This document shows positions 1 to 64,000 of a DNA stretch of 64,000 nt, in pieces. The position numbers and the translations under genes were made by a program. The stretch is from Mantamonas sphyraenae STR306 (lineage: Eukaryota > Protista > CRuMs), in NCBI GenBank assembly GCA_026936335.1, contig JAPMXV010000044.1:372001-436000 (forward strand). Direction: 5' to 3'. The notes beneath the pieces are model-generated. The model worked only from the letters and a program-made list of their open reading frames with translations, did not search any database and was not told where the DNA came from. Numbering within the stretch: the first letter of the stretch is position 1; each line of letters starts with the position of its first letter.

Positions 1-554
1 GCAGTGAACCACGCACCACTCCCTTCACCCGAGTGCCTGGGTTCCACAGCGGCGTCAAGGCCGGTGCTGCCAGTCCCTTTACCCCCGGCACAAACGTCCA
101 ACGACACATGCGCTTCAGCATCGGCACCATGCGTGCTGTTGAAGACGACGACGACGAGGACGATGATGACGAGGACGATGACACGGGCGATGACCATGGC
201 CACGATGTCCATGTGGAGGACCAGGAGAACGCCCCTGTGAGTGGCAACACACAATCCAGCTCAGCCAACAACGTGGTCGCCAAGGACAACAACAGCCAAG
301 CTGCAGCCAAGAAGTTTGATCTGAGTGTGTTTCCCACTGTGTTTCAGGAGGGTGTGGGTGCCTTGCAACTCACCGAGGTGTACAGCCAGTTTGTGGGTGA
401 CAAGGTGATGTCCATTGGCGACGTGCAGGGCTTGGTGGACGGCACTCTTGACGACGACCGTGTGCTGCTGCTTCTGGATGCCCTTGAGACGCGTGGTTAC
501 CTTCGTCAGCTGTTTGCCAACGGTGAAATCTATTGGCAGCGATGCAATGAATGA
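1..554 (+). CDS. ASK1: DASH/Dam1 complex subunit Ask1-like protein, copy 1 (5' part outside window)
   Basis: Near-identical to the 3' part of the gene at 8572-9894, whose N-terminus carries the Ask1 motif; stop TGA at 552-554. Confidence 0.75.
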   Translation, partial: SEPRTTPFTRVPGFHSGVKAGAASPFTPGTNVQRHMRFSIGTMRAVEDDDDEDDDDEDDDTGDDHGHDVHVEDQENAPVSGNTQSSSANNVVAKDNNSQAAAKKFDLSVFPTVFQEGVGALQLTEVYSQFVGDKVMSIGDVQGLVDGTLDDDRVLLLLDALETRGYLRQLFANGEIYWQRCNE

Positions 555-619
555 CGCGCGCGGTTTCATCACTCTTCCTCACTCTGATCACTGACCCTCC
601 GCTCCACACGTTGACGTGG
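1..619 (+). repeat. Direct segmental repeat, copy 1 (partner 9344-9961; left end outside window)
   Basis: Base-level match to 9344-9961 with one 3-nt indel, one 2-nt indel and a few substitutions; the match ends after ...TTGACGTGG. Confidence 0.97.
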
Positions 620-3600
620 CTTCTCCGGGCTGCTGTTCTGCTGCGACACATTGGCGTCACTGTTGCTCTTTGATTCCGCAAATGCACGGCTCCAAGCCTT
701 GTCCACGCGGTCTTTGCGCTCCATGAGTGCCGTTTGCATCTCCATGTCACGCAGGGCTGGCGGTGCACGGATGTACACGAGAATTACGGGTGTCACAATG
801 AACCCAAACCACATGCCCAGGAACACAGACATTGTGAGGACCACAAAGATGCCAAAGACGACGCCGCGTGTGAGGAAGATCAAGATGCCCAGCAGCGCAG
901 TGCTCACAAACCCATTGACCACTGCGGGCCCCATCTCCGCATATGCGTTCTGCATACGCTCCAGTGGCTTTCCTGGAGTGACAAAGAATTCGTGGACCAT
1001 GTGACAGCAAAAGTCCACCGCAATGCCCACGGACATGTACAGAGCCAGGGCGGAGCTTACATCCAGCGGGACGTTGAAGAAGCCGATGAGTCCCGCAGAA
1101 AGAGAAAAGGAGAAGCCAATGCTGACAAAGACAAACAACGCACCCAGTGGGTTGATCAGAAGCAGACAGGAGATGAGCACAGAGAACAGCTGGCCCAGCA
1201 ACACCGCGGTGCGCAGTTGGTCCCACAGCAGCACCGTCACCTCTCTCACGTACATGTCCGCAGCAAACACGCCCACTTGCGTGTTCCCATTGTCGTACTC
1301 AGCGACAATGCCACGGATTTTCCGGAAGAGTGCAATCACCTCGTGGACCACCGGCGATATCTTCACCTGCAGGGTCTCCTGGACAGCCACCAGTTGCCTT
1401 CTGGTTGCATCCTTGAAGCGGACGGTGCGCACGATCCAAGGGTACCGTGTGGAGGTGAGCATGGCGTCCAGCACGGTGTAAAAATCGTCGCGGCTTGCTG
1501 GGAGACCCGTGCTGGACAGCAGAGAGATGTTGTTCAGGGACTGGATGCCATGTTGTGATCGAAGAAAGATACGCATGTGGTTCAGGAGATGGATGGGTGT
1601 CGCTGCGGCCAGTGGGGTAAGTTTGGCCATCATCGCGTCGACCAACAGCTGTTGGGCTGGATCATGCAACTGTTCAGCCATGCGCCCGTCGTAGGTAATG
1701 TACACATCCTCTTCGGTCCCAGCAAAGAGGGTCTGGGTCTGTCTGTAGTAGACGCCGGGCGATTGGTTGCCGATGAACCATTCGTGCTGCGATGAGGCGC
1801 CGGGTTGAACATCATGCAGCCCCACAACTGCCACTGCAATGATGCCCATGGAGATGAGCATGACAATGACGTGTGTGACTTTGCTCCGCATGACGCGGAA
1901 AAATGGACCGGCGAGAAATGTGCGCAGGAGGGTGCTGGAGCGTTGCTGCAGGAACTTGCGTGCTGCCTCACGCTGCTGTGCCGCCTGAAATTGGTTGTAG
2001 GCATCAACGTCGTTCTGGGTGGCCCAGCGAGCGTCTCCACGAATGGTTTCACTTGCGAGCACGTTCATGGAGTCGAACACGGTGGATTCGCCTTCAGGGC
2101 GCAAGGACGCAGACCGTGGCGACTCCAACGCGGTCTGTGCACCACTTGCCACCGCCTCTGAGTGTGTGTGTCCATCCTCCTCTTCCACGACAGACAAGCG
2201 ACGAGGCGCAGGGTTGCCAGCCACGCTGACCACGTAGGTGTGGTTGCCATGGCTGCTGCGTCGTCGATCGCTCCCTGAGGTGCGCTGGGCATCTGTGGAG
2301 TTTCCCACGCTGCTTGCACGCATACGATGGTTGTTGGCATGGACGATCCTGCGTTCTGGCGAAGCATCTGCAATGGGTGACGAGTTGGAGCCGATGGTAA
2401 CCACTTCGGCGGAAGCGCTGGGGCGTCGTGACGAGTGTACGGGACTAGAAGTGGCCAGGCTGTCCGGCACCGACGTGGGGTCTTCCAAGTAGGGGTTGGA
2501 TACATGATGCACGTCGTCGATGATGGTCACCATGTGCTGACCAGCATCGCGTGAGCTGTCATCGTCCTCCTCGTCCCCATTCGTGGCAGTGGACTTGATG
2601 CAATAGGAACAGCAAGCACGTACGAGGCCCTTCTCGGAGGTTTCGAGATCCAAGTAGGTAAGTGCAGCGAAGAAGGTGACCTGGAACACGTAATCGACGA
2701 AGATGGCGATGGTGAGGAGGATGCCAAACATCTGCAAGGCGGGTGAGGGCGACCATGCCGACGACAGGAACACAGCCATATCTGTCACACTGGTCATGGT
2801 GATGCTTGTGCTGGCTGAGGGTGGGTGGTGGCGCGTGGAGACGCAGCGTGGGTGTCAGCAAAGGTGTGCGATGCGCGAGCGTTGTGCCGGGATCAAAAGG
2901 GAATCGACGCAGGAAACAGTGCCATTGGCAGACACACAGTCACGTACAGTCTGCCAAACCGACGGTAAAGCGCTTGCGAGGAGATCCCACACGCCTGTTG
3001 ACGCTGTTGAGCATGATGAACATGTCATCGACGCCGATGGCAAAGACAACAAACAAGCCCGGAATGGCTATGTTTGGGATGCCGCTGTCCTGTACAGCGA
3101 CGCACAGGAGCAGAGAAACGCCGATGGAGAGGATTACGTTCACGACGCCTGCGAGAACGAGTCGGACCTGCGAACGTTTGCGGTTGGGCTTGAAATTGAC
3201 AAGGGTGCAATACAGAAAGATGCTACCCAGCGCGATGAGATAGGTGGTGGGTGGTAAGGAGGAGGTGAGCACCTGTAGGGACGGCGAAGGCGCGTGTGTC
3301 AGCGGACCCAAAAACACACTGCTGTTCTTCTGGAAGCAACGGGAAAAAAAGGGGTGTCTCACCGTGGTTGATGTGCCGACAATGAGCGTGGGGAAATTGT
3401 AAGCCTCTGTAAAAAGTGCCACTGCATGGCCGATGATGCCGTAGCTGTTTGTCTCCTGGCGCCCAAACTTGTTCAGAGGAAGGTTGAACAGAGGGAAGCG
3501 AATCCGGAACGCGTGCGCAGAAATCGAGCTTCCCGAGACGGAAGCGTCACTGGAGAGGGCACCCTGCCTGGAGAGAAGGACTCCGGTATGCATGGCACGC

Positions 3601-4215
3601 ACGTCGAGCGTTTCCAGGCCGGTACCATTGGCGGCGACGGCAGCAGAGGCGGAATAAAGAGCAGCGACGGTGGAGGTGTTCAGGTCGATTGGCAGGCCTG
3701 CCAAAAGGCACTGGTCCCACGAAGGGCGGCAGTCGTGCGTGGACCCACGTTGCGCGAACCGACGAGTGCGTTTGTTGCGATGTCCGGGGATCGCGGGGCA
3801 CAGAGTTGGCCCAGGGAAAACGCTGAACCTTCAGGGAGTGCCACACGCACGCTTTCAAACAAACGTGTGAGGAAAATGCGCAGCTCAGAGAACGCCTCTG
3901 GGTAATGACATTGGCACCGGTGTGTTGTGAGGTGACCACGAGGGTGAGATGCTCGCGCAATCCAAACCGCGAAAGAGCGACTCTGGGCGAGTCGCGCAGC
4001 TCGGCGTTGGGAGCCAGCAGCCGCACGTCCTGGTCGAGGAACAGGCGGTCGGCAAACGGCACGAGGACAGCGACGATGACGAGTGGGAAGAGAACGTAGG
4101 GCCACGGATGATGGGAAATTCGGACGGCGTGGTTGTAGAACAGCGAGTGCAGCCACAGGTCCAACTTTAGGACCTGGACGCATGTAGCTGGGAGCTTTGC
4201 GCTGCAACACCACAT
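569..4215 (-). CDS. Patched/NPC1-family RND (sterol-sensing domain) 12-TM protein A, about 1140 aa; needs two +1-nt corrections
   Basis: Exons 4215-3363, 3272-2948, 2814-569; introns GTGAGA..CAG (90 nt) and GTACGT..CAG (133 nt). TM4 FAIGVDDMF, TM5 SITMTSVTD, TM10 VGIAVDFCCH, TM11 MGPAVVNGFVST. Frame jumps near 3900 (NVIT->PEAFSELR) and near 3725. No NPC1 N-terminal domain seen. Confidence 0.85.
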
Positions 4216-4354
4216 GGGTGTGTGGATTGCGGAACATGCGCACAATGGACTGAGCAGAGAAAGGAGGGGGGGATTGGGGGGAGGGATCACAGATGAAAGG
4301 AAATGGGATGGCTCAGCTTTTGCGGCGAAGGCGCCATCCATTCAAACTGTTGCC

Positions 4355-7300
4355 ATGGGTTGGGGTGAACGAATCCTCAACAAACCATGGGCATGCGTGC
4401 TGGGGCCGTTTGTGGTGACGGCACTGTGCATGCTGTTCATCCTGCCTGTGGGCACCGAGCACAACGTGCTCGAGTTGAACGCAGGGCAGGTGGAGGGCAT
4501 GCGGTTTGCCAGCAACATCAGCACTGCAGCACACAGTCAGGAAGCCCGCGTTGGGTTGTTTGGTTACAGTGTGCGCATGGGTGTCATTCTCCATCGGGTG
4601 CCCGGGCAACGGTTGGCTCTCGACTCGGTGGCAGGCACCTCGGAAACGGCGCCACAGCACTTGTTCCAGGAACCCCTGGCATCGGCGTCTCAGCCTGCAA
4701 ACATGCTCACCACGGCGATGATGGGCAGGCTGTTGGGTCTCAAACAGCGTGCAGAGGCATATACCCTGCACAATGTGACACTGGCCAGTCTGTGCGTGAC
4801 AAAAGTGGGGCCCGACGAGGTGACCACGCCCGGTTTCAACCGCCCAATAGCGGCACCCAGTGCAGCACCGAATCCCTGCTTGCTCTGTGGGGGGACTCAC
4901 AGACCACATTGGAGGCAGACGCACGCCCTGTGCTAGACACAGTCAATGCTGCATTTGCAGGCGCCGGTGTGAATCACCACGTGCAAGCATCATCATCCAT
5001 GGGCGGGGCGGCAACCGCCTACGTGCGCAACCGAGGCCTCTCGGCACAAAAGACCCTGGTTATGGACCAGGTGCAAGGATTCGATCCGACACAAGGCAAC
5101 CTGACAGCTGCACAGGTGCTTGGATTGCGTTTGAACTGGCAATTGGTACGTTTTGTTGCGTTTTCCCTTTTGAGGCATCCTTGCGCGCCTCTATCCGACA
5201 GCCGTTGGCGACCGTTTCGGCGTTTGTGCGGACGCATTTTCCACAGAACGCCAGCGAGATGGTTGTGCAATGAGCAAGGATCCACCAGAGCGCCGATGAG
5301 TGTGCAGATGCGAGGTCAGGGCCCGACTGACACGACATGACGTCCCAACGTTGTCCCGGAGCAGATTTTGCCGTGGAACACAAGCCAAAGCGACGTGGAG
5401 GCTGTAGTGGGCTTTGTGCATGGGTGGAAGAGACACATGGAAGCATCGGAGGTGCCGAGTGGGCTCACTGTGTCCACAGAGGGAGAGATGCGAGGGAGAA
5501 GTAGCCTGAACGTGGGCAGTGTGCTTTTCCTGGTGGTTGTGAGCGTGTGTGTGTCCCTTTTGTCGTGGAATGGCAAGCGAGGCACGCAATGGATCCAATG
5601 GATGGGCTTTGTGGCTGGCCTGTGTGCAGTGGCCACGGGGATGACGGTGACACGCTGGTTTCTGCGCACGGCACTGCTCGGGTACGACACACAGCTGGGA
5701 TGGATGGTGGCGGGGATGTTGGTACCTTTGATGCTCATCATGCTCCAATCGTATCTGGATGCGCTTGCGACGCACACATTTGCAAATCTGAACGCTGAGG
5801 AGGAGATCTGGGGCGAGTTGGCACCAGAGGACAAGGTGACGCTTGCATGGGAGCGAGTGTGGAAGCAATGGCGAGTGTTTGTTCCCTGCTTTGTGGTTGT
5901 GTGCATCATGGTGGCGGTGTCTGGGAGTGCGTTTGGGCTGCAATTGGGCCTGCACGCAGCGGTGACGGCTACTGTGGGGTTGGGGTACATGTGCAGCATG
6001 GTGCCTGCGTTTGCATACGTGGAAAGTGTGCGCTGGGCACGTGGCGGCCGTGTGGCTGGTCTGCGTGGATACCTGGCTTTGTTTGCTGGGCAGGCAACGA
6101 CCAAAACAGAACTGGAACAGATCAAACCTCGTGCGGTGCCGTCCATCCGTGTGAGTGAGCAGGCGGTTGCAGATGCAGAGGCGCATCATCATGCACCGGG
6201 GGAGCGCAAGTCACACGAGTACTCTGAGGATGACCACAGCCACAACGGGGCGGACGACGACGGGGAGACAATGTCACGCATCAGCACCACACACTCGTTG
6301 ACGCCTGGGTTGCCTTCAATGGCCACGTTACACCCGGAACAACCATCACACAACGGCAATGACAACACAGGGAGGATGATGTCTCGAGCGGGATCGCCGA
6401 CAGCATCCATGGCATCGATGGCGACAGTGAGCGAGTCGGTCGCATCGGGGTCGACAGCAACCATGCACCTGAGCGTAGCCACACCCACCACGGGGAGGTC
6501 GGCACGAGAGGCAAGAGGAGGAGAAGGGGTGTCGTTGCCTCGGGTGGGCAATCTGACGGTGCCATCGGTGCACGGGAGGGATAACGAGCAGGTGGGAGGG
6601 AAGCTGCTGCGACTCACAAAGTCGGCACACCACGAGCAAACCCAGACCAACGACGATGGAATCGTCAAGAGTGCATCGACGGACACACACACAATGACAG
6701 TGTCGCGGTCGGAGGAGGTGGCCATGGCATCGCGCAGCAAAACATTGTCGTCGGGTCAGAGCATGCGCAAGGTGGGCTCGTCGGGGTCGTTCTGGTCGCG
6801 TGGGTCTTCGTTGGCAGCGGCCATGGAGCACGATCAGAGCACGTCGGTGGCATTGGCCATGAGGGACATGTGGACGACCAGCCAGCAGGTGGTGGAGAGG
6901 GTGAGTGTTGCGTTCAGCTCACGTGTGGGCCAGGTGCTGGCCGGGGTGGTGCTGCTGGCACTGGTGCTGGTGGCTGTGAGCTCGTTGGCAATGCTGCGTG
7001 TGCAGTGGACAGGGATGGTGGGACAGAGCATGGCATTGGGAGACGAAGGGAGCATGGCAGCGCAGCTGTGTCAGGATGCACAGATGGCGTGTGCAGACAC
7101 CCTCACGCTGTTGATGACAGGCAGTGACCAAGCTGACCTGAGCCAAGCCAGCGTGCAGGGAAACCAGCTTGCGTTGTGGCAATCGGTGGTGTCTGACAAG
7201 GCCAAAGAATGGGCGTTGTTGCCCGGCGGCCACCGGTGGTTTCTCATCGACATGCGGGAGTACGTGCGAGAGGTGAACGCAAGCACACCCAATCTGTTCC

Positions 7301-8392
7301 GCGACGTGGCCATGCCACATGCACTGCCCACGGGCGGTTCGTTTGCAGTGATCCTGCGCATGTTTCTCGCCGATGCACGCTACCAACATCATCGTCGCAA
7401 CGTGGTGTGGCAGGACACTCGTCTGCGCACCCTCCACGCGCATCGCATGGAGTTTGATCTGTCACTGGCTGGCCTGGCTGCCGATGGGGTTGCCATGCAT
7501 CGGCGATGGCACGCCATCCAGAGTCAGATGACGTTGTGGGGCGTGCCCCACTGGACCACGCCGCGGCTGACCGATGCTGCGGTTGCTCAAGAGAGCACCC
7601 TTACCATGTGGGCGTCTTCGCTGGCCACCCTGTGCTTGTGTGTGGCTGCCGGTGTGCTTCGGGTGCCCACGGCAAGCGCAGCCGTTGTCCTGTTGCTGGC
7701 CAACGTGACCACCCTCATTGTGGGTGTGGCAGCTGTGCTCTTGTCTGGTGTGCCTGTGGGTGTGGTGGCGTTGGCTGCGATGATGTTGGCCCACCCTTTG
7801 GTGAGCCAGCTGCAAACGCGCCTGCTGCGCTCCCTTGTGTTTCTCACCGTGGGTTCCACCCGCGCACGCGTCCTCACCGTCCTTGTGCGATCCAGGCACA
7901 CCCTATTGTATGGCACTGTGGCGTGTGTGGCTCCGCTGATCCTTTGGGTGGATGCACATGGTCCCATGCGCGTGCTCCTTGGCCGCCTTTGCCATCTACC
8001 TTGTCGTCGGTGTCCTCCTCACCCACCTCCTTCTGTTTCCTCTGTTCTCCCTCCTTTCGGTCCGCACAAAGGCGGTCTCACGCAGACGTACGCGCAAACC
8101 CGACCCCCGATCCGGCCAGGGTGCCCTCGATCGCGCCTGGAAGAAGCAGTTTGAGCATCACGACCCCGAGCGCGAGCGCAAGAAGCCCGTGTCGCTTGTG
8201 GGGATGGATGAGAAGCAATTTGAGGAACAGGTGCGTACAAAGAGTGTGTTGGAGAAGTTTCAGGAGGATGGGTACAAGCGCACGCGCGCGAGGAGTTTGC
8301 GTCGCGACGAGGAAAAGAAGAACGAGGCTCGCAAGCAGCAGTACGAGATGGAGGCACGCAGGGAGAGCAGAGAGAGAGACGGTGGACGATAA
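4355..8392 (+). CDS. Divergent Patched/NPC1-family RND-like protein B, about 1270 aa, lacking acidic transport motifs; two frameshifts
   Basis: Exons 4355-5145 and 5365-8392 (intron GTACGT..GACTGAC..CAG). 1+5+1+5 TM layout; luminal motifs NMLTT, LASLC, QCSTESLLALW; segment FAVILRMFLADARY..VVWQDTRLRTLHA aligns with protein A FYTVLDAMLTSTRY..VRFKDATRRQLVA. Frame jumps near 4830 and 7980. Confidence 0.7.
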
Positions 8393-8571
8393 TGAGTCGT
8401 TTGGTATATGTGTGTGTGTGTGTGTGCACTCGGTGAAGGCGCAAGTGCAGACAACGAAAGTTTCCACAGCCCCCATTTCATTTTGTACGTGTGCTGGTCC
8501 CGCATCAACCCTCCACACCCTTCCATGACCCTCCCCCTCTCTGACACATCGCCACACGTGGACAGCCCTCA

Positions 8572-9894
8572 ATGAGTGACTTTAGCCAAGAAGAGGCCGT
8601 GGAGATGCTGGAGCAGCAGATCACGCTCACGCTCCAGCAGATCGACACCAACTTCCAGCACGGCTTTGAGAGCAGCACCCGTCTGCTGGCCAAGGTCAAG
8701 ACCTTCCAGACACACACGGCCGATGTGCATGCCAACTTGCAGGTGAGTGATGAGTGTGTGTGGACGATGTGTGTGCGTGTGTGTGTGTGGGGCTGCTCGA
8801 CAGGTTGCCGTTGGCTGAAAAGGCGGCGGACGACGGATTTTTGGCGCCACGGCACAAGTTCGGCCCCGTGGAGGGTAATGGAGACTTGTGTCGTATGGGC
8901 TTGGTGTCTGCTGAGCGGGGGCACGGAGGGAGATGGGAGGGAGCAGTGGGGTGGGTGGAGATACGGTTGTGGGGATGGGATGCGAAGGCAGAGTGGGAGA
9001 GCGGGGTTGGGTCGGACGCCACTGACACGGATGGGTTGCCACGTGCAGATCTGGAACCAGTTCTTCAACAGCTTCCACACAGTGGGTGTGTCGGATGAGC
9101 TGCAACAGCGTCTGTATCAGGCTCAGCAGACCCAGCAAGCACAGGACCTCAGTTTGTTGGCAAGCACACAGGTCCAGGCAACCACCACCACCGCCGCCAC
9201 CACGACCCCAGCCACACACAATGGACCCACCTCCAACACCTCCAACACCATCGATGATGGGAACAACAACACCAAACAGAACCAAGAGGAGGACAACGAC
9301 GACAAAGACCTCAGCTCGCCTGCTCTGTCCACTCCCACCCTGGGCAGTGAACCACGCACCACTCCCTTCACCCGAGTGCCTGGGTTCCACAGCGGCGTCA
9401 AGGCCGGTGCTGCCAGTCCCTTTACCCCCGGCACAAACGTCCAACGACACATGCGCTTCAGCATCGGCACCATGCGTGCTGTTGAAGACGACGACGATGA
9501 CGATGATGACGAGGAGGATGACGCGGGCAATGACCATGGCCACGATGACCATGTGGAGGACCAGGAGAACGCCCCTGTGAGTGGCAACACACCATCCAGC
9601 TCAGCCAACAACGTGGTCGCCAAGGACAACAACAGCCAAGCTGCAGCCAAGAAGTTTGATCTGAGTGTGTTTCCCACTGTGTTTCAGGAGGGTGTGGGTG
9701 CCTTGCAACTCACCGAGGTGTACAGCCAGTTTGTGGGTGACAAGGTGATGTCCATTGGCGACGTGCAGGGCTTGGTGGACGGCACTCTTGACGACGACCG
9801 TGTGCTGCTGCTTCTGGATGCCCTTGAGACGCGTGGCTACCTTCGTCAACTGTTTGCCAACGGTGAAATCTATTGGCAGCGATGCAATGAATGA
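8572..9894 (+). CDS. ASK1: DASH/Dam1 complex subunit Ask1-like protein, copy 2 (338 aa spliced)
   Basis: Exons 8572-8742 and 9049-9894 (intron GTGAGT..ACTGAC..CAG). N-terminus LEQQITLTLQQIDTNF...IWNQFF matches the Ask1 signature LEQEITLTLQEIDxNF...FWKQFF, and the splice restores it. Confidence 0.8.
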   Translation: MSDFSQEEAVEMLEQQITLTLQQIDTNFQHGFESSTRLLAKVKTFQTHTADVHANLQVSDECVWTMCVRVCVWGCSTGCRWLKRRRTTDFWRHGTSSAPWRVMETCVVWAWCLLSGGTEGDGREQWGGWRYGCGDGMRRQSGRAGLGRTPLTRMGCHVQIWNQFFNSFHTVGVSDELQQRLYQAQQTQQAQDLSLLASTQVQATTTTAATTTPATHNGPTSNTSNTIDDGNNNTKQNQEEDNDDKDLSSPALSTPTLGSEPRTTPFTRVPGFHSGVKAGAASPFTPGTNVQRHMRFSIGTMRAVEDDDDDDDDEEDDAGNDHGHDDHVEDQENAPVSGNTPSSSANNVVAKDNNSQAAAKKFDLSVFPTVFQEGVGALQLTEVYSQFVGDKVMSIGDVQGLVDGTLDDDRVLLLLDALETRGYLRQLFANGEIYWQRCNE

Positions 9895-9961
9895 CGCGCG
9901 CGGTTTCATCACTCTTCCTCACTCTGATCACTGACCCTCCGCTCCACACGTGTTGACGTGG
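9344..9961 (+). repeat. Direct segmental repeat, copy 2 (partner 1-619)
   Basis: Direct sequence match to the window start. Confidence 0.97.
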
Positions 9962-9988
9962 TAATCCAACGATTCATCGTCTCGAATC

Positions 9989-10972
9989 TCAAATCTCTTC
10001 GTAGATGCTGTCGTTCTGCGCAATCAGCTGATCGTAAAAGTCGTTGTAGTTTTCCACTTTCTCCTTCTTCTCCTCCTCCTCAGGTAGGGTGTCAAACACA
10101 AAGTGATTCTTTGCACGTACCACCAGATAGCTGTACTGCTTCCTCCTTTCCGCCACAAAGTCCGCGTCCACCGCCGTGCGCGAGACATCAATCAGCCGCA
10201 GCTGGCTCAGTTCGTCAAGCAGCACGTCCACACCCGTTTCCCCCACTTCGGAACAGAAGGTGAGGTTCACCTCCTCGAGATGGGAGCAACACTTGGCAAT
10301 CACCACGCAGGTGTCATCAGAGATATCTGCCCAGCCGAGATTGAGGAAGCGCAACTCGGGCAACGAAGTGACCATCAGCTCGACGCCAGCATGGGAAAAG
10401 CCACACCCGTCCACATTCAACGACTGCAACTGCTCAAAGGAGGCAATGTGTGTGGCACTTTTGTCGTTGATGCGCTCACACTCGCTGAGGTTCAGGTGGG
10501 TGAGCTTGGGGCAATGGGTGGCGAGGGAATTCACGCAGGCGTTTGTCAGCTTCGTGCAATGGGAAAAGTCCACGTCACGCAGATGCCATGCTGCTGTTTG
10601 TGCCAGACTTTCCACCCATTCGTCAGAGATGGGCATGGTGGACACCTCGAGGTGACGCAGGGTCGGCGGAAAGTTGTTTGCCAACACCTGCAGGGTTCCC
10701 AGTGGCATCTGCCTGCACCCATTGATCACCAGTGACTTTGGATGCCGTTTACAAATCACTTCCATGGCCAAATCCCAGTCCAGATGCTTGTTTTTGGTGA
10801 AAAACACCGCAAAAATCCGTACGGATTCCCACAGTCGGGGATCCTCTGCGTACTCGCGCCATGCATGCGACACCAGCGCACAGTTGACCAGTTCGTGGCG
10901 TGGGAGGAAGCTGAGGATGTTGACGACCACCTCAAACGGCAGTTCCTCGATGGGAAAGGCATCCACAGCCAT
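9989..10972 (-). CDS. F-box/LRR-repeat protein (FBXL-type), 327 aa
   Basis: F-box LPFEVVVNILSFL...CALVSHAWREYAEDPRLW followed by Cys-containing LRRs (LRDVDFSHCTKLT, LTHLNLSECERIND, LEEVNLTFCSEVG). Confidence 0.9.
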   Translation of the reverse strand: MAVDAFPIEELPFEVVVNILSFLPRHELVNCALVSHAWREYAEDPRLWESVRIFAVFFTKNKHLDWDLAMEVICKRHPKSLVINGCRQMPLGTLQVLANNFPPTLRHLEVSTMPISDEWVESLAQTAAWHLRDVDFSHCTKLTNACVNSLATHCPKLTHLNLSECERINDKSATHIASFEQLQSLNVDGCGFSHAGVELMVTSLPELRFLNLGWADISDDTCVVIAKCCSHLEEVNLTFCSEVGETGVDVLLDELSQLRLIDVSRTAVDADFVAERRKQYSYLVVRAKNHFVFDTLPEEEEKKEKVENYNDFYDQLIAQNDSIYEEI

Positions 10973-10983
10973 CGGTGGGGAGC

Positions 10984-11021
10984 GGTGTTTGTGTTTGCCT
11001 TGGCAGCGGCAAACAAACACC
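10984..11021. promoter_or_regulatory. Palindromic core of a 61-bp bidirectional promoter
   Basis: GGTGTTTGTGTTTGCC (10984-10999) and GGCAAACAAACACC (11008-11021) form an imperfect inverted repeat between divergent ATGs at 10972 and 11034. Confidence 0.45.
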
Positions 11022-11033
11022 ACGCCCTTCGTG

Positions 11034-14000
11034 ATGCAAAGCCGAGAAATCAGTCTGGACGAAATCGAGTCTGAACTGAATCGGTACGAATCAATGCTGC
11101 GGAGCAGCGAATTGGATGCGAAACGACACACGCTGGGCCAACAACAACGGGGCCAGGGAACAACACCGCAGGGTCGTCGTCAGGAAGGGCCCGGTGTTGG
11201 TGGCGGTGTGGACGTGTCTGTGGGCAGTCAGAGGACATGGGAACAGAGCAGTGTGGGCACCATGACACCGCGTCGTTCGTGGACAAGTATGGAGGGTCAG
11301 GAACGCAGCATGATGAGCACAGGTGGGAAGGCGGGCACCCCAGGTTCCGGTGGCGGCCTCCTGGTGACGAGACGCGACGCACAAAGACGCCCATGCTGGG
11401 GTTGAACAACACCCCAGGAAGCGTGACAATGCCCACCCCCACACTGAAAATCAACCGATCGGCACTCAACCTGAGCATGGCGTCGCACACGTCCCAGGTA
11501 AGCGTGGGTGGCGGCAAAGGCGAGCGCGCCATTTGCTGGTACCGGTCAAAAAAATAATCCGCAGTGGGTCGACTGACACCGGCGGGGCCACATGGACACA
11601 CAGACACCGAGCGAGCGGCGGATGCAATTGCAGGAGAAATTGGAGGCAGAGGCGCGTGCACGTGCGGCGCAGCAAAGTCGTGGGGAGGCACAGGGACAAG
11701 GGGAGGAGAACGCAAGCCAGCAAGATGCAGCAGCGGATTCGCGACGAGCGTGGTGGGAGGAACATGCTGAGGAATCGGAGCAGGAAGGGGCACAGGAAGT
11801 GTCATACAATGACCACGAGTATGAGGAGGAGGAAGAGGAGGACGATGACGAGGACGAGGAGGAGGGGGAGCTGGGAGTAGGACACTTCAGCGCAGCGGAT
11901 GCGTCACACCTGTTCTTTGCGTCGAGTGAACTGACGCAACATGAGCTGGACGAGGTACAACATGGACTGCACGGTCAGACGCCACGTCGAACGCAGTCGA
12001 CCAAGGGGGAACAGCAACAGAGAAGCGGTGGAGGCAAGGGCAGCAACACACACAACAACCACAGCAACAGCAACAGCAACAGCAACAACGGAAGCAGAAG
12101 CAGCAGCAAGAAGGGAACTCAAAGGCAATTGAAGCCACCCACGCCTGTGCGTCGCCAACAGCAGAGTCCCACCAAGAAGAGTGCCAGGACCAGCGTGACA
12201 CAGAAGAAGCACCAGAGCAGGAGCAACGGGAAGAGGACAAGTCATGCACAAAGGGAGCTGTACGAGGATGATGAAGAACCACAACCACAGCAGCAGAGGG
12301 CACCGGTGCTGCGAGGGGCCTGGGCAGCAGCAGGCGGCACACAGTCCACGGGGGATCGAATGGTGACATCCGACATACGTCAACGGGCGAAAGAGCGCAC
12401 ACAGCAACGGATGGCAGCCAGCCAGACACACACAACACACACACGTGCGGGGCCGCCACGATGGGCAGAGAGGAGGCAACGGGACGACGGAGGAGGTGGC
12501 GGAGGAGAGGGCAGCAGTCGATTGGAAGAGCTGTCACAGTCGCTGAGCCATCGATTGGAGAAGCGAGAACGAGAGAGGATGGAACGGGAGCAGAAGGAGA
12601 TTGCAGAGACGTGTTCGTTCAAGCCGAAGCTGAACGCACGGTCGCTGGCACTTGCGAACAAGCAGAAGAGGGTGCCACTGGCGGAACGACACGACCCGCA
12701 GGCATTGACGGAGCGAATCAATGCACGGTTGGAGCAGAGGGAGGCGAACGAGAAGGAGCAGGTGGAGGCGTGTACATTCAAACCACAGATCGACGCCAAA
12801 TCGCGCGAGTTGGCTCAGCGCAGGGTCCATCGACCCCTGCACGAACGTGTGCAGCAGCTGCAGGTGCAGAAGGAGAAGCGCATGAACAGACTCAAGCAGC
12901 AGTACGAGGAGAAACGCAAGGAGGAGTTTCCCTTTCGCCCGCAGACTCGCAGCAACGGCGGCGGGAACGGGGCCGGGAACGACGGACACGGGCAGCAGCA
13001 GGGGCAACAGCAACAGGAGGAGAGGAGGAAGAGTCTGAACAAGTCGCAACGGGACTTTGTGCAGCGGCAGTTGGCGTTGCGCGAGCGGCAGCGAAAGGAA
13101 CAGGAGGATGAGGAGGAGGGCGCCGGGGGGTACACATTCACGCCAAAGATCAGCAAGGGCACGCAGGAGATTTGGAATCAGATTGGATTGCCCGAGGGCG
13201 ACTTTCTGCGCAGGCAGGAGCTGTACGACAAGTACCGGAAAAAGAAACAACTGCAGCGAAAGGCTGAGTTGCGCGACAAGGAACGAGCGCAGTCGCACGT
13301 GCCACAAATCAGCAACACGTCGCGCTTGTTGGCCGAACGACACCAGGAACGCGTGGCCGCGCAGCAGAAGCAACTGGAAGAAGAGGAGGCGGAGGAGGAC
13401 GAGGCTGGCGTTGCCGAGACGGAGAGTCTGGCGAGTGAGGACGATGACATGGAGCAGCAGCACAAGAAGCGCCACGGGAGGACACAGCAGCAGAAACAGG
13501 AGAAGGGCGATGAGAGGGATGGAGAGGGGAGCAGCGACTGGGTGGCACGGCTGTATGCGCAGGAAAAGAGGTCGGAGGCACGAAAGGCGGCGCTGGAGGA
13601 GGCATACTACAGCCAGTTCAGCTTCAAGCCGGAAATCAACAAGAACTCAGAGGTGTTGGGACGTGCAACGCCTCTGGACGAGCTGAGTTCAGGCTCGCGG
13701 ATGAAGAAGCGGGCGGCGCTGCGACGGCAACGGGCCGAGGCAGAATTTCGCAAGCAGCACTCGTTCCGTCCAAAGCTGGCCAGCAAGGAGGATGGCAGTG
13801 GGGATGAGGGCGGGAACGGGGCTGGGCTGGGATGGCAAGTGGAGCCATGGCACGAGGTGCAGCATGGATCGCTGAACTTTGCGGATTCGGAGCAGATGAT
13901 GGCCAGCATGATGGCCCGGTCGGAGCGCAAGCGATTGGAACTGGAGAAGAAGCGACAGGAGCTGGCGGAGAAGGAGCTGGAAGAGTGTACGTTTCAGCCA

Positions 14001-14375
14001 AAGGTGAACCGCAGTCGCAGAGAGAACCAGGGACGGGAGCAACGGCCGCAGGTGGTCATCCCGGGTCTGACACGCTTTCTGGCCAACAAGGAACGTGCTC
14101 TGAAGCTGGAGGCAGAGAAAAGAGCACGCGAGCGCGAAGTGTTTATGTTGGATGCTGTGTCGCGACCGGCGAAGGACGGGTACACGGTGCCGCAGCCGTT
14201 CCGACTCCATGGCACCAAGAGTGAGCAGGAGGCCAAGGAACGGGCACGCATGGAACGAGTGGAGGCGGAACGGTACCGAGAGTGTACGTTTGCGCCGGAA
14301 ACGACGTTGTCGAAGCACCGGGCGCTGATTGAACAGATTCTTGAGGATGGGGAGAGCAGCAGTGGCGAAGAATGA
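11034..14375 (+). CDS. Coiled-coil protein with about 9 (C/Y)xFxPxI repeats and a TPX2/FAM161-like TVPQPF motif; probably microtubule or basal-body associated
   Basis: Exons 11034-11497 (one frame jump near 11357) and 11604-14375 (intron GTAAGC..GACTGAC..CAG, phase 0). Repeats CSFKPKLN, CTFKPQID, FPFRPQT, YTFTPKIS, FSFKPEIN, HSFRPKL, CTFQPKVN, CTFAPET. Confidence 0.7.
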
Positions 14376-14423
14376 AAGACACACACACACACACACACAC
14401 AAACAAACAAATGTGCCCTGAAA

Positions 14424-15911
14424 TTATTTATATACGGTAAAGTCGTCGTTGGGGTCGTCATCGTGGTCTTGCTCCTGGTCGTGTAGATGCTGCTGGAGAA
14501 GATGGAAAAACGCGGTGGCGGCCTGGTCGCGCTCGTCGTGGTCGCAATGGAGATGCGGGTACTGGAAGGGCAGGGTAGTGTTTGCGGTGAGGACATTGTG
14601 TGCGACGGCAGCCATGGCGTGGGTGTGAATGAGCATGGAGGGCTCAAATGGCAGGTTGAAGGGCTCAAAGACGTGACGTGTGAGGAGCATGGGGTCGGCC
14701 ATGCCCTGGGAGGTCAAAGCGTCAAAGAGACGGTCCATGGCCGCAACTCGCAGCACACTGCAGTGCTGGAGCAGATACGAGGCACACTTGTCGTATACCT
14801 CGTGGTCGGCGAGCATTTCCTCGCTGACAGTGCGTTCGATGGCACAGTGCAGCTGGTGTTGCGAAGGAAACCAATTGCGCACCAGCATGCTGCGTGCCTC
14901 GTCCTGCAGCCTATGGCTGTATTCAGACGTGGCCAGGTCAAAGTCTGCCAGCTGATCCGAAAGGATGTCCGAGTACAGTGACGACACAAGGTTCTGCAGG
15001 CTGTCCATGGTGGAGAAGATGCGCTGGGCTTCGTCGTTGCTGTTGCTGTTGTTGTTGTGCGTGTATGTATCATGTGGACTGTGGATGTGAATGTCTGTGT
15101 CGTCTGTGTCATCCTCGTTGTCGTTGTCCTCCTCGTTGTCCGCCGAGTTGCTGTCAACGGCGGCCTGCGGAGCTGCGTTGACGTCAGCGTCCTCCTCGTC
15201 GTCGCTGTCAAAGTCGTGGTCCTCCTCATCCTCCTCATCGTCATTGTCTGCGTCGTAGTGAGTGGCAGGCGCACGGTATGTGGCAAACGGAGAGGATGGG
15301 GCCGGTTTGGCGCCGCGGAGGCGGAATGCAGCCGAGTCCCCGGAGGCTGTGGACGAGGAGCAGGTGACAGAGATGCAGGAGGAGGATGAGGATGAGGCGG
15401 ACGATGATGGCTCCTCCTCCTCCATCATCATCCTATCGGTGGTGCTGCGGTGGCGTGTGCTGGTCGTCGAGGCCGACGTTGCAAACGAGGACGAGGACGA
15501 CGAGGATGACGACGCCTGCCGGCGTGCGCCGTACTTGGGTGGATGCTGGGCCCGGTACTGGTCTACTGATGAGGCAGACACAGAAGCCGAGGCCGAAGAG
15601 GAGGTGCGCACAATGTGTGCCTGTTCGGGATTGAGCTTGTGGATCTTGGAAGGGGAGAACATGCTGGTGTTGGAATAGGCGTCGAGCTCGTCGTCGACCT
15701 CAAAGCCGCAGCTGTCCATGGTGATGGTGGAAGCGCGTGAGGAAGCACGTGAGGAAGCACGTGAGGATGAGCGCGACATGGACATGGACATTCGGTCGTC
15801 GTCTGCCTCTGGCATGCGCTCGTCCAGCCTCAGGAGGGCTTCCTTGGATGTCTGAGCAGCATCCCGCGGAGGCTGGCTCATGGCCTCCTCGAATGAGCGT
15901 TTGTTGGGCAT
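14424..15911 (-). CDS. Hypothetical protein: S/D/E-rich disordered N-terminus plus helical C-terminal domain
   Basis: Long ORF with coding-like composition. Start uncertain (in-frame ATGs up to 16130; MPNKRSFEE chosen). Confidence 0.6.
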   Translation of the reverse strand: MPNKRSFEEAMSQPPRDAAQTSKEALLRLDERMPEADDDRMSMSMSRSSSRASSRASSRASTITMDSCGFEVDDELDAYSNTSMFSPSKIHKLNPEQAHIVRTSSSASASVSASSVDQYRAQHPPKYGARRQASSSSSSSSSFATSASTTSTRHRSTTDRMMMEEEEPSSSASSSSSSCISVTCSSSTASGDSAAFRLRGAKPAPSSPFATYRAPATHYDADNDDEEDEEDHDFDSDDEEDADVNAAPQAAVDSNSADNEEDNDNEDDTDDTDIHIHSPHDTYTHNNNSNSNDEAQRIFSTMDSLQNLVSSLYSDILSDQLADFDLATSEYSHRLQDEARSMLVRNWFPSQHQLHCAIERTVSEEMLADHEVYDKCASYLLQHCSVLRVAAMDRLFDALTSQGMADPMLLTRHVFEPFNLPFEPSMLIHTHAMAAVAHNVLTANTTLPFQYPHLHCDHDERDQAATAFFHLLQQHLHDQEQDHDDDPNDDFTVYK

Positions 15912-16147
15912 CAAGATCGCTGTGTGACGCAACAACACATCCATCGCACACGTGTCAGTCCACCATCCCTTTGTCAATGTGTCTCTCTGCCCGTCTGCGG
16001 GGCCGTTGTTTGCTGGACAGCCGAGAGGCAGTTTGCTCGAGAGAGGAGAGGGTTTGGCCAAAACGGAAGCTGAGCGACGGGTGTTTGTCGCGGCCCATGC
16101 GGGTCTCACAGCACACATCGCTCGCATCATGCACCAAGCCCCGGCCC

Positions 16148-16153
16148 TATATA
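16148..16153 (-). promoter_or_regulatory. Candidate TATA box for the 14424-15911 gene
   Basis: TATATA embedded in GC-rich flanks in the only long intergenic region of the window. Confidence 0.3.
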
Positions 16154-16756
16154 CCCGCCTGCAGCGTCACGCAAAAAGCGCACGCACGGCGGGCCGCTCT
16201 GCGGTGCAAGGGCCGTTCCGCTGCCTGACGGCTTTTTGGGACGACGGGCCACAAAAAAAAAGAATGCCGACCCTGCTTCCTGATGTTTTCCTTGGCCAGC
16301 CCCATCGCTCTTGAGTGGCAGATGAGGCACCGAGAGGCCGACATAGGTGCATACGAGGTGTGTGCGAGGTCCATGCAGGCTACGGGATGCACGAAACGCG
16401 CGGAGAATTCGCGTGGGGCGCAGGGCAACGTCACGAAACGGATTTTGGACATTCAACCTCTCCCCATCGCGTACAAAGGCCACAAAGCCTTTCAGCATCG
16501 CATACACACAGAGGGCACATGGGAAGCGCAGGAAGAACGAACCTCGGTGGGATGTGCGCTACAGCGGAAGCTGAGGGTGGGACGGTGGTGGGGGTTTTTT
16601 GTTGGCTGGCCCTGTCCGCGCAGCTGCTGCAGGAGGTTCAAATTGTGGAGGGATTTGCACAGTGGAAGATGAAAGGGAAAGGAAGCAGAACGGGGTGGGA
16701 GCATGGGGATGACCTGTGAAGCCATGGCATGCGCGGTGGCAGGCAATACACAAAAC

Positions 16757-17191
16757 ATGGTGGGTTTTCGCCTGAGACCTCTTTGTATGGAAATGGTTGA
16801 CGTGGCCATTGCCCCTACCATGCGCCATGGTGTGTCAGGCGAGTGCCGGAAGCCTGTCTCTGTGAACAGCACGGAGAACTAGAGTTTGCTTGAATTCCAG
16901 CCCTCGCGCGGTCGTTCCGCCTCAAGTGCACATGCTGACACACTCCACTGGCCACAGAGCGAATCTGACCGACCGCGTATGCAACGGCGTACCTCGGTGG
17001 ATGCACCCACACGCATTCCGGAGCCATCGGACGCAGACGAAGATGCCAACAGGGAAAGCGAGCTGGAGGAAGTGGAATCGCTGACGCTGCGGAGGGTTGA
17101 CGACCTGGACTCTGTAGACTATGATCTGATGGCCATGAACACGAGAAGATTTCCGACGAACCGGGGCCGGTTTGAACGGCGTCTGTCGTGA
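16757..17191 (+). CDS. 78-aa acidic microprotein with an ATG-only first coding exon
   Basis: CAAAAC-ATG (16757-16759), intron GTGGGT..GCTGAC..CAG (16760-16957), then in-frame exon SESDRPRMQRRTS...FERRLS*. Confidence 0.6.
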
Positions 17192-17262
17192 GGGGAACAT
17201 GTGGGGAAGGGGCGGGCAGGGAAAACGCGGAAGAAAAGCCCTGGTTCCTGACTCAACACGCT

Positions 17263-20200
17263 TCATTCCTCCACCCCAAGCACACTGGCAAGCCGATCAG
17301 CGTTTTCACGGTTGTCCAGGGTTTCGTCGAGGACGTTGCAGAGCTTGTGGAGACGCACGGAGCCGTCTGCGTCGCCTACAGCGAGGACGGGTGCGTTGCT
17401 TGAAAAGGCCATGCAGGAGAGGGTTGTGCCTGCGTTGATGGAGGTGACAGGTCGGATGGTGGACTTGTTGAGGTCCCACACCTCGAGGAGCCCGTTGCCC
17501 GTGACCACACCAAACACGGTGGCCAAGTGCGGGGACCATGACACGTCGGCCACGTAATCGGTGTACTGGTTGAGCACCAGCACGGGCGAGTCGCTCTCCT
17601 CTTGCCACAGGCACACCGACCAATCGGCACTGGCGCTGGCAAACACAGACGTGTGGAACGGCGACCACTTGAGCTTGTACACAGGCCCGCTGTGACCGTA
17701 GTAGTTTTCCATGTACTGCTCCGGATAGGACACGGAGCACTTGTGGATGGTGCCATCCTCCGTGCCACACAGGTACATCGTCGGATCGCGGTGCGAAAAG
17801 TCCAGGCAGAAACCGGCGGCCGCACGGGAAATCACGTCGTGCTTGTCCACCTTTTCCGACGGCTTGGCCGTGTTGACCACGCGTTTGAGCTGCATCAGGT
17901 TGTGGTATTCCAGTCCCTTCTTGATGCTCCACTCGCGCACGCGTCCGTCTGTGGACACAGTGACCAGGTTCTCGCTGTGCTCCAGGCCGCGATCCACCCA
18001 GCGGCAATCCCAGACGGGATCCGTGTGTTTGCCATTGTCGAAGCTCGACTGCACCACCGGCGTCAACTCCTGGCCCTGTTTCTTGCTGCGGATGTTGTAG
18101 ATGGCCACTGTGCCGTCGTAGCAGCCCACCGCAAGCAGGTTTGCATTGCGTTGGCTGAAGGCCATGCTGGTCACGCCGTTCTTGCATTGAATGATCCGTT
18201 CCGGATACTCTGGGTTCTTCAGCGACCAGCAGAGGATGAGACCGCCCCGTTGGGCCTCGTAGTCAAACTCGCCATAGCCCACGGCGAGGATGTCGCTGTT
18301 CTTTGGGTTCCAGAGCACACAGGACACGTTGCGGCCCTGTGCCAGCTCGCATGTGTACGACCACAGGTGTTCCAGACGTGGTTTGTCTGTGGACTTGCCT
18401 CCGCCGCCCGTGAGGGATCCCATGCGCAGACTGTCGCCCATGGCCAGCGGGTCTTCCGTCTCCTCCGCCTCCTTGGCCTGCTCGTCCTCCATGGCCTCCT
18501 CCAGGCTCGAAATCATGTCCCTGTACATCAATTGTCGCGCGTGATACTTGTTCTGTTGCAACGCACGTTCGGTGACCAGCAGCGCGTTGAGGAGGCCCGG
18601 CAGGCTCTCCAGCGACTTTTCGTGCTTCTTGCCCGAGTGTTTGGCCGCCCCACTCTTGCTGGTGCGATTGATCAGATCCGCACCAATCCCAAACGAGTTG
18701 CCCTGCGACCCCGACGCCCCCGAGCGGCGTGTGCTCACCGAGAAACGCGATTGCGACGTGCCGCGGCTGCTGCGCGACACCACCGACGAGCGTCGGAACG
18801 ACCCACGCACACTCTTGCCTTTGTTCTTTTTGGCGTTTTTGGACGATCGCATCGACGCGGATGCGTCCTTCTGCTCCTGCTCCAGCCACGTGCTGGAATC
18901 CCGTTCCAGCGCCTCCAGAAACTCTTTGTTGTCTTCCTTGCCCTTGTCTGCATTCTCGCTGTGGTAACAATGACGACGATGATGGTGGGTGTGGGCAATG
19001 GTGTGAGTGTGTGCTCAAACGCAAAGAGAGAGAACGAGAGGGAGAAAGGGAGAGAGAGCGCGCGAGGGAGAGAGATGGGACATCGACAAACGTACCCGCT
19101 CATGGCATCGTAGATGTCCCAGGAATCAACCTGGGCAGCCGTGGTGGTGTGACTTGGTGGATCCACCTGCAACTCCTTTGTCTTTTGTGCGTTCTGGAAC
19201 GTTTGCATGCCACGTGCCACGTAACGGTCGTTGCCCACGCGGTCCTTGAGGAGCTGTTCGTAGCGGGCATTGGCCTCCTTGACCTCCTCCGCAAACTCGC
19301 TATCCTCAGCCACCACCTGGGTGGGGATGTCCAACAACCAGATGGTCTCTGTCTCCTGCAGCACAATGTTCACCGGTTCTTCCTCGTCAATCACCTCCAC
19401 TTCCTCCCTGGCGTCGCCTTTGTTGCCCGAGCTTCCCTGGGCCATGGAGCTGCCTGTGTGTGTGTGTGTGAGTGTGGGTGTGGGTGTGGTCCATGTCAGC
19501 AGGCGTCCCATCAGTAGACCCTTTTGAGTGTGTGCATGTGTGCATGTGTGCGTGTGCGTGTGTGTGTGTGTGTGCTTGGTGCGTGTGTGACTTTGGAAAG
19601 GGGCGGTAGCCGTTGGGCGGGAAACTCACTCTCGCCCAGACTGATGCTCGACGTCTCACTTTCGCCGGCAGTGACAAACGAGTCGCTGGTCACCGAGTCG
19701 TTTTCGTCGCTGTGGTCGCTTCGGTACGACGACGTCGACAGCGTAAACGATTCCGAGAGCGAAAAAGAGGGCAACTCGCTGCCAATCTCGCTGGCTCCGT
19801 CGCTGGAGCCAGCGCCACCTTCGCCCGTCCCTGCCGAGCTGGATCCATACACCAGCGGCAGCGGGGTCACATCGTTGCCCTGGCTGTCTTTGAGCACCAC
19901 CTCCTCATCATGCTTGGTCACTCCCTCGGCTGTGAGGGTGCCTGTGGTCCCTCGCGACGACGTGCTGTGGCTCATCTGCGACGACCGCCTTCGCATAGAC
20001 GAGTTTGACACACGCGACGACCTGTGCGTGTGTGTGTGTACGTACGTACGCCAAGTAGGTGCGTATGTGTGCAAACGCATGCGTGTCGATGTGTGAGTGG
20101 ATGCTGAGAAGGCGCCAGCAAACACACAGAGCACCAAAGGCACCCGTTGAACCGTTGAGCCCATCCTCACCCCGCCCCCACCTACCTTCGCGCCGACCGA

Positions 20201-20283
20201 TGCACAGACGAGGAGGACGAACTAGCGCCGGACGAGCCGCCACTGGACACGCTGGATGCGTTGGATGCCCTCCTGAACGACAT
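17263..20283 (-). CDS. WDR78: Axonemal dynein intermediate chain WDR78/DNAI4 (IC138-like), 847 aa
   Basis: Exons 20283-20186, 20021-19630, 19453-19096, 18958-17263, all phases compatible. Motifs DSQGNDVTPLPL, LQETETIWLLDIP, WD40s (WNPKNSDILAVGYG, CWSLKNPEYPER, GTEDGTIHKCSVSY). Confidence 0.93.
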
Positions 20284-20356
20284 GTGAGTGGATTTTGTTG
20301 TTGTGGAGGAAGGAGCGCAGCCCGAGCAGAACAACAACAACCACACCTGCATTGGC

Positions 20357-21189
20357 ATGCTTCTTGCGGACCGAGACCGTGAGCGTGACGAGGAAGCAGG
20401 TGGGGACAATGTGCCTGGGAACGATGGCGGGGGCGGTGGTGTCGATCATCGACGAGGAGGAGGAGGAGGAGGACGAATGTCGTCCGGCCACTCGACTCCG
20501 CAGGTGGGAATGACTCCACGGGCTTCGTTCCACCAACGCTTCCCCAACCTGGCGGACGAACAGAGAGACGTGGAATTCCTGATGCGCTTTGGTGCTTTGG
20601 TGCTGTTCCTGGGTGTCTTTCTACTGGAGGTGGCGTTGCTTGCCGACTCGGAGCCCTTCCCCTGCGACCAGCCACTGCGCTGGGTTGCCATCGCCCTCAC
20701 CTTCATCACCTCCTGGGGTCTCTTCTACCTCGTGTGGAAAGCCACCATGCCCGATGTGCCCATCCGCATGTGCATCAGTGAACCCTGGTGAGCTACCAAA
20801 TGAGGAGGAGGAGGAGGAGCGCGCCAAAAGCCGTTTTGTCCCTAACCCACACTCACTCACTCACGTACTCACACCCCCCTCCCTCGTGGCATCCTGTGGC
20901 ACTGCACTCATTCATTCACGTGCATTCATTGTACACAACACCGTGCAGGACCAATTCACATCTCCATGGGGGCTGGTTCATGGTCCTGCTTGTGTTTGGC
21001 TTGGCCATCACTCAGGCCGTCCTGCTGGGCGAGAGCAAGACGTGTGTCACCACCAATCCCACTCTGTATGGTCTCAGCATTGCCATGACCATCATCTACC
21101 TCGGGTCCAGCCTCACCATGGCCGGGTTTCTTGTCTTTTGGATGCGGACGGGACGGTTCGATCCGGAAAAGGTTGCTGCCCGACGATGA
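20357..21189 (+). CDS. 4-TM membrane protein resembling the TM module of plant/protist TM-RING-H2 E3 ligases, without a RING
   Basis: Exons 20357-20787 and 20949-21189 (phase 2). Motifs CDQPLRW and C...NPTLY flank four hydrophobic helices. Confidence 0.6.
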
Positions 21190-21299
21190 CGATGACGATG
21201 ATGATGGTGATGTGATTGTGTGTGATTGTGTGTGGGTGTCATCCTGTCATCATCACTGCATGGATGAGGGTGCGTCGGCAGGGTCAACGCAATCTACTC

Positions 21300-22388
21300 A
21301 TGGGCAAGTCGTCGCAAAAGACAGCGCGACGCAGACGCAAGCGCAAGGAGCAGGAGGCAGGAGGAGGGGCAACAGGGGAAAGCCCATCGAAAGGCCACCA
21401 GGGTAACGAGGGTGGCAAGACAGGACGGGCAGGAGGAAGAGTGCAAATGCGTCATGGAGGGGAGGGCGCACAGGCGGTGCGTGTGTTGACGCCGGCAGCC
21501 AAACGGCAGCGCGTGCAGGTTGTGCAGAGTCCACACACACCCGCTGCCACTGCAGAAGCCCTCGTGTACAGAACGCCCGGTGGAAGCCGTGGCGAGAATG
21601 AAGCAGATGATGACTTTCTTGTGAGTGGATCATCTGCGTGTGTGTGTGGGGTGGTGGTGACGGAGAATGCGCGGACGAACACTGACACAATGTCCGGTGA
21701 CTGCTGCCCCTGGATGACATGACACCCATTTTGCCAATGGCCACAAGTACAGTCGCCGCAAGCAAGCCGTGTAAAGGGGATGAAGAAGAAGGAGGAAGAC
21801 TGGAGCGTGGAGAGCAAGCGGCAGCAGCGAGCACGCAAGCGAGCGGAATTGGAGGCACTGGAGGCGGAGCTGGAAGCGCAACAACAACAGCAAGAGGCCG
21901 GAGAGGAAGCAGGGACGGGAGAGGGTGGGTCAGTGCTGCCGCTGGAGGACAGTGCAGCAAAGAGGAGGCAAGCCAAGTTGGCCAAGAAGCTGGAGAGCAA
22001 GGCAAAGGCGATTGCACGTCGTGTGGAGGCGCTGAACAAGAAGGAGCTTGCAGCGGCGGCGGAAGAGGCACAGGCCCTTGCAGCCAGCACATACTTTGGG
22101 GCGTACAAAAAGGCATACACAGATGCACAAGTGGAGAAGTATGGGGGCAAGGTGGAAAAGACGCAGGCGCCGTTGCGGGTTATGGTTGGCATGAAGCGCA
22201 AGGAGGGCGAACGGGAGGCCAAACGTTTGCAACGGGCCAAGGAGTTGGGCATCCACGTGGCCCAAAGCAAGAATGCACGCAACAAGGCACGGGACAGGAG
22301 GAAAGATGCAAAACGAGACACCGGACTTCGCATTGCCACAGGCACCTGGAAGAAAGGTGTGCTTGTGCTCAAGAAAAAGACCAAATGA
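21300..22388 (+). CDS. Faf1/C1orf131 (DUF4602)-like 40S biogenesis factor
   Basis: Exons 21300-21620 and 21753-22388. C-terminus GGKVEK..PLRVMVGMKRK..RE.K...AKELGI...RDTGLRIATGTWKKGVLVL fits the Faf1 pattern. Confidence 0.65.
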
Positions 22389-22796
22389 AGTGTTGGCATG
22401 TCACTCACCTCTCCTTGCCATTCTCCTGTGTTGCTGCCTCGACAACTTTGCCACAATATGGGCGTTGTCTGCGGCGTCCGCTTTCCAAACTCAACGCTTG
22501 TCGCCAAGGTACGTGCGTGCGTACACACGTCTGTGTGTGTGTGTGTGTGGGGTGGTGCGGGCGGGGGTGGGAAGGGGTTTGCATGCGTGTGATGAAGATA
22601 GGAGTCGCCGCCGGGCTTCTGCAAAGATGATTCCGGAAGCGAAAAGGGGCCTCGGATTGCAAGAGGCCACGGCCGCTGCATGCCGCATGCAGATTCCACG
22701 TGCACAGTGTGACGGTGAGGAGAGAGCTGTGCAGTGACAACCAAACTGACACGCAAGCCGGTGCATGTGTGTGTGTGTCGTGTGTGCGGGCGTAGA

Positions 22797-25700
22797 ATGG
22801 AGGAGGGCAAGAAGCGCCAACGAAGTAGGGTCAAAGTCGTTGGCAAGTATGCCATCGGCAAGACCCTTGGTGAGGGCTCCTATGGCAAGGTCAAGCTGTG
22901 TAAAAATCTAGAGACAGGCGTCAAGGTAAGCTGACGCAAGGTGCCGCCTTGCAACCGGGGCAAAGACCCCCTTTTTTCAGCGCGTCGGAAGCGTCGGCGC
23001 GCTGGGACAACCCGCCCGTCGATCTTTCCTTCTGCCGTCTCTTGCACGGTCCCGATTGCTCAGCAGGGCACATACTCTCGCCGTGCTTTCGTTCCCATGT
23101 AGCCGGACACTCACACATGCGTTTTCCATCTGCTCAGTGTGCGGTGAAGATCATCCGCAAGAGCAGGGTCGACCGAGGAACCATCAAGCGCATCAACCGG
23201 GAAATCCAGGTGAGCTCCTTTTCCTCTTTCTCACCGGCCCCTGGTGCATACACGGCGTCTGCCACGTCATCCACGTGCTTGTTACCCTCTCCTGCAATCC
23301 TCGCATGCATAGACACCCCTCGCGACCGACACGTGTCCACGTGGCACGCCCACGGCGCCGAGGTTGTCGGCGGGAGAGGGCTTGGGCAAATGGCGCTCGG
23401 AAAAGCCCGCGCTGTGGACACGCTGCTTGGATGCACATGGCTCACTCTGCCCCAATGATCTCGCTCGGGCGATGCACAGATTCTCAAGTCGCTGGACCAT
23501 CCCAACATTGTGCGCCTGTTCGACGTGCTGAGTACTTCCAAGTGAGTTTTGGGTTTGCGTTCCTGGCAGCAAAGACGCCTTGTTTTGCGGCTGCTTGCCG
23601 CCCCAGCGTCGCTGCTGACACCTTTGCGGCGCCGCCGTCCACCTGGACGTGTTTGCACACATGTCCTGCGTCTCGCCTGCACGTTGCCCACAGATCCATT
23701 TATATCGTGATGGAGTACTGTAGCGGAGGGGAACTGTTTGACTACATCATCGACAACAAGCGCGTGTCGGAGGATGAATCCCGGGGTCTGTTTGCGCAGA
23801 TTGTGCGGGGAGTGTATTATTGCCATCAGAGGCACATTTGCCATCGTGACCTGAAGCCCGAAAACATTCTGCGGGACCAGGACGGCAACCTGAAGATCAT
23901 CGACTTTGGCCTGAGCAACCTGTGCACGCCTGGGCAAATGATGGACAGCAACTGCGGCTCACCGCAGTACACAGCCCCCGAAGTGGCCGCCAATCAGAAC
24001 TACAACACTGCGGTGGACATCTGGAGCATGGGGGTCATCCTGTTTGCGCTGCTCACAGGGTACGCGCCGTTTGACGACAGCAACACACAGGTGCTGCTGT
24101 ACAAGGCACAGAACGAACTGTTTGAAATCCCAAAGTTCTTGTCCAGTGAATGCCGGGACGTCATCCGCAGCATGCTGGTGGCCAACCCGGAGAAACGCGC
24201 CACCATGATCGACCTGTACAACCACCCATGGCTTGCTGGCGAGTTTACACAGGAGGAGCTGGACGACGTGGCCAACGATCTCGAGAACGGCGGCGGCTCA
24301 TTGTCGGTGGACGACGAGAGCGAGCTGTCCTCGTCCATGTACTCCATGTCGCACAGCAACAGCCGCGGGTCGAGCACAGATCTGAACCCCATCTCGGAGG
24401 AAGGGGATCACAACGACCATGCGCACGGCAGGAACAAGGCGTCCAAGGGCAAGGCAGCGAAGCACGGCGGAGGTAAAACGATCGACGAACAGGTGGACGA
24501 GGCGCTGGCCATGGACGAGGCGATGGAGGCGCAGAAGCGTCGTGCACAACGGCGACGACAACAAGAGCTGGAGGAGCAGGAACATGAGCGGGAGCAGGGG
24601 CAGGGCCAGCAGACGACAACCTTGACTGGAAGGGACCGCACGGTGAGCCAGGACGAAGAGGACGACGAAGAGGAAGAGGGCGGTGTGGACATGTACCACC
24701 ACCCGTCGTCGGTGCCGATCGGAGCGGAGCTGCCGGACATGAGGTTGTCGTCGCGTAGCAACTCGCGCAGCAGCTCAAGGCAGGGATCGCGAGGGCCGTC
24801 GAGGCCGAGTTCGCGGTCGAGCTCGCGTCAGGGAAGCAGGAGGATGTCTGTGAACGAGGAACTGGAGCTGTACAACCGCAGGCGTCGACGCCGAGGATCG
24901 TCGGTGAGCAGTGTGGACTCGCTGCCGCAGCTGTCGTCGTCGGTGGACAGCTCGTCGGGCATGGATGCATACGACGAGATGCGCAGCGGGAGCACGGGCA
25001 GCGGGTTCCATCGCATGCGATCGGGCTCGGGCGGGCGTGCACAGATTCGGTACAGCAATTCGCCTCCCGTGCAGCGTGGCATTGTGCGTGTGAACAGCCG
25101 GGAGTCGAGCGTGAGCACAGATTCGCACTCGTCGTTCATGTCGACGAGCAGCGGGGCTAGCAGCTCGTCGTACGGCCTGGGCAACATGGGCAACGTCAAC
25201 CGCTTCTACATGTCGCAGATGGGTGTGCGGGACTCGCCAGGACGGTACCGGGGCCTGACGCCGCTGAGTGGCGACAAGGTGCGTTCCATGAGTGTGCTGG
25301 TGGAGGAAGAGACGGAACAGTCGTCGCTGGAGACACTGGTGGACCTGGACGGGGGCAGCACGGTGAGCAGCTACGCGAGTTCGGGCAGCGTGGGCACGGC
25401 GTCCACAAGCAGCAGCGGGATGGGAGTGGGCCCCAGCAGGAGGCAACGCACGTCGTCGCGGCTGGCCGAAGTGCAGAACGAACGCACACCGACACCACCC
25501 AAGGCGTCGCGGGTGTCGCCGTCGGTGCAACACTCGACGGGTCGACTGTCACGCGCACTGGAGAGCAGGTTTGGGGCACAGTTGGATGTGGCACTGGAGG
25601 CAGGTGGGTCGTCGGACAGGAGCAGCACGGAGCTGGGGGCGCTGGCGGAGCGTATCAACGACCATGAAGAGGATGGGCAGCAAGGAAACCGTGAGTCGCG

Positions 25701-26597
25701 CAACATGAGGTCGGCGGGCACAGGGGCAGATGAGGAAGAGGAGGAGGAGATTTCACCCAAGGTGGAGCATGGCGAGGTTGAGGACCGGTTCTGGTCAGAG
25801 GACAACTTTATTGACAGCAAACGAGCCAACACAACCCGTGCGCAGTCGGCGATGCGTGGGGGCAACGGGCTGCGTGTGTCTCGGCGGACGCACAGCAACG
25901 GACTGCGATCACGCAGCTCGTTGAGCAAAACCCTGCAGGATTTGGAGAATGGGAACGGAGGGTAGGGTGTGTGGAGCCGGGGGGTGGGGCTTGGGGGGGG
26001 GGTTGCGCGAGTGCAGGCAGTGAATCCCACATGCTCAGTCGAACAGACACGTCACAATTGCTGAGTGTGTTGGAAGTGTTGCACACGGGGGAGGAGGGTG
26101 ATGAGGAAAGAGGAGTGGGGAAGACGGGAGGAGGACGGAGCAGCAACAGCAATGGAGCAAACAACGCACGCTTCACGCTGGCGCAGCTGGAGACCCAACT
26201 GTCCAAAATGAGCAGCAATGGCCTGCCACCGTTACCAGAAGGCGTCACATTGGACACAGCGGGGTCAGGAAAGGCCAAAAGCAGCAGCAGCAGTAGCAGC
26301 AGCAACAGCAGCAGTGGCATGGGGGGCCGCGGACAGCGTGGGACGCTCTCGAGGGAGACGAGTGTTGAGAGTGTGGCCAGTCGAGGACAGGAGGAGGATG
26401 AAGAAGAGGAAGAGGAGGTTGGCAAAGAGGGAGAGCAGAATGCAGAGGAGGAGGGTGAGGAGGGTGAGGAGGGTGAGGAGGAGGAGGCAAGGGGACAACG
26501 GGGACGAAGCACAGCCAAAGGCCAACAACGAAGGAGAGGAGGATCGTCATCCAGTGAGGCAACAGGGGATCGAAAGAGAGCACGAGTGGCCAGGTGA
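22797..26597 (+). CDS. CAMK-group Ser/Thr kinase (AMPK/SNF1/MARK-related) with a very long Ser/acidic tail
   Basis: Exons 22797-22925, 23138-23209, 23480-23541, 23694-25961 and a probable last exon 26021/26039-26597 (otherwise stop at 25965). Motifs GEGSYGKV, AVK, HPNI, HRDLKPEN, DFG, CGSPQYTAPE. Confidence 0.88.
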
Positions 26598-26603
26598 CAC
26601 ACG

Positions 26604-26634
<31 letters not shown>

Positions 26635-26657
26635 GAGGTGTGTTTGTGAGCAATGAA

Positions 26658-28976
26658 ATGGGTGGAGCCAACGAAAACAAGGCGATGGACCTCTCTACAG
26701 AAGCAGCACTTGAGGAGGAGGAGGATGCAGAGATGCGGATGGTGGAGGAGAGTGCCCTGCGTGCGTTGTCCCCACTGTACGAAGACTTGCAGGAGCTGGA
26801 GGGGCCGCAGACAACGCAGCCGGAAGACTCGGTGGAGGATGAGGATGAGGATGACGACGATGACGCTGCCAGCTTTGCCACAGCCCCCACCAGCCCAAAT
26901 GTGGTGTCCCCAATGCGACTGAAGAGCCCCGTGCGAAGGAAAGCCCACACGCCAGAGGCACTGCGGCGTGTGGAGGAGGCGGAACAGGCGATGGAGACGC
27001 TGCAGCCGTACCTTCAAACGCTGCAGCACCACTGGGCAGAGGTGGTGGATGGCGAACATGCAAAGGGACAGGAAGAGGCACCCCTTCAGGCTTCGTTTGT
27101 GCTGCCAGGCACGGAGGATGAGGCTCTGGAGGGCAGGGACGGGACTGACAAGCGCGAAGCGGAGGAGGCGGCGGCGAACATTCCGCGTCGCCTGAGGCTG
27201 CTCTCGGACATGGACTCGCTGGAGCAGGAGGACGACGAACTAAGCGAATTGACACAACCAGAGGTGGGCGATGGGAACAAGGATGCACAGGGGAGGGAAG
27301 GGCGCAAGGGAAGCCGCACAGGAAGCAGTGGGAAGCCGGGAAAGGAGTCTCGGCGTGGCAGTGGAGGCCGCGGCGCCGGCGTGGGACGACGGCACTCGTC
27401 TGGCAAGCTGCTGTCGGCCAATGCCAGGCAGCTGTTCCAAAGCAAACTGGTGTCCAAGGTGGCCATGCTGCTGCGTGAGGCGATGGAGACGACAGGTGCA
27501 GAAACACGCGAGCAGGTGCTGATGGAGCTGTTCTACAACCTGAGCTGCCCCGTGGAAGCGGCCATTCGGCGACGCTTCAACCAGGATCGGCGACGGACAC
27601 GGCTGCAGCAACAGGAAACGAGTGGAATGGGCACAACGGCATTGCCGCCTCGACTGGCCCACCCTTTGTACTATTTCCAGGTGGTGAGTGAGTACTACGT
27701 GGAGAATCACGAGGAGGCGGTTGCGCTGATGCCCCTGTGCCACACGCTATGGTCCTCAGTCACCTTTCCCTGCATTTTTGCCCTCATCTTTGGCCATTGG
27801 CTGTTTGCACGCACGGGGAGCCATGGGGCAGCGTCGCGGCGCATGTACAATGTCTTTCTGCAGGGGTCCTCGGCGCTGTTCACCCTGGATCTGGAGAACC
27901 GGGCCCAAAAGTACCGTCCGCTGTTCAAGTTGCTCAAGCACTGCGTGCGGGACAACAGTCACATGCAACGGACGCACAGCAGACAGGCCGGCGAGGACAG
28001 AGAGTACATGTACCTTGCCGGATCGTTTGCGATGCGGCCCATGGACACGCAGACGCTGCAGCACGTGTACGCCCTCCTGTGCAAGTTTCTGCTCCATTAC
28101 CAGCGGCCCGGTGCCAACATGCAATGGATCCACGATGTGGACCTGCGCGACAGTCTCGGGGCACACGCTGCTGCAGGGGGCGACGACAACGCATCGTCGC
28201 ACGAGGCTGCAGCCAGTGTGCTCAGCGAGGAGGACGAGCAAACAGATCTCGTGGGAGACGATTCCATCCGTTGTGTGGAGCGTCACCATCCGCAGGGAAG
28301 CCCAGGGCTGTTGCATCATCGAAAGCGAAGCAGTACGAGCAGCAACAGCAGCAGCAGCGGAGAGGGCGATGCATCCACAATGGACGAGGGTGCAGATGCA
28401 AACAGCAAGGATGGGCCACCTCCAAAGCCGTGGGACATGCTTGTCTTTCACACAGTGCGGCAGATGCGCAAGACGCGGAGCGAAGATGCCATCCTCAAGT
28501 ATCTGGGACGGCTCAAGCGCTTGCAACCGGTGCTCCACGACGACACAAAGGTGAGCTGGGCCACACGTGCTCGTCTGCAGAGCTGTCTGTTTACATTCAC
28601 CACTCCCGGAGGCCCTGTGTATCCGTCTCGAGCCCTGCGCAACGCCGCACGCACTGTGCTCAACGACCTCTATCCAAAAGGGGCGTTTGTGCGCACCGCC
28701 ATCCGTTCTGTGTTCCGTCTCTTTCATCCCATCCACCTCCTGTCGTCCATCCTGTACTATCTCAGCCACTGGCTCACGGTGGGGGTGTGGAACTCTGTCC
28801 TGGTGCCAACAATGCGGGCACCCGTCCTCTTGTTCCTCCGCTTCACCCTCGTCTTTCTGGACTCTCTGCTCTCGTTGCAGCCCGTGCGGTCCATCCTGCG
28901 CTTCCTGGCAAGGCTCATGGGACGCAGGCGGAAGGAAGTTGCACAGGTGCAGGCCATTCTGCGGCGCAACACGTGA
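26658..28976 (+). CDS. Conserved uncharacterised eukaryotic protein (F-T-[ST]-PGGPxYPxR family) with acidic N-terminal extension and hydrophobic C-terminus
   Basis: Motifs LMELFYNL, LWSS..FPCIFALIFGHWLF and CLFTFTTPGGPVYPSRALRNAAR..L..LYPKG..VR..I...FRLFHP, which I recall from an unnamed plant/protist family. Confidence 0.65.
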   Translation: MGGANENKAMDLSTEAALEEEEDAEMRMVEESALRALSPLYEDLQELEGPQTTQPEDSVEDEDEDDDDDAASFATAPTSPNVVSPMRLKSPVRRKAHTPEALRRVEEAEQAMETLQPYLQTLQHHWAEVVDGEHAKGQEEAPLQASFVLPGTEDEALEGRDGTDKREAEEAAANIPRRLRLLSDMDSLEQEDDELSELTQPEVGDGNKDAQGREGRKGSRTGSSGKPGKESRRGSGGRGAGVGRRHSSGKLLSANARQLFQSKLVSKVAMLLREAMETTGAETREQVLMELFYNLSCPVEAAIRRRFNQDRRRTRLQQQETSGMGTTALPPRLAHPLYYFQVVSEYYVENHEEAVALMPLCHTLWSSVTFPCIFALIFGHWLFARTGSHGAASRRMYNVFLQGSSALFTLDLENRAQKYRPLFKLLKHCVRDNSHMQRTHSRQAGEDREYMYLAGSFAMRPMDTQTLQHVYALLCKFLLHYQRPGANMQWIHDVDLRDSLGAHAAAGGDDNASSHEAAASVLSEEDEQTDLVGDDSIRCVERHHPQGSPGLLHHRKRSSTSSNSSSSGEGDASTMDEGADANSKDGPPPKPWDMLVFHTVRQMRKTRSEDAILKYLGRLKRLQPVLHDDTKVSWATRARLQSCLFTFTTPGGPVYPSRALRNAARTVLNDLYPKGAFVRTAIRSVFRLFHPIHLLSSILYYLSHWLTVGVWNSVLVPTMRAPVLLFLRFTLVFLDSLLSLQPVRSILRFLARLMGRRRKEVAQVQAILRRNT

Positions 28977-29101
28977 TTTTTTTCGGGAGGTTTGGCATGA
29001 CGCAAGGGGTGGGGGGGGGGGTGGAGATGTGTGTGTGTGTGCGTGTGAATTGTGTTTGGTGGTGAGAAGCAGAGGAAAGAAACGTCAGCGGGGCGATTTC
29101 A

Positions 29102-30406
29102 TCATCCAAATTTGGCTCGCATCCTCCTCACTTGCCAGTCCGCAAGGGGAAGCTGCACAGATGCACCCCAGGCCTGTTCGTTGCTGTGTGCTCGCATGGC
29201 GTACTCATACCAGTGTGAGGACTGGCGGAAATCGGCAAAATTGCCCCGCAGCATCTCCTTCACCTCGCGCACCGCAGGCAGGAACAGGTCTGGTCCCACC
29301 TTGCCCTTGCTGATGAGTTCGTGGGTGGTTGAGGACAGCTCCGAGCTCACGTTGAGCTGCCTCTCGCCCTGGAACCACTCGGTGTACATGTCCAAGGCGT
29401 GCTCCTGCACGTGCTCCTGTGGCATTTCACCCAGCTCCTGTACCCACAGGGTATGGTCCACGAGAAAGTCCAGACTCTCCTCAGCCAATTGGGTCTGTAG
29501 AAAGGCACGGAAGGCCTGCCTGGCAGCGGGCCGTTCCACAAAGTCGTCAAATGTCAACGACTCCCACGGGTCCTTGACCAGCAGCGGCTGTTCCAACTGG
29601 CCACTCTGGGCCATGCTCTGGGCACACGTGTTCCACGTCGTTGCAGCGGCCACGTTCAGGTCGGCCAGCATGTTGGCAATCCCATGGACGGCGGCGCCCA
29701 TGTTGTCCACCCGTTGCAGCAGCAGCGATTCGCTTGTTTGCAGCAGGTACACGTTGCCACGGTCCAACTGGGTCAGAGCCTTGGCTGCCCAGCTGTCCAT
29801 TTCCATCAGCGCCTCCTCTGGGTCCACTCCTTGTGCCAGCTTGGCGCGTGTCTTTTCCAACGACTTGACGTTGACCTTTTTCACCAGCTTTTTGCGCGCA
29901 TCGTACGCCTCCATGACCTCGTCCAGCCGCATGCGCAGTGCCTTGACTGGGACCTGCACCTCGTCCACCCGCTTGGCCATGCTCTGCGAATTGCGCACGG
30001 CCGCCTGTTTGAACTGCTCGGACCACGTCGCCAGAAGCAGGTTGTTCTGGGTGGCCATCACACGTCCCTCCATCACACTGTCTCTCTTTCCGCCCTCTGA
30101 CAACGAGGGAGAGGAGGAGGAGGAGGAGGACGATGACGATGACGACGATCCCCCAAGGGCGAACGACGACCGCTTCTTCTCCTGCTTCTCCTCCACCCAG
30201 CGCTGCATGGGCTGCAGCTGGCTGAACAGGTCGGCCAGATGCAAGTGCAGCTGTGCTGTTTGGTTGTTCAGCTGCTTCAGCGTTGTCAGCGAGTCTTCCA
30301 CCTCGGCGACAATGCGAGCATAGTTGCTCAGGTTCGTTTGCATCCCCTTCAACTCGTTTTCCAACACATCCGGCAGCGGGTGCTTGCCTCGTTTCCACGC
30401 GTCCAT
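29102..30406 (-). CDS. RGS-domain protein with N-terminal long helical (BAR-like?) region
   Basis: C-terminal FRAFLQTQLAEESLDFL...MYTEWF...QLNVS...LFLPAVREVKEML..NFADFRQS is an RGS box. Confidence 0.8.
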   Translation of the reverse strand: MDAWKRGKHPLPDVLENELKGMQTNLSNYARIVAEVEDSLTTLKQLNNQTAQLHLHLADLFSQLQPMQRWVEEKQEKKRSSFALGGSSSSSSSSSSSSSPSLSEGGKRDSVMEGRVMATQNNLLLATWSEQFKQAAVRNSQSMAKRVDEVQVPVKALRMRLDEVMEAYDARKKLVKKVNVKSLEKTRAKLAQGVDPEEALMEMDSWAAKALTQLDRGNVYLLQTSESLLLQRVDNMGAAVHGIANMLADLNVAAATTWNTCAQSMAQSGQLEQPLLVKDPWESLTFDDFVERPAARQAFRAFLQTQLAEESLDFLVDHTLWVQELGEMPQEHVQEHALDMYTEWFQGERQLNVSSELSSTTHELISKGKVGPDLFLPAVREVKEMLRGNFADFRQSSHWYEYAMRAHSNEQAWGASVQLPLADWQVRRMRAKFG

Positions 30407-30471
30407 GAGTTAGGGTGTGTGTGCAACGAGATGAGTCCAAATGCTTTTTGTTGGGTTTAGTTTGGCTGCCG

Positions 30472-32934
30472 TCACGCCGCGGTGTTGTTGTTGTTGTTGT
30501 CTGGTTGGCCCAGGGCCACGGGCAACGAGCGCACGTGGCCCACCCACTTGGGCACAATGGACACAAAGGTGACGTTGTCGTAGTCGACGCCATCGATGCA
30601 AACCTGCAGCGCATCTCCGTCGTGTGTGCACCTGCAGATCAGCTTGTTGATGGGCGCACTCACACCCTCCATCTTTTTGCTGTCCTTGCCCAGACGCTTC
30701 AGAAGCATCTTGTTACGTGACGCACTGTACATCGTTGTCATGTGCAGTGCATCCTTGCCACTCTGTCGCTCCACACGCACAAACTCAAACTTGCCCTTCA
30801 CCGTCTGCTTTTCGTCGCCCGTGCCTCCCCCTGCAATCACATCGCCACCCGAACCCACCCCAGAGCCACTGCCCATCCCCGCATTGTTGCTGTTGTTCAC
30901 GTTGCTGCCGCTACCGCTGCTGCTGCTGCTGCTGCTTCCTCCTCCACCCAAGCCCGACCCGCTGCCCAGGTTGCCCGAGCGTCCTTGCAACAACTCGCCA
31001 GAGCTACCTCCCAAGCCCGACCCGCTGGCCGAGCCTCCCCCCTGCGCGGCAGACGGCGACGTGGTCGAGGCTTCCTTCTCCTTGCGTTTGAACAGGTTGC
31101 CGTTGGAGAAGGACCATGCGTCCATCTGCAAGTCGACTGCTTCGCTCTCCTCGCCAAAGCTCACGCTGACCAGATACGGCACACTGAGCTGCTTGACTTC
31201 CTTGTTGCCCTTGCCGCTCTTTTGGGTGATCAACACCTCGCCAATGTCCACCTGCATCACCTTTGCCTCTTGCTGGCCCACGTACTCGTACACCAGCGAG
31301 TCGATCAGCTCGATGTCTGCGTCGCGCTCGTCATCCTCACCTGTGATGCTGTGCTCCCACACGCCGTGGCCGTAGAACAGCTCTTCGTACCGTGCGTCAC
31401 GCGCTGCCACGTACGTGGGCAGCTGCAGCACTTCCGTCTGCTGTGGCAACGGGATGGGATAGAACACAATGCCCTTGAGCTTGTTGTACGCCTGCCTACG
31501 CTTGGCCAGCGAGTTCAGCCAGCAGTCAAGCACGGTGTGGAAGAACTTGTTGCTGCCGATCAGTCCCAGCCGCAATCCTCGCTCTCCGTACGGGTTCTTG
31601 CTCACGTGTGCCGCCATGGCCGTCAGCGCCTGTGCCACCTTGTCTGCGTCGTCGCAGCCCACGGTGTGTGCACTCAGCACAGAGTCTTCGATCTGGTGGC
31701 ACACTTCGCTCACCTCCAACAGCTCCCGTCCCACCTGCTCGCTGCAGTCAATCAGTATCATGTGGCCCTCCACCGAGCTCGACGCAAGCGCACATTCCAG
31801 TTGCTCTTCAAAGTCCATCGAGATTCGCCGTGCGTTGTTCATGAACGACACCTGTTCTGCAATGCGCACCCCTTCCGTTTCCTCCGCCGCGCTCTCGTCG
31901 TCGCCCAGCCCATGCACTCCCTCTGTGGCCGTTGCCGTGCCTCCGTCCACGCCGCCGCTCCCTCCTGCGCCACTCAACCCTGCGGCTGCTTCCGCGCCTC
32001 CCTCTGAGCTATCTCCTCCGCTGCGCCCGCCCTCTTCCAGGCTGTTGCTTCTGTACATGCGCCCAGACGCGCTAAAGTCAAAGGGCATCTCGCTCCCCGA
32101 CGACTCGTCGTCTTCTGCGCTGATCGATCTCAGCATCGTGCGACGTGCCCCTTCGCCCCCACTCATGATCCCTGAGCCCCAACTCAGTCCGTCGCTTCCT
32201 CCAAAGCCCATCTCCTCGTCCGAATCGGTGCTTCCGCCTGTGCTCGACACCTCGTCTGCATACGCCTCGTCATTGTCTGATCCCGTCGGCCTCAACGCGT
32301 CCAGTTCCTCGTGCAGACGGAGGATGGTTTCGTCGTCCTCCACATTGTCCAATGGCGCCTCTGATTCGTCGGTTGCCATTCCCGACGATCCACTGCTCGT
32401 GCTTCCCGCTCGATCCCGGTGTTTTTGCCCCGCAGAATGGATGCTCGCGCTGCTGCTGCTGCTGGACGTCGCTGCGTTGTTGTTGATGTTACTGCTTGCG
32501 CTGTTGTTGTTGCTGGTGCTGGTGCTTGCGCTGCTGCTGCTGCTGGTGCTGCTGTTGGTGTTTCCTGCACTGCCTTGGGCGTTTGTTTGGCCTGAAGTAG
32601 ATGAGGCCGTCGACTTTTTCCGTGCAAAGTCTGTCCACTTCTTCAGCCGTGTCCTGGCCAGCGTGTCCCTCAGTTTCTTGATTTTCTGTCTTCCTTGGTT
32701 CTTAAAGTGGTCAAAGGGCATTTCGTCGCCTCCAACCAACTCGTGCATGAACGGGTCGTGTTCCTCCTCCTCGTCCGACACATACTCCCCTTCCAGGTCG
32801 TCCTCCTCATCCGACATCTCTGCCACCTCTTCGTCCACCGCCAACGAACGCAGCGTGCAGTTGATCCGTGCCACCACCTCCTTTGGCGATGTCACCGAGT
32901 ACAGATTCAGGTCGCCCTCGAAATCACATTGCAG

Positions 32935-32977
<43 letters not shown>

Positions 32978-33879
32978 TGGGTGCGCTTGTGCTGCAGTGT
33001 CTCCTCTTGCAAACGTACCAGCTCCTCCACACTCATGGTGGCCGCAGCAATCACTTTGTCTTTGCGTCGTCGCCTCTCCCTGATGATCATGATGCTGAGG
33101 AGATTGGTGGGCTCCTTCACGTTGTGGTAGTAATGGATGGAATAAGTCAGGTTCACCGCAAGGTCGGTGTGGTCTTGGTGCTCTGCCAGCGAGATCTCGC
33201 TCGAAGTCAGCTTTCGTCTCGCGCCCAGAACCTTGACGCTAAGGTGGACCTCTGTCAGCGGCGCAAAACTGCCGTACAGCTCTGTGCGACGTCGCATGTG
33301 TGTCAGCTGTCTCTCTTCTGTCCGATGAACCGTCCGTGCTGCCAACACATGTCCTTGGCAGTGCCCACGGCGCACTTGTCTTGGCCCAAAAAATTGAGCA
33401 AGGTGGAAAAGACGGGGAATGAGGGTGTTGCCTTTCCACGCCGCGTCTCTGCACTTACCGATGCGTGTGATGCGCACAGAACACATGCGGTGCACAAAAT
33501 ACGCCTTCCAGATACCCTTGCTGTGCTTTGGAGGGATGGTGCTGACTTCGTTCTGCTGGAAAGGGTGCGTGGAGCCTCCCTGGGCCCCCTCCGTGTCGTC
33601 CGAACCCAATCTCTTGTCCGCACGCCATTCGAGCAGGTTGCGTCCACGCTCAGAGTTGGACCGCTTCCTCGGCGCTCCGCTTGCGCTGCCGCTGCCTCCT
33701 CCCTGCTGATGCTGTTGTTGCTGTTGGTGGTGGTGGTGGTCGCTGCCGCCAAATGGCCCCGACCCAGCCGACCCTGCACTGGCGGCAGAGTGGGGCGTCG
33801 ATCCAGAGCCCACTCCTGACTCTGGGCCGTTACTCCCCACAGAAACCGCCAGTGGCGACTCTGGTGGAGCTCCTTGCAT
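30472..33879 (-). CDS. PACS: Phosphofurin acidic cluster sorting protein (PACS-1/2 homologue)
   Basis: Exons 33879-33459, 33281-33019, 32934-30472. FBR-like VKVLGARRKLTSSEI..LTYSIHYYHNVK...NLLSIMI; acidic middle region; C-terminus INKLIC....LQVCIDGVDYDNVTFVSIVPKWVGHVRSLPV matches the PACS C-terminus. Confidence 0.85.
32936..32974. repeat. (TG/CA)n microsatellite at the 3' end of a PACS intron; similar tracts near 8408, 14379, 19455, 19555, 22533, 26604, 29028 and 57724
   Basis: Directly visible dinucleotide runs. Confidence 0.95.
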
Positions 33880-34027
33880 GGTTTTTGTGTTGTGTTGGAC
33901 AACGCGAAGCGACAACGGTGGATTGTTGGCGGGATGAGGATGCAGGTGACGGATGGTGGATGGGTGCGCTGAGGGTGGGAGGGTGTGCGTGTGGGTTCGT
34001 GTGCCCTCATTGCTCCAATATTATTCG

Positions 34028-35077
34028 ATGGAGGGGGTGTTTCAGCTCGTTGCCGACTTGGAGGGGTCCAAGGAGGACGTGATGCTGGCTGAGCTCGCCC
34101 AAGAGGCACTCCAGGCTTTGGGAACGGAGGCTGAAATGACGGTGATGGGCGAGATGGAGAAGCAGTGCCATGCATTGCTGCACAAAGGGGATTGGAAGCA
34201 GACTCGGATTGAACTGCGCCTGTTCTACGCTGCCATTGCCCTCTCCATGGCCACACACACACAGGATGTCGCCTGGATCGACAGGGGCATCCTATTTGGT
34301 CCCGTTGACATTGTCGAACCGACCACCGACCTCGACGCGGCCTACGCCACGCTCCTGGACAAGCTTCTTCCTCGCGCCCCGGATGGCAACTGGGAGGACG
34401 ACCCAGCCCTGTCGCCGTTGCACACCAGCGACGATGGGACACAGGACAGCCACAGCGGCCAGGCGGCGATGTCGCTGATGGAGTTTGGGAGGTATGTGGC
34501 TGAGAAGGAAGCGGTGGTGCTGAAGGGGGTGTTGGATGGCTGGCCTGCCATGTGGCGGTGGCAGCAGGACGGATACCTGAAGGAGTGTGTGTGGGGGCGG
34601 ACGATCCCAATCGAGGTGGGGAGCAGCTACCAGAGCGACGAATGGGAGGTGCAGCTGTGGGAGGGGCAGGAGTTTGTGGCAGCACTGCAGGAGGAGGATG
34701 GGCAGACGGGGAAGCTGCCGTACATGGCCCAACACGACCTCATGCGACAGATACCGCGGCTGTACGGGGATGTGTGTGTGCCAGACTACTGTGTGGGGCT
34801 GGTGGAGGGCGGAGGGGAAGTGGAGCCGCAGATGCGGATGTGGTGGGGACCTGGAGGGACACATTCACCGTGGCACAGTGACCCGTACGACAACATTCTG
34901 TGTCAGGTGCGAGGGAGGAAGCGTGTGCTGCTGAAGCGGGGCGAGGAGGAGGAAGAGGAGAAGGAAGTGGTCGTGGAAGTGGAACTGGGGCCAGGGGACG
35001 CGTTGTTCATTCCGAAAGGACATCTTCATGACGTGACGAGTCTGTGTGTGTCGATATCAGTCAGCTTCTGGTGCTGA
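34028..35077 (+). CDS. KDM8: JmjC 2OG oxygenase, JMJD5/KDM8-like
   Basis: LHKGDWK, WPAM.RW, GRTIPIEVGSSY...W, YMAQHDL..QIPRL..D..VPDYC, WWGP.GT.SP.HSD, H in IPKGHLH, SISVSFW. Confidence 0.88.
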   Translation: MEGVFQLVADLEGSKEDVMLAELAQEALQALGTEAEMTVMGEMEKQCHALLHKGDWKQTRIELRLFYAAIALSMATHTQDVAWIDRGILFGPVDIVEPTTDLDAAYATLLDKLLPRAPDGNWEDDPALSPLHTSDDGTQDSHSGQAAMSLMEFGRYVAEKEAVVLKGVLDGWPAMWRWQQDGYLKECVWGRTIPIEVGSSYQSDEWEVQLWEGQEFVAALQEEDGQTGKLPYMAQHDLMRQIPRLYGDVCVPDYCVGLVEGGGEVEPQMRMWWGPGGTHSPWHSDPYDNILCQVRGRKRVLLKRGEEEEEEKEVVVEVELGPGDALFIPKGHLHDVTSLCVSISVSFWC

Positions 35078-35125
35078 GGGTGTGTGTGTGGGGTGTGGTG
35101 CCGCTCGTAGGCTCCGCCAAATGAC

Positions 35126-36199
35126 ATGGAGACGCGCTTCCCCAAAACGACCCCGTCACTGCCAACCAATCCCCACCGGTGCAACACAGACAGCTCACCA
35201 ATTCCCCCCATGCCAGTCTCCAAAGAAGTCAAGAACGCCATCAACCGGCTTTACACCTCTGTCACGTTTGGAAAGGTCATTGACCCCATGCTGAAGCTCA
35301 CCGTGGTTCTGCTTCTTCTCATGCTCACTGCTTCCCGCGCGGACGAATTCAAGACGGTGCTGTGTCTCAAAGGCACGAAAGCAGCTGTGTCCACAGTCAC
35401 AGACCCGCGAAAGTGGTCCAAGGACGACGAGGCCAGCCTCTTCTGGTCGTACAAATACCAAAAGAGCCTCAGCATCGATCCCTTTCTCGTAGCCACATTC
35501 GCACTCAGTTTCCTGCTGTACTACTTGCGCGTGGAACATGTCCGCGTGACAAAACATGCGTTTGAGATCATGCTGACCAAGGCGGAGCGGGACCTGCCCG
35601 ACCACGATTCCACTCCCAAAACGGACGACGAATGGTCAGTTGCACATCCCAAGAGCGCGCGATGATGGAGTGTTGCGATGGGAGATTGTTTCAAATGATC
35701 TGCTGACACACAAAGACAGGGTGAGTGCTGTGCTTCCTCGCTGCCGGCTGCATTCACATCACCACCCCCACCACCACTAACACACACTCCCCCTTGCCAG
35801 TTCGAGCGCATGCACGTTGTCCTGGACTTTGTCTACACGCATTGCAACCAGTACGACATGACCTTGGTCATTCTGGACCTTGTGAACGTCTTGGTTTCCT
35901 CCGTCCTCGTTGGCCGTCTGGTTTCGATGAACGTTGCCAGTGCAAACATCCTCCCACCCAACTGTGCAACCGCAGACTTTGAAGTGACTGTGATCTCCCG
36001 TTGGGTGCTTGTCTCGGCCATTCTCTGCACCATCGTCATGGTGCTGATTTCGCTAGCCACCTGCTCATTCAATGGCTCACGCGTGGCGGGATACAACATG
36101 GCCAACATCATGGTGGACAACGTGATGGTCAAGCGACTTGTGTCCTTGCGCATGGAAGGTCCAGCGGAGGAGAAGCAAACAGAATCCGGAACGATCTGA
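35126..36199 (+). CDS. Hypothetical 4-TM membrane protein; model includes a 1-nt exon at 35720
   Basis: Exons 35126 (or 35210)-35634, 35720, 35801-36199. Two ORFs with two TM helices each are joined in frame only through the microexon (..DDE-W-FERMH..). Confidence 0.6.
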
Positions 36200-36279
36200 A
36201 CTCAAACTTTCATTCACACATTCACACACTTGCTGAGAGGACCAACGGCCAGTCTCTGGTGCTGAACAGTTGTGCACAA

Positions 36280-39200
36280 CTAACGCACAATGCCGGCGAA
36301 AATGCGGTTTCCGTCGCTGCCGCGCACATCGATGCCCGCATACGCGTCGAGCAAAAAGGCGATGCCGGCCACGAGCACAAAGAGCAGGACCATGACGGCA
36401 AGAGCACGCAGGGTGGACTTGAGGTCGCCTGTCTTGCGCTTGGGGCCGAGCACAGCCAGCAGGGCCGAAAACAGCGTCAAACTGTACACAATGCTCAGCG
36501 ACAGGGTCACTGCAATGATGATGCCAAACTTGGCAAACACCACAATCTGGGTGAAGCACAGCACGATGGCTGCGCCGATTGTCGTCACCGAGCTCACAAA
36601 CATGCTCACGCCCATCTCAGTCAGCGCTTCGCGAACACGCTGCTGCCTGCTCTTCTCCGGGTCGTGCTTGCCTGCCGTCGAGTACGCCTCGCCCAGATGC
36701 AGGCAATAATCCACAGAGAGGCCCACCAGGATGCTGATGGAGATGGCCTCCACCGCGCCCAGCGTCCAGCCTTGCAACACAAAGAAGCCCAGCATGCACA
36801 GCGTGATGCACGCAATCGTAAAGATGGCCGACAGTGCAATGCGCATCGAGCCGATAAACACGTACATCACAAAGAACGCAGTCACCATCGAGATCATGAT
36901 GCCGTACACCACGCCGTTCACAGCGCTCACCTCGGTCATCATGGCCACCCAGTTTGGCGACGTGTGGTACATCTTGTTGGCCGACGCCGGCGCCTCCTTG
37001 TTCGCCTTGATCGCAAACTTCTCCCATTGTTCGTAAAAGGGAAGCATCACAAAGCTGGGCAGATTCTCCTTGGCCACACCCAGCGCCTCCGCCACCACGT
37101 ACAGCACACGCTTCGCTCGTCCGTTTTCGTCGTACTCCAGACGCACGTCCTGGCGGAACTTGATGTTGCCCGTCGCCACGTAGTAGTCAAATGTGTCCAG
37201 GAAGTAACGCTTGTCCGTCACCGGGAACGGCGTCGTTCCGTTGTCCTTCTTCAGGATCCACTCCTTGTAGCCGCTCATCACACAGCGGCCTCCGCCTCCC
37301 TCCACAAACACCAACGACGTGTCGTTAAGTGCGTCCAGACACGTCTTGACAAGGTGTTCCTGCGCCGCAGGGTCCGTCAGGTCAAACGTCGTGTCGTACA
37401 GCGGCGTGCCCACGTTTTCGCTCAGCGGATCGTTCTGGTCGGCCGTGCTTCGGTCGATGCCCTTCAGTCCCCACACCATGGACACGGTGACACGCGCCAG
37501 CTCCAACGGGGGCGAAGGGAAGCAGGCGTTGCTGCCTCCACACACGCCGCACAAGTCGTACTGAGTGCCCGAGTTGGGAATCCCGTCGCAGCCTGCACAC
37601 GTGCCGTTGTTGCCCGCACACACACCACACCCATCCATGGTGGAATTGGCATACTGTGGTAGTGTGCACACGCCACAATAGTCGTAGCGCAGGCCCGAAT
37701 TCGGCACTCCATCGCATCCTGCGCACGTTGCGTTTGTGCCGTTGCACACGCCACACGCGTCAAGCACAGCCGTGCCGTTAATTGTGCCCGCACAGTCCGC
37801 GCACGACGAGCCGTTGCCTGCACACACGCCGCACCCGTCAAACTGCAAGCCCGAGTTTGGCACGCCATCGCAGCCGCGGCACGTGCTGTTGTCCCCAAAG
37901 CAGACGTCACACAGGTCTCGCGACGCATTGGTGTTGGATCCTGGAGGCACGCACGACCCGCAGCTGTCATTGAAATAACCCGAGTTTGGCTTGCCGTCGC
38001 ATCCTGCACACGTGCTGTTGTCGCCTCCGCACACGCCGCACCCGTCGTACACCGCACCCGAGTTCGGAATGCCGTCACATCCCGCGCATGTCTTGTTCGC
38101 ATTGGCTGCCGTCACGCACAGGCCGCACGCATCGTAGCTCTTGCCGGAGAAAAACACGCCGTCGCACCCTCGGCACGTGCCGTTGTTGCCTCCACACACG
38201 CCGCACACGTCGTACACCGCACCCGAATTGGGAATCCCATCACATCCCGCGCATGTCTTGTTCGCATTGGCTGCCGTCACACACAGACCGCACGCGTCGT
38301 AGCTCTTGCCCGAGTTCGGTACGCCGTCGCATCCTGTGCACGTTGCGTTGTTGCCAGCACACACGCCGCAGGCATCGTACACCGCACCCGAGTTGGGGAT
38401 GCCGTCACATCCCGCGCATGTCTTGTTCGCATTGGCTGCCGTCACGCACAGGCCACACGCATCGTAGCTCTTGCCCGAGTTGGGTGCGCCGTCGCAGCCC
38501 GCACACGTTGCGTTGTTGCCGCCACACACGCCGCAGGCATCGTACACCTTTCCACTCTTGGGCACACCGTCGCACCCGAGACAGGTGCTGTTGTTGCCGT
38601 CGCACACGCCGCACGCATCAAACTTCTTGTTGCTTCCTCCGACGCCGTCGCACCCGATGCATGTGCTGTTGTCTCCGCCACAAATGCCGCAGGCGTCAAA
38701 CACTGCGCCACTGCCTGCCACTTCGTCGCACCCGATGGCCTCATCCACCACAGAGGTCACGTTGTAGCCCAAGCTTGTGCCGTTGCCCACCGCTGCCTGC
38801 ACGTCGTTCGACGACGTCACCTTTGGATTGCTGGCGATCTCCACCACCACAATCACCGATCCGCTCTTGACCGACTTGAGCACAATCAAGTCCACAGAGA
38901 TGTTCAGCTGCCTGGCCAGGTTCTCTTTGAACAGCGTTTCGTTGAACGTAGACACAGATCCCTGCATCGTGATCTTGGTCACCACCGACGTGTTGCTCAC
39001 GGGCTGTGTGCACGACGTTCCGTTGCCGTTGATGATACCACATGCGTCTCGGCACGACGACGAGTCGCCTGCACACACGCCACACAGATCGTACACTGCA
39101 CCGCTGTTTGGAATCCCGTCACATCCCGCGCACGTCTTGTTCGCATTGGCTGCCGTCACACACAAACCACAGCCGTCGTAGCTCTTGCCCGAGTTGACAA

Positions 39201-42031
39201 TGCCGTCGCAGCCCGTGCACGTTGCGTTGTTGCCTCCACACACGCCGCAGGCGTCATATGCAGCACCCGAATTGGGGATGCCGTCACATCCCGCGCACGT
39301 CTTGTTCGCATTGGCTGCCGTCACACACAGACCGCACGCGTCGTAGCTCTTGCCCGAGTTGACGATGCCGTCGCAGCCCGTGCACGTTGCGTTGTTGCCT
39401 CCACACACGCCGCAGGCATCATATGCCACTCCCGAATTCACGACGCCGTCACAGCCCCTGCAGGTTGAATTTGTGCCACCGCAGACGCCGCATGCGTCGT
39501 ACACCTTGCCCGAATTGGCAACGCCGTCACAGCCCTTGGTTGCACACGTGCTGTTGTCGCCGTTGCACACGCCGCACGCGTCCAACAGGCTACCCGAGTT
39601 GGGAATGCCGTCGCAGCCTGCGCAAGTGCTGTTGTTTCCTCCGCACACCCCGCAGCCGTCGTACACCAGGCCCGAATTGGGCACGCCGTTGCAGCCTGCA
39701 CATGAGCTGCCATTGCCTCCGCACACACCGCACGCATCGTACGCCTTTGGGGGCACCTTGACGACGCCGTCACATCCGGTGCACGTTGCATTGTTGCCAT
39801 TGCACACGCCGCATGCGTCTAGAGTGGCGCCGCTGTTGGGGATGCCGTCGCAGCCTGCACAAGTGCTGTTGTTGCCTCCGCACACACCGCAGCCGTCGTA
39901 ACGAGCAGGCGGGTTTGCGGCCACGCCGTTGCATCCCACACACGTCGAAGCGTCGCCTCCACACACGCCGCACACGTCGTATGTCCTGCCGCTTCCCTGC
40001 ACGCCGTCGCACCCAGGACACGAGCTGCTGTCGCCGTCGCACACGCCACAAATGTCGTACACCTTTCCCGAGTTGGGTACACCGTCGCAGCCCAAGCAGC
40101 TAGTGCCGTCGCCGCCGCACACGTTGCACTGGTCCACAACACGGCCCGAGTTGGGCACGCCATCGCACCCGAGGCATGCGTTGTTGCCTCCACACACGCC
40201 GCAGCGGTCGTATCGTCGCGTGCCCACATTCCCTGCGTACACTACGCCGTCGCATCCGATGCAGGCTGTGCCGTCGCCGTCGCACACGTTGCACCTGTCC
40301 AACACCTTGCCCGAATTCGGCACACCGTCACAACCGTTGCCGGCTCCAATGTCTGTCAGGCACGCGCGGCATCGTCCCGCCTCGGTGAACGACTTGCTCT
40401 GGTCCGTGAAGCGTTGGATGTTGTGGGAGTCGGGGAAGAACTGCGGCAGTTCGTCTGCTGGCTTCATCTGCACCGTAAACACGGCGCCGACCACGGCCAA
40501 GCCCACAAACAAAACAATGACCACGTAGCGTGCGGCGTACAGGCCGTCTGTGTAGTATGTCTGGAAGAAGCGCTCCATGACTCCCAGCTTGGCCGCAGGC
40601 GCTTCGTCCCACGTCGACTCGGCTGTGGAAATCGTGGCACGGATCGTACCCACGCGCACTGTGGTCTTGCCATTGCTGTTCGCCAGCTTCTTGCTCAATG
40701 CGCGCGTCTCCTCATCTTCGGTGTCATCCACATTCGTCACCGCCGCTTTGACGCTGCTCGTGTCGCTGCCGCTGTCGTTGTCGTCCGAGTTGCGGCCACA
40801 GGAACAGCAGCCTCCATCGTCGTCCAGCACCTCGCCCGTCTTTGCGTCGTACCGCTCCCGCGCACACACGCACGTGCCGCACTTGCCAAAGTATTTGTAG
40901 TGGATGCAGACAATGGCTGGGAAGAGCGTCATGACCAGCACGTAGTTCATGGTCACCATCAGGGACATAAAGATGCCAAACAGGCGAATGGCAGGGATTT
41001 CCGAGACGATGTTGGCTGCAAACGCACCGGCGGTGGTCAGCGAGGTGATCAGCATGGCCTTGCCCGAATGCGTGTACGTGAAGCCCATGCGCTTGTTGAT
41101 GTCGCGCGTCACCGTGCCCGACTGCCGAAAGTGGTCCACGTAGATGAAGATGTCGTCCACGCCAATGCCCAGAATGATAAAGATGGCCAGGCCGTTCATC
41201 ACGCCCACCACCTTGACCCCGAGCAGGCCTCGGTACAGGAAATACACCGAGGGGAACGACATCAAGATCTGGATCATGCCGCCCATGCTGATGAACAGCG
41301 AGCGCGTGTGCAGCCACAACAGGAGGAATACCGACCCCAGCGAGATGAGCGCCAGCTGGATATCCTCGTAGAACGTGCGTAGGAGCTGGTCTTGCGTGAT
41401 GAAATCTCCACCAAAGGACAGCCGCACATCCTTCGTCTCATACGTGGGCAGGACGTCGATGTACTTTGTGATGAACGCCGTGAAGATGGCCTGCTGCGCC
41501 GTCTTGCGGTCGTACTCGTCTCTGTAGCCATCGAGGGGAGTGCCAAAGTGAAACGTGCTTCGCAAGTAGCTGCTCTTGAGGTTGTCCCTGTTGAAGGACT
41601 TGTCCACGTAAAAGTAGTTGCCCGACTTGAGGATGCCCAGCATGGTTGTCTGCACGTCGGCCATGGTGTTGCCGCGGCCGTCCCACTTGGTGGAGCCCGT
41701 CTCCGAGTTGTTGCTCGGATAGAAAAAGTTCATGACGGTGTGTGGCGGCAGGCAGTCGTACGCGTAGTTGTCCTGGCGCCAGCAAAAGTCGCTGTATCCG
41801 GCAAACGCCACAATCTTCTTTTCGATCTCGCGCACCTGGGCAATGAAATCGGCCTGCAGCATGTTGGTGCCGTTCACACGATGCTCGTAAATGACATTAA
41901 GCAACCACGTGGACTTGATGCGCCTGCCTGTGCTTGCGTTGGCCGTGCGTTCGTGTCCGTTCTCTTCCAATTGCAGGTTACGCAACAGTTGATCCTCTGT
42001 GCTGCGTGTGTGCTGCGCCTGAGCATCACTC

Positions 42032-42062
<31 letters not shown>

Positions 42063-43282
42063 CCGCGTCTGCGCTGTGCAGACGACGCGAAAGCTGGTTG
42101 TATCGTGCAACGCCCCTCAGCGCCTGGCTGCTTACACCTCGCATGCGGGCATACTCCATGGCCATACGTTCCACCAGACTCAGACTCTCTCGTGTGTCTG
42201 CTTCCTGGTCTTCACGTGTGCGCGTCCCCTCTGCGCCTGCACGGCGTATTGCTTCGGCAGGGTCGTTCTGTCCAAAAACGGAGCGCAACGACGCCGCCGA
42301 CGTCCGTGTCCGTGTACTGCCTGCTGCCACCTCTGCCGACGAGGACGACGAGGCTGTCAGCGCACTCGATGAGCTGCTGGGTTTGTCGAGGTAAAAAGTT
42401 TGGTTGGAAGGCCTGGCTGTGGGCACGTTGATGGCCGCCGTCATGCCGTCCTCCCGCTCTGCCACAAAGTGATCCTGGATGCGAAACGCGCCGATGCCAA
42501 AATCGATGGTTACGTCTGGATACAGCACGTACGCGCCTGCACCCATGCCCAACTGCGCACGCGTGGTTGCGATGGTGTCAGGGGCCGGGTCTCTGTGATC
42601 TCAATTCACACGGGCACGCAGCCGTTTCCTCCACCCGTCACGGGTGGCCACAGCATCGCTCGCACGCACAACATACCGGAATGCAGAGAAAGAGAACAAA
42701 AAACAAACAGGGTGCTCGCAGAATGAGGTTTGTGAACCAGAACGAGTGACACTCTTGGATGTGTCCAAGGCGCTCTCCGTCCTGGCTGTACCTCGCTTGC
42801 AGCTCCGAGGTGGTTGTGCTTTCGTCACCGGACTTGTCCATTGTGGTCATTTCGATGTCTGCATGTGTGGTGCGGGCAAAGGGGCCAGGGACAATGTCCG
42901 GAGGTGTGAGGGCGTGTGTCTACAAGGTCTCGAACTTGCGCACATGTGCGTTTCCGGGCCGTTTCGAACCTTTTGTCGTGCCACTTTCGGTGCCTTTTGT
43001 CAGCTTGCTCCACAGTGTGCTCTCACCAGAGGCCTTGGGAGCAGTGTCTCCATCCTTGCTGATGGATGACGAGTCCTTGGCGGCCTTGCTTGAAGCCTTG
43101 GGTCGAGTCGACAAGGTGAGCATCTCGCTTTCGTCCGCCTTCCGGTGGGCAGCCACCGTGGGAGACTTGGGTGTTGCTCCAAACCGAGACGACGTCAACT
43201 CTGCCTTTTGTTTGCGTCCGGCTCGCGTCGCAGTGGATCCCTGCGCAACGCCAGAGTTGCCAACCGCGTTCCTGCTGCTCAT
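36280..43282 (-). CDS. Dispatched-family (DISP3/PTCHD2-like) RND protein, about 2236 aa, with a Cys-repeat/SEA insertion
   Basis: Exons 43282-43027, 42858-42677, 42552-36280. TM4 LGIGVDDIF, TM5 AMLITSLTT, TM10 VGLSVDYCLH; ECD1 EIEKKI...FCW...CLPPHTVMNFFYP resembles DISP3. Confidence 0.88.
37520..40335 (-). repeat. About 30 tandem ~26-aa Cys-rich coding repeats (GCDGxPNSGxxYDxCGVCxGxNxTC) interrupted by a SEA-like module
   Basis: Counted in the translation: 16 units before and 14 after the non-repetitive segment at about 38750-38990. Confidence 0.95.
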
Positions 43283-43431
43283 GTCTTTTTTGGTGCCAGC
43301 GGCGCGGCCGTGGATCATTCGAGTCAACCTCACGTGCATGGCACTGTACAACCCTCTTGTTGCTCATGACCATGACCACGTCGATGCATGTCAGGGAAGT
43401 GCCGCGTGTGTGCGTCCAGCCCAAAGGAGAA

Positions 43432-46400
43432 ATGTTTGCCTGCCACCGAACGCTCCACGCACAGACCGGCGTGGATGCTTGTCTGCAGGCCAACTTTTTG
43501 TCGTCGCAGGACACCAATCTGGTGCTGGTCAAGGGCAACATGCTGGAGATCCATCGACTGGTGCAGGCCGGCGAGAGGAACCAGCCCAAGCTGGAGCTGG
43601 CCCATCGCTTCGACCTCTTTGGCGTCCCGCGCAACGTACAGCGCATGCATCTGCGCGACACAGACACAGACGCTTTGCTCATGCAGGTGGACGGTGACAA
43701 GGTAAGGTGGCCCTCGCTGCTGGTCGGGCTCTCTGTGCGACGTGTGCACGCGCCGTGTCACCCTGCACCACCGCGTGTCAGAAAGCCCTCTCCCACTCGC
43801 CCGGCTCCACGCTCACACAGCCCTCCCCACACAGATTGCCATGGTCGACTTTGACCCCAACACAAACGCGTTGCGCACTCTTGCCCTTCGCTCGTTCGAC
43901 AAGTCCAAGTTCCCCGTAAGTTGCGCCTCTTCCCGGGGTCGCATGTTCCGCCAGCCACCCGCTGCTGACACTCGCCTCCCTTGCGGCCGTGGCCCTCTTT
44001 CCCGCGCCCGTCCCTGTCACAGAACGACCGCGCCGAGTTCCAGGCAGATCAAATTCTGCGTGTGGACCCGCAGAACCGCTGCCTGGTGTATCTGGCCTTT
44101 GATCGCAACCTCGTGCTGATCCCCTTTACAGACTACAGCAGCTTCCTGACACTCAAGCGGAGGCACAGGCACCGAACCAAGCTGCAGAGCACAGAAAACG
44201 CTCTGGAGGATATGCAGGTGGGTGTGGACACATACAACCAGGACCACACCTATCTGGGAGGTGAATTGGTGTTGGACCTCGCCGAGCGCGGCATCAACCA
44301 CGTCAAGGACGTCCAATTCCTCCACGGCTACTTCCAACCCACCTTTCTCATCCTCTACGAATCGAAACAAACGTGGGCCGGGCGTGAGGCCATGCTGAAG
44401 AACACATGCTGCGTGCGGGCAATCAGCGTCAACTTGGAAACACGCGCGTTCACAGACATCTGGTCCATGGAAGGGCTGCCGCACAACGCCTTCCGTTTGC
44501 AACCCCTGCCCAAACCCATTGGCGGCGCAGTCATCCTCTGCATCAACGAGCTTGTGTATGCGGACCAGAAGAGCAGTTTTGCGGTCGGCTTGAACCACTT
44601 TGCAGGCTCGCAGCAGGACAAGGCGTACACCATGGACAAGAGCGAGCTCATGGACACGCATCCCATCTCGTTGGATTCCGCACACGTGCTTCTGCTCCAC
44701 AAGTCGCGCATGCTGCTCAACCTGGCTTCCGGCGATCTCTTTCTCGCCGAGCTCTTCACAGACGGCCGCTCCGTCACCGAGATCAAAATCAGCATGGCTG
44801 CGTCCGGCGTGCCCAGCTCCGACATGTGTCTGTTTGCAGACCACTTTTTCTTCATTGCCTCGCACACCTCGGATTCGCTGCTGGTCCAGTTCCACGAGAA
44901 GCGCGACGAAATCGACACTTCCGTCACCAAGCTGGCTCGCACGGAGAACGTCGCAGACGTCAAGGGAGGTTCATCATCATCATCGTCCTCCTCTTCCTCC
45001 TCATCGTCGTGGGCCTTGCTGGACGAGGCGCTGGTCGATCAGGAGTTGTACGACGAGAGCGCCTCGTCCATGTTTGCCACGGTGCAGCATCCGTTTGTGG
45101 GCTATTCCTATGCCGTGTGCGACCAAATGCTGAACGTGGGCCCCATCCATGACTTTGTGGTCACCGAGTCGGTGGACGTACGGCCGGACGTCGACGAAAG
45201 CGTCGATGTGCCCTTCTTGGAAATCCTGGCCTCGTGTGGCACAGACAGCGACGGTAGCCTTGCCATCCTTCAGCAAGGCGTGCGTCCCATCCTTGAGCAC
45301 CGCAACGTGACCTCGTTCCCAGGCTGCAAGGCCCTGTGGTCGGTCAAGTACCGGGGCAAGTTTGAACAGGTTAGCGCAGCGGCGCAACAGGAGGGTGGCA
45401 GTGACGACATGGCTGTGGAGGAAGCAGCCGGAGACGCAGACACTGACGAGGAAGAGGACGAAGAGGAGGAAAACTACGACGCCTTTCTGGTTGTGGGCAT
45501 GGAGGACTCGACGCGTGTGCTGCATGCGGGCGAAAGCCTGAACGAAGTGACACGCGAGGTGGACTTTCTCGTGAACGGCCCCACGGTGTGTGTGGGCAAC
45601 GTGGTGTCCGAGAAACTTGTCGTGCAGGTGCATCGCAACGGAGCTCGCTTGCTGGACGGCGGCAAGGCGGTGTACGATGCCACAGCGCCAGGTGATGTCA
45701 TTGCGGCACAGGTGGAGGATCCGTATGTGCTGCTTGTGCTCAGCCACGGACAGATGCAGGTGTTGCGTACGCAGTGGGCGGAAGAAGACGAGCAGGGACC
45801 CAGCGGCTACAGGCTGGTCGAGCAAAAGGTGGAGTTGACACAGCCCGGCACAGGTACAGTCACGGCCGCCACGGTGGCTCACGACCGTGCAGGCTACTCG
45901 CCCATCTTTTCATCACGTGGTGTGAAGCGCGAGGAGATTCTTCGCCAACAGCAGATGGCCGAAGAGGAGAAGCGCAAGCGACTGTTGGCCGAAGAAGATG
46001 CCATGCAGGAGGAACAGGACAAGGTGGTGGGTGGACGTGCAGGCTCTGCAGCAGCCGCAGCCGCAGCAGCTGCATCGTCGTCGTCTTCATCGTCAAGCAG
46101 CGACGAAGAGACACAGCAGCAACAAGCAACCACGGAAGCGACCCAAGAGGACGAAATGGATGAGGAGGACCTGCTTTTCTACGGAGACAACTTTGGCGTG
46201 ACGGTGACGGAAGACGGTGAAGAGGTGACGACAAGCGAAGCGGCGGGCAGGAAACGCAAGCTGGAGGAGATGCAAGCGGCAGAAACGGCAGCAGCAGTTG
46301 CTGCAGCAGACGGCGAGTTTGAGGACGGCGACGTGGTGTCGCCCATGTTTAGTGTGATCACACGCGGCAACGGAGCGCTGGAAATCTACAAGATGCCCGA

Positions 46401-48882
46401 GTTCAAGCTTCTGTTTCTGTGCAACGAATTCAACCAGGGGCCGCCGCTGCTGCGCGACGCAAACGACCGCTACGACGCAGACTTTGACCACGAGAAGGAG
46501 GCGGAGAGCGACAGCGACAGCGACGACGACGACTTTGACTTTTTCCTGCCGGCGTACTCGCGAGCACAGCAGAACCGAGTGGTGCAGGAGGTGCGCTTCG
46601 TCTTTCAGGGCTCGTACGAGGACAGGTACAACGGCTACCTGATGGCCCACCTGAGCACAGGCGACCTGCTCGTCTACCAGGCCTTTATGTTCCCCAAGAG
46701 CGTGCCCAACCACCTGCTCTTTGCGGATTTGGGCGCAAACAGCAGCACCCAGGCTCGCCTGCAAAGCGGCCACTCGCTGCAGCTGCGCTTTTCCAAGGTC
46801 AACCATGGCTTCATCACACGCAATCTGCTCAGTGCAGAGACGCTGACGTCTGGTGTGACCATTTTCGATCAAAACAGCACAAAGACGACTGTGGTGGAGG
46901 AAGGAACAGCCGCTGCCTCCTCCTCATCGTCTTCATCGTCTTCGTCGTCGTCTTCGTCGTCATCGTCGTCGTCTATCCGACTCAAGATGGAGTTGCAGAT
47001 GGAAAAGGAAGCCCAGGGCAACGCCGGCGAAACGGAGCAAGGCGCTGAGATCCGCTATGCTCGTATCTTTCCGTTTGAGGACATCTCTGGGCGGTCGGGC
47101 ATCTTTGTACGTGGCGAGCGATCGGGATGGTTCTATTCGGATCGCAACTACCTGCGCATGCACCCGATGAGCGTGACTGCATACGAAACGTCCAACGAGA
47201 CGATTGCGTTTGCGCCCTTCCACAACGTACTGTGTCCCAACGGCTTTGCGCTGGTCAACTCTCGTGAGGAGTTTCACATCGCACGCATGCCCACAGACCA
47301 GCACTTTGAGACGGGCTGGTCGGTGCGCAAAATCCCCATCGGCCAGACGGTGCGCAAGTTGGCATACCACAGGCCAAGCAAGACGCTTGCGCTGGCTCTG
47401 GCCTCCAAGAAGGAGGTGTGGAACGAAGACTATGCGCAGGACCCAACCAAAGTACCGCTGTACGATGAAGAGCACACGCTTGCGCTCGTGTCGATGGAAA
47501 CGTTTGAGGAGCTGGACCGATTCACGCTGCGCGAAAAGGAGCACATCCTTGCACTCAAAGTGTGCAGTTTGTTTACAGAAAGCGCCGGGGTGGGCCAATC
47601 GCGCATGGACATCATCTGTGCCGGCTTGGGTGTGGCCGAAACCGAGGAGCAATTGATGCGTGGACGCCTCTTGCTGCTCAACGCCACTGAAAAGTCGGTG
47701 GTGGATGTGGACAGCCAAGAAGGCGAGGATGACGAGGGAGGTGAGGAAGGCGAGGGAGAGGGATCTACAGGGGCAGTGGAGGGCGGCGCCAACAACGAGC
47801 AAGTCGGCGAACAGCCCGAGGCAGGTGCACAGGACGTGGAAGAGGTGGAAGTGAAGGATGAAGGAACAGAAAATGAGGATGCGATGGAAGAGGACGACAA
47901 AGCGGCTGCGGATGGTATTTCAGAGACTGCAGAAGGCGAGGGGGAGGAGGAGGAGGAGAAGCAGGAGGCGGAACAGGAGGAGGAGGAGGAGGAGGAGGAG
48001 GCGCAAACCAAGCTTGGATTCCATCTGATGTGCGAAATGGAGCGTGTGGGCCCGGTGACGTGTCTGTGCGAGATCGATGGGTACATCTCGTTCACGTCGG
48101 GCCCCAAGCTGTACATATTCGATTTCCAGAGCGGTGAGTCGCTGACGCCGCGTGCGTTCTGGGATTGCAAGGTGTACGTGGCCACGCTACAGGCCGTCAA
48201 GGGCATCCTGATGATCGGAGACATGTTCCAGAGCATCACAGTGTTGCGGTGGAAGCCGCGACGAAGGCAGCTGGTGGAGGTTGCGCGCGACGTCCAGACG
48301 CTGGTGTTGTACTCGACAGACTTTGTGCTGGAGGATAAGAACATGAGTTTCCTGGTCACTGACAACGGCGGCAACATGCAGCTGCTGTCGTATGCGCCGA
48401 ACAAGGTGGAATCGCGTGGTGGCTTGCATCTCGTGCGTCTGGCCGATTTCCATTTGGGGTCGCTCGTGACGCGACTGCTGCGCATGCGAACCAAGGTGCT
48501 GCACGTGAACCAGTTGACTACGACCACGCGTGTGCATTCGCGGCAGCAAGTCAACTTTTACAGCACCGTGGACGGCGGCATCGGCATCATTGTGCCTCTG
48601 AGCGAGCGCACGTTTCGCAGACTCACAGCGTTGTACTCAAAGATGGTCACTGCATTGCCGCACCACGCAGGTCTCAACCCGGTGGGTTTCCGCGCCTTTC
48701 GCAACAACAAGCACAACGTGCGTGCAAAGCGCCGCAAGAACATCGTCGACGGCGACCTGTTGTACAAGTACATTGGGCTGGAAGCCAACACACAGCGCAT
48801 GCTCGCTCGCCAGGTGGGTTCCACGCCGGAGAACATCATCAACAACCTGTTGGAGATGGAAATGGCAACCGCGTTCTTTTGA
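43432..48882 (+). CDS. CPSF1: Cleavage and polyadenylation specificity factor subunit 1 (CPSF160)
   Basis: Exons 43432-43701, 43835-43915, 44023-48882. Motifs RVDPQNRC, DVQFLHGYFQPTFLILYE..QTWAGR, FAPFHNVLCPNGF, LPHHAGLNP.GFR, NIVDGDLL. Confidence 0.95.
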
Positions 48883-48916
48883 GCTGAGCAGATTGAAAAA
48901 ATTGCAGTTCATTCCG

Positions 48917-49759
48917 TCACTCCTCCTTCTTCTTGCCCATGATTGAGGTCTTGTGCATGTCCATGCAGGAGCATTGTGTGTGCTCGACGCTCTGGATGGC
49001 CTTTGCGAGGACCTTTGCGGCGTTGTCTGCATTGTCCCTCATGGTCTTCATGACGGTGTCGACGTCGACAAATTCCATGCCGTCGCCATGCCAAGAGTCG
49101 TAGTCGGTCACCATGGCGAGGGCGGCGTAGCAGAGGCCTCGCTCGCGTGCGAGGACAACCTCGGGTACAGTGGTCATGTTGATCACGTCGCCACCCAGTA
49201 CACGGAACATTTTGGACTCGGCGTGGCTGCTGAAGCGCGGTCCCTCGATGGTGACCATGGTGCCCTGGGTGTGGTGGGTTACGTCCAGCTCAGCGCAGGA
49301 GGCGGCGAGGATGTCCCGCAGCTTGGCACAAAAGGGTTGGCCCATGGGGATGTGGCAGATCTGACCCTTGCCAAACTCGGCGTCGTAAAAGGTTTGCTTG
49401 CGTTTGGTGGTGCGGTCGATGAACTGGTCGATGACGACAAAGTGGCCAGGTTCCATAGCCTCGCGGAGGGAGCCGCAGGCGGTGGCCACCAGCAGGTGTG
49501 TGCAGCCCTCGTTGGCCAGGGCGTCGACATTGGCCCGGTAGTTCACCTCGGAGGGCATAATGGAATGGTCGTAGCCATGGCGAGCCAGCAGCACCACGGG
49601 CGTGTCTCCAACGAGTCCGCATTTGAGCAGCGACGACGGCTCGCCGTACTCCGAGATGCCCTCCTTCTCCTCCACCACCTCAAACACCTCGGATTGCTCC
49701 AGGCCCGTCCCACCAATGATTCCAATTTTGATTTGTTTGTCCGTGTCTGTCTCACTCAT
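48917..49759 (-). CDS. MTAP: S-methyl-5'-thioadenosine phosphorylase
   Basis: KIGIIGGTGL, LLARHG, TACGSLRE, DQFIDRT, TIEGPRFSS, VINMTTVPEV, MVTDYD. Confidence 0.96.
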   Translation of the reverse strand: MSETDTDKQIKIGIIGGTGLEQSEVFEVVEEKEGISEYGEPSSLLKCGLVGDTPVVLLARHGYDHSIMPSEVNYRANVDALANEGCTHLLVATACGSLREAMEPGHFVVIDQFIDRTTKRKQTFYDAEFGKGQICHIPMGQPFCAKLRDILAASCAELDVTHHTQGTMVTIEGPRFSSHAESKMFRVLGGDVINMTTVPEVVLARERGLCYAALAMVTDYDSWHGDGMEFVDVDTVMKTMRDNADNAAKVLAKAIQSVEHTQCSCMDMHKTSIMGKKKEE

Positions 49760-52700
49760 CCCTCGTCGATTTGCAGTGCCTGCGTTGCCGCGGTGGCAAA
49801 CGTGGCTGCCATGCGTAGGCCCTTGGCTTCCATCACATCCAGAATGTCCTCCAGATCCATCGTGGACATCAGTCTGCGCTTCGGCGTGTACACATGCTTC
49901 AAGTCGACCAGCGGGGAGCCCGAGGCGACGGCCGCACGCACCACGCGCACAAAGGCCATCCACAGGTGCAGGTTCCAGGGAAGGCGTTGCACGGCACGGA
50001 AGGCTGCCTTTGTGGCGCGTTCGTACTCGCCTTGGTTGGTTTCCCATTCCACATAGCGATGCCACAGGTCCGCATCGTGCTGGCCATACTCGGAGAGCAG
50101 AGCGCGATCAAAGGCAGCCCGAATGCGAAGCTGAGTGGCACTCGTGACACCCACCACAGATGATGAAGAAGATGCCAATGCAGATGATGGAGTGGAAGAT
50201 GTGATGAGGTGATGCAGCTGAATATGCCAGGGCAGCGCGGATGGATGTCTGCGTGCCGATGCATCAAACAATGGCTGGAGGCGAGTGGAGAAGCGCGACA
50301 GGCGTCTCTCAATGTCAATGTACACGCGCATGAGATAGGGATGCGCTGGATAGGATTTCAGGGCCCTGTGGAGCAGAGGACGCACTTGCGTGCCGTGGTG
50401 TGCGCAGTGGTGGGCCACAGCGAGTTCGATCTCGGCCACCTGCAGCCTTTGTCTCAGCGAGGCCGGCGACCAGGCACACACAGCAACGCCAGTGTCACTC
50501 AAGCGGTCCAATGAGTCCGAGGGCCGTCCGTAGAGTGTGTCGAGATGGGCGATGGCTTTGGCCAGCACGCTGCTGGCCATGCGCAGGTCTTTGCACACGA
50601 GGTACTCGAACCAGGCATGGCACAGGCAGGCGTAGGCCCACGCAAGGCCATGTGTGTGGAAGGGCTCGTCTTGAAGCTCGTGGGTGCGTTGGACAAAGCC
50701 CGCGCGAGCAGCGAGGATGTTGTTGCTTGCAGGCCAGGCCTGCGGATCCATCTCTGCTGGCAAGGCATCCATCTGCTCCGATCCACACGTACACAGCAGT
50801 TGGACGGCACAGGAGACACGAGAGCGGTCCAACTCGGCCATGGCGGCTGCGTAGGCGAGATGGAAGCCATCGCGAGAGTTGGTCAAGGTGCCACAGGTGC
50901 GCATCGCAGCCACAAACACCTTGCTGCTCTCTGTATGGACCGCGTCTGCGTTGTTGGAAGCGTCATCAACCTCGCCAACGCCTGCCATGCGCTGTGCAGA
51001 CGTGGTCAGAGCGGTTGCGTAGGCCGTCCAGAGCGGAATGGCTGATCGATGCGTCTTGAGGATTTGCCTTCCCAGGTCCCGCACCTGGGCCACGGGCTGC
51101 GTCAGCGCCACTGCACGCAACGCAGCTGCACCCAACCAGTGCATGCGTTCATCTTCCATGGCGTCGCTGTGGCAGGCCAGCGTTGTGAGTGCGTGCGCGG
51201 CAAACTCACGCAGCCGCTGTGCGAGCTTGCCGTTGGATTCCACTGAGGTCTGCATGCAGATGCGCTGCTCCAGCACACGTGTGGCATCGCGACTCGTTTG
51301 CAGCAGCTCTGCATAGTCCAGGCCGACGTCTCGACCGATGCTGTGTGCATACAAGTTGCCGTTGTCCTCATCCAGACCCGCTAGGCGGGTCAAGGCGAGC
51401 ACCAGGTAGGAGCGAGCCCAACCATGTTTCAGTCTCCACAGACAGTCGCGCACGTCTGCAAACATGACCACGGCATCCAAATCGTCTGCGTTCTGCTGTG
51501 GCAGCGTGTGCGTTTGCTGAAACTGCTCCTCACCCTGCAACCAATGCACAAACAGCTGCCGGTATTCGCCCTCCTCCGCCTCCAATGCCTCTTCCATCTC
51601 TCGCACCTGGACACTGCGTGTCTTGTCCTTGCGCTCGTGCATGTGCTCCACATGCTCCATCATCCCCAGCTGGATCACTCGCTCGTGCTCACGTCGCCCG
51701 GATCCCCCGCTCTCCTCGTTGCCAGTTCCCATGTCCTCTGTTTCCATACCACCTGTGGACTCGGCCAGCAATTGTTCGATTTCCAATTCCACCAGTGCCT
51801 GGCGTGCATCGATCTGGTCCCGTTGCCATTGTGCCCATCCCTGTGCGTCTGGATGGCCCACCCGCGGCACCTCAAGCTCCCAGAAAGCCTCCAAATGCTC
51901 CATGAGCACGTTGTGTTCCAAGGTTCCCGTCGTCGCACCCTGCAGCTGTGTCGGGGCGAGCAAGTTCAGTTCGATCATGCCCTGCATCATGCCCAATGCT
52001 CGTTCCCTGTACCCGGCCTGGAATTCCATGTGCACCCAGCGGAGAAACAGATGCAGCATCGCTTCTTCGGTGTCTCTGTGTGCCTGTTTGTCCTCGCCAT
52101 TGTCGTGCTCGCGCAGCGTACGCAGAGCAAGAGCAAAGTACCTGCGCATGTCCCCTGCGGTGAATGTGGCCATCTGTGACAGCCGGTAATCTACATACGA
52201 ACACCACATGCTTCCGTTGTGTTTGTGTGGTTCGATGTCCAGCAGCAGGTGCCACAGGTCGGCCACTTTGCGTGGCGACCACACCTGCTTCACCGTGTTC
52301 AGGTATCCGGACACAAGTGCACTCGACGTCGGATTCAACTTGATGGCCCGTTCGTACAGTGCAATCTGTCGTTCCACGATGCCCCGTTTCTTCAACAGTC
52401 CTTCAAACTGGTCGAGGGCCTGGATGTACTCCTGCCACACGTCCACCTGCCGCCCATCTCGCTCCAGACGCCGATTGTACTCTGCCGTCAATGCCATCCA
52501 CTCTGCCTCCATGCGTTCTTGCGGCGTGCTCACCTGTTCCTCGTCTGCATTCCTGTTCCGTCGCTGCAGCAGCTCGTCTTCCGACTCGCCGTCGCCCCGG
52601 CGGAAAAACACATTGCCGTGTGCGTCTGTGCGTGGCATATCCTCGTCATCGCTGTCCAATGCCTCCACATGCTCAATTGCCTCCACCTCCCGCAATCGGT

Positions 52701-53097
52701 TGCGCCGGTCGGGCTTCCACAGGGCGCTGTGGTTGTAGTAGCGATCAAGCGACGCGCTCTTGCGCACGTGTGTCCGTGTGCTGCGGCCCTGTCTACCCAC
52801 AGCCCCTCCCTTCCACACAGTGTACTTTGGCACGTGGGCGGCCTCCAAAGCATACAGTGCGTCCTCGTCGCCTCGTGTGTTGACGAACCAGGCGTCGTCG
52901 TCGTCATTGTCGTCCACTCGTCGCTGCCTGTCCCTGTGCTTGTGCTTGTGTCTCTGTTTATGTTTGTGCCTGTGCTTGTGTTTGTGCTTGGGTTCTGTCG
53001 AGTCCTGGCTTTGAGCCCCTGCTGGTCGCCCACCCACCTGGTCCAGCTGTGCCCTGATCGAAGCCGAGCTCGGGGCACTGGCAAACCTCCGCGACAT
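49756..53097 (-). CDS. NRDE2: NRDE2 nuclear RNAi/splicing factor (HAT-repeat)
   Basis: EYNRRL....QVDVWQEY, ALYERAI..NP, QAGYRERALGMMQGMIELN, FWELEVPRVG...AQGW, D.VVMFADV, AVQRLPW. Alternative start at 53139. Confidence 0.88.
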   Translation of the reverse strand: MSRRFASAPSSASIRAQLDQVGGRPAGAQSQDSTEPKHKHKHRHKHKQRHKHKHRDRQRRVDDNDDDDAWFVNTRGDEDALYALEAAHVPKYTVWKGGAVGRQGRSTRTHVRKSASLDRYYNHSALWKPDRRNRLREVEAIEHVEALDSDDEDMPRTDAHGNVFFRRGDGESEDELLQRRNRNADEEQVSTPQERMEAEWMALTAEYNRRLERDGRQVDVWQEYIQALDQFEGLLKKRGIVERQIALYERAIKLNPTSSALVSGYLNTVKQVWSPRKVADLWHLLLDIEPHKHNGSMWCSYVDYRLSQMATFTAGDMRRYFALALRTLREHDNGEDKQAHRDTEEAMLHLFLRWVHMEFQAGYRERALGMMQGMIELNLLAPTQLQGATTGTLEHNVLMEHLEAFWELEVPRVGHPDAQGWAQWQRDQIDARQALVELEIEQLLAESTGGMETEDMGTGNEESGGSGRREHERVIQLGMMEHVEHMHERKDKTRSVQVREMEEALEAEEGEYRQLFVHWLQGEEQFQQTHTLPQQNADDLDAVVMFADVRDCLWRLKHGWARSYLVLALTRLAGLDEDNGNLYAHSIGRDVGLDYAELLQTSRDATRVLEQRICMQTSVESNGKLAQRLREFAAHALTTLACHSDAMEDERMHWLGAAALRAVALTQPVAQVRDLGRQILKTHRSAIPLWTAYATALTTSAQRMAGVGEVDDASNNADAVHTESSKVFVAAMRTCGTLTNSRDGFHLAYAAAMAELDRSRVSCAVQLLCTCGSEQMDALPAEMDPQAWPASNNILAARAGFVQRTHELQDEPFHTHGLAWAYACLCHAWFEYLVCKDLRMASSVLAKAIAHLDTLYGRPSDSLDRLSDTGVAVCAWSPASLRQRLQVAEIELAVAHHCAHHGTQVRPLLHRALKSYPAHPYLMRVYIDIERRLSRFSTRLQPLFDASARRHPSALPWHIQLHHLITSSTPSSALASSSSSVVGVTSATQLRIRAAFDRALLSEYGQHDADLWHRYVEWETNQGEYERATKAAFRAVQRLPWNLHLWMAFVRVVRAAVASGSPLVDLKHVYTPKRRLMSTMDLEDILDVMEAKGLRMAATFATAATQALQIDEG

Positions 53098-53198
53098 CGA
53101 CCTGTCTCCCACTGCGCAACACAATGAACGATCGGGCATACATTGGGATGGCGTGTGACGATCTATTCGGCAGTTCTGCAGTCTGTATTTGCCAGGAT

Positions 53199-55675
53199 CT
53201 ACTGGCCGACGCGCTGTCTTTTGGCTCGCGTCAGTGCCTCCAGCACGCGCTTGCTCTCACTGAGTCCGCCACCATCTCCGCCATCAGCCACACTGCTGCT
53301 GCTGCTGCCATCCATGCCTGCGTCGAGGTCGTCCAGATCCAAATCCAGCTCAAAGTCGTGCAGGGCTGACAACTCGACGTCCTTCCTGTTGTGCGCGTTG
53401 TCCAATGCATCGTCCTCGTCGTCCTCATCCAATGCCTCCAGCCCACGCTTCTTGCTCTTGGACTGTGCTGCCTTCTTGTTGGCCTCCTCCTCCTTCTTTT
53501 TGGCCTCCTCGGCTGCCTTTTTGCTGCTCGCTGCCTTGGCATCCGTGCTGTCTGTGCTGCTCGATCGTGTCTTGCTGGTCGACCACAACACGCGAGGGCG
53601 TGTTTGGCGACGTGCAAACGCATCGTCCTCCGGGTTGGCTGCCGTGCCGTCCTTCTTGGCACGCGCCACCTCCAGATCCGCCATTGCATTCAGTTTCTTG
53701 TTGCGTTCGTTCAGCTTTGCCATGGCCACAGAAGATTGCGTGCTCTCTGCCTCTCTCTGCCTCCGCTCCATCTCGTCCAGGTCCATCAGCTGCTTCACCA
53801 ACTTCTCTGTCTTTTCTTCGTCGTTCTCCTTGCGTGCCTCGGCCAGTTCCGCCTGCAAACGCACCCTATCCATGGCCACTCGCCCTGAGTACTTGCCCTT
53901 CTCTCGGTTCTGTGCCACTCGCTCCTGCAGGTACTCGTCCGTGTACTCAAAGTTTCGGAAGCGCTCCAGCTGCTCCACCACCCTGTCCACGTCGACACGA
54001 CGCCACTGACGAGCGTCGGGCAGCGTCGACTTGGCTGTTGACGACTTCCACTTGCGCACCTCTTCGTCTGTGGCCTTGCTGTTGCTCGCGTAGGTCAGCT
54101 TGAAGTACTTATGGTGGTCGCCGTGCACACAACCCATGCGTCGTTTGGTCGTGCGTTTGCTCACCACCAGCTCATACGACGGTCCCATCTCTTTGATCTT
54201 GCGGATCTTGCACAGTCGATACACAGGCTGGCCTTCTGCGTTCTCACCCACGCTCACACGCACCAGGGCACCCTCCACGGCCTCGGCAAAGAACGGCTCG
54301 TTTTCCCACTTTTCCAGCTCGTCACGGCTCAGCTGGCACTGGCGCAGCATGTCTGCATCTGCTTCAGGACCCTGTGCCTCTTCTGCTGCACGCGCACGTT
54401 CTGCCGCTCGCTCCGCACGCAGTCGTTCCTTTTCCCGCGCCGCCTCCTCCTCCTTCTTCTCTTCTGCCTCCCTTTCGATCTTGCCTTGCATAAACTGCTG
54501 TGCACCGCGCTTGCGCACGTCCAGCGTGTAGTTGGCTTTCTCTGCAGTGGGTGCGACAACGCGGTGTCAGTAGGCGACGGCGTGTGGGGCCCTTCAAAAC
54601 GCGTCGTGCCTCGTCGGCATGTGTGACGCACGGATCCAACGTCGCCTCCGACGCTGTGAGACAAAAACGTACTGTGTTGCCGCGTGCGCTGAGCAAGTTT
54701 CCTCCTCTTGTTGAACATGTCCTCCGCTGCCGCTCGCTGTTCCAAACGGTCGGCCAGGATGGACTCTCGCTCAAACTCGGGCATCTTCATCAGGCTGTGT
54801 GATCACAGGTGTGTCCGTCAGCCAACCCTCACACACACACACATGGTTCTGCAATTCGCGTGCCGCCTCGCCTGTGCATGGTGTCACACTCTCCCCCAAC
54901 CAGCCCTTTGACGGGCTGTGTGCAGCAACGTACGCTTGGTAATCTGCCTCGTTCTCGAAACCCTGGATGTCGTACTTGTGGCTGAACTCTTGCTCCCAGT
55001 CCTCCTCGTCATCCGAGTCGCCATCCGAGTCGTCGTCCGAGTTGCTGCGGGGACAACCATACCCCCCAAGTAGTCATGCGCGTGCATGTGTGTGTGTGCG
55101 TGTGTGTGTCAGAGAGAGTGCTGCCCTCGCGTGCAAACTGCGTCTCGAGGCACGGCGATGAGCCCTCCCTCACCTTCTGTGCTTGGTTCGCTTCTTCACA
55201 GGGACAAACGAGCCCTTGCCCGACTTGGAGCCACGGTTTCCTGTGCCTGTTCACGCATAATTGTGTTTGCGTGTGTGTGAGTGTGAGTGTGGACTGTAGT
55301 GTGTGCCTTTGGCAGTGCTCGAGGCGAAAACGGCGCGCTGCTGCAAAACCCACCCAGCGTTTCCTCGTAGTCACTGTCCTCGTCCGACGACGAAGCAAAC
55401 TCCTGGTCAGACTGCGAGCAACCCATCGAGCCAACACAGTCGCGGCGCGGGTGCAGATGTCGTTTGTGGGCGTGTCCATGGCGGCAGCAGAAAGTGTCAG
55501 CACCTGAGCGCGCAGATCCCACCTGCTCGACGCCAACTTACGTCGTCCGAGTCGTCTTCGAGCTTGGCACGGCGGGACTGCGTACGACGCAAAGAGCCAC
55601 ATGGAAGGAGCGTCAGCATGGGTCATGAAAGGAGGGGGGCGGGTGCGGGTGGGTGGTAGGAACACGGGTTACCAT
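53199..55675 (-). CDS. RTF1: PAF1-complex factor RTF1 (Plus-3 domain), 581 aa, 7 coding exons
   Basis: Exons 55675-55673 (ATG only), 55577-55542, 55411-55354, 55246-55174, 55044-54934, 54794-54673, 54541-53199, all phases compatible. LMKMPEFERESIL; Plus-3 LSRDELEKW..EPFF...V.GALVRV..G...PVYRLC; D.FARRQTRP; LSALHDFELDL. Confidence 0.92.
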
Positions 55676-55715
55676 CGTCGGTGGGGGGGAGCCAGTTGGC
55701 TCGCCGGACGCGCCA

Positions 55716-56270
55716 ATGAGAAAGCGAGGGAGGTGGGAGATTGCACGCGACGGCGTTGTGGATGAAGACATGGATGCATGTGAAGAGGAGGACTCGGAGT
55801 GGGAAGAGGAGTTGGAGGAAGACCGCCAGGGCTGGATGCGGCCCGTTGACGGGTCGTTCCCGCGCAAACGCCACGCATCGCGCAGGGAGGTCGACCGCAA
55901 CATTCGCATTTTCACACACAGTGCTTCAGACCATTCGCCTTCCTCTGTACATACGCTTGGTGAGGACTCTTCGGAAGAGCTGGAGCTGGACGACAGGTTT
56001 CAGTCCGGCGCTGATGCGCACGTGCAGAACCCAAACCAGCATTGGCAGCCCTATGGACACAGTATGGCGTACAACGACACACAGCAGCATAATACCAATG
56101 GCCACAGCGACGACGACGACGATGAGGATGCCATGGATGCAGAGACTCTGCGGTCGCCTCAGCAGGGGTTTGGTGTGCCAAGGCCACATTCTGCGCCTGT
56201 CGACTCTATCAGACACAAACGAGACACACCCATCGCCCGACAGCTGCGCATGATGATGTCCAAACGGTAG
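55716..56270 (+). CDS. Hypothetical disordered acidic protein, 184 aa
   Basis: ORF fills the gap between RTF1 and ACAD8; no recognisable domain. Confidence 0.55.
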   Translation: MRKRGRWEIARDGVVDEDMDACEEEDSEWEEELEEDRQGWMRPVDGSFPRKRHASRREVDRNIRIFTHSASDHSPSSVHTLGEDSSEELELDDRFQSGADAHVQNPNQHWQPYGHSMAYNDTQQHNTNGHSDDDDDEDAMDAETLRSPQQGFGVPRPHSAPVDSIRHKRDTPIARQLRMMMSKR

Positions 56271-56307
56271 AGAGGGAGTCCAAGTGAGAGGGAGAGAGCA
56301 CTGAACT

Positions 56308-58087
56308 TTACTCGGCCACCAGGCTGCGACCCACAATCAGCCGCATCACTTCGTTGGTGCCCTCCAAAATCTGATGCACTCGGGTGTCGCGCAGGTAGCG
56401 TTCGATGGGGTAGTCCTTGAGGTAGCCGTAGCCGCCAAAGAGTTGCAGGGCCTCGTTGCACACGCGGAAGCCAACGTCTGTGGCAAAGCGTTTGGCCATG
56501 GCAGCGTGCACAGTGGCACTGGGGTGGCTCTCGTCCAACATTTGTGCGGCACTGCGGATCATGAGACGTGCAGCCTGCAACTCGGTGGCCATGTCGGCCA
56601 GTTTGAACTGGGTGTGCTGGAACGAGGAAATGGGCTTGCCAAACTGCTTGCGCACATTGGTTTGCTCCAGTGCCGCCTCCAGACACGCTTGAGCAGCACC
56701 GACGCTGCACGACGCAATGTTGATGCGTCCTCCGTCCAGTCCCTTCATGGCAAACTTGAACCCTTCGCCCTCTTCACCCAGCCGGTTCTCCACAGGCACT
56801 CGGCAGTTGTCAAAGAACACTTGCCGTGTCGGCTGCGAGTTCCACCCCAGCTTCTTCTCCTTGCCACCAAAGTCCAGTCCCTCTGTGCCCTTCTCCACAA
56901 CCACGGTGGAGATGCCCCGCGGTCCTCCCTCGCCCGTGCGCACCATCACCACGTACACGTCCGTGTCACCACCGCCCGAAATGAAAGCCTTGGAGCCGTT
57001 GAGCACGTAGTGGTCCCCGTCGCGCACGGCTGTCGTCGCCAGCGACCCTGCGTCCGACCCTGCCCCGGGTTCCGTCAAGCAGTACGAGGCAAACGTCTCC
57101 ATGCTTGCCAGCGACGGCAACCAACGCTCCTGCTGCTCTGCGTTGCCAAACTTGCCGATCATCCACGCGCACATGCTGGGTGTAGTGTGGGTGTGGGGGT
57201 GGTTGTGGACGAAGGGGGCGAGGGGGGGGGGTTAGTGGTGTCAGACCCTAAAACGCTGTGTTGTGTCACCATCACTCACTTGTGGATGCTCATGTACGCC
57301 GTCGTGGACGTGCAGCTCTGTGACAGGGCTTCGTAAATCAACGAAGCGTCCACACGGCCCAGGCCTGTCCCATACGGCTCGTCCACGTAGATGGCTGTGG
57401 GTTGCGTTCCGACGACCCACCCACGAAAGCAGAGTGTCAGCCTGCCAGTCTGCTGCCGAGTGACCCTTCCCATCACCATTGCTCTCACTTCTCCTCTCAT
57501 CATTTCCCCAACTTTGCCCCATTCCCCTTGTCCTTCCTCCCTGCACATACCTCCAAACCCGAGCCCCGCTGCCTCACGCATGACCTCCACCGGAAACACC
57601 TCGTCCCGGTCCCACTCTGCTGCATGTGGCAGCATGTTGTCCTTGCCAAACCGCAGGGCCATTTCATAAAAGTCTCGCTGGTCTTCTGTCAGGCCGTGCA
57701 CCACTGTGTCCCACCAAACCATCGTGTGTGTGTGTGTGTGTGTGTGTCAGAGTCCAGCCCCTTGGCCGTCGGCCACACCTTTATCTCTCCCCACTTCATT
57801 CCCCGGTCCCCCTCCGCTTCCTGTGGCATCCGACCAAGCATTCCCCATTTTGCTCGAGACGTTTGCCGCATCCTCTCGCTCTGTGCATTCCGCCCGCTCG
57901 CCAATGTCTCGCCAATGTCTCGGCAATCGCTCTTCAAACAAGACAAAAACGATCGGAGCAACTCACCGTCCACCGCAGCTGCGGCATAGCCACGTCGCCC
58001 CAGCTCGACATGTCCGCTTCTCCCCACACTGCTTGCCATGTTCAAGGTCGACATGACACCTGCACTCGAGATTCTTCGGGAAAACAT
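56308..58087 (-). CDS. ACAD8: Mitochondrial isobutyryl-CoA dehydrogenase
   Basis: Exons 58087-57967, 57703-57551, 57394-57280, 57175-56308. [53 protein letters not shown]; presequence-like N-terminus. Confidence 0.95.
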
Positions 58088-58153
58088 TTTGGGGATTGTT
58101 TGCGCTGCTCGCGCCAGCGCCGACCGCACTGCACACACCCACACACCACCGCA

Positions 58154-59609
58154 ATGGACATTCCGGCCTCGTGGACCGCACAGATGCGTGCCCTCATCGA
58201 CCTCCTGCCTGAATCATCCGTCAAGACACTTCTCAGTGACTGTTCCGATGCCCTGCTTGCCCAGTTCGTCGTGGGCCTCCTCGTGCTCTTGTTCCTGGTG
58301 CTCCTTCTCGCCTTTGCTCGCCAGTCCAGCACTGCCAAACGCGAAAGCAGAGTCTGTACGTCTGCATGCCTTCACCCATTGTCACACGCCCGCGCGCGCA
58401 CACACACACATCAACCCCCGCCTTTCTCTTCTGCACACCCCTCATCGCTGTCCACACATACACAAACTTCGGGATGATCAGCCCGCCAAACGCGATTTCC
58501 TTGGATTCCCACGTACGCTCACACACACACACGCACACACCGGCACGTTTCCGCCACGTATGCATTGCATCCGTTTTGTCATCGTGTTTCCCTCAGTCAC
58601 CGTCGACTCCCTGTACAACTATCCCATCAAGTCGTGCGGTGTGGAGCCAATCAATTTTCGCGACCCCCTCTTTGGCCGCCTGCAGCTCAACTCGAGAGGC
58701 GCCGTCAACGACCGCCGGTGGATGATTGTCGAACCCGATGGACGCTTCATTACCCAGCGCCAGCACCCGGCCATGGTGCGCATCGAGCCGCGCGTCAAGA
58801 CCTCCAAGCGCGGCGACAACCTCAGCTTCGACACACTCACTCTCAGTGCTCCGGGCATGGATGCCATTCTTGTTGTGCCCAAGGATGAAAACTCACCCAA
58901 CACCGTTATCCGCAAAGTCGAGGTGTGGAATTCCGTTCTCGACGCCGTCGACGAGGGCGATGACGTTGCACACTGGCTCTCTCGATACCTCGACCTCGAC
59001 GTTCGTCTCGTCCGCGTCGCTGCAGACATGGAAATCAGCAAGCGCGAACTCGACTACACGCCCGAGCACCAGGACGCATCTGCCTCGCCACGCAACGCCG
59101 TCCAGCCGCTCAGCTTTGTCGACTCCTGCTCCCTCCTCCTCATTTCCCAGGCCTCCCTCAACGACCTCAACGCACGTCTCGCCTCACGTGTCTCCTTTCT
59201 CAACTTCCGTCCCAACATTATCATCACCGGATGCGACGCCTACGAGGAGGACTCTTTTGCCAAGATCCAAATTGGCCGCTTTGTCTTTGACGTTGTATGC
59301 CGCAAGACACGCTGTCTCCTCACCACTGTCAACCCGCAAACTGGTGTCAAGAGCTCCGACCGTGAGCCTTTCTCCACACTCTGCTCATACCGCCGCTTTG
59401 ACGGCGCCAGCCGTCCCTCCTTTGGCATCGAACTTTGTCTCGTCGGCATGGTCGAGGACGAACCCGTTGCTGAAGACGACGGCGCATCTTCCGATTCATC
59501 TGCCGCCACTGCCTCCTCGGCCACCGTTCACAATGGGGAAACCATTCTGGGCGCCATCCGTGCAGGCAGCGCCGTCAAGATTCTCGCTCGCAGCTCTCGC
59601 GCCTCGTGA
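58154..59609 (+). CDS. mARC-like MOSC-domain molybdoprotein with N-terminal TM anchor
   Basis: Exons 58154-58355 and 58597-59609. YPIKSC, DRRWMIV, FITQRQHP, NFRPNIII.GC.AYEED, RCLLTTVNP.TG. Confidence 0.88.
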
Positions 59610-59714
59610 GGCGCACACACAAAGTGGGGAGTCGCAATGATGAATGAATCGAAAGCATGCCCAGTTCATTTTTCTTTCTGGTCGCTCGGTTGAGATGAAT
59701 GAGGATGTTAATGG

Positions 59715-62700
59715 TTACTCCGCCTTCTCGGCACCCTCGTCCTTCTTGGTCGCCTCTCCCTCGCCGGCCTTCTCCACAGCGGCCACAGGCTCCGGAGCAC
59801 TCACTCCCTTCTTGTTGCGCAGGTCCAGCACACGCACCTCTTCCAGCGTCATCATCGCGCTCTTGGTGCGTTCCAACTTGCTCCAGCCCGAACCGGATCC
59901 CGGCGTTTGCCACTGCATGCCAGCGCCAATAAAGTTGGTGCGGTACTGCTGCTGGCCCGACAGGCGCTGCGCAAGCCACTTCTCCACCCAGTTCCACTCC
60001 TCGCGGTGGTCTTCCAGCCACGCGTTGCACACAGGCACGTCCTGGAACAGCTTCACGCTGTACTTGATGATGTTGTAGCAGAACTTGGACTTCTTCTCCC
60101 GAGCCTCCTCCAGCATCTTCATGCATCCGCTTTCGCGGTTGAACAGCATCTCCACGCGCTCCACCTGCATCGAGTCCTCAATCGACACAATCTCCTTCAC
60201 CACGGCAAAGTGGTTCTTCAGCGACGAGAACGCCGCGCCTGCAATCACCTTGAGCATCTGTTCGACCACAAGCAGCGACATGTTCCTGTCCTCCCACGAG
60301 CAGTGTGCCAGCAGATTGCTGAACGAGTTGCTAGGCAGGTTGGCGTCGCTGATCAGCTTCACCAGGAACGGCGAGTCAAACACCATCGTGCTCTCCTCCT
60401 TTGTCATGGCGTGCTTCTCTGCACCGCTCAGCGCAAACGGAGACGACGACGACGCGTTCGTGACTTCCTCACCATCCTCGCCCAGCTTGTACTGCGTGCA
60501 TCCGCACACCAACGTCGCAACCGTGCTCACCAGGAAACCAAACTGCGGTTTGCGTGCCTTGTCGCCCATCTTGGGACGCTTCTGCTCCTCGTTCCACAGC
60601 GGCGAGTCCTCCTGCAGGTAAAAGTCGACCAGGCGCACAATGAGGTCCTTGCTGCGCAGAAACTCCCGCTCGGGCTCGCCCACCTGGGCCACCTTCTCCA
60701 GCAGCTGGAAGTACTGCGAGAAGCGGCGCCACGAGTGGTGAATAAACTCCAGCGAGAACAGGTAGCGCTCAAGGAACGCAAGAACCACCGAGCGCGAGCG
60801 CGTCAGCGTGCGCGTCTTGGCCACCTTGCGCGTCTTCTTCTCGCCGTCCTCCTCGTACTCCTCCTCCTCTTCGTACTCGTCCTCGTACTCCTCCGTCTCG
60901 CCGTACAGCTGACGCTCGGCAGGGATGATGTACGTCATCACGTGCACAATCAGGTCCACCAGGTTGAAGCGCACCGCGTGCGAGTCACAGCTCAGCAGCA
61001 CGTCCGACACAAGCTCAAAGTTGTCTCGCAGCGACGTGATCAGCCAGCGGCACGCAGGCAGGTGGTTCTTCAGGTGGCCCAGCAGCAGCTGCACCCACTC
61101 CGGAAGGCGGTCGCGCTTCTTGGAGCGCATCAGCGTGCGCAGCAGGAACACCACGCCAAGCTGCAGCGTAGCCATCACCTGGTCATCGTCACCCACCTCG
61201 GCGTCCACGTCCAGCACAGGCTCAAACTTGAGTGAGCGCACAACATTCTCCACAAACGCAAAGTACGCCGGGTCAAAGATGTGCTGATCCAGCGCAAACT
61301 TTTCGTTCTCGCTCCACACGTCGCGCAGGATGTGCTCCGGCACGCTCGCCTTTCCGCTCATGTATCGCGCTCGTGCGGCCGCCACCTCGGCGCTCTCTTG
61401 AGCCACCTCGGCCACCGCACCGCCCGAGCTTGCGCCCGCACCGGCGTCTGCCGCCTCGTTCTGCTCCACCAGCTCGTTCATCTTCTCCAACAGGCCCTCG
61501 CCTCCCTCCTGGCCAGCTGTGGCCTCGGCTGCCTTTGCTGCGGCAGCCGCTGCCTCCGCCAGCACAACGGGGTCGTTGGCCGGGTTGTAGTTCTCGCGCT
61601 GGTAGAACAGCATGTAGGCGCTGTACATGCGCGACATGTTGCGGCGGTAGCCGTCGCCGCTGCTTCCACCAAACGCTTCCGCAGGGATGTTCTTCGGGTC
61701 GAACGGCGTCACCTTGGCGTCGTTGAACTCGAACCAACGCGGCTCCTGGCCCTCGGGCACATCGGCGCCACGCTCGCGGATGTACGAGTAGTAGTGACCC
61801 GCCTCGGCTGTGCCGCTGTGGATCAGAATACCCGTCAGCTTGTACTCGTAGTACTCCTGCGGGTGCTGCGGTCCCTCGACCTCCTCTTCCGCCTCCTCTT
61901 CATCTTCTTCCTCTCCGCCCAAGACGCCAGCCACGCCCTCGTCGTCCAGAGACGACGAGGCGCCGCTCGCCTCCAGGCCGTCCTCCTCGCCTGCGCCAGA
62001 CGCAGACGCAGACGCAGAGCCGGACGCAGAGCCGGACGCAGAGCCGGACGCAGACGCGGCAGCTGCGTCGCCCTCACCAGCCGCTGCAGACGCAGCTGCC
62101 TTCTTCTTGGCTGCCTTGGCTGCGGCGCGTTCGCGTCGCGCGATGCCTTCGCGTGTGTACGGCTCCATGTTCAGCACTTCGTCCACGGGGAACTCGCAGT
62201 AGTCGTCCACTTTGACGCGCATGAACGTGTCAAAGTCAAACGTGAAGCGCTTGAGATGCAGAATCAGGATGTTCGGAAGCGTGCCCACACACGAACGCTT
62301 CAGCACGTCGATCTTCTTGTCGCATTCCTCCCAGTAGTACGCGTTGTCGCCCTCAAGCATGTCACCTTCGATAAACAGGTCCAGTGCCTCGTGGATGTTC
62401 TTCTTGTCCTTCACCTCCAGGCCGATGTTCAGGAACTTCTCGTCGCGCTCCTTCTTCAGGTTGTACTCCGGGTTCATGGAAATCAGCTGGTTGGTCATCT
62501 GGCCGCCAAACAGGTCGTCCAGCAGGTGAGCGTGCGGCGTGTCCTTAAGATTGGTCTCGATCTGGTCAAACAGCGTGCGCAGGAACTCGTCCACGTCCTG
62601 CTGCACCACGGGGTTCAGCGGCACGCCGTCCCAGTCCTTGAACGTCTGCTGGTACTCACGCGGCGTGGTGAACGCCTTGTCGCTCTCCAACAGCTGGCCA

Positions 62701-63863
62701 AACAGCTTCTGCATCTGGAAGGCCACCGAGTCTTGCGGCAGACCCGACACGTCGGCGTCCAGCAGGCCCGTGCGCATTTCGGGCGTCATGAACATCTGCT
62801 GCGTCAGCGAGTTCATGTAACAGGTTGCACCCATGTTGCGCAAGCCCACAAAGTCCGTCATGCTCTTTTCGTAGCCGTGCGGCTGGTAGTCCCAAGGCCA
62901 GCTCAGGTCCTTCACCTGCTCCTCGTTCAGCTTTGCATTGAAGCGGAACGACTTGCTGTAATGGTTCTGGATCAGAGAACGCGTCAACTGCTTGCTGGCT
63001 TGCTGGTTCTTGGCCACAATCACGCTGAGCAGGGCAAACGCGGCGCGGCGTGCGCGCGGCGTCTTGCACTTGGGCGGCGCAAGGTCGCCGTGGTTCTCGA
63101 GTGTCGGGATGGCAAACAGGGCGTCCGAGTAGACGTGGTCCACCAACTCGTCGCTGGCAGACGCGGCCACGGCCGAGTCGCTGGACGCAAGCGTCATGGC
63201 CAGCGTCAGGTAGCCAATCAGCACGCGGTCTTCCTTTGTGTTCTTGCGAGCCTCGCGCACGGGCGCCGCAATGATCTTCTCCGACAACTGGTTGAACACC
63301 TTGATGGCTCCCTCCGAGTCGTTGCCTCCCTCGTGGTGTACCATGAGCAGGCGGCCGAGCAGAGAAAAGTACTCGTCGCACACGTCGGCGTACTCGTTGA
63401 TGTCGTCCAGGCGGCTGAGCAGCAGCGGGTAGATCGAGTCCAGCAGCTTTCGGTCCTTGACCAGCGAGCACAGGCTGTACAGGCCGTCCGCGCCACGTCG
63501 GCGGATGTGACGGTCCTCGTTCTCCAGCAGGATGCGCTGCACTGTGCTTTCCAGATCCTCAAAGTTGGCCACGGCGTCGACCAGCTGCGGTTGGAACACC
63601 AGCGACGGTGCAGCCAGTCCCAGCACGTCGCGCAGGATGCTGTCCTGCGTGATGTTTGTCTCGTGGTCCTCCTTCACAAACTCGCTCTGCACGCGCTCGA
63701 TCACCAGACCGTTCTCGGCCACGACGCGCATCAATGCAAGCAGGGTGTGCACCAGCTTGGTAAAGTCCACGCATTCCAGGATCGACTCGCGCGACGTCAC
63801 GCTCAGCTGGCGCACAAGGAAGCGCGCTGCTCCCTCCTTGGCAGACTCCTTGGCGGCCTTGTC

Positions 63864-63894
<31 letters not shown>

Positions 63895-64000
63895 GACGAC
63901 GACGACGCGTTGTCTTCTGCAGCCAGTGCAGCGGCAGCCACGGCCATGGTGTCGCCCATCATGAGCAAGTTGGCCAGTTCCGTGTCGCTCATGACCGAGG
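59715..64000 (-). CDS. Large USP deubiquitinase, USP9X/USP24(/34) family; 5' end outside window
   Basis: Cys box FVGLRNMGATCYMNS, QQDVDEF, LHLKRF, His box HSGTAEAGHYYSYI, WFEFND, AYMLFY; PKCKT..AR.AAF motif; C-terminal LERTKSA..TL. Confidence 0.9.

Follow-up and report, generated by a model that had tools for sequence, protein, structure and literature searches.

The minus strand of the window analysed here, a 64,000-nucleotide stretch of Mantamonas sphyraenae DNA, carries an intact nuclear gene whose product comprises at least 2148 residues, in a GC-rich protist with a 25-Mb genome. The gene and the features discussed below, with residues numbered along the exon-2 translation unless stated otherwise, are:

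43027-43282, minus strand: possible additional 5' exon, hypothetical, with an ATG at 43282-43280, encoding a cytosolic tail of about 85 residues rich in Lys, Ser and Thr
42677-42850, minus strand: exon 1, 58 codons from the ATG at 42850; the first half of TM1, preceded by a short cytosolic N-terminus
42553-42676, minus strand: predicted intron, 124 nt, GTATGT..CGCAG, phase 0, with a CA-rich 3' end
36280-42552, minus strand: exon 2, 2090 codons plus stop, uninterrupted; ECD1, TM2-7, the insert, the remaining ECD2 and TM8-12
40894-41295, minus strand: sterol-sensing domain, TM2-6 (PF12349, E 2.9e-25; PF02460, E 2.7e-23), with the TM4 motif GIGVDD at 41152-41169
40471-40527, minus strand: TM7, the anchor directly before the insert (hydropathy peak YVVIVLFVGLAVVGAVFTV), at a place that agrees with the paralogue comparison
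39010-40332, minus strand: outward arm, residues 741-1181; 16 regular repeats, each with four Cys in 26-29 residues, and one truncated unit
38728-39000, minus strand: SEA-like module, residues 1185-1275, about 90 residues, with the folded core at about 38743-38985
38857-38862, minus strand: Gly1231-Ser1232, the first two residues of GSVIV (38848-38862), joined by the candidate self-cleavage bond
37522-38730, minus strand: return arm, residues 1275-1677; 13 units, three of them compound, equivalent to about 14-16 four-Cys repeats
36283-37521, minus strand: conserved part of ECD2 and TM8-12, with the TM10 motif GLSVDY at 36706-36723 and an MMPL match (PF03176, E 3.9e-19)
36349-36405, minus strand: further C-terminal hydrophobic segment, from hydropathy

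The first-pass annotation had placed the gene at 36280-43282. The frame is not unbroken from 43282: on direct reading the open reading frame that starts there terminates at a stop at 42922, and TM1 lies in an exon of its own at 42677-42850. The TM1 peak of the hydropathy scan, LILRAPCLFFVLFLCIP-LG, straddles the junction of exons 1 and 2, and the intron at 42553-42676 is needed because TM1 must join the long frame beginning at 42552. A second hypothetical intron at 42859-43026 (GTGAGA..GCAG), its donor GGTGAG following 43027 and its acceptor GCAG preceding 42858, would link the 43282 reading frame in frame to exon 1. The exons were searched separately, and the translations of exons 1 and 2, and of the hypothetical 5' exon (exon 0) and exon 1, were joined for the hydropathy scan and the frame check.

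Judged by sequence similarity, the protein is a Dispatched-family SSD/RND transporter. Pfam assigns residues 420-553 to the Sterol-sensing/Patched SSD and residues 1860-2038 to MMPL, the hydropathy peaks fit 12 TM helices and one extra, and the acidic motifs are kept, with GIGVDD at residue 462 in TM4 and GLSVDY at residue 1944 in TM10. Among the solved families, Dispatched comes closest in both halves of the protein: DISP1 is the best match of the N-terminal half (E 9e-28; next family PTCH1, 6e-12) and of the C-terminal half (E 8e-26 over 357 residues including ECD2; next family NPC1, 1e-12), leading by 13-16 orders of magnitude in E-value, and kinship with Dispatched as against Patched, NPC1 or PTCHD was judged from these solved-structure matches rather than from a phylogeny. 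Within the product of 36283-37521, residues 21-377 align with DISP1 (7rph) residues 614-972, with GLSVDY aligned to DISP1 GLSVDF; the DISP1 counterpart of the TM4 motif is GIGADD. Pfam, motif positions and DISP1 matches thus agree on the Dispatched-like 12-TM RND protein that had been proposed at first reading. Since the core keeps the intramembrane Asp residues of ion coupling, we infer from its family that it is probably an active exporter, and its cargo would probably be a lipid or lipid-like. Five Dispatched-like paralogues in the same genome share 31-37% identity, in frames of just 771-1160 residues; the present gene is thus one of six of this kind in a 25-Mb genome that also holds SSD genes to a total of about 30.

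What sets this protein apart from animal Dispatched (DISP1; PDB 7rph, 6xe6, 7e2g), with which it shares the 12-TM RND/SSD plan, two extracellular domains and the aligned GxGxDD (TM4) and GLSVD (TM10) acidic motifs, is an insert of 938 residues (residues 740-1677) at the start of ECD2, the second extracellular domain. An insertion of about 940 residues in the second extracellular loop had been claimed, and the count bears it out: in the two paralogues read (of the five), the conserved F-x-R motif that follows TM7 is separated from the V-x-V-W-G strand by about 20 residues, at exactly this site. The insert holds 126 Cys, against 20 in the remaining protein, and 37 N-x-S/T sequons, and is presumably glycosylated. 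Its frame is open across 2.8 kb of DNA of 59% GC, and its junctions with conserved ECD2 are in frame on both sides. The insert is best explained as a lineage-specific domain insertion that replaces a short loop at the start of ECD2.

Most of the insert consists of a repeat with the spacing C-x12-C-x2-C-x6-C, arranged as two arms around a central module. The earlier count of 16 repeats and then 14 was about right: there are 16 and a truncated unit, which directly precedes the module, and then 13 units of which three are compound. Cys spacing and sequons are kept from unit to unit, with an N-x-S/T sequon in most units of the outward arm, a pattern far beyond chance. Both arms also share a 55-residue higher-order repeat, and at the nucleotide level the return-arm copies are 82-88% identical to the outward-arm copy at residue 1060 and 76-81% to that at residue 1115. 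In eight of ten pairs of 55-residue copies, synonymous codon changes equal or outnumber non-synonymous ones (for example 11 against 4 and 11 against 5), and in the other two they are one fewer, from which it follows that the repeats evolve as coding sequence. The same repeats turn up on 10 or more further contigs of the genome, among other places in the ectodomains of two TRP-type channels, and the four-Cys repeat is a general surface stalk module of this organism.

The likeness of the unit to the ADAMTS Cys-rich motif, also claimed earlier, is genuine for D-x-C-G-V-C-G-G-x-N-S-T-C but does not extend to the whole Cys-rich domain. Repeated matches to Pfam ADAMTS_CR_3 (PF19236) lie above the cut-off (E 2.3e-33), confined to profile positions 87-115 of 115, the last 29, and the matched portion is the CGVCGGxNSTC motif, not the whole ADAMTS Cys-rich domain. 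In contrast to ADAMTS, the motif is central here to a 26-residue unit that stands on its own and recurs in tandem about 30 times, and this unit is used on many surface proteins of the organism.

The two arms are near-equal, as had been supposed, measuring about 440 residues outward and about 403 on return. Because the ends of the insert lie a few residues apart in ECD2 and the termini of the predicted module fold lie side by side, the chain is expected to follow an out-and-back path, which would put the SEA-like domain at the tip of the insert. Structure prediction of a complex with five units per arm gave a score of 0.00, which bears on arm pairing neither way. The architecture itself, a two-armed repeat insert with a central module in a transporter, is real.

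The central module probably has a SEA-like fold, according to structure prediction. The AlphaFold2 model from alignment A2, built on six sequences only, has pLDDT 83 and pTM 0.72 and the order b1-a1-b2-b3-a2-b4 (strands 6-12, 39-45, 49-55 and 80-86, helices 21-32 and 64-71, in module numbering). A single-sequence model was set aside as too weak (pLDDT 61; its Foldseek list was mostly BMC shell proteins). The best structural neighbours of the A2 model are IA-2/phogrin (Z 8.4-7.8), the Notch2 HD (7.8) and dystroglycan (7.2); IA-2/phogrin and the Notch2 HD fill the top seven places of the re-aligned list, ahead of RRMs (Z 7.7-7.0), and dystroglycan 597-713, PCDH15 MAD12 and the MUC16 SEA domain are further top matches. 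All five of these named neighbours have been described as SEA/SEAL domains (PMC11527881; bioRxiv 10.1101/2022.04.04.487063). Z scores between 7 and 8.4 denote a common arrangement, Foldseek E-values are just 5e-3, and RRM and ACT domains score within one Z unit of the SEA-like neighbours. No match to Pfam SEA (PF01390) was found at E <= 10 in the module, in the six family members or in the genome, no SEA chains were returned by profile and single-sequence searches of solved structures with the module, and the first named SEA cluster in a feature search scores only 0.83. The SEA assignment of the first-pass annotation thus stands as regards predicted topology and the SEA-like top neighbours, but lacks a Pfam SEA match and is tied by RRM-type folds; on balance, we lean towards the module being a true SEA/SEAL relative.

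The GSVIV motif proposed as a cleavage site lies exactly at 38848-38862 and, within K-S-G-S-V-I-V-V, its Gly and Ser fall in the predicted beta2-beta3 turn, as had been anticipated: in the model G47-S48 stands between b2 (39-45) and b3 (49-55). The autoproteolysis motif is G|S[V/I]VV (PMC8011033). All six family members found keep G-S-[VI]-I, each as [SA]-G-S-[VI]-I. With 27-37% identity among the relatives, only five columns of the six-member alignment are invariant, and Gly, Ser and the next Ile account for three of these. The relatives comprise small proteins made of an S/T-rich region, the module and a TM helix, a GPI-like surface protein of the same genome and a Planoprotostelium receptor kinase with the module between an LRR region and the second kinase domain, and in these relatives the module adjoins the membrane or a mucin-like stretch. 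Word-indexed searches (family member P0008; alignment A2) and a metagenome scan with the module as query gave no more module relatives. A 3237-residue Planoprotostelium fungivorum protein, considered as a product of the present genome because an open frame there has the same length, was rejected when tblastn gave no match there.

SEA/SEAL domains (MUC1, MUC16, dystroglycan, IA-2/phogrin, the Notch HD and PCDH15 MAD12) are likewise extracellular and stand beside a heavily glycosylated stalk, and those of MUC1 and dystroglycan self-cleave at the beta2/beta3 hairpin, where the present module has G-S-[VI]-I (PMC8011033; bioRxiv 10.1101/2022.04.04.487063). The present module differs from them in giving no Pfam SEA match and in its setting, for it is not membrane-proximal but enclosed within a polytopic transporter, probably at the tip of a loop, so that a cut would leave two transporter chains and no sheddable ectodomain. 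The choanoflagellate Sema-FN1 joins a repeat stalk and an S/T-rich glycosylated region to a self-cleaving SEA domain with the motif G|S[V/I]VV, proposed as a mechanical breaking point (PMC8011033). Like the present protein it is a protist surface protein that combines repeat stalk and SEA domain, but its SEA domain is juxtamembrane in a single-pass protein, whereas the module here lies between two arms in a transporter loop. Our literature search found no paper combining 'Dispatched' and 'SEA domain', in line with the earlier view that this layout is undescribed. No orthologue with the same architecture appeared in a homologue search with the N-terminal half or in two metagenome scans, with the module and the C-terminal half; the former returned four proteins, of which the nearest is 1196 residues long and hence without the insert, and the scans gave no relatives for either query.

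Taken as a whole, the explanation that we consider somewhat better than even is a Dispatched transporter with a nested ectodomain and a SEA-like tip that may or may not cleave itself. The outward repeats would lead to a SEA-like domain, from which about 14-16 further copies of the repeat would run back, all forming one nested ectodomain, and a strained beta2/beta3 hairpin carrying G-S-V-I-V could be cut between Gly1231 and Ser1232. The two chains of the resulting transporter would stay joined through the SEA sheet and the membrane domain. Such self-cleavage during folding is plausible, at a chance that we put close to even and slightly below it.

Less likely, though a serious contender, is that the SEA-like module remains uncut and acts only as a compact cap or hinge at which the chain turns round, its neighbouring termini letting the arms run antiparallel, with G-S as a structural tight-turn motif. 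Cleavage would shed nothing, since both arms stay anchored in ECD2, and many SEA-like domains are not autoprocessed, among them three of the best structural neighbours, IA-2, the Notch HD and PCDH15 MAD12 (bioRxiv 10.1101/2022.04.04.487063). Against this, G-S-[VI]-I fits the autoproteolytic consensus and is invariant despite the divergence of the relatives. To our knowledge, non-cleaving SEA-like families do not have this motif. We think it unlikely that the module is instead an unrelated ferredoxin-like domain of a protist-specific surface family, its topology convergent with SEA and its G-S of other function or none: the missing sequence-level tie to SEA, the low-scoring SEA cluster of the feature search and the RRM, ACT and other ferredoxin-like folds scoring level with most SEA-like entries speak for it, but the setting of the module is extracellular, in its relatives it adjoins the membrane or a mucin-like stretch, SEA-like ectodomains consistently head the list of neighbours and the motif falls exactly at the SEA cleavage hairpin. 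That the insert is absent from the mature protein as read, through splicing of part of it or repeat mis-assembly of its size, is very improbable, because although short introns are in use in this genome and repeat arrays whose copies are 76-88% identical are easily collapsed or expanded during assembly, the 2.8-kb frame stays open at 59% GC, every unit keeps its Cys spacing and sequons, synonymous changes between copies are in excess and both conserved-ECD2 junctions are in frame.

Beyond the favoured nested ectodomain with its SEA-like tip, one may ask what a cut tip would do. In a self-cleaved two-chain transporter, the halves would be linked outside the cell only through a force-breakable beta-sheet at the tip of the long glycosylated hairpin. 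If prey, substrate or the coat of the cell itself pulled on this stalk, the hairpin could open and ECD2 might be altered, which would couple load to lipid export, a scheme that we regard as a long shot. Were it true, an RND transporter would carry a mechanosensor of its own in this force-coupled tip. In animal Dispatched the cut is made by furin and falls in ECD1, whereas here a domain within ECD2 would cut itself, and the likeness between the two is loose for that reason. A force-sensing antenna and a Hedgehog-like cargo are speculation; an exon-by-exon six-frame genome search, of uncertain sensitivity, found no Hint/Hog domain (PF01079) at E <= 0.01.

Work on Dispatched, Patched and NPC1 has been almost confined to animals and fungi, and the extracellular domains of these proteins are viewed as compact cargo-handling units. 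The tolerance of an ectodomain of about 1000 residues at a defined ECD2 loop marks this loop as a spot for engineering or natural elaboration. In addition, the module family, which spans S/T-rich proteins with a TM helix, a GPI-like protein and an amoebozoan receptor kinase, may represent a protist branch of the SEA/SEAL superfamily that escapes the present Pfam models. If the module does cleave, SEA-type autoproteolysis would reach a deep-branching protist family and a new topological setting, cleavage within a polytopic transporter, and the protein would provide a simple model for the role of SEA cleavage where shedding is impossible.

The gene lies on the minus strand, where 2090 codons can be translated without interruption between 42552 and 36280, the first of them already within a transmembrane (TM) helix. 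In the upstream DNA we read a further 58 codons which, joined to this frame through a 124-nt intron, yield a 2148-residue protein:

42677-42850 (-): exon 1, start ATG at 42850, 58 codons ending in the first half of the TM helix
42553-42676 (-): intron, 124 nt, phase 0, donor GTATGT at 42676, acceptor CAG ending at 42553
36280-42552 (-): exon 2, whose residue numbering is used throughout
38728-39000 (-): SEA-like central module of the insert

The first-pass annotation had the gene begin at 43282. The ATG there opens an ORF of its own, which runs into a stop at 42922; an in-frame connection to exon 1 would need another, hypothetical intron of 168 nt (GTGAGA..GCAG, 43026-42859; GGTGAG donor, CA-rich GCAG acceptor). 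If real, the extra exon at 43027-43282 (-) would add an 85-residue Lys/Ser/Thr-rich cytosolic N-terminus, and either gene model, with a start at 42850 or at 43282, is possible. The flanking genes, encoding a CPSF1/DDB1-type triple beta-propeller protein (43981-48879, +) and a JmjC/cupin protein (33953-35074, +), are ordinary nuclear housekeeping genes; the gene does not sit in an island of surface-protein genes.

Pfam assigns residues 420-553 to a sterol-sensing/Patched domain (SSD) and residues 1860-2038 to a second half of MMPL type. Among all solved structures the N-terminal half matches Dispatched-1 best (E 9e-28; PTCH1 6e-12, NPC1 3e-10), as does the C-terminal half (E 8e-26 over 357 residues including part of the second extracellular domain, ECD2; NPC1 1e-12). 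The acidic motifs noted earlier in the core were borne out, with GLSVDY in TM10 aligned to GLSVDF of DISP1 and GIGVDD in TM4 matching its GIGADD. Because Dispatched-1 is the best match of both halves and the TM4 and TM10 motifs are paired, the core has the look of a functional, ion-coupled transporter of the Dispatched type, and every testable feature except cargo places it in the Dispatched branch of SSD/RND proteins. A Hedgehog-like cargo is left without support, since a genome search detected no Hint domain. The 25-Mb genome (78 contigs) holds about 34 SSD matches, a large family for a genome of this size, and five further Dispatched-like genes at 31-37% identity. At a distance of 33 kb, the same strand carries another gene of the SSD/Patched type (569-3704, -), its SSD split over two ORFs by an apparent intron. 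Past TM12, a strongly hydrophobic segment (ALAVMVLLFVLVAGIAFLL; 36349-36405, -) reaches the hydropathy maximum of the protein (3.07) and is followed by a 22-residue tail; if this segment is a 13th TM helix, as it could be, the C-terminus would be extracellular. ECD1 also has a low-complexity stretch (~41950-42385, -), located after TM1 and ahead of its conserved part, with poly-Ser, an (SN)n run and a region rich in Thr and Arg; this may be another lineage-specific insertion of smaller size.

The large insert proposed for the second extracellular loop is confirmed by comparison with two paralogues on contigs C30 and C24. In these, a conserved F-x-R motif just past TM7 and the strand V-x-V-W-G, with which the conserved part of ECD2 opens, are only about 20 residues apart, and the homology of our gene to DISP1 and the paralogues restarts exactly at this strand. 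In our gene the gap is filled by 938 residues, of which 126 are Cys, and contains 37 N-x-S/T sequons. The outward arm comprises 16 regular units, each 26-29 residues long (C-x12-C-x2-C-x6-C), and one truncated unit; about 93 residues free of Cys, which include the central module, occupy the middle; and 13 units, three of them compound, form the return arm. A 55-residue higher-order repeat occurs in two copies before the module and three after it; in comparisons across the arms, the copy at residue 1060 shows 82-88% nucleotide identity and that at 1115 shows 76-81%. In eight of ten pairs of copies synonymous codon differences equal or outnumber non-synonymous ones, a pattern that points to a translated array under purifying selection. 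The suggested resemblance to ADAMTS is real at the level of the motif and extends no further, since the Pfam ADAMTS_CR_3 matches cover only the last 29 profile positions.

The central module had been taken for a putatively self-cleaving SEA domain. AlphaFold2, given a six-sequence alignment, predicts (pLDDT 83) the succession b1-a1-b2-b3-a2-b4 and puts G47-S48 in the b2-b3 turn; in this model the topology is that of SEA/SEAL domains and G47-S48 occupies the position of their self-cleavage bond, for which the SEA consensus is G|S[V/I]VV (PMC8011033). Foldseek against the PDB returned the membrane-proximal ectodomains of IA-2/phogrin (TM 0.63, E 5e-3), dystroglycan and CELSR1. In a second-look alignment the top seven were IA-2/phogrin and Notch2 HD (Z 8.4-7.8, rmsd 2.4-3.1 over 80-87 residues), and a search independent of Foldseek gave IA-2, PCDH15 MAD12, CDH23 MAD28, dystroglycan 597-713, MUC16 SEA and Notch2 HD (Z 7.8-6.5), where values below 8 may reflect just a common arrangement; RRM and ACT domains score less than one Z unit from these SEA-like neighbours. 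The Pfam SEA model matched neither the module nor its relatives nor anything else in the genome, and sequence searches of the module against solved structures gave no match. The earlier identification agrees with the predicted fold and the placement of the GS pair and fails at the level of sequence profiles: the module is not a demonstrated Pfam SEA member, although it is predicted to work like a SEA/SEAL domain and probably is one. We consider a divergent SEA-like domain the likely reading because of the predicted fold, the position outside the cell next to putatively glycosylated stalks, and a conserved motif in the hairpin where it would be expected.

Exhaustive HMMER searching found only five relatives of the module. 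One is an LRR receptor kinase of Planoprotostelium fungivorum, with the module past the LRR region and about 200 residues ahead of the second kinase domain; P0008 has a signal peptide, an S/T-rich stretch, the module, a TM helix and an acidic tail; the shorter P0007 has the module and then a TM helix; P0009 ends in a GPI-like tail; and P0006, lacking an alignable stretch, was excluded from the alignment. A profile search of the Mantamonas genome added one paralogue of GPI-like layout as in P0009 (L003:1342-2727, -, contig C35), the only other copy there. Its protein of about 460 residues keeps S-G-S-I-I and carries the module at the C-terminal end, after which come a linker rich in Pro, Thr and Ser and a hydrophobic tail resembling a GPI signal. 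The six-sequence alignment has just five invariant columns, and the G, S and I of [SA]-G-S-[VI]-I account for three.

The ends of the insert exit and re-enter ECD2 inside a loop only 20 residues long in the paralogues, and the termini of a ferredoxin-like sandwich are adjacent to each other, so that the two near-equal arms would go out and back as a hairpin with the module at its tip. Self-cleavage at Gly1231-Ser1232 is a tentative proposal to which we give slightly less than an even chance. An N-to-O acyl shift at this bond would produce a two-chain protein, with TM1-7, arm 1 and b1-a1-b2 in one chain and b3-a2-b4, arm 2, ECD2 and TM8-12 in the other, held together by the SEA sheet and the membrane domain. 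Whereas SEA cleavage in mucins sheds material, the cleavage proposed here would release nothing, so its purpose would have to lie elsewhere; it might, for example, relieve strain in folding, make the loop breakable or gate ECD2. A force-sensing role for the stalk is attractive but speculative.

A homologue search with the N-terminal half and metagenome scans with the module and the C-terminal half found no orthologue of the same architecture, and in the literature searched no paper joined Dispatched and a SEA domain; the first-pass annotation likewise knew of no description of the arrangement. On the repeat motif and ADAMTS, the literature gave one review, which was unrelated. The novelty, drawn from the DNA of one gene in one genome, lies in known parts in a topology that we did not find described: a SEA-like domain between two repeat arms in a transporter loop. 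The four-Cys unit itself is present on at least ten other contigs of the genome, with some copies in frames that stay open for 5897 and 6849 residues. Two loci (L037:2362-7230, +, contig C62; L038:3789-8603, -, contig C18) encode TRP-type (PF06011) channels of about 1600 residues whose N-terminal ectodomains carry four-Cys repeats 71-72% identical to those of the Dispatched-like gene. Membrane proteins of several classes are thus decorated with the repeat in this organism, and it seems to serve Mantamonas as a stalk module for surface proteins in general.
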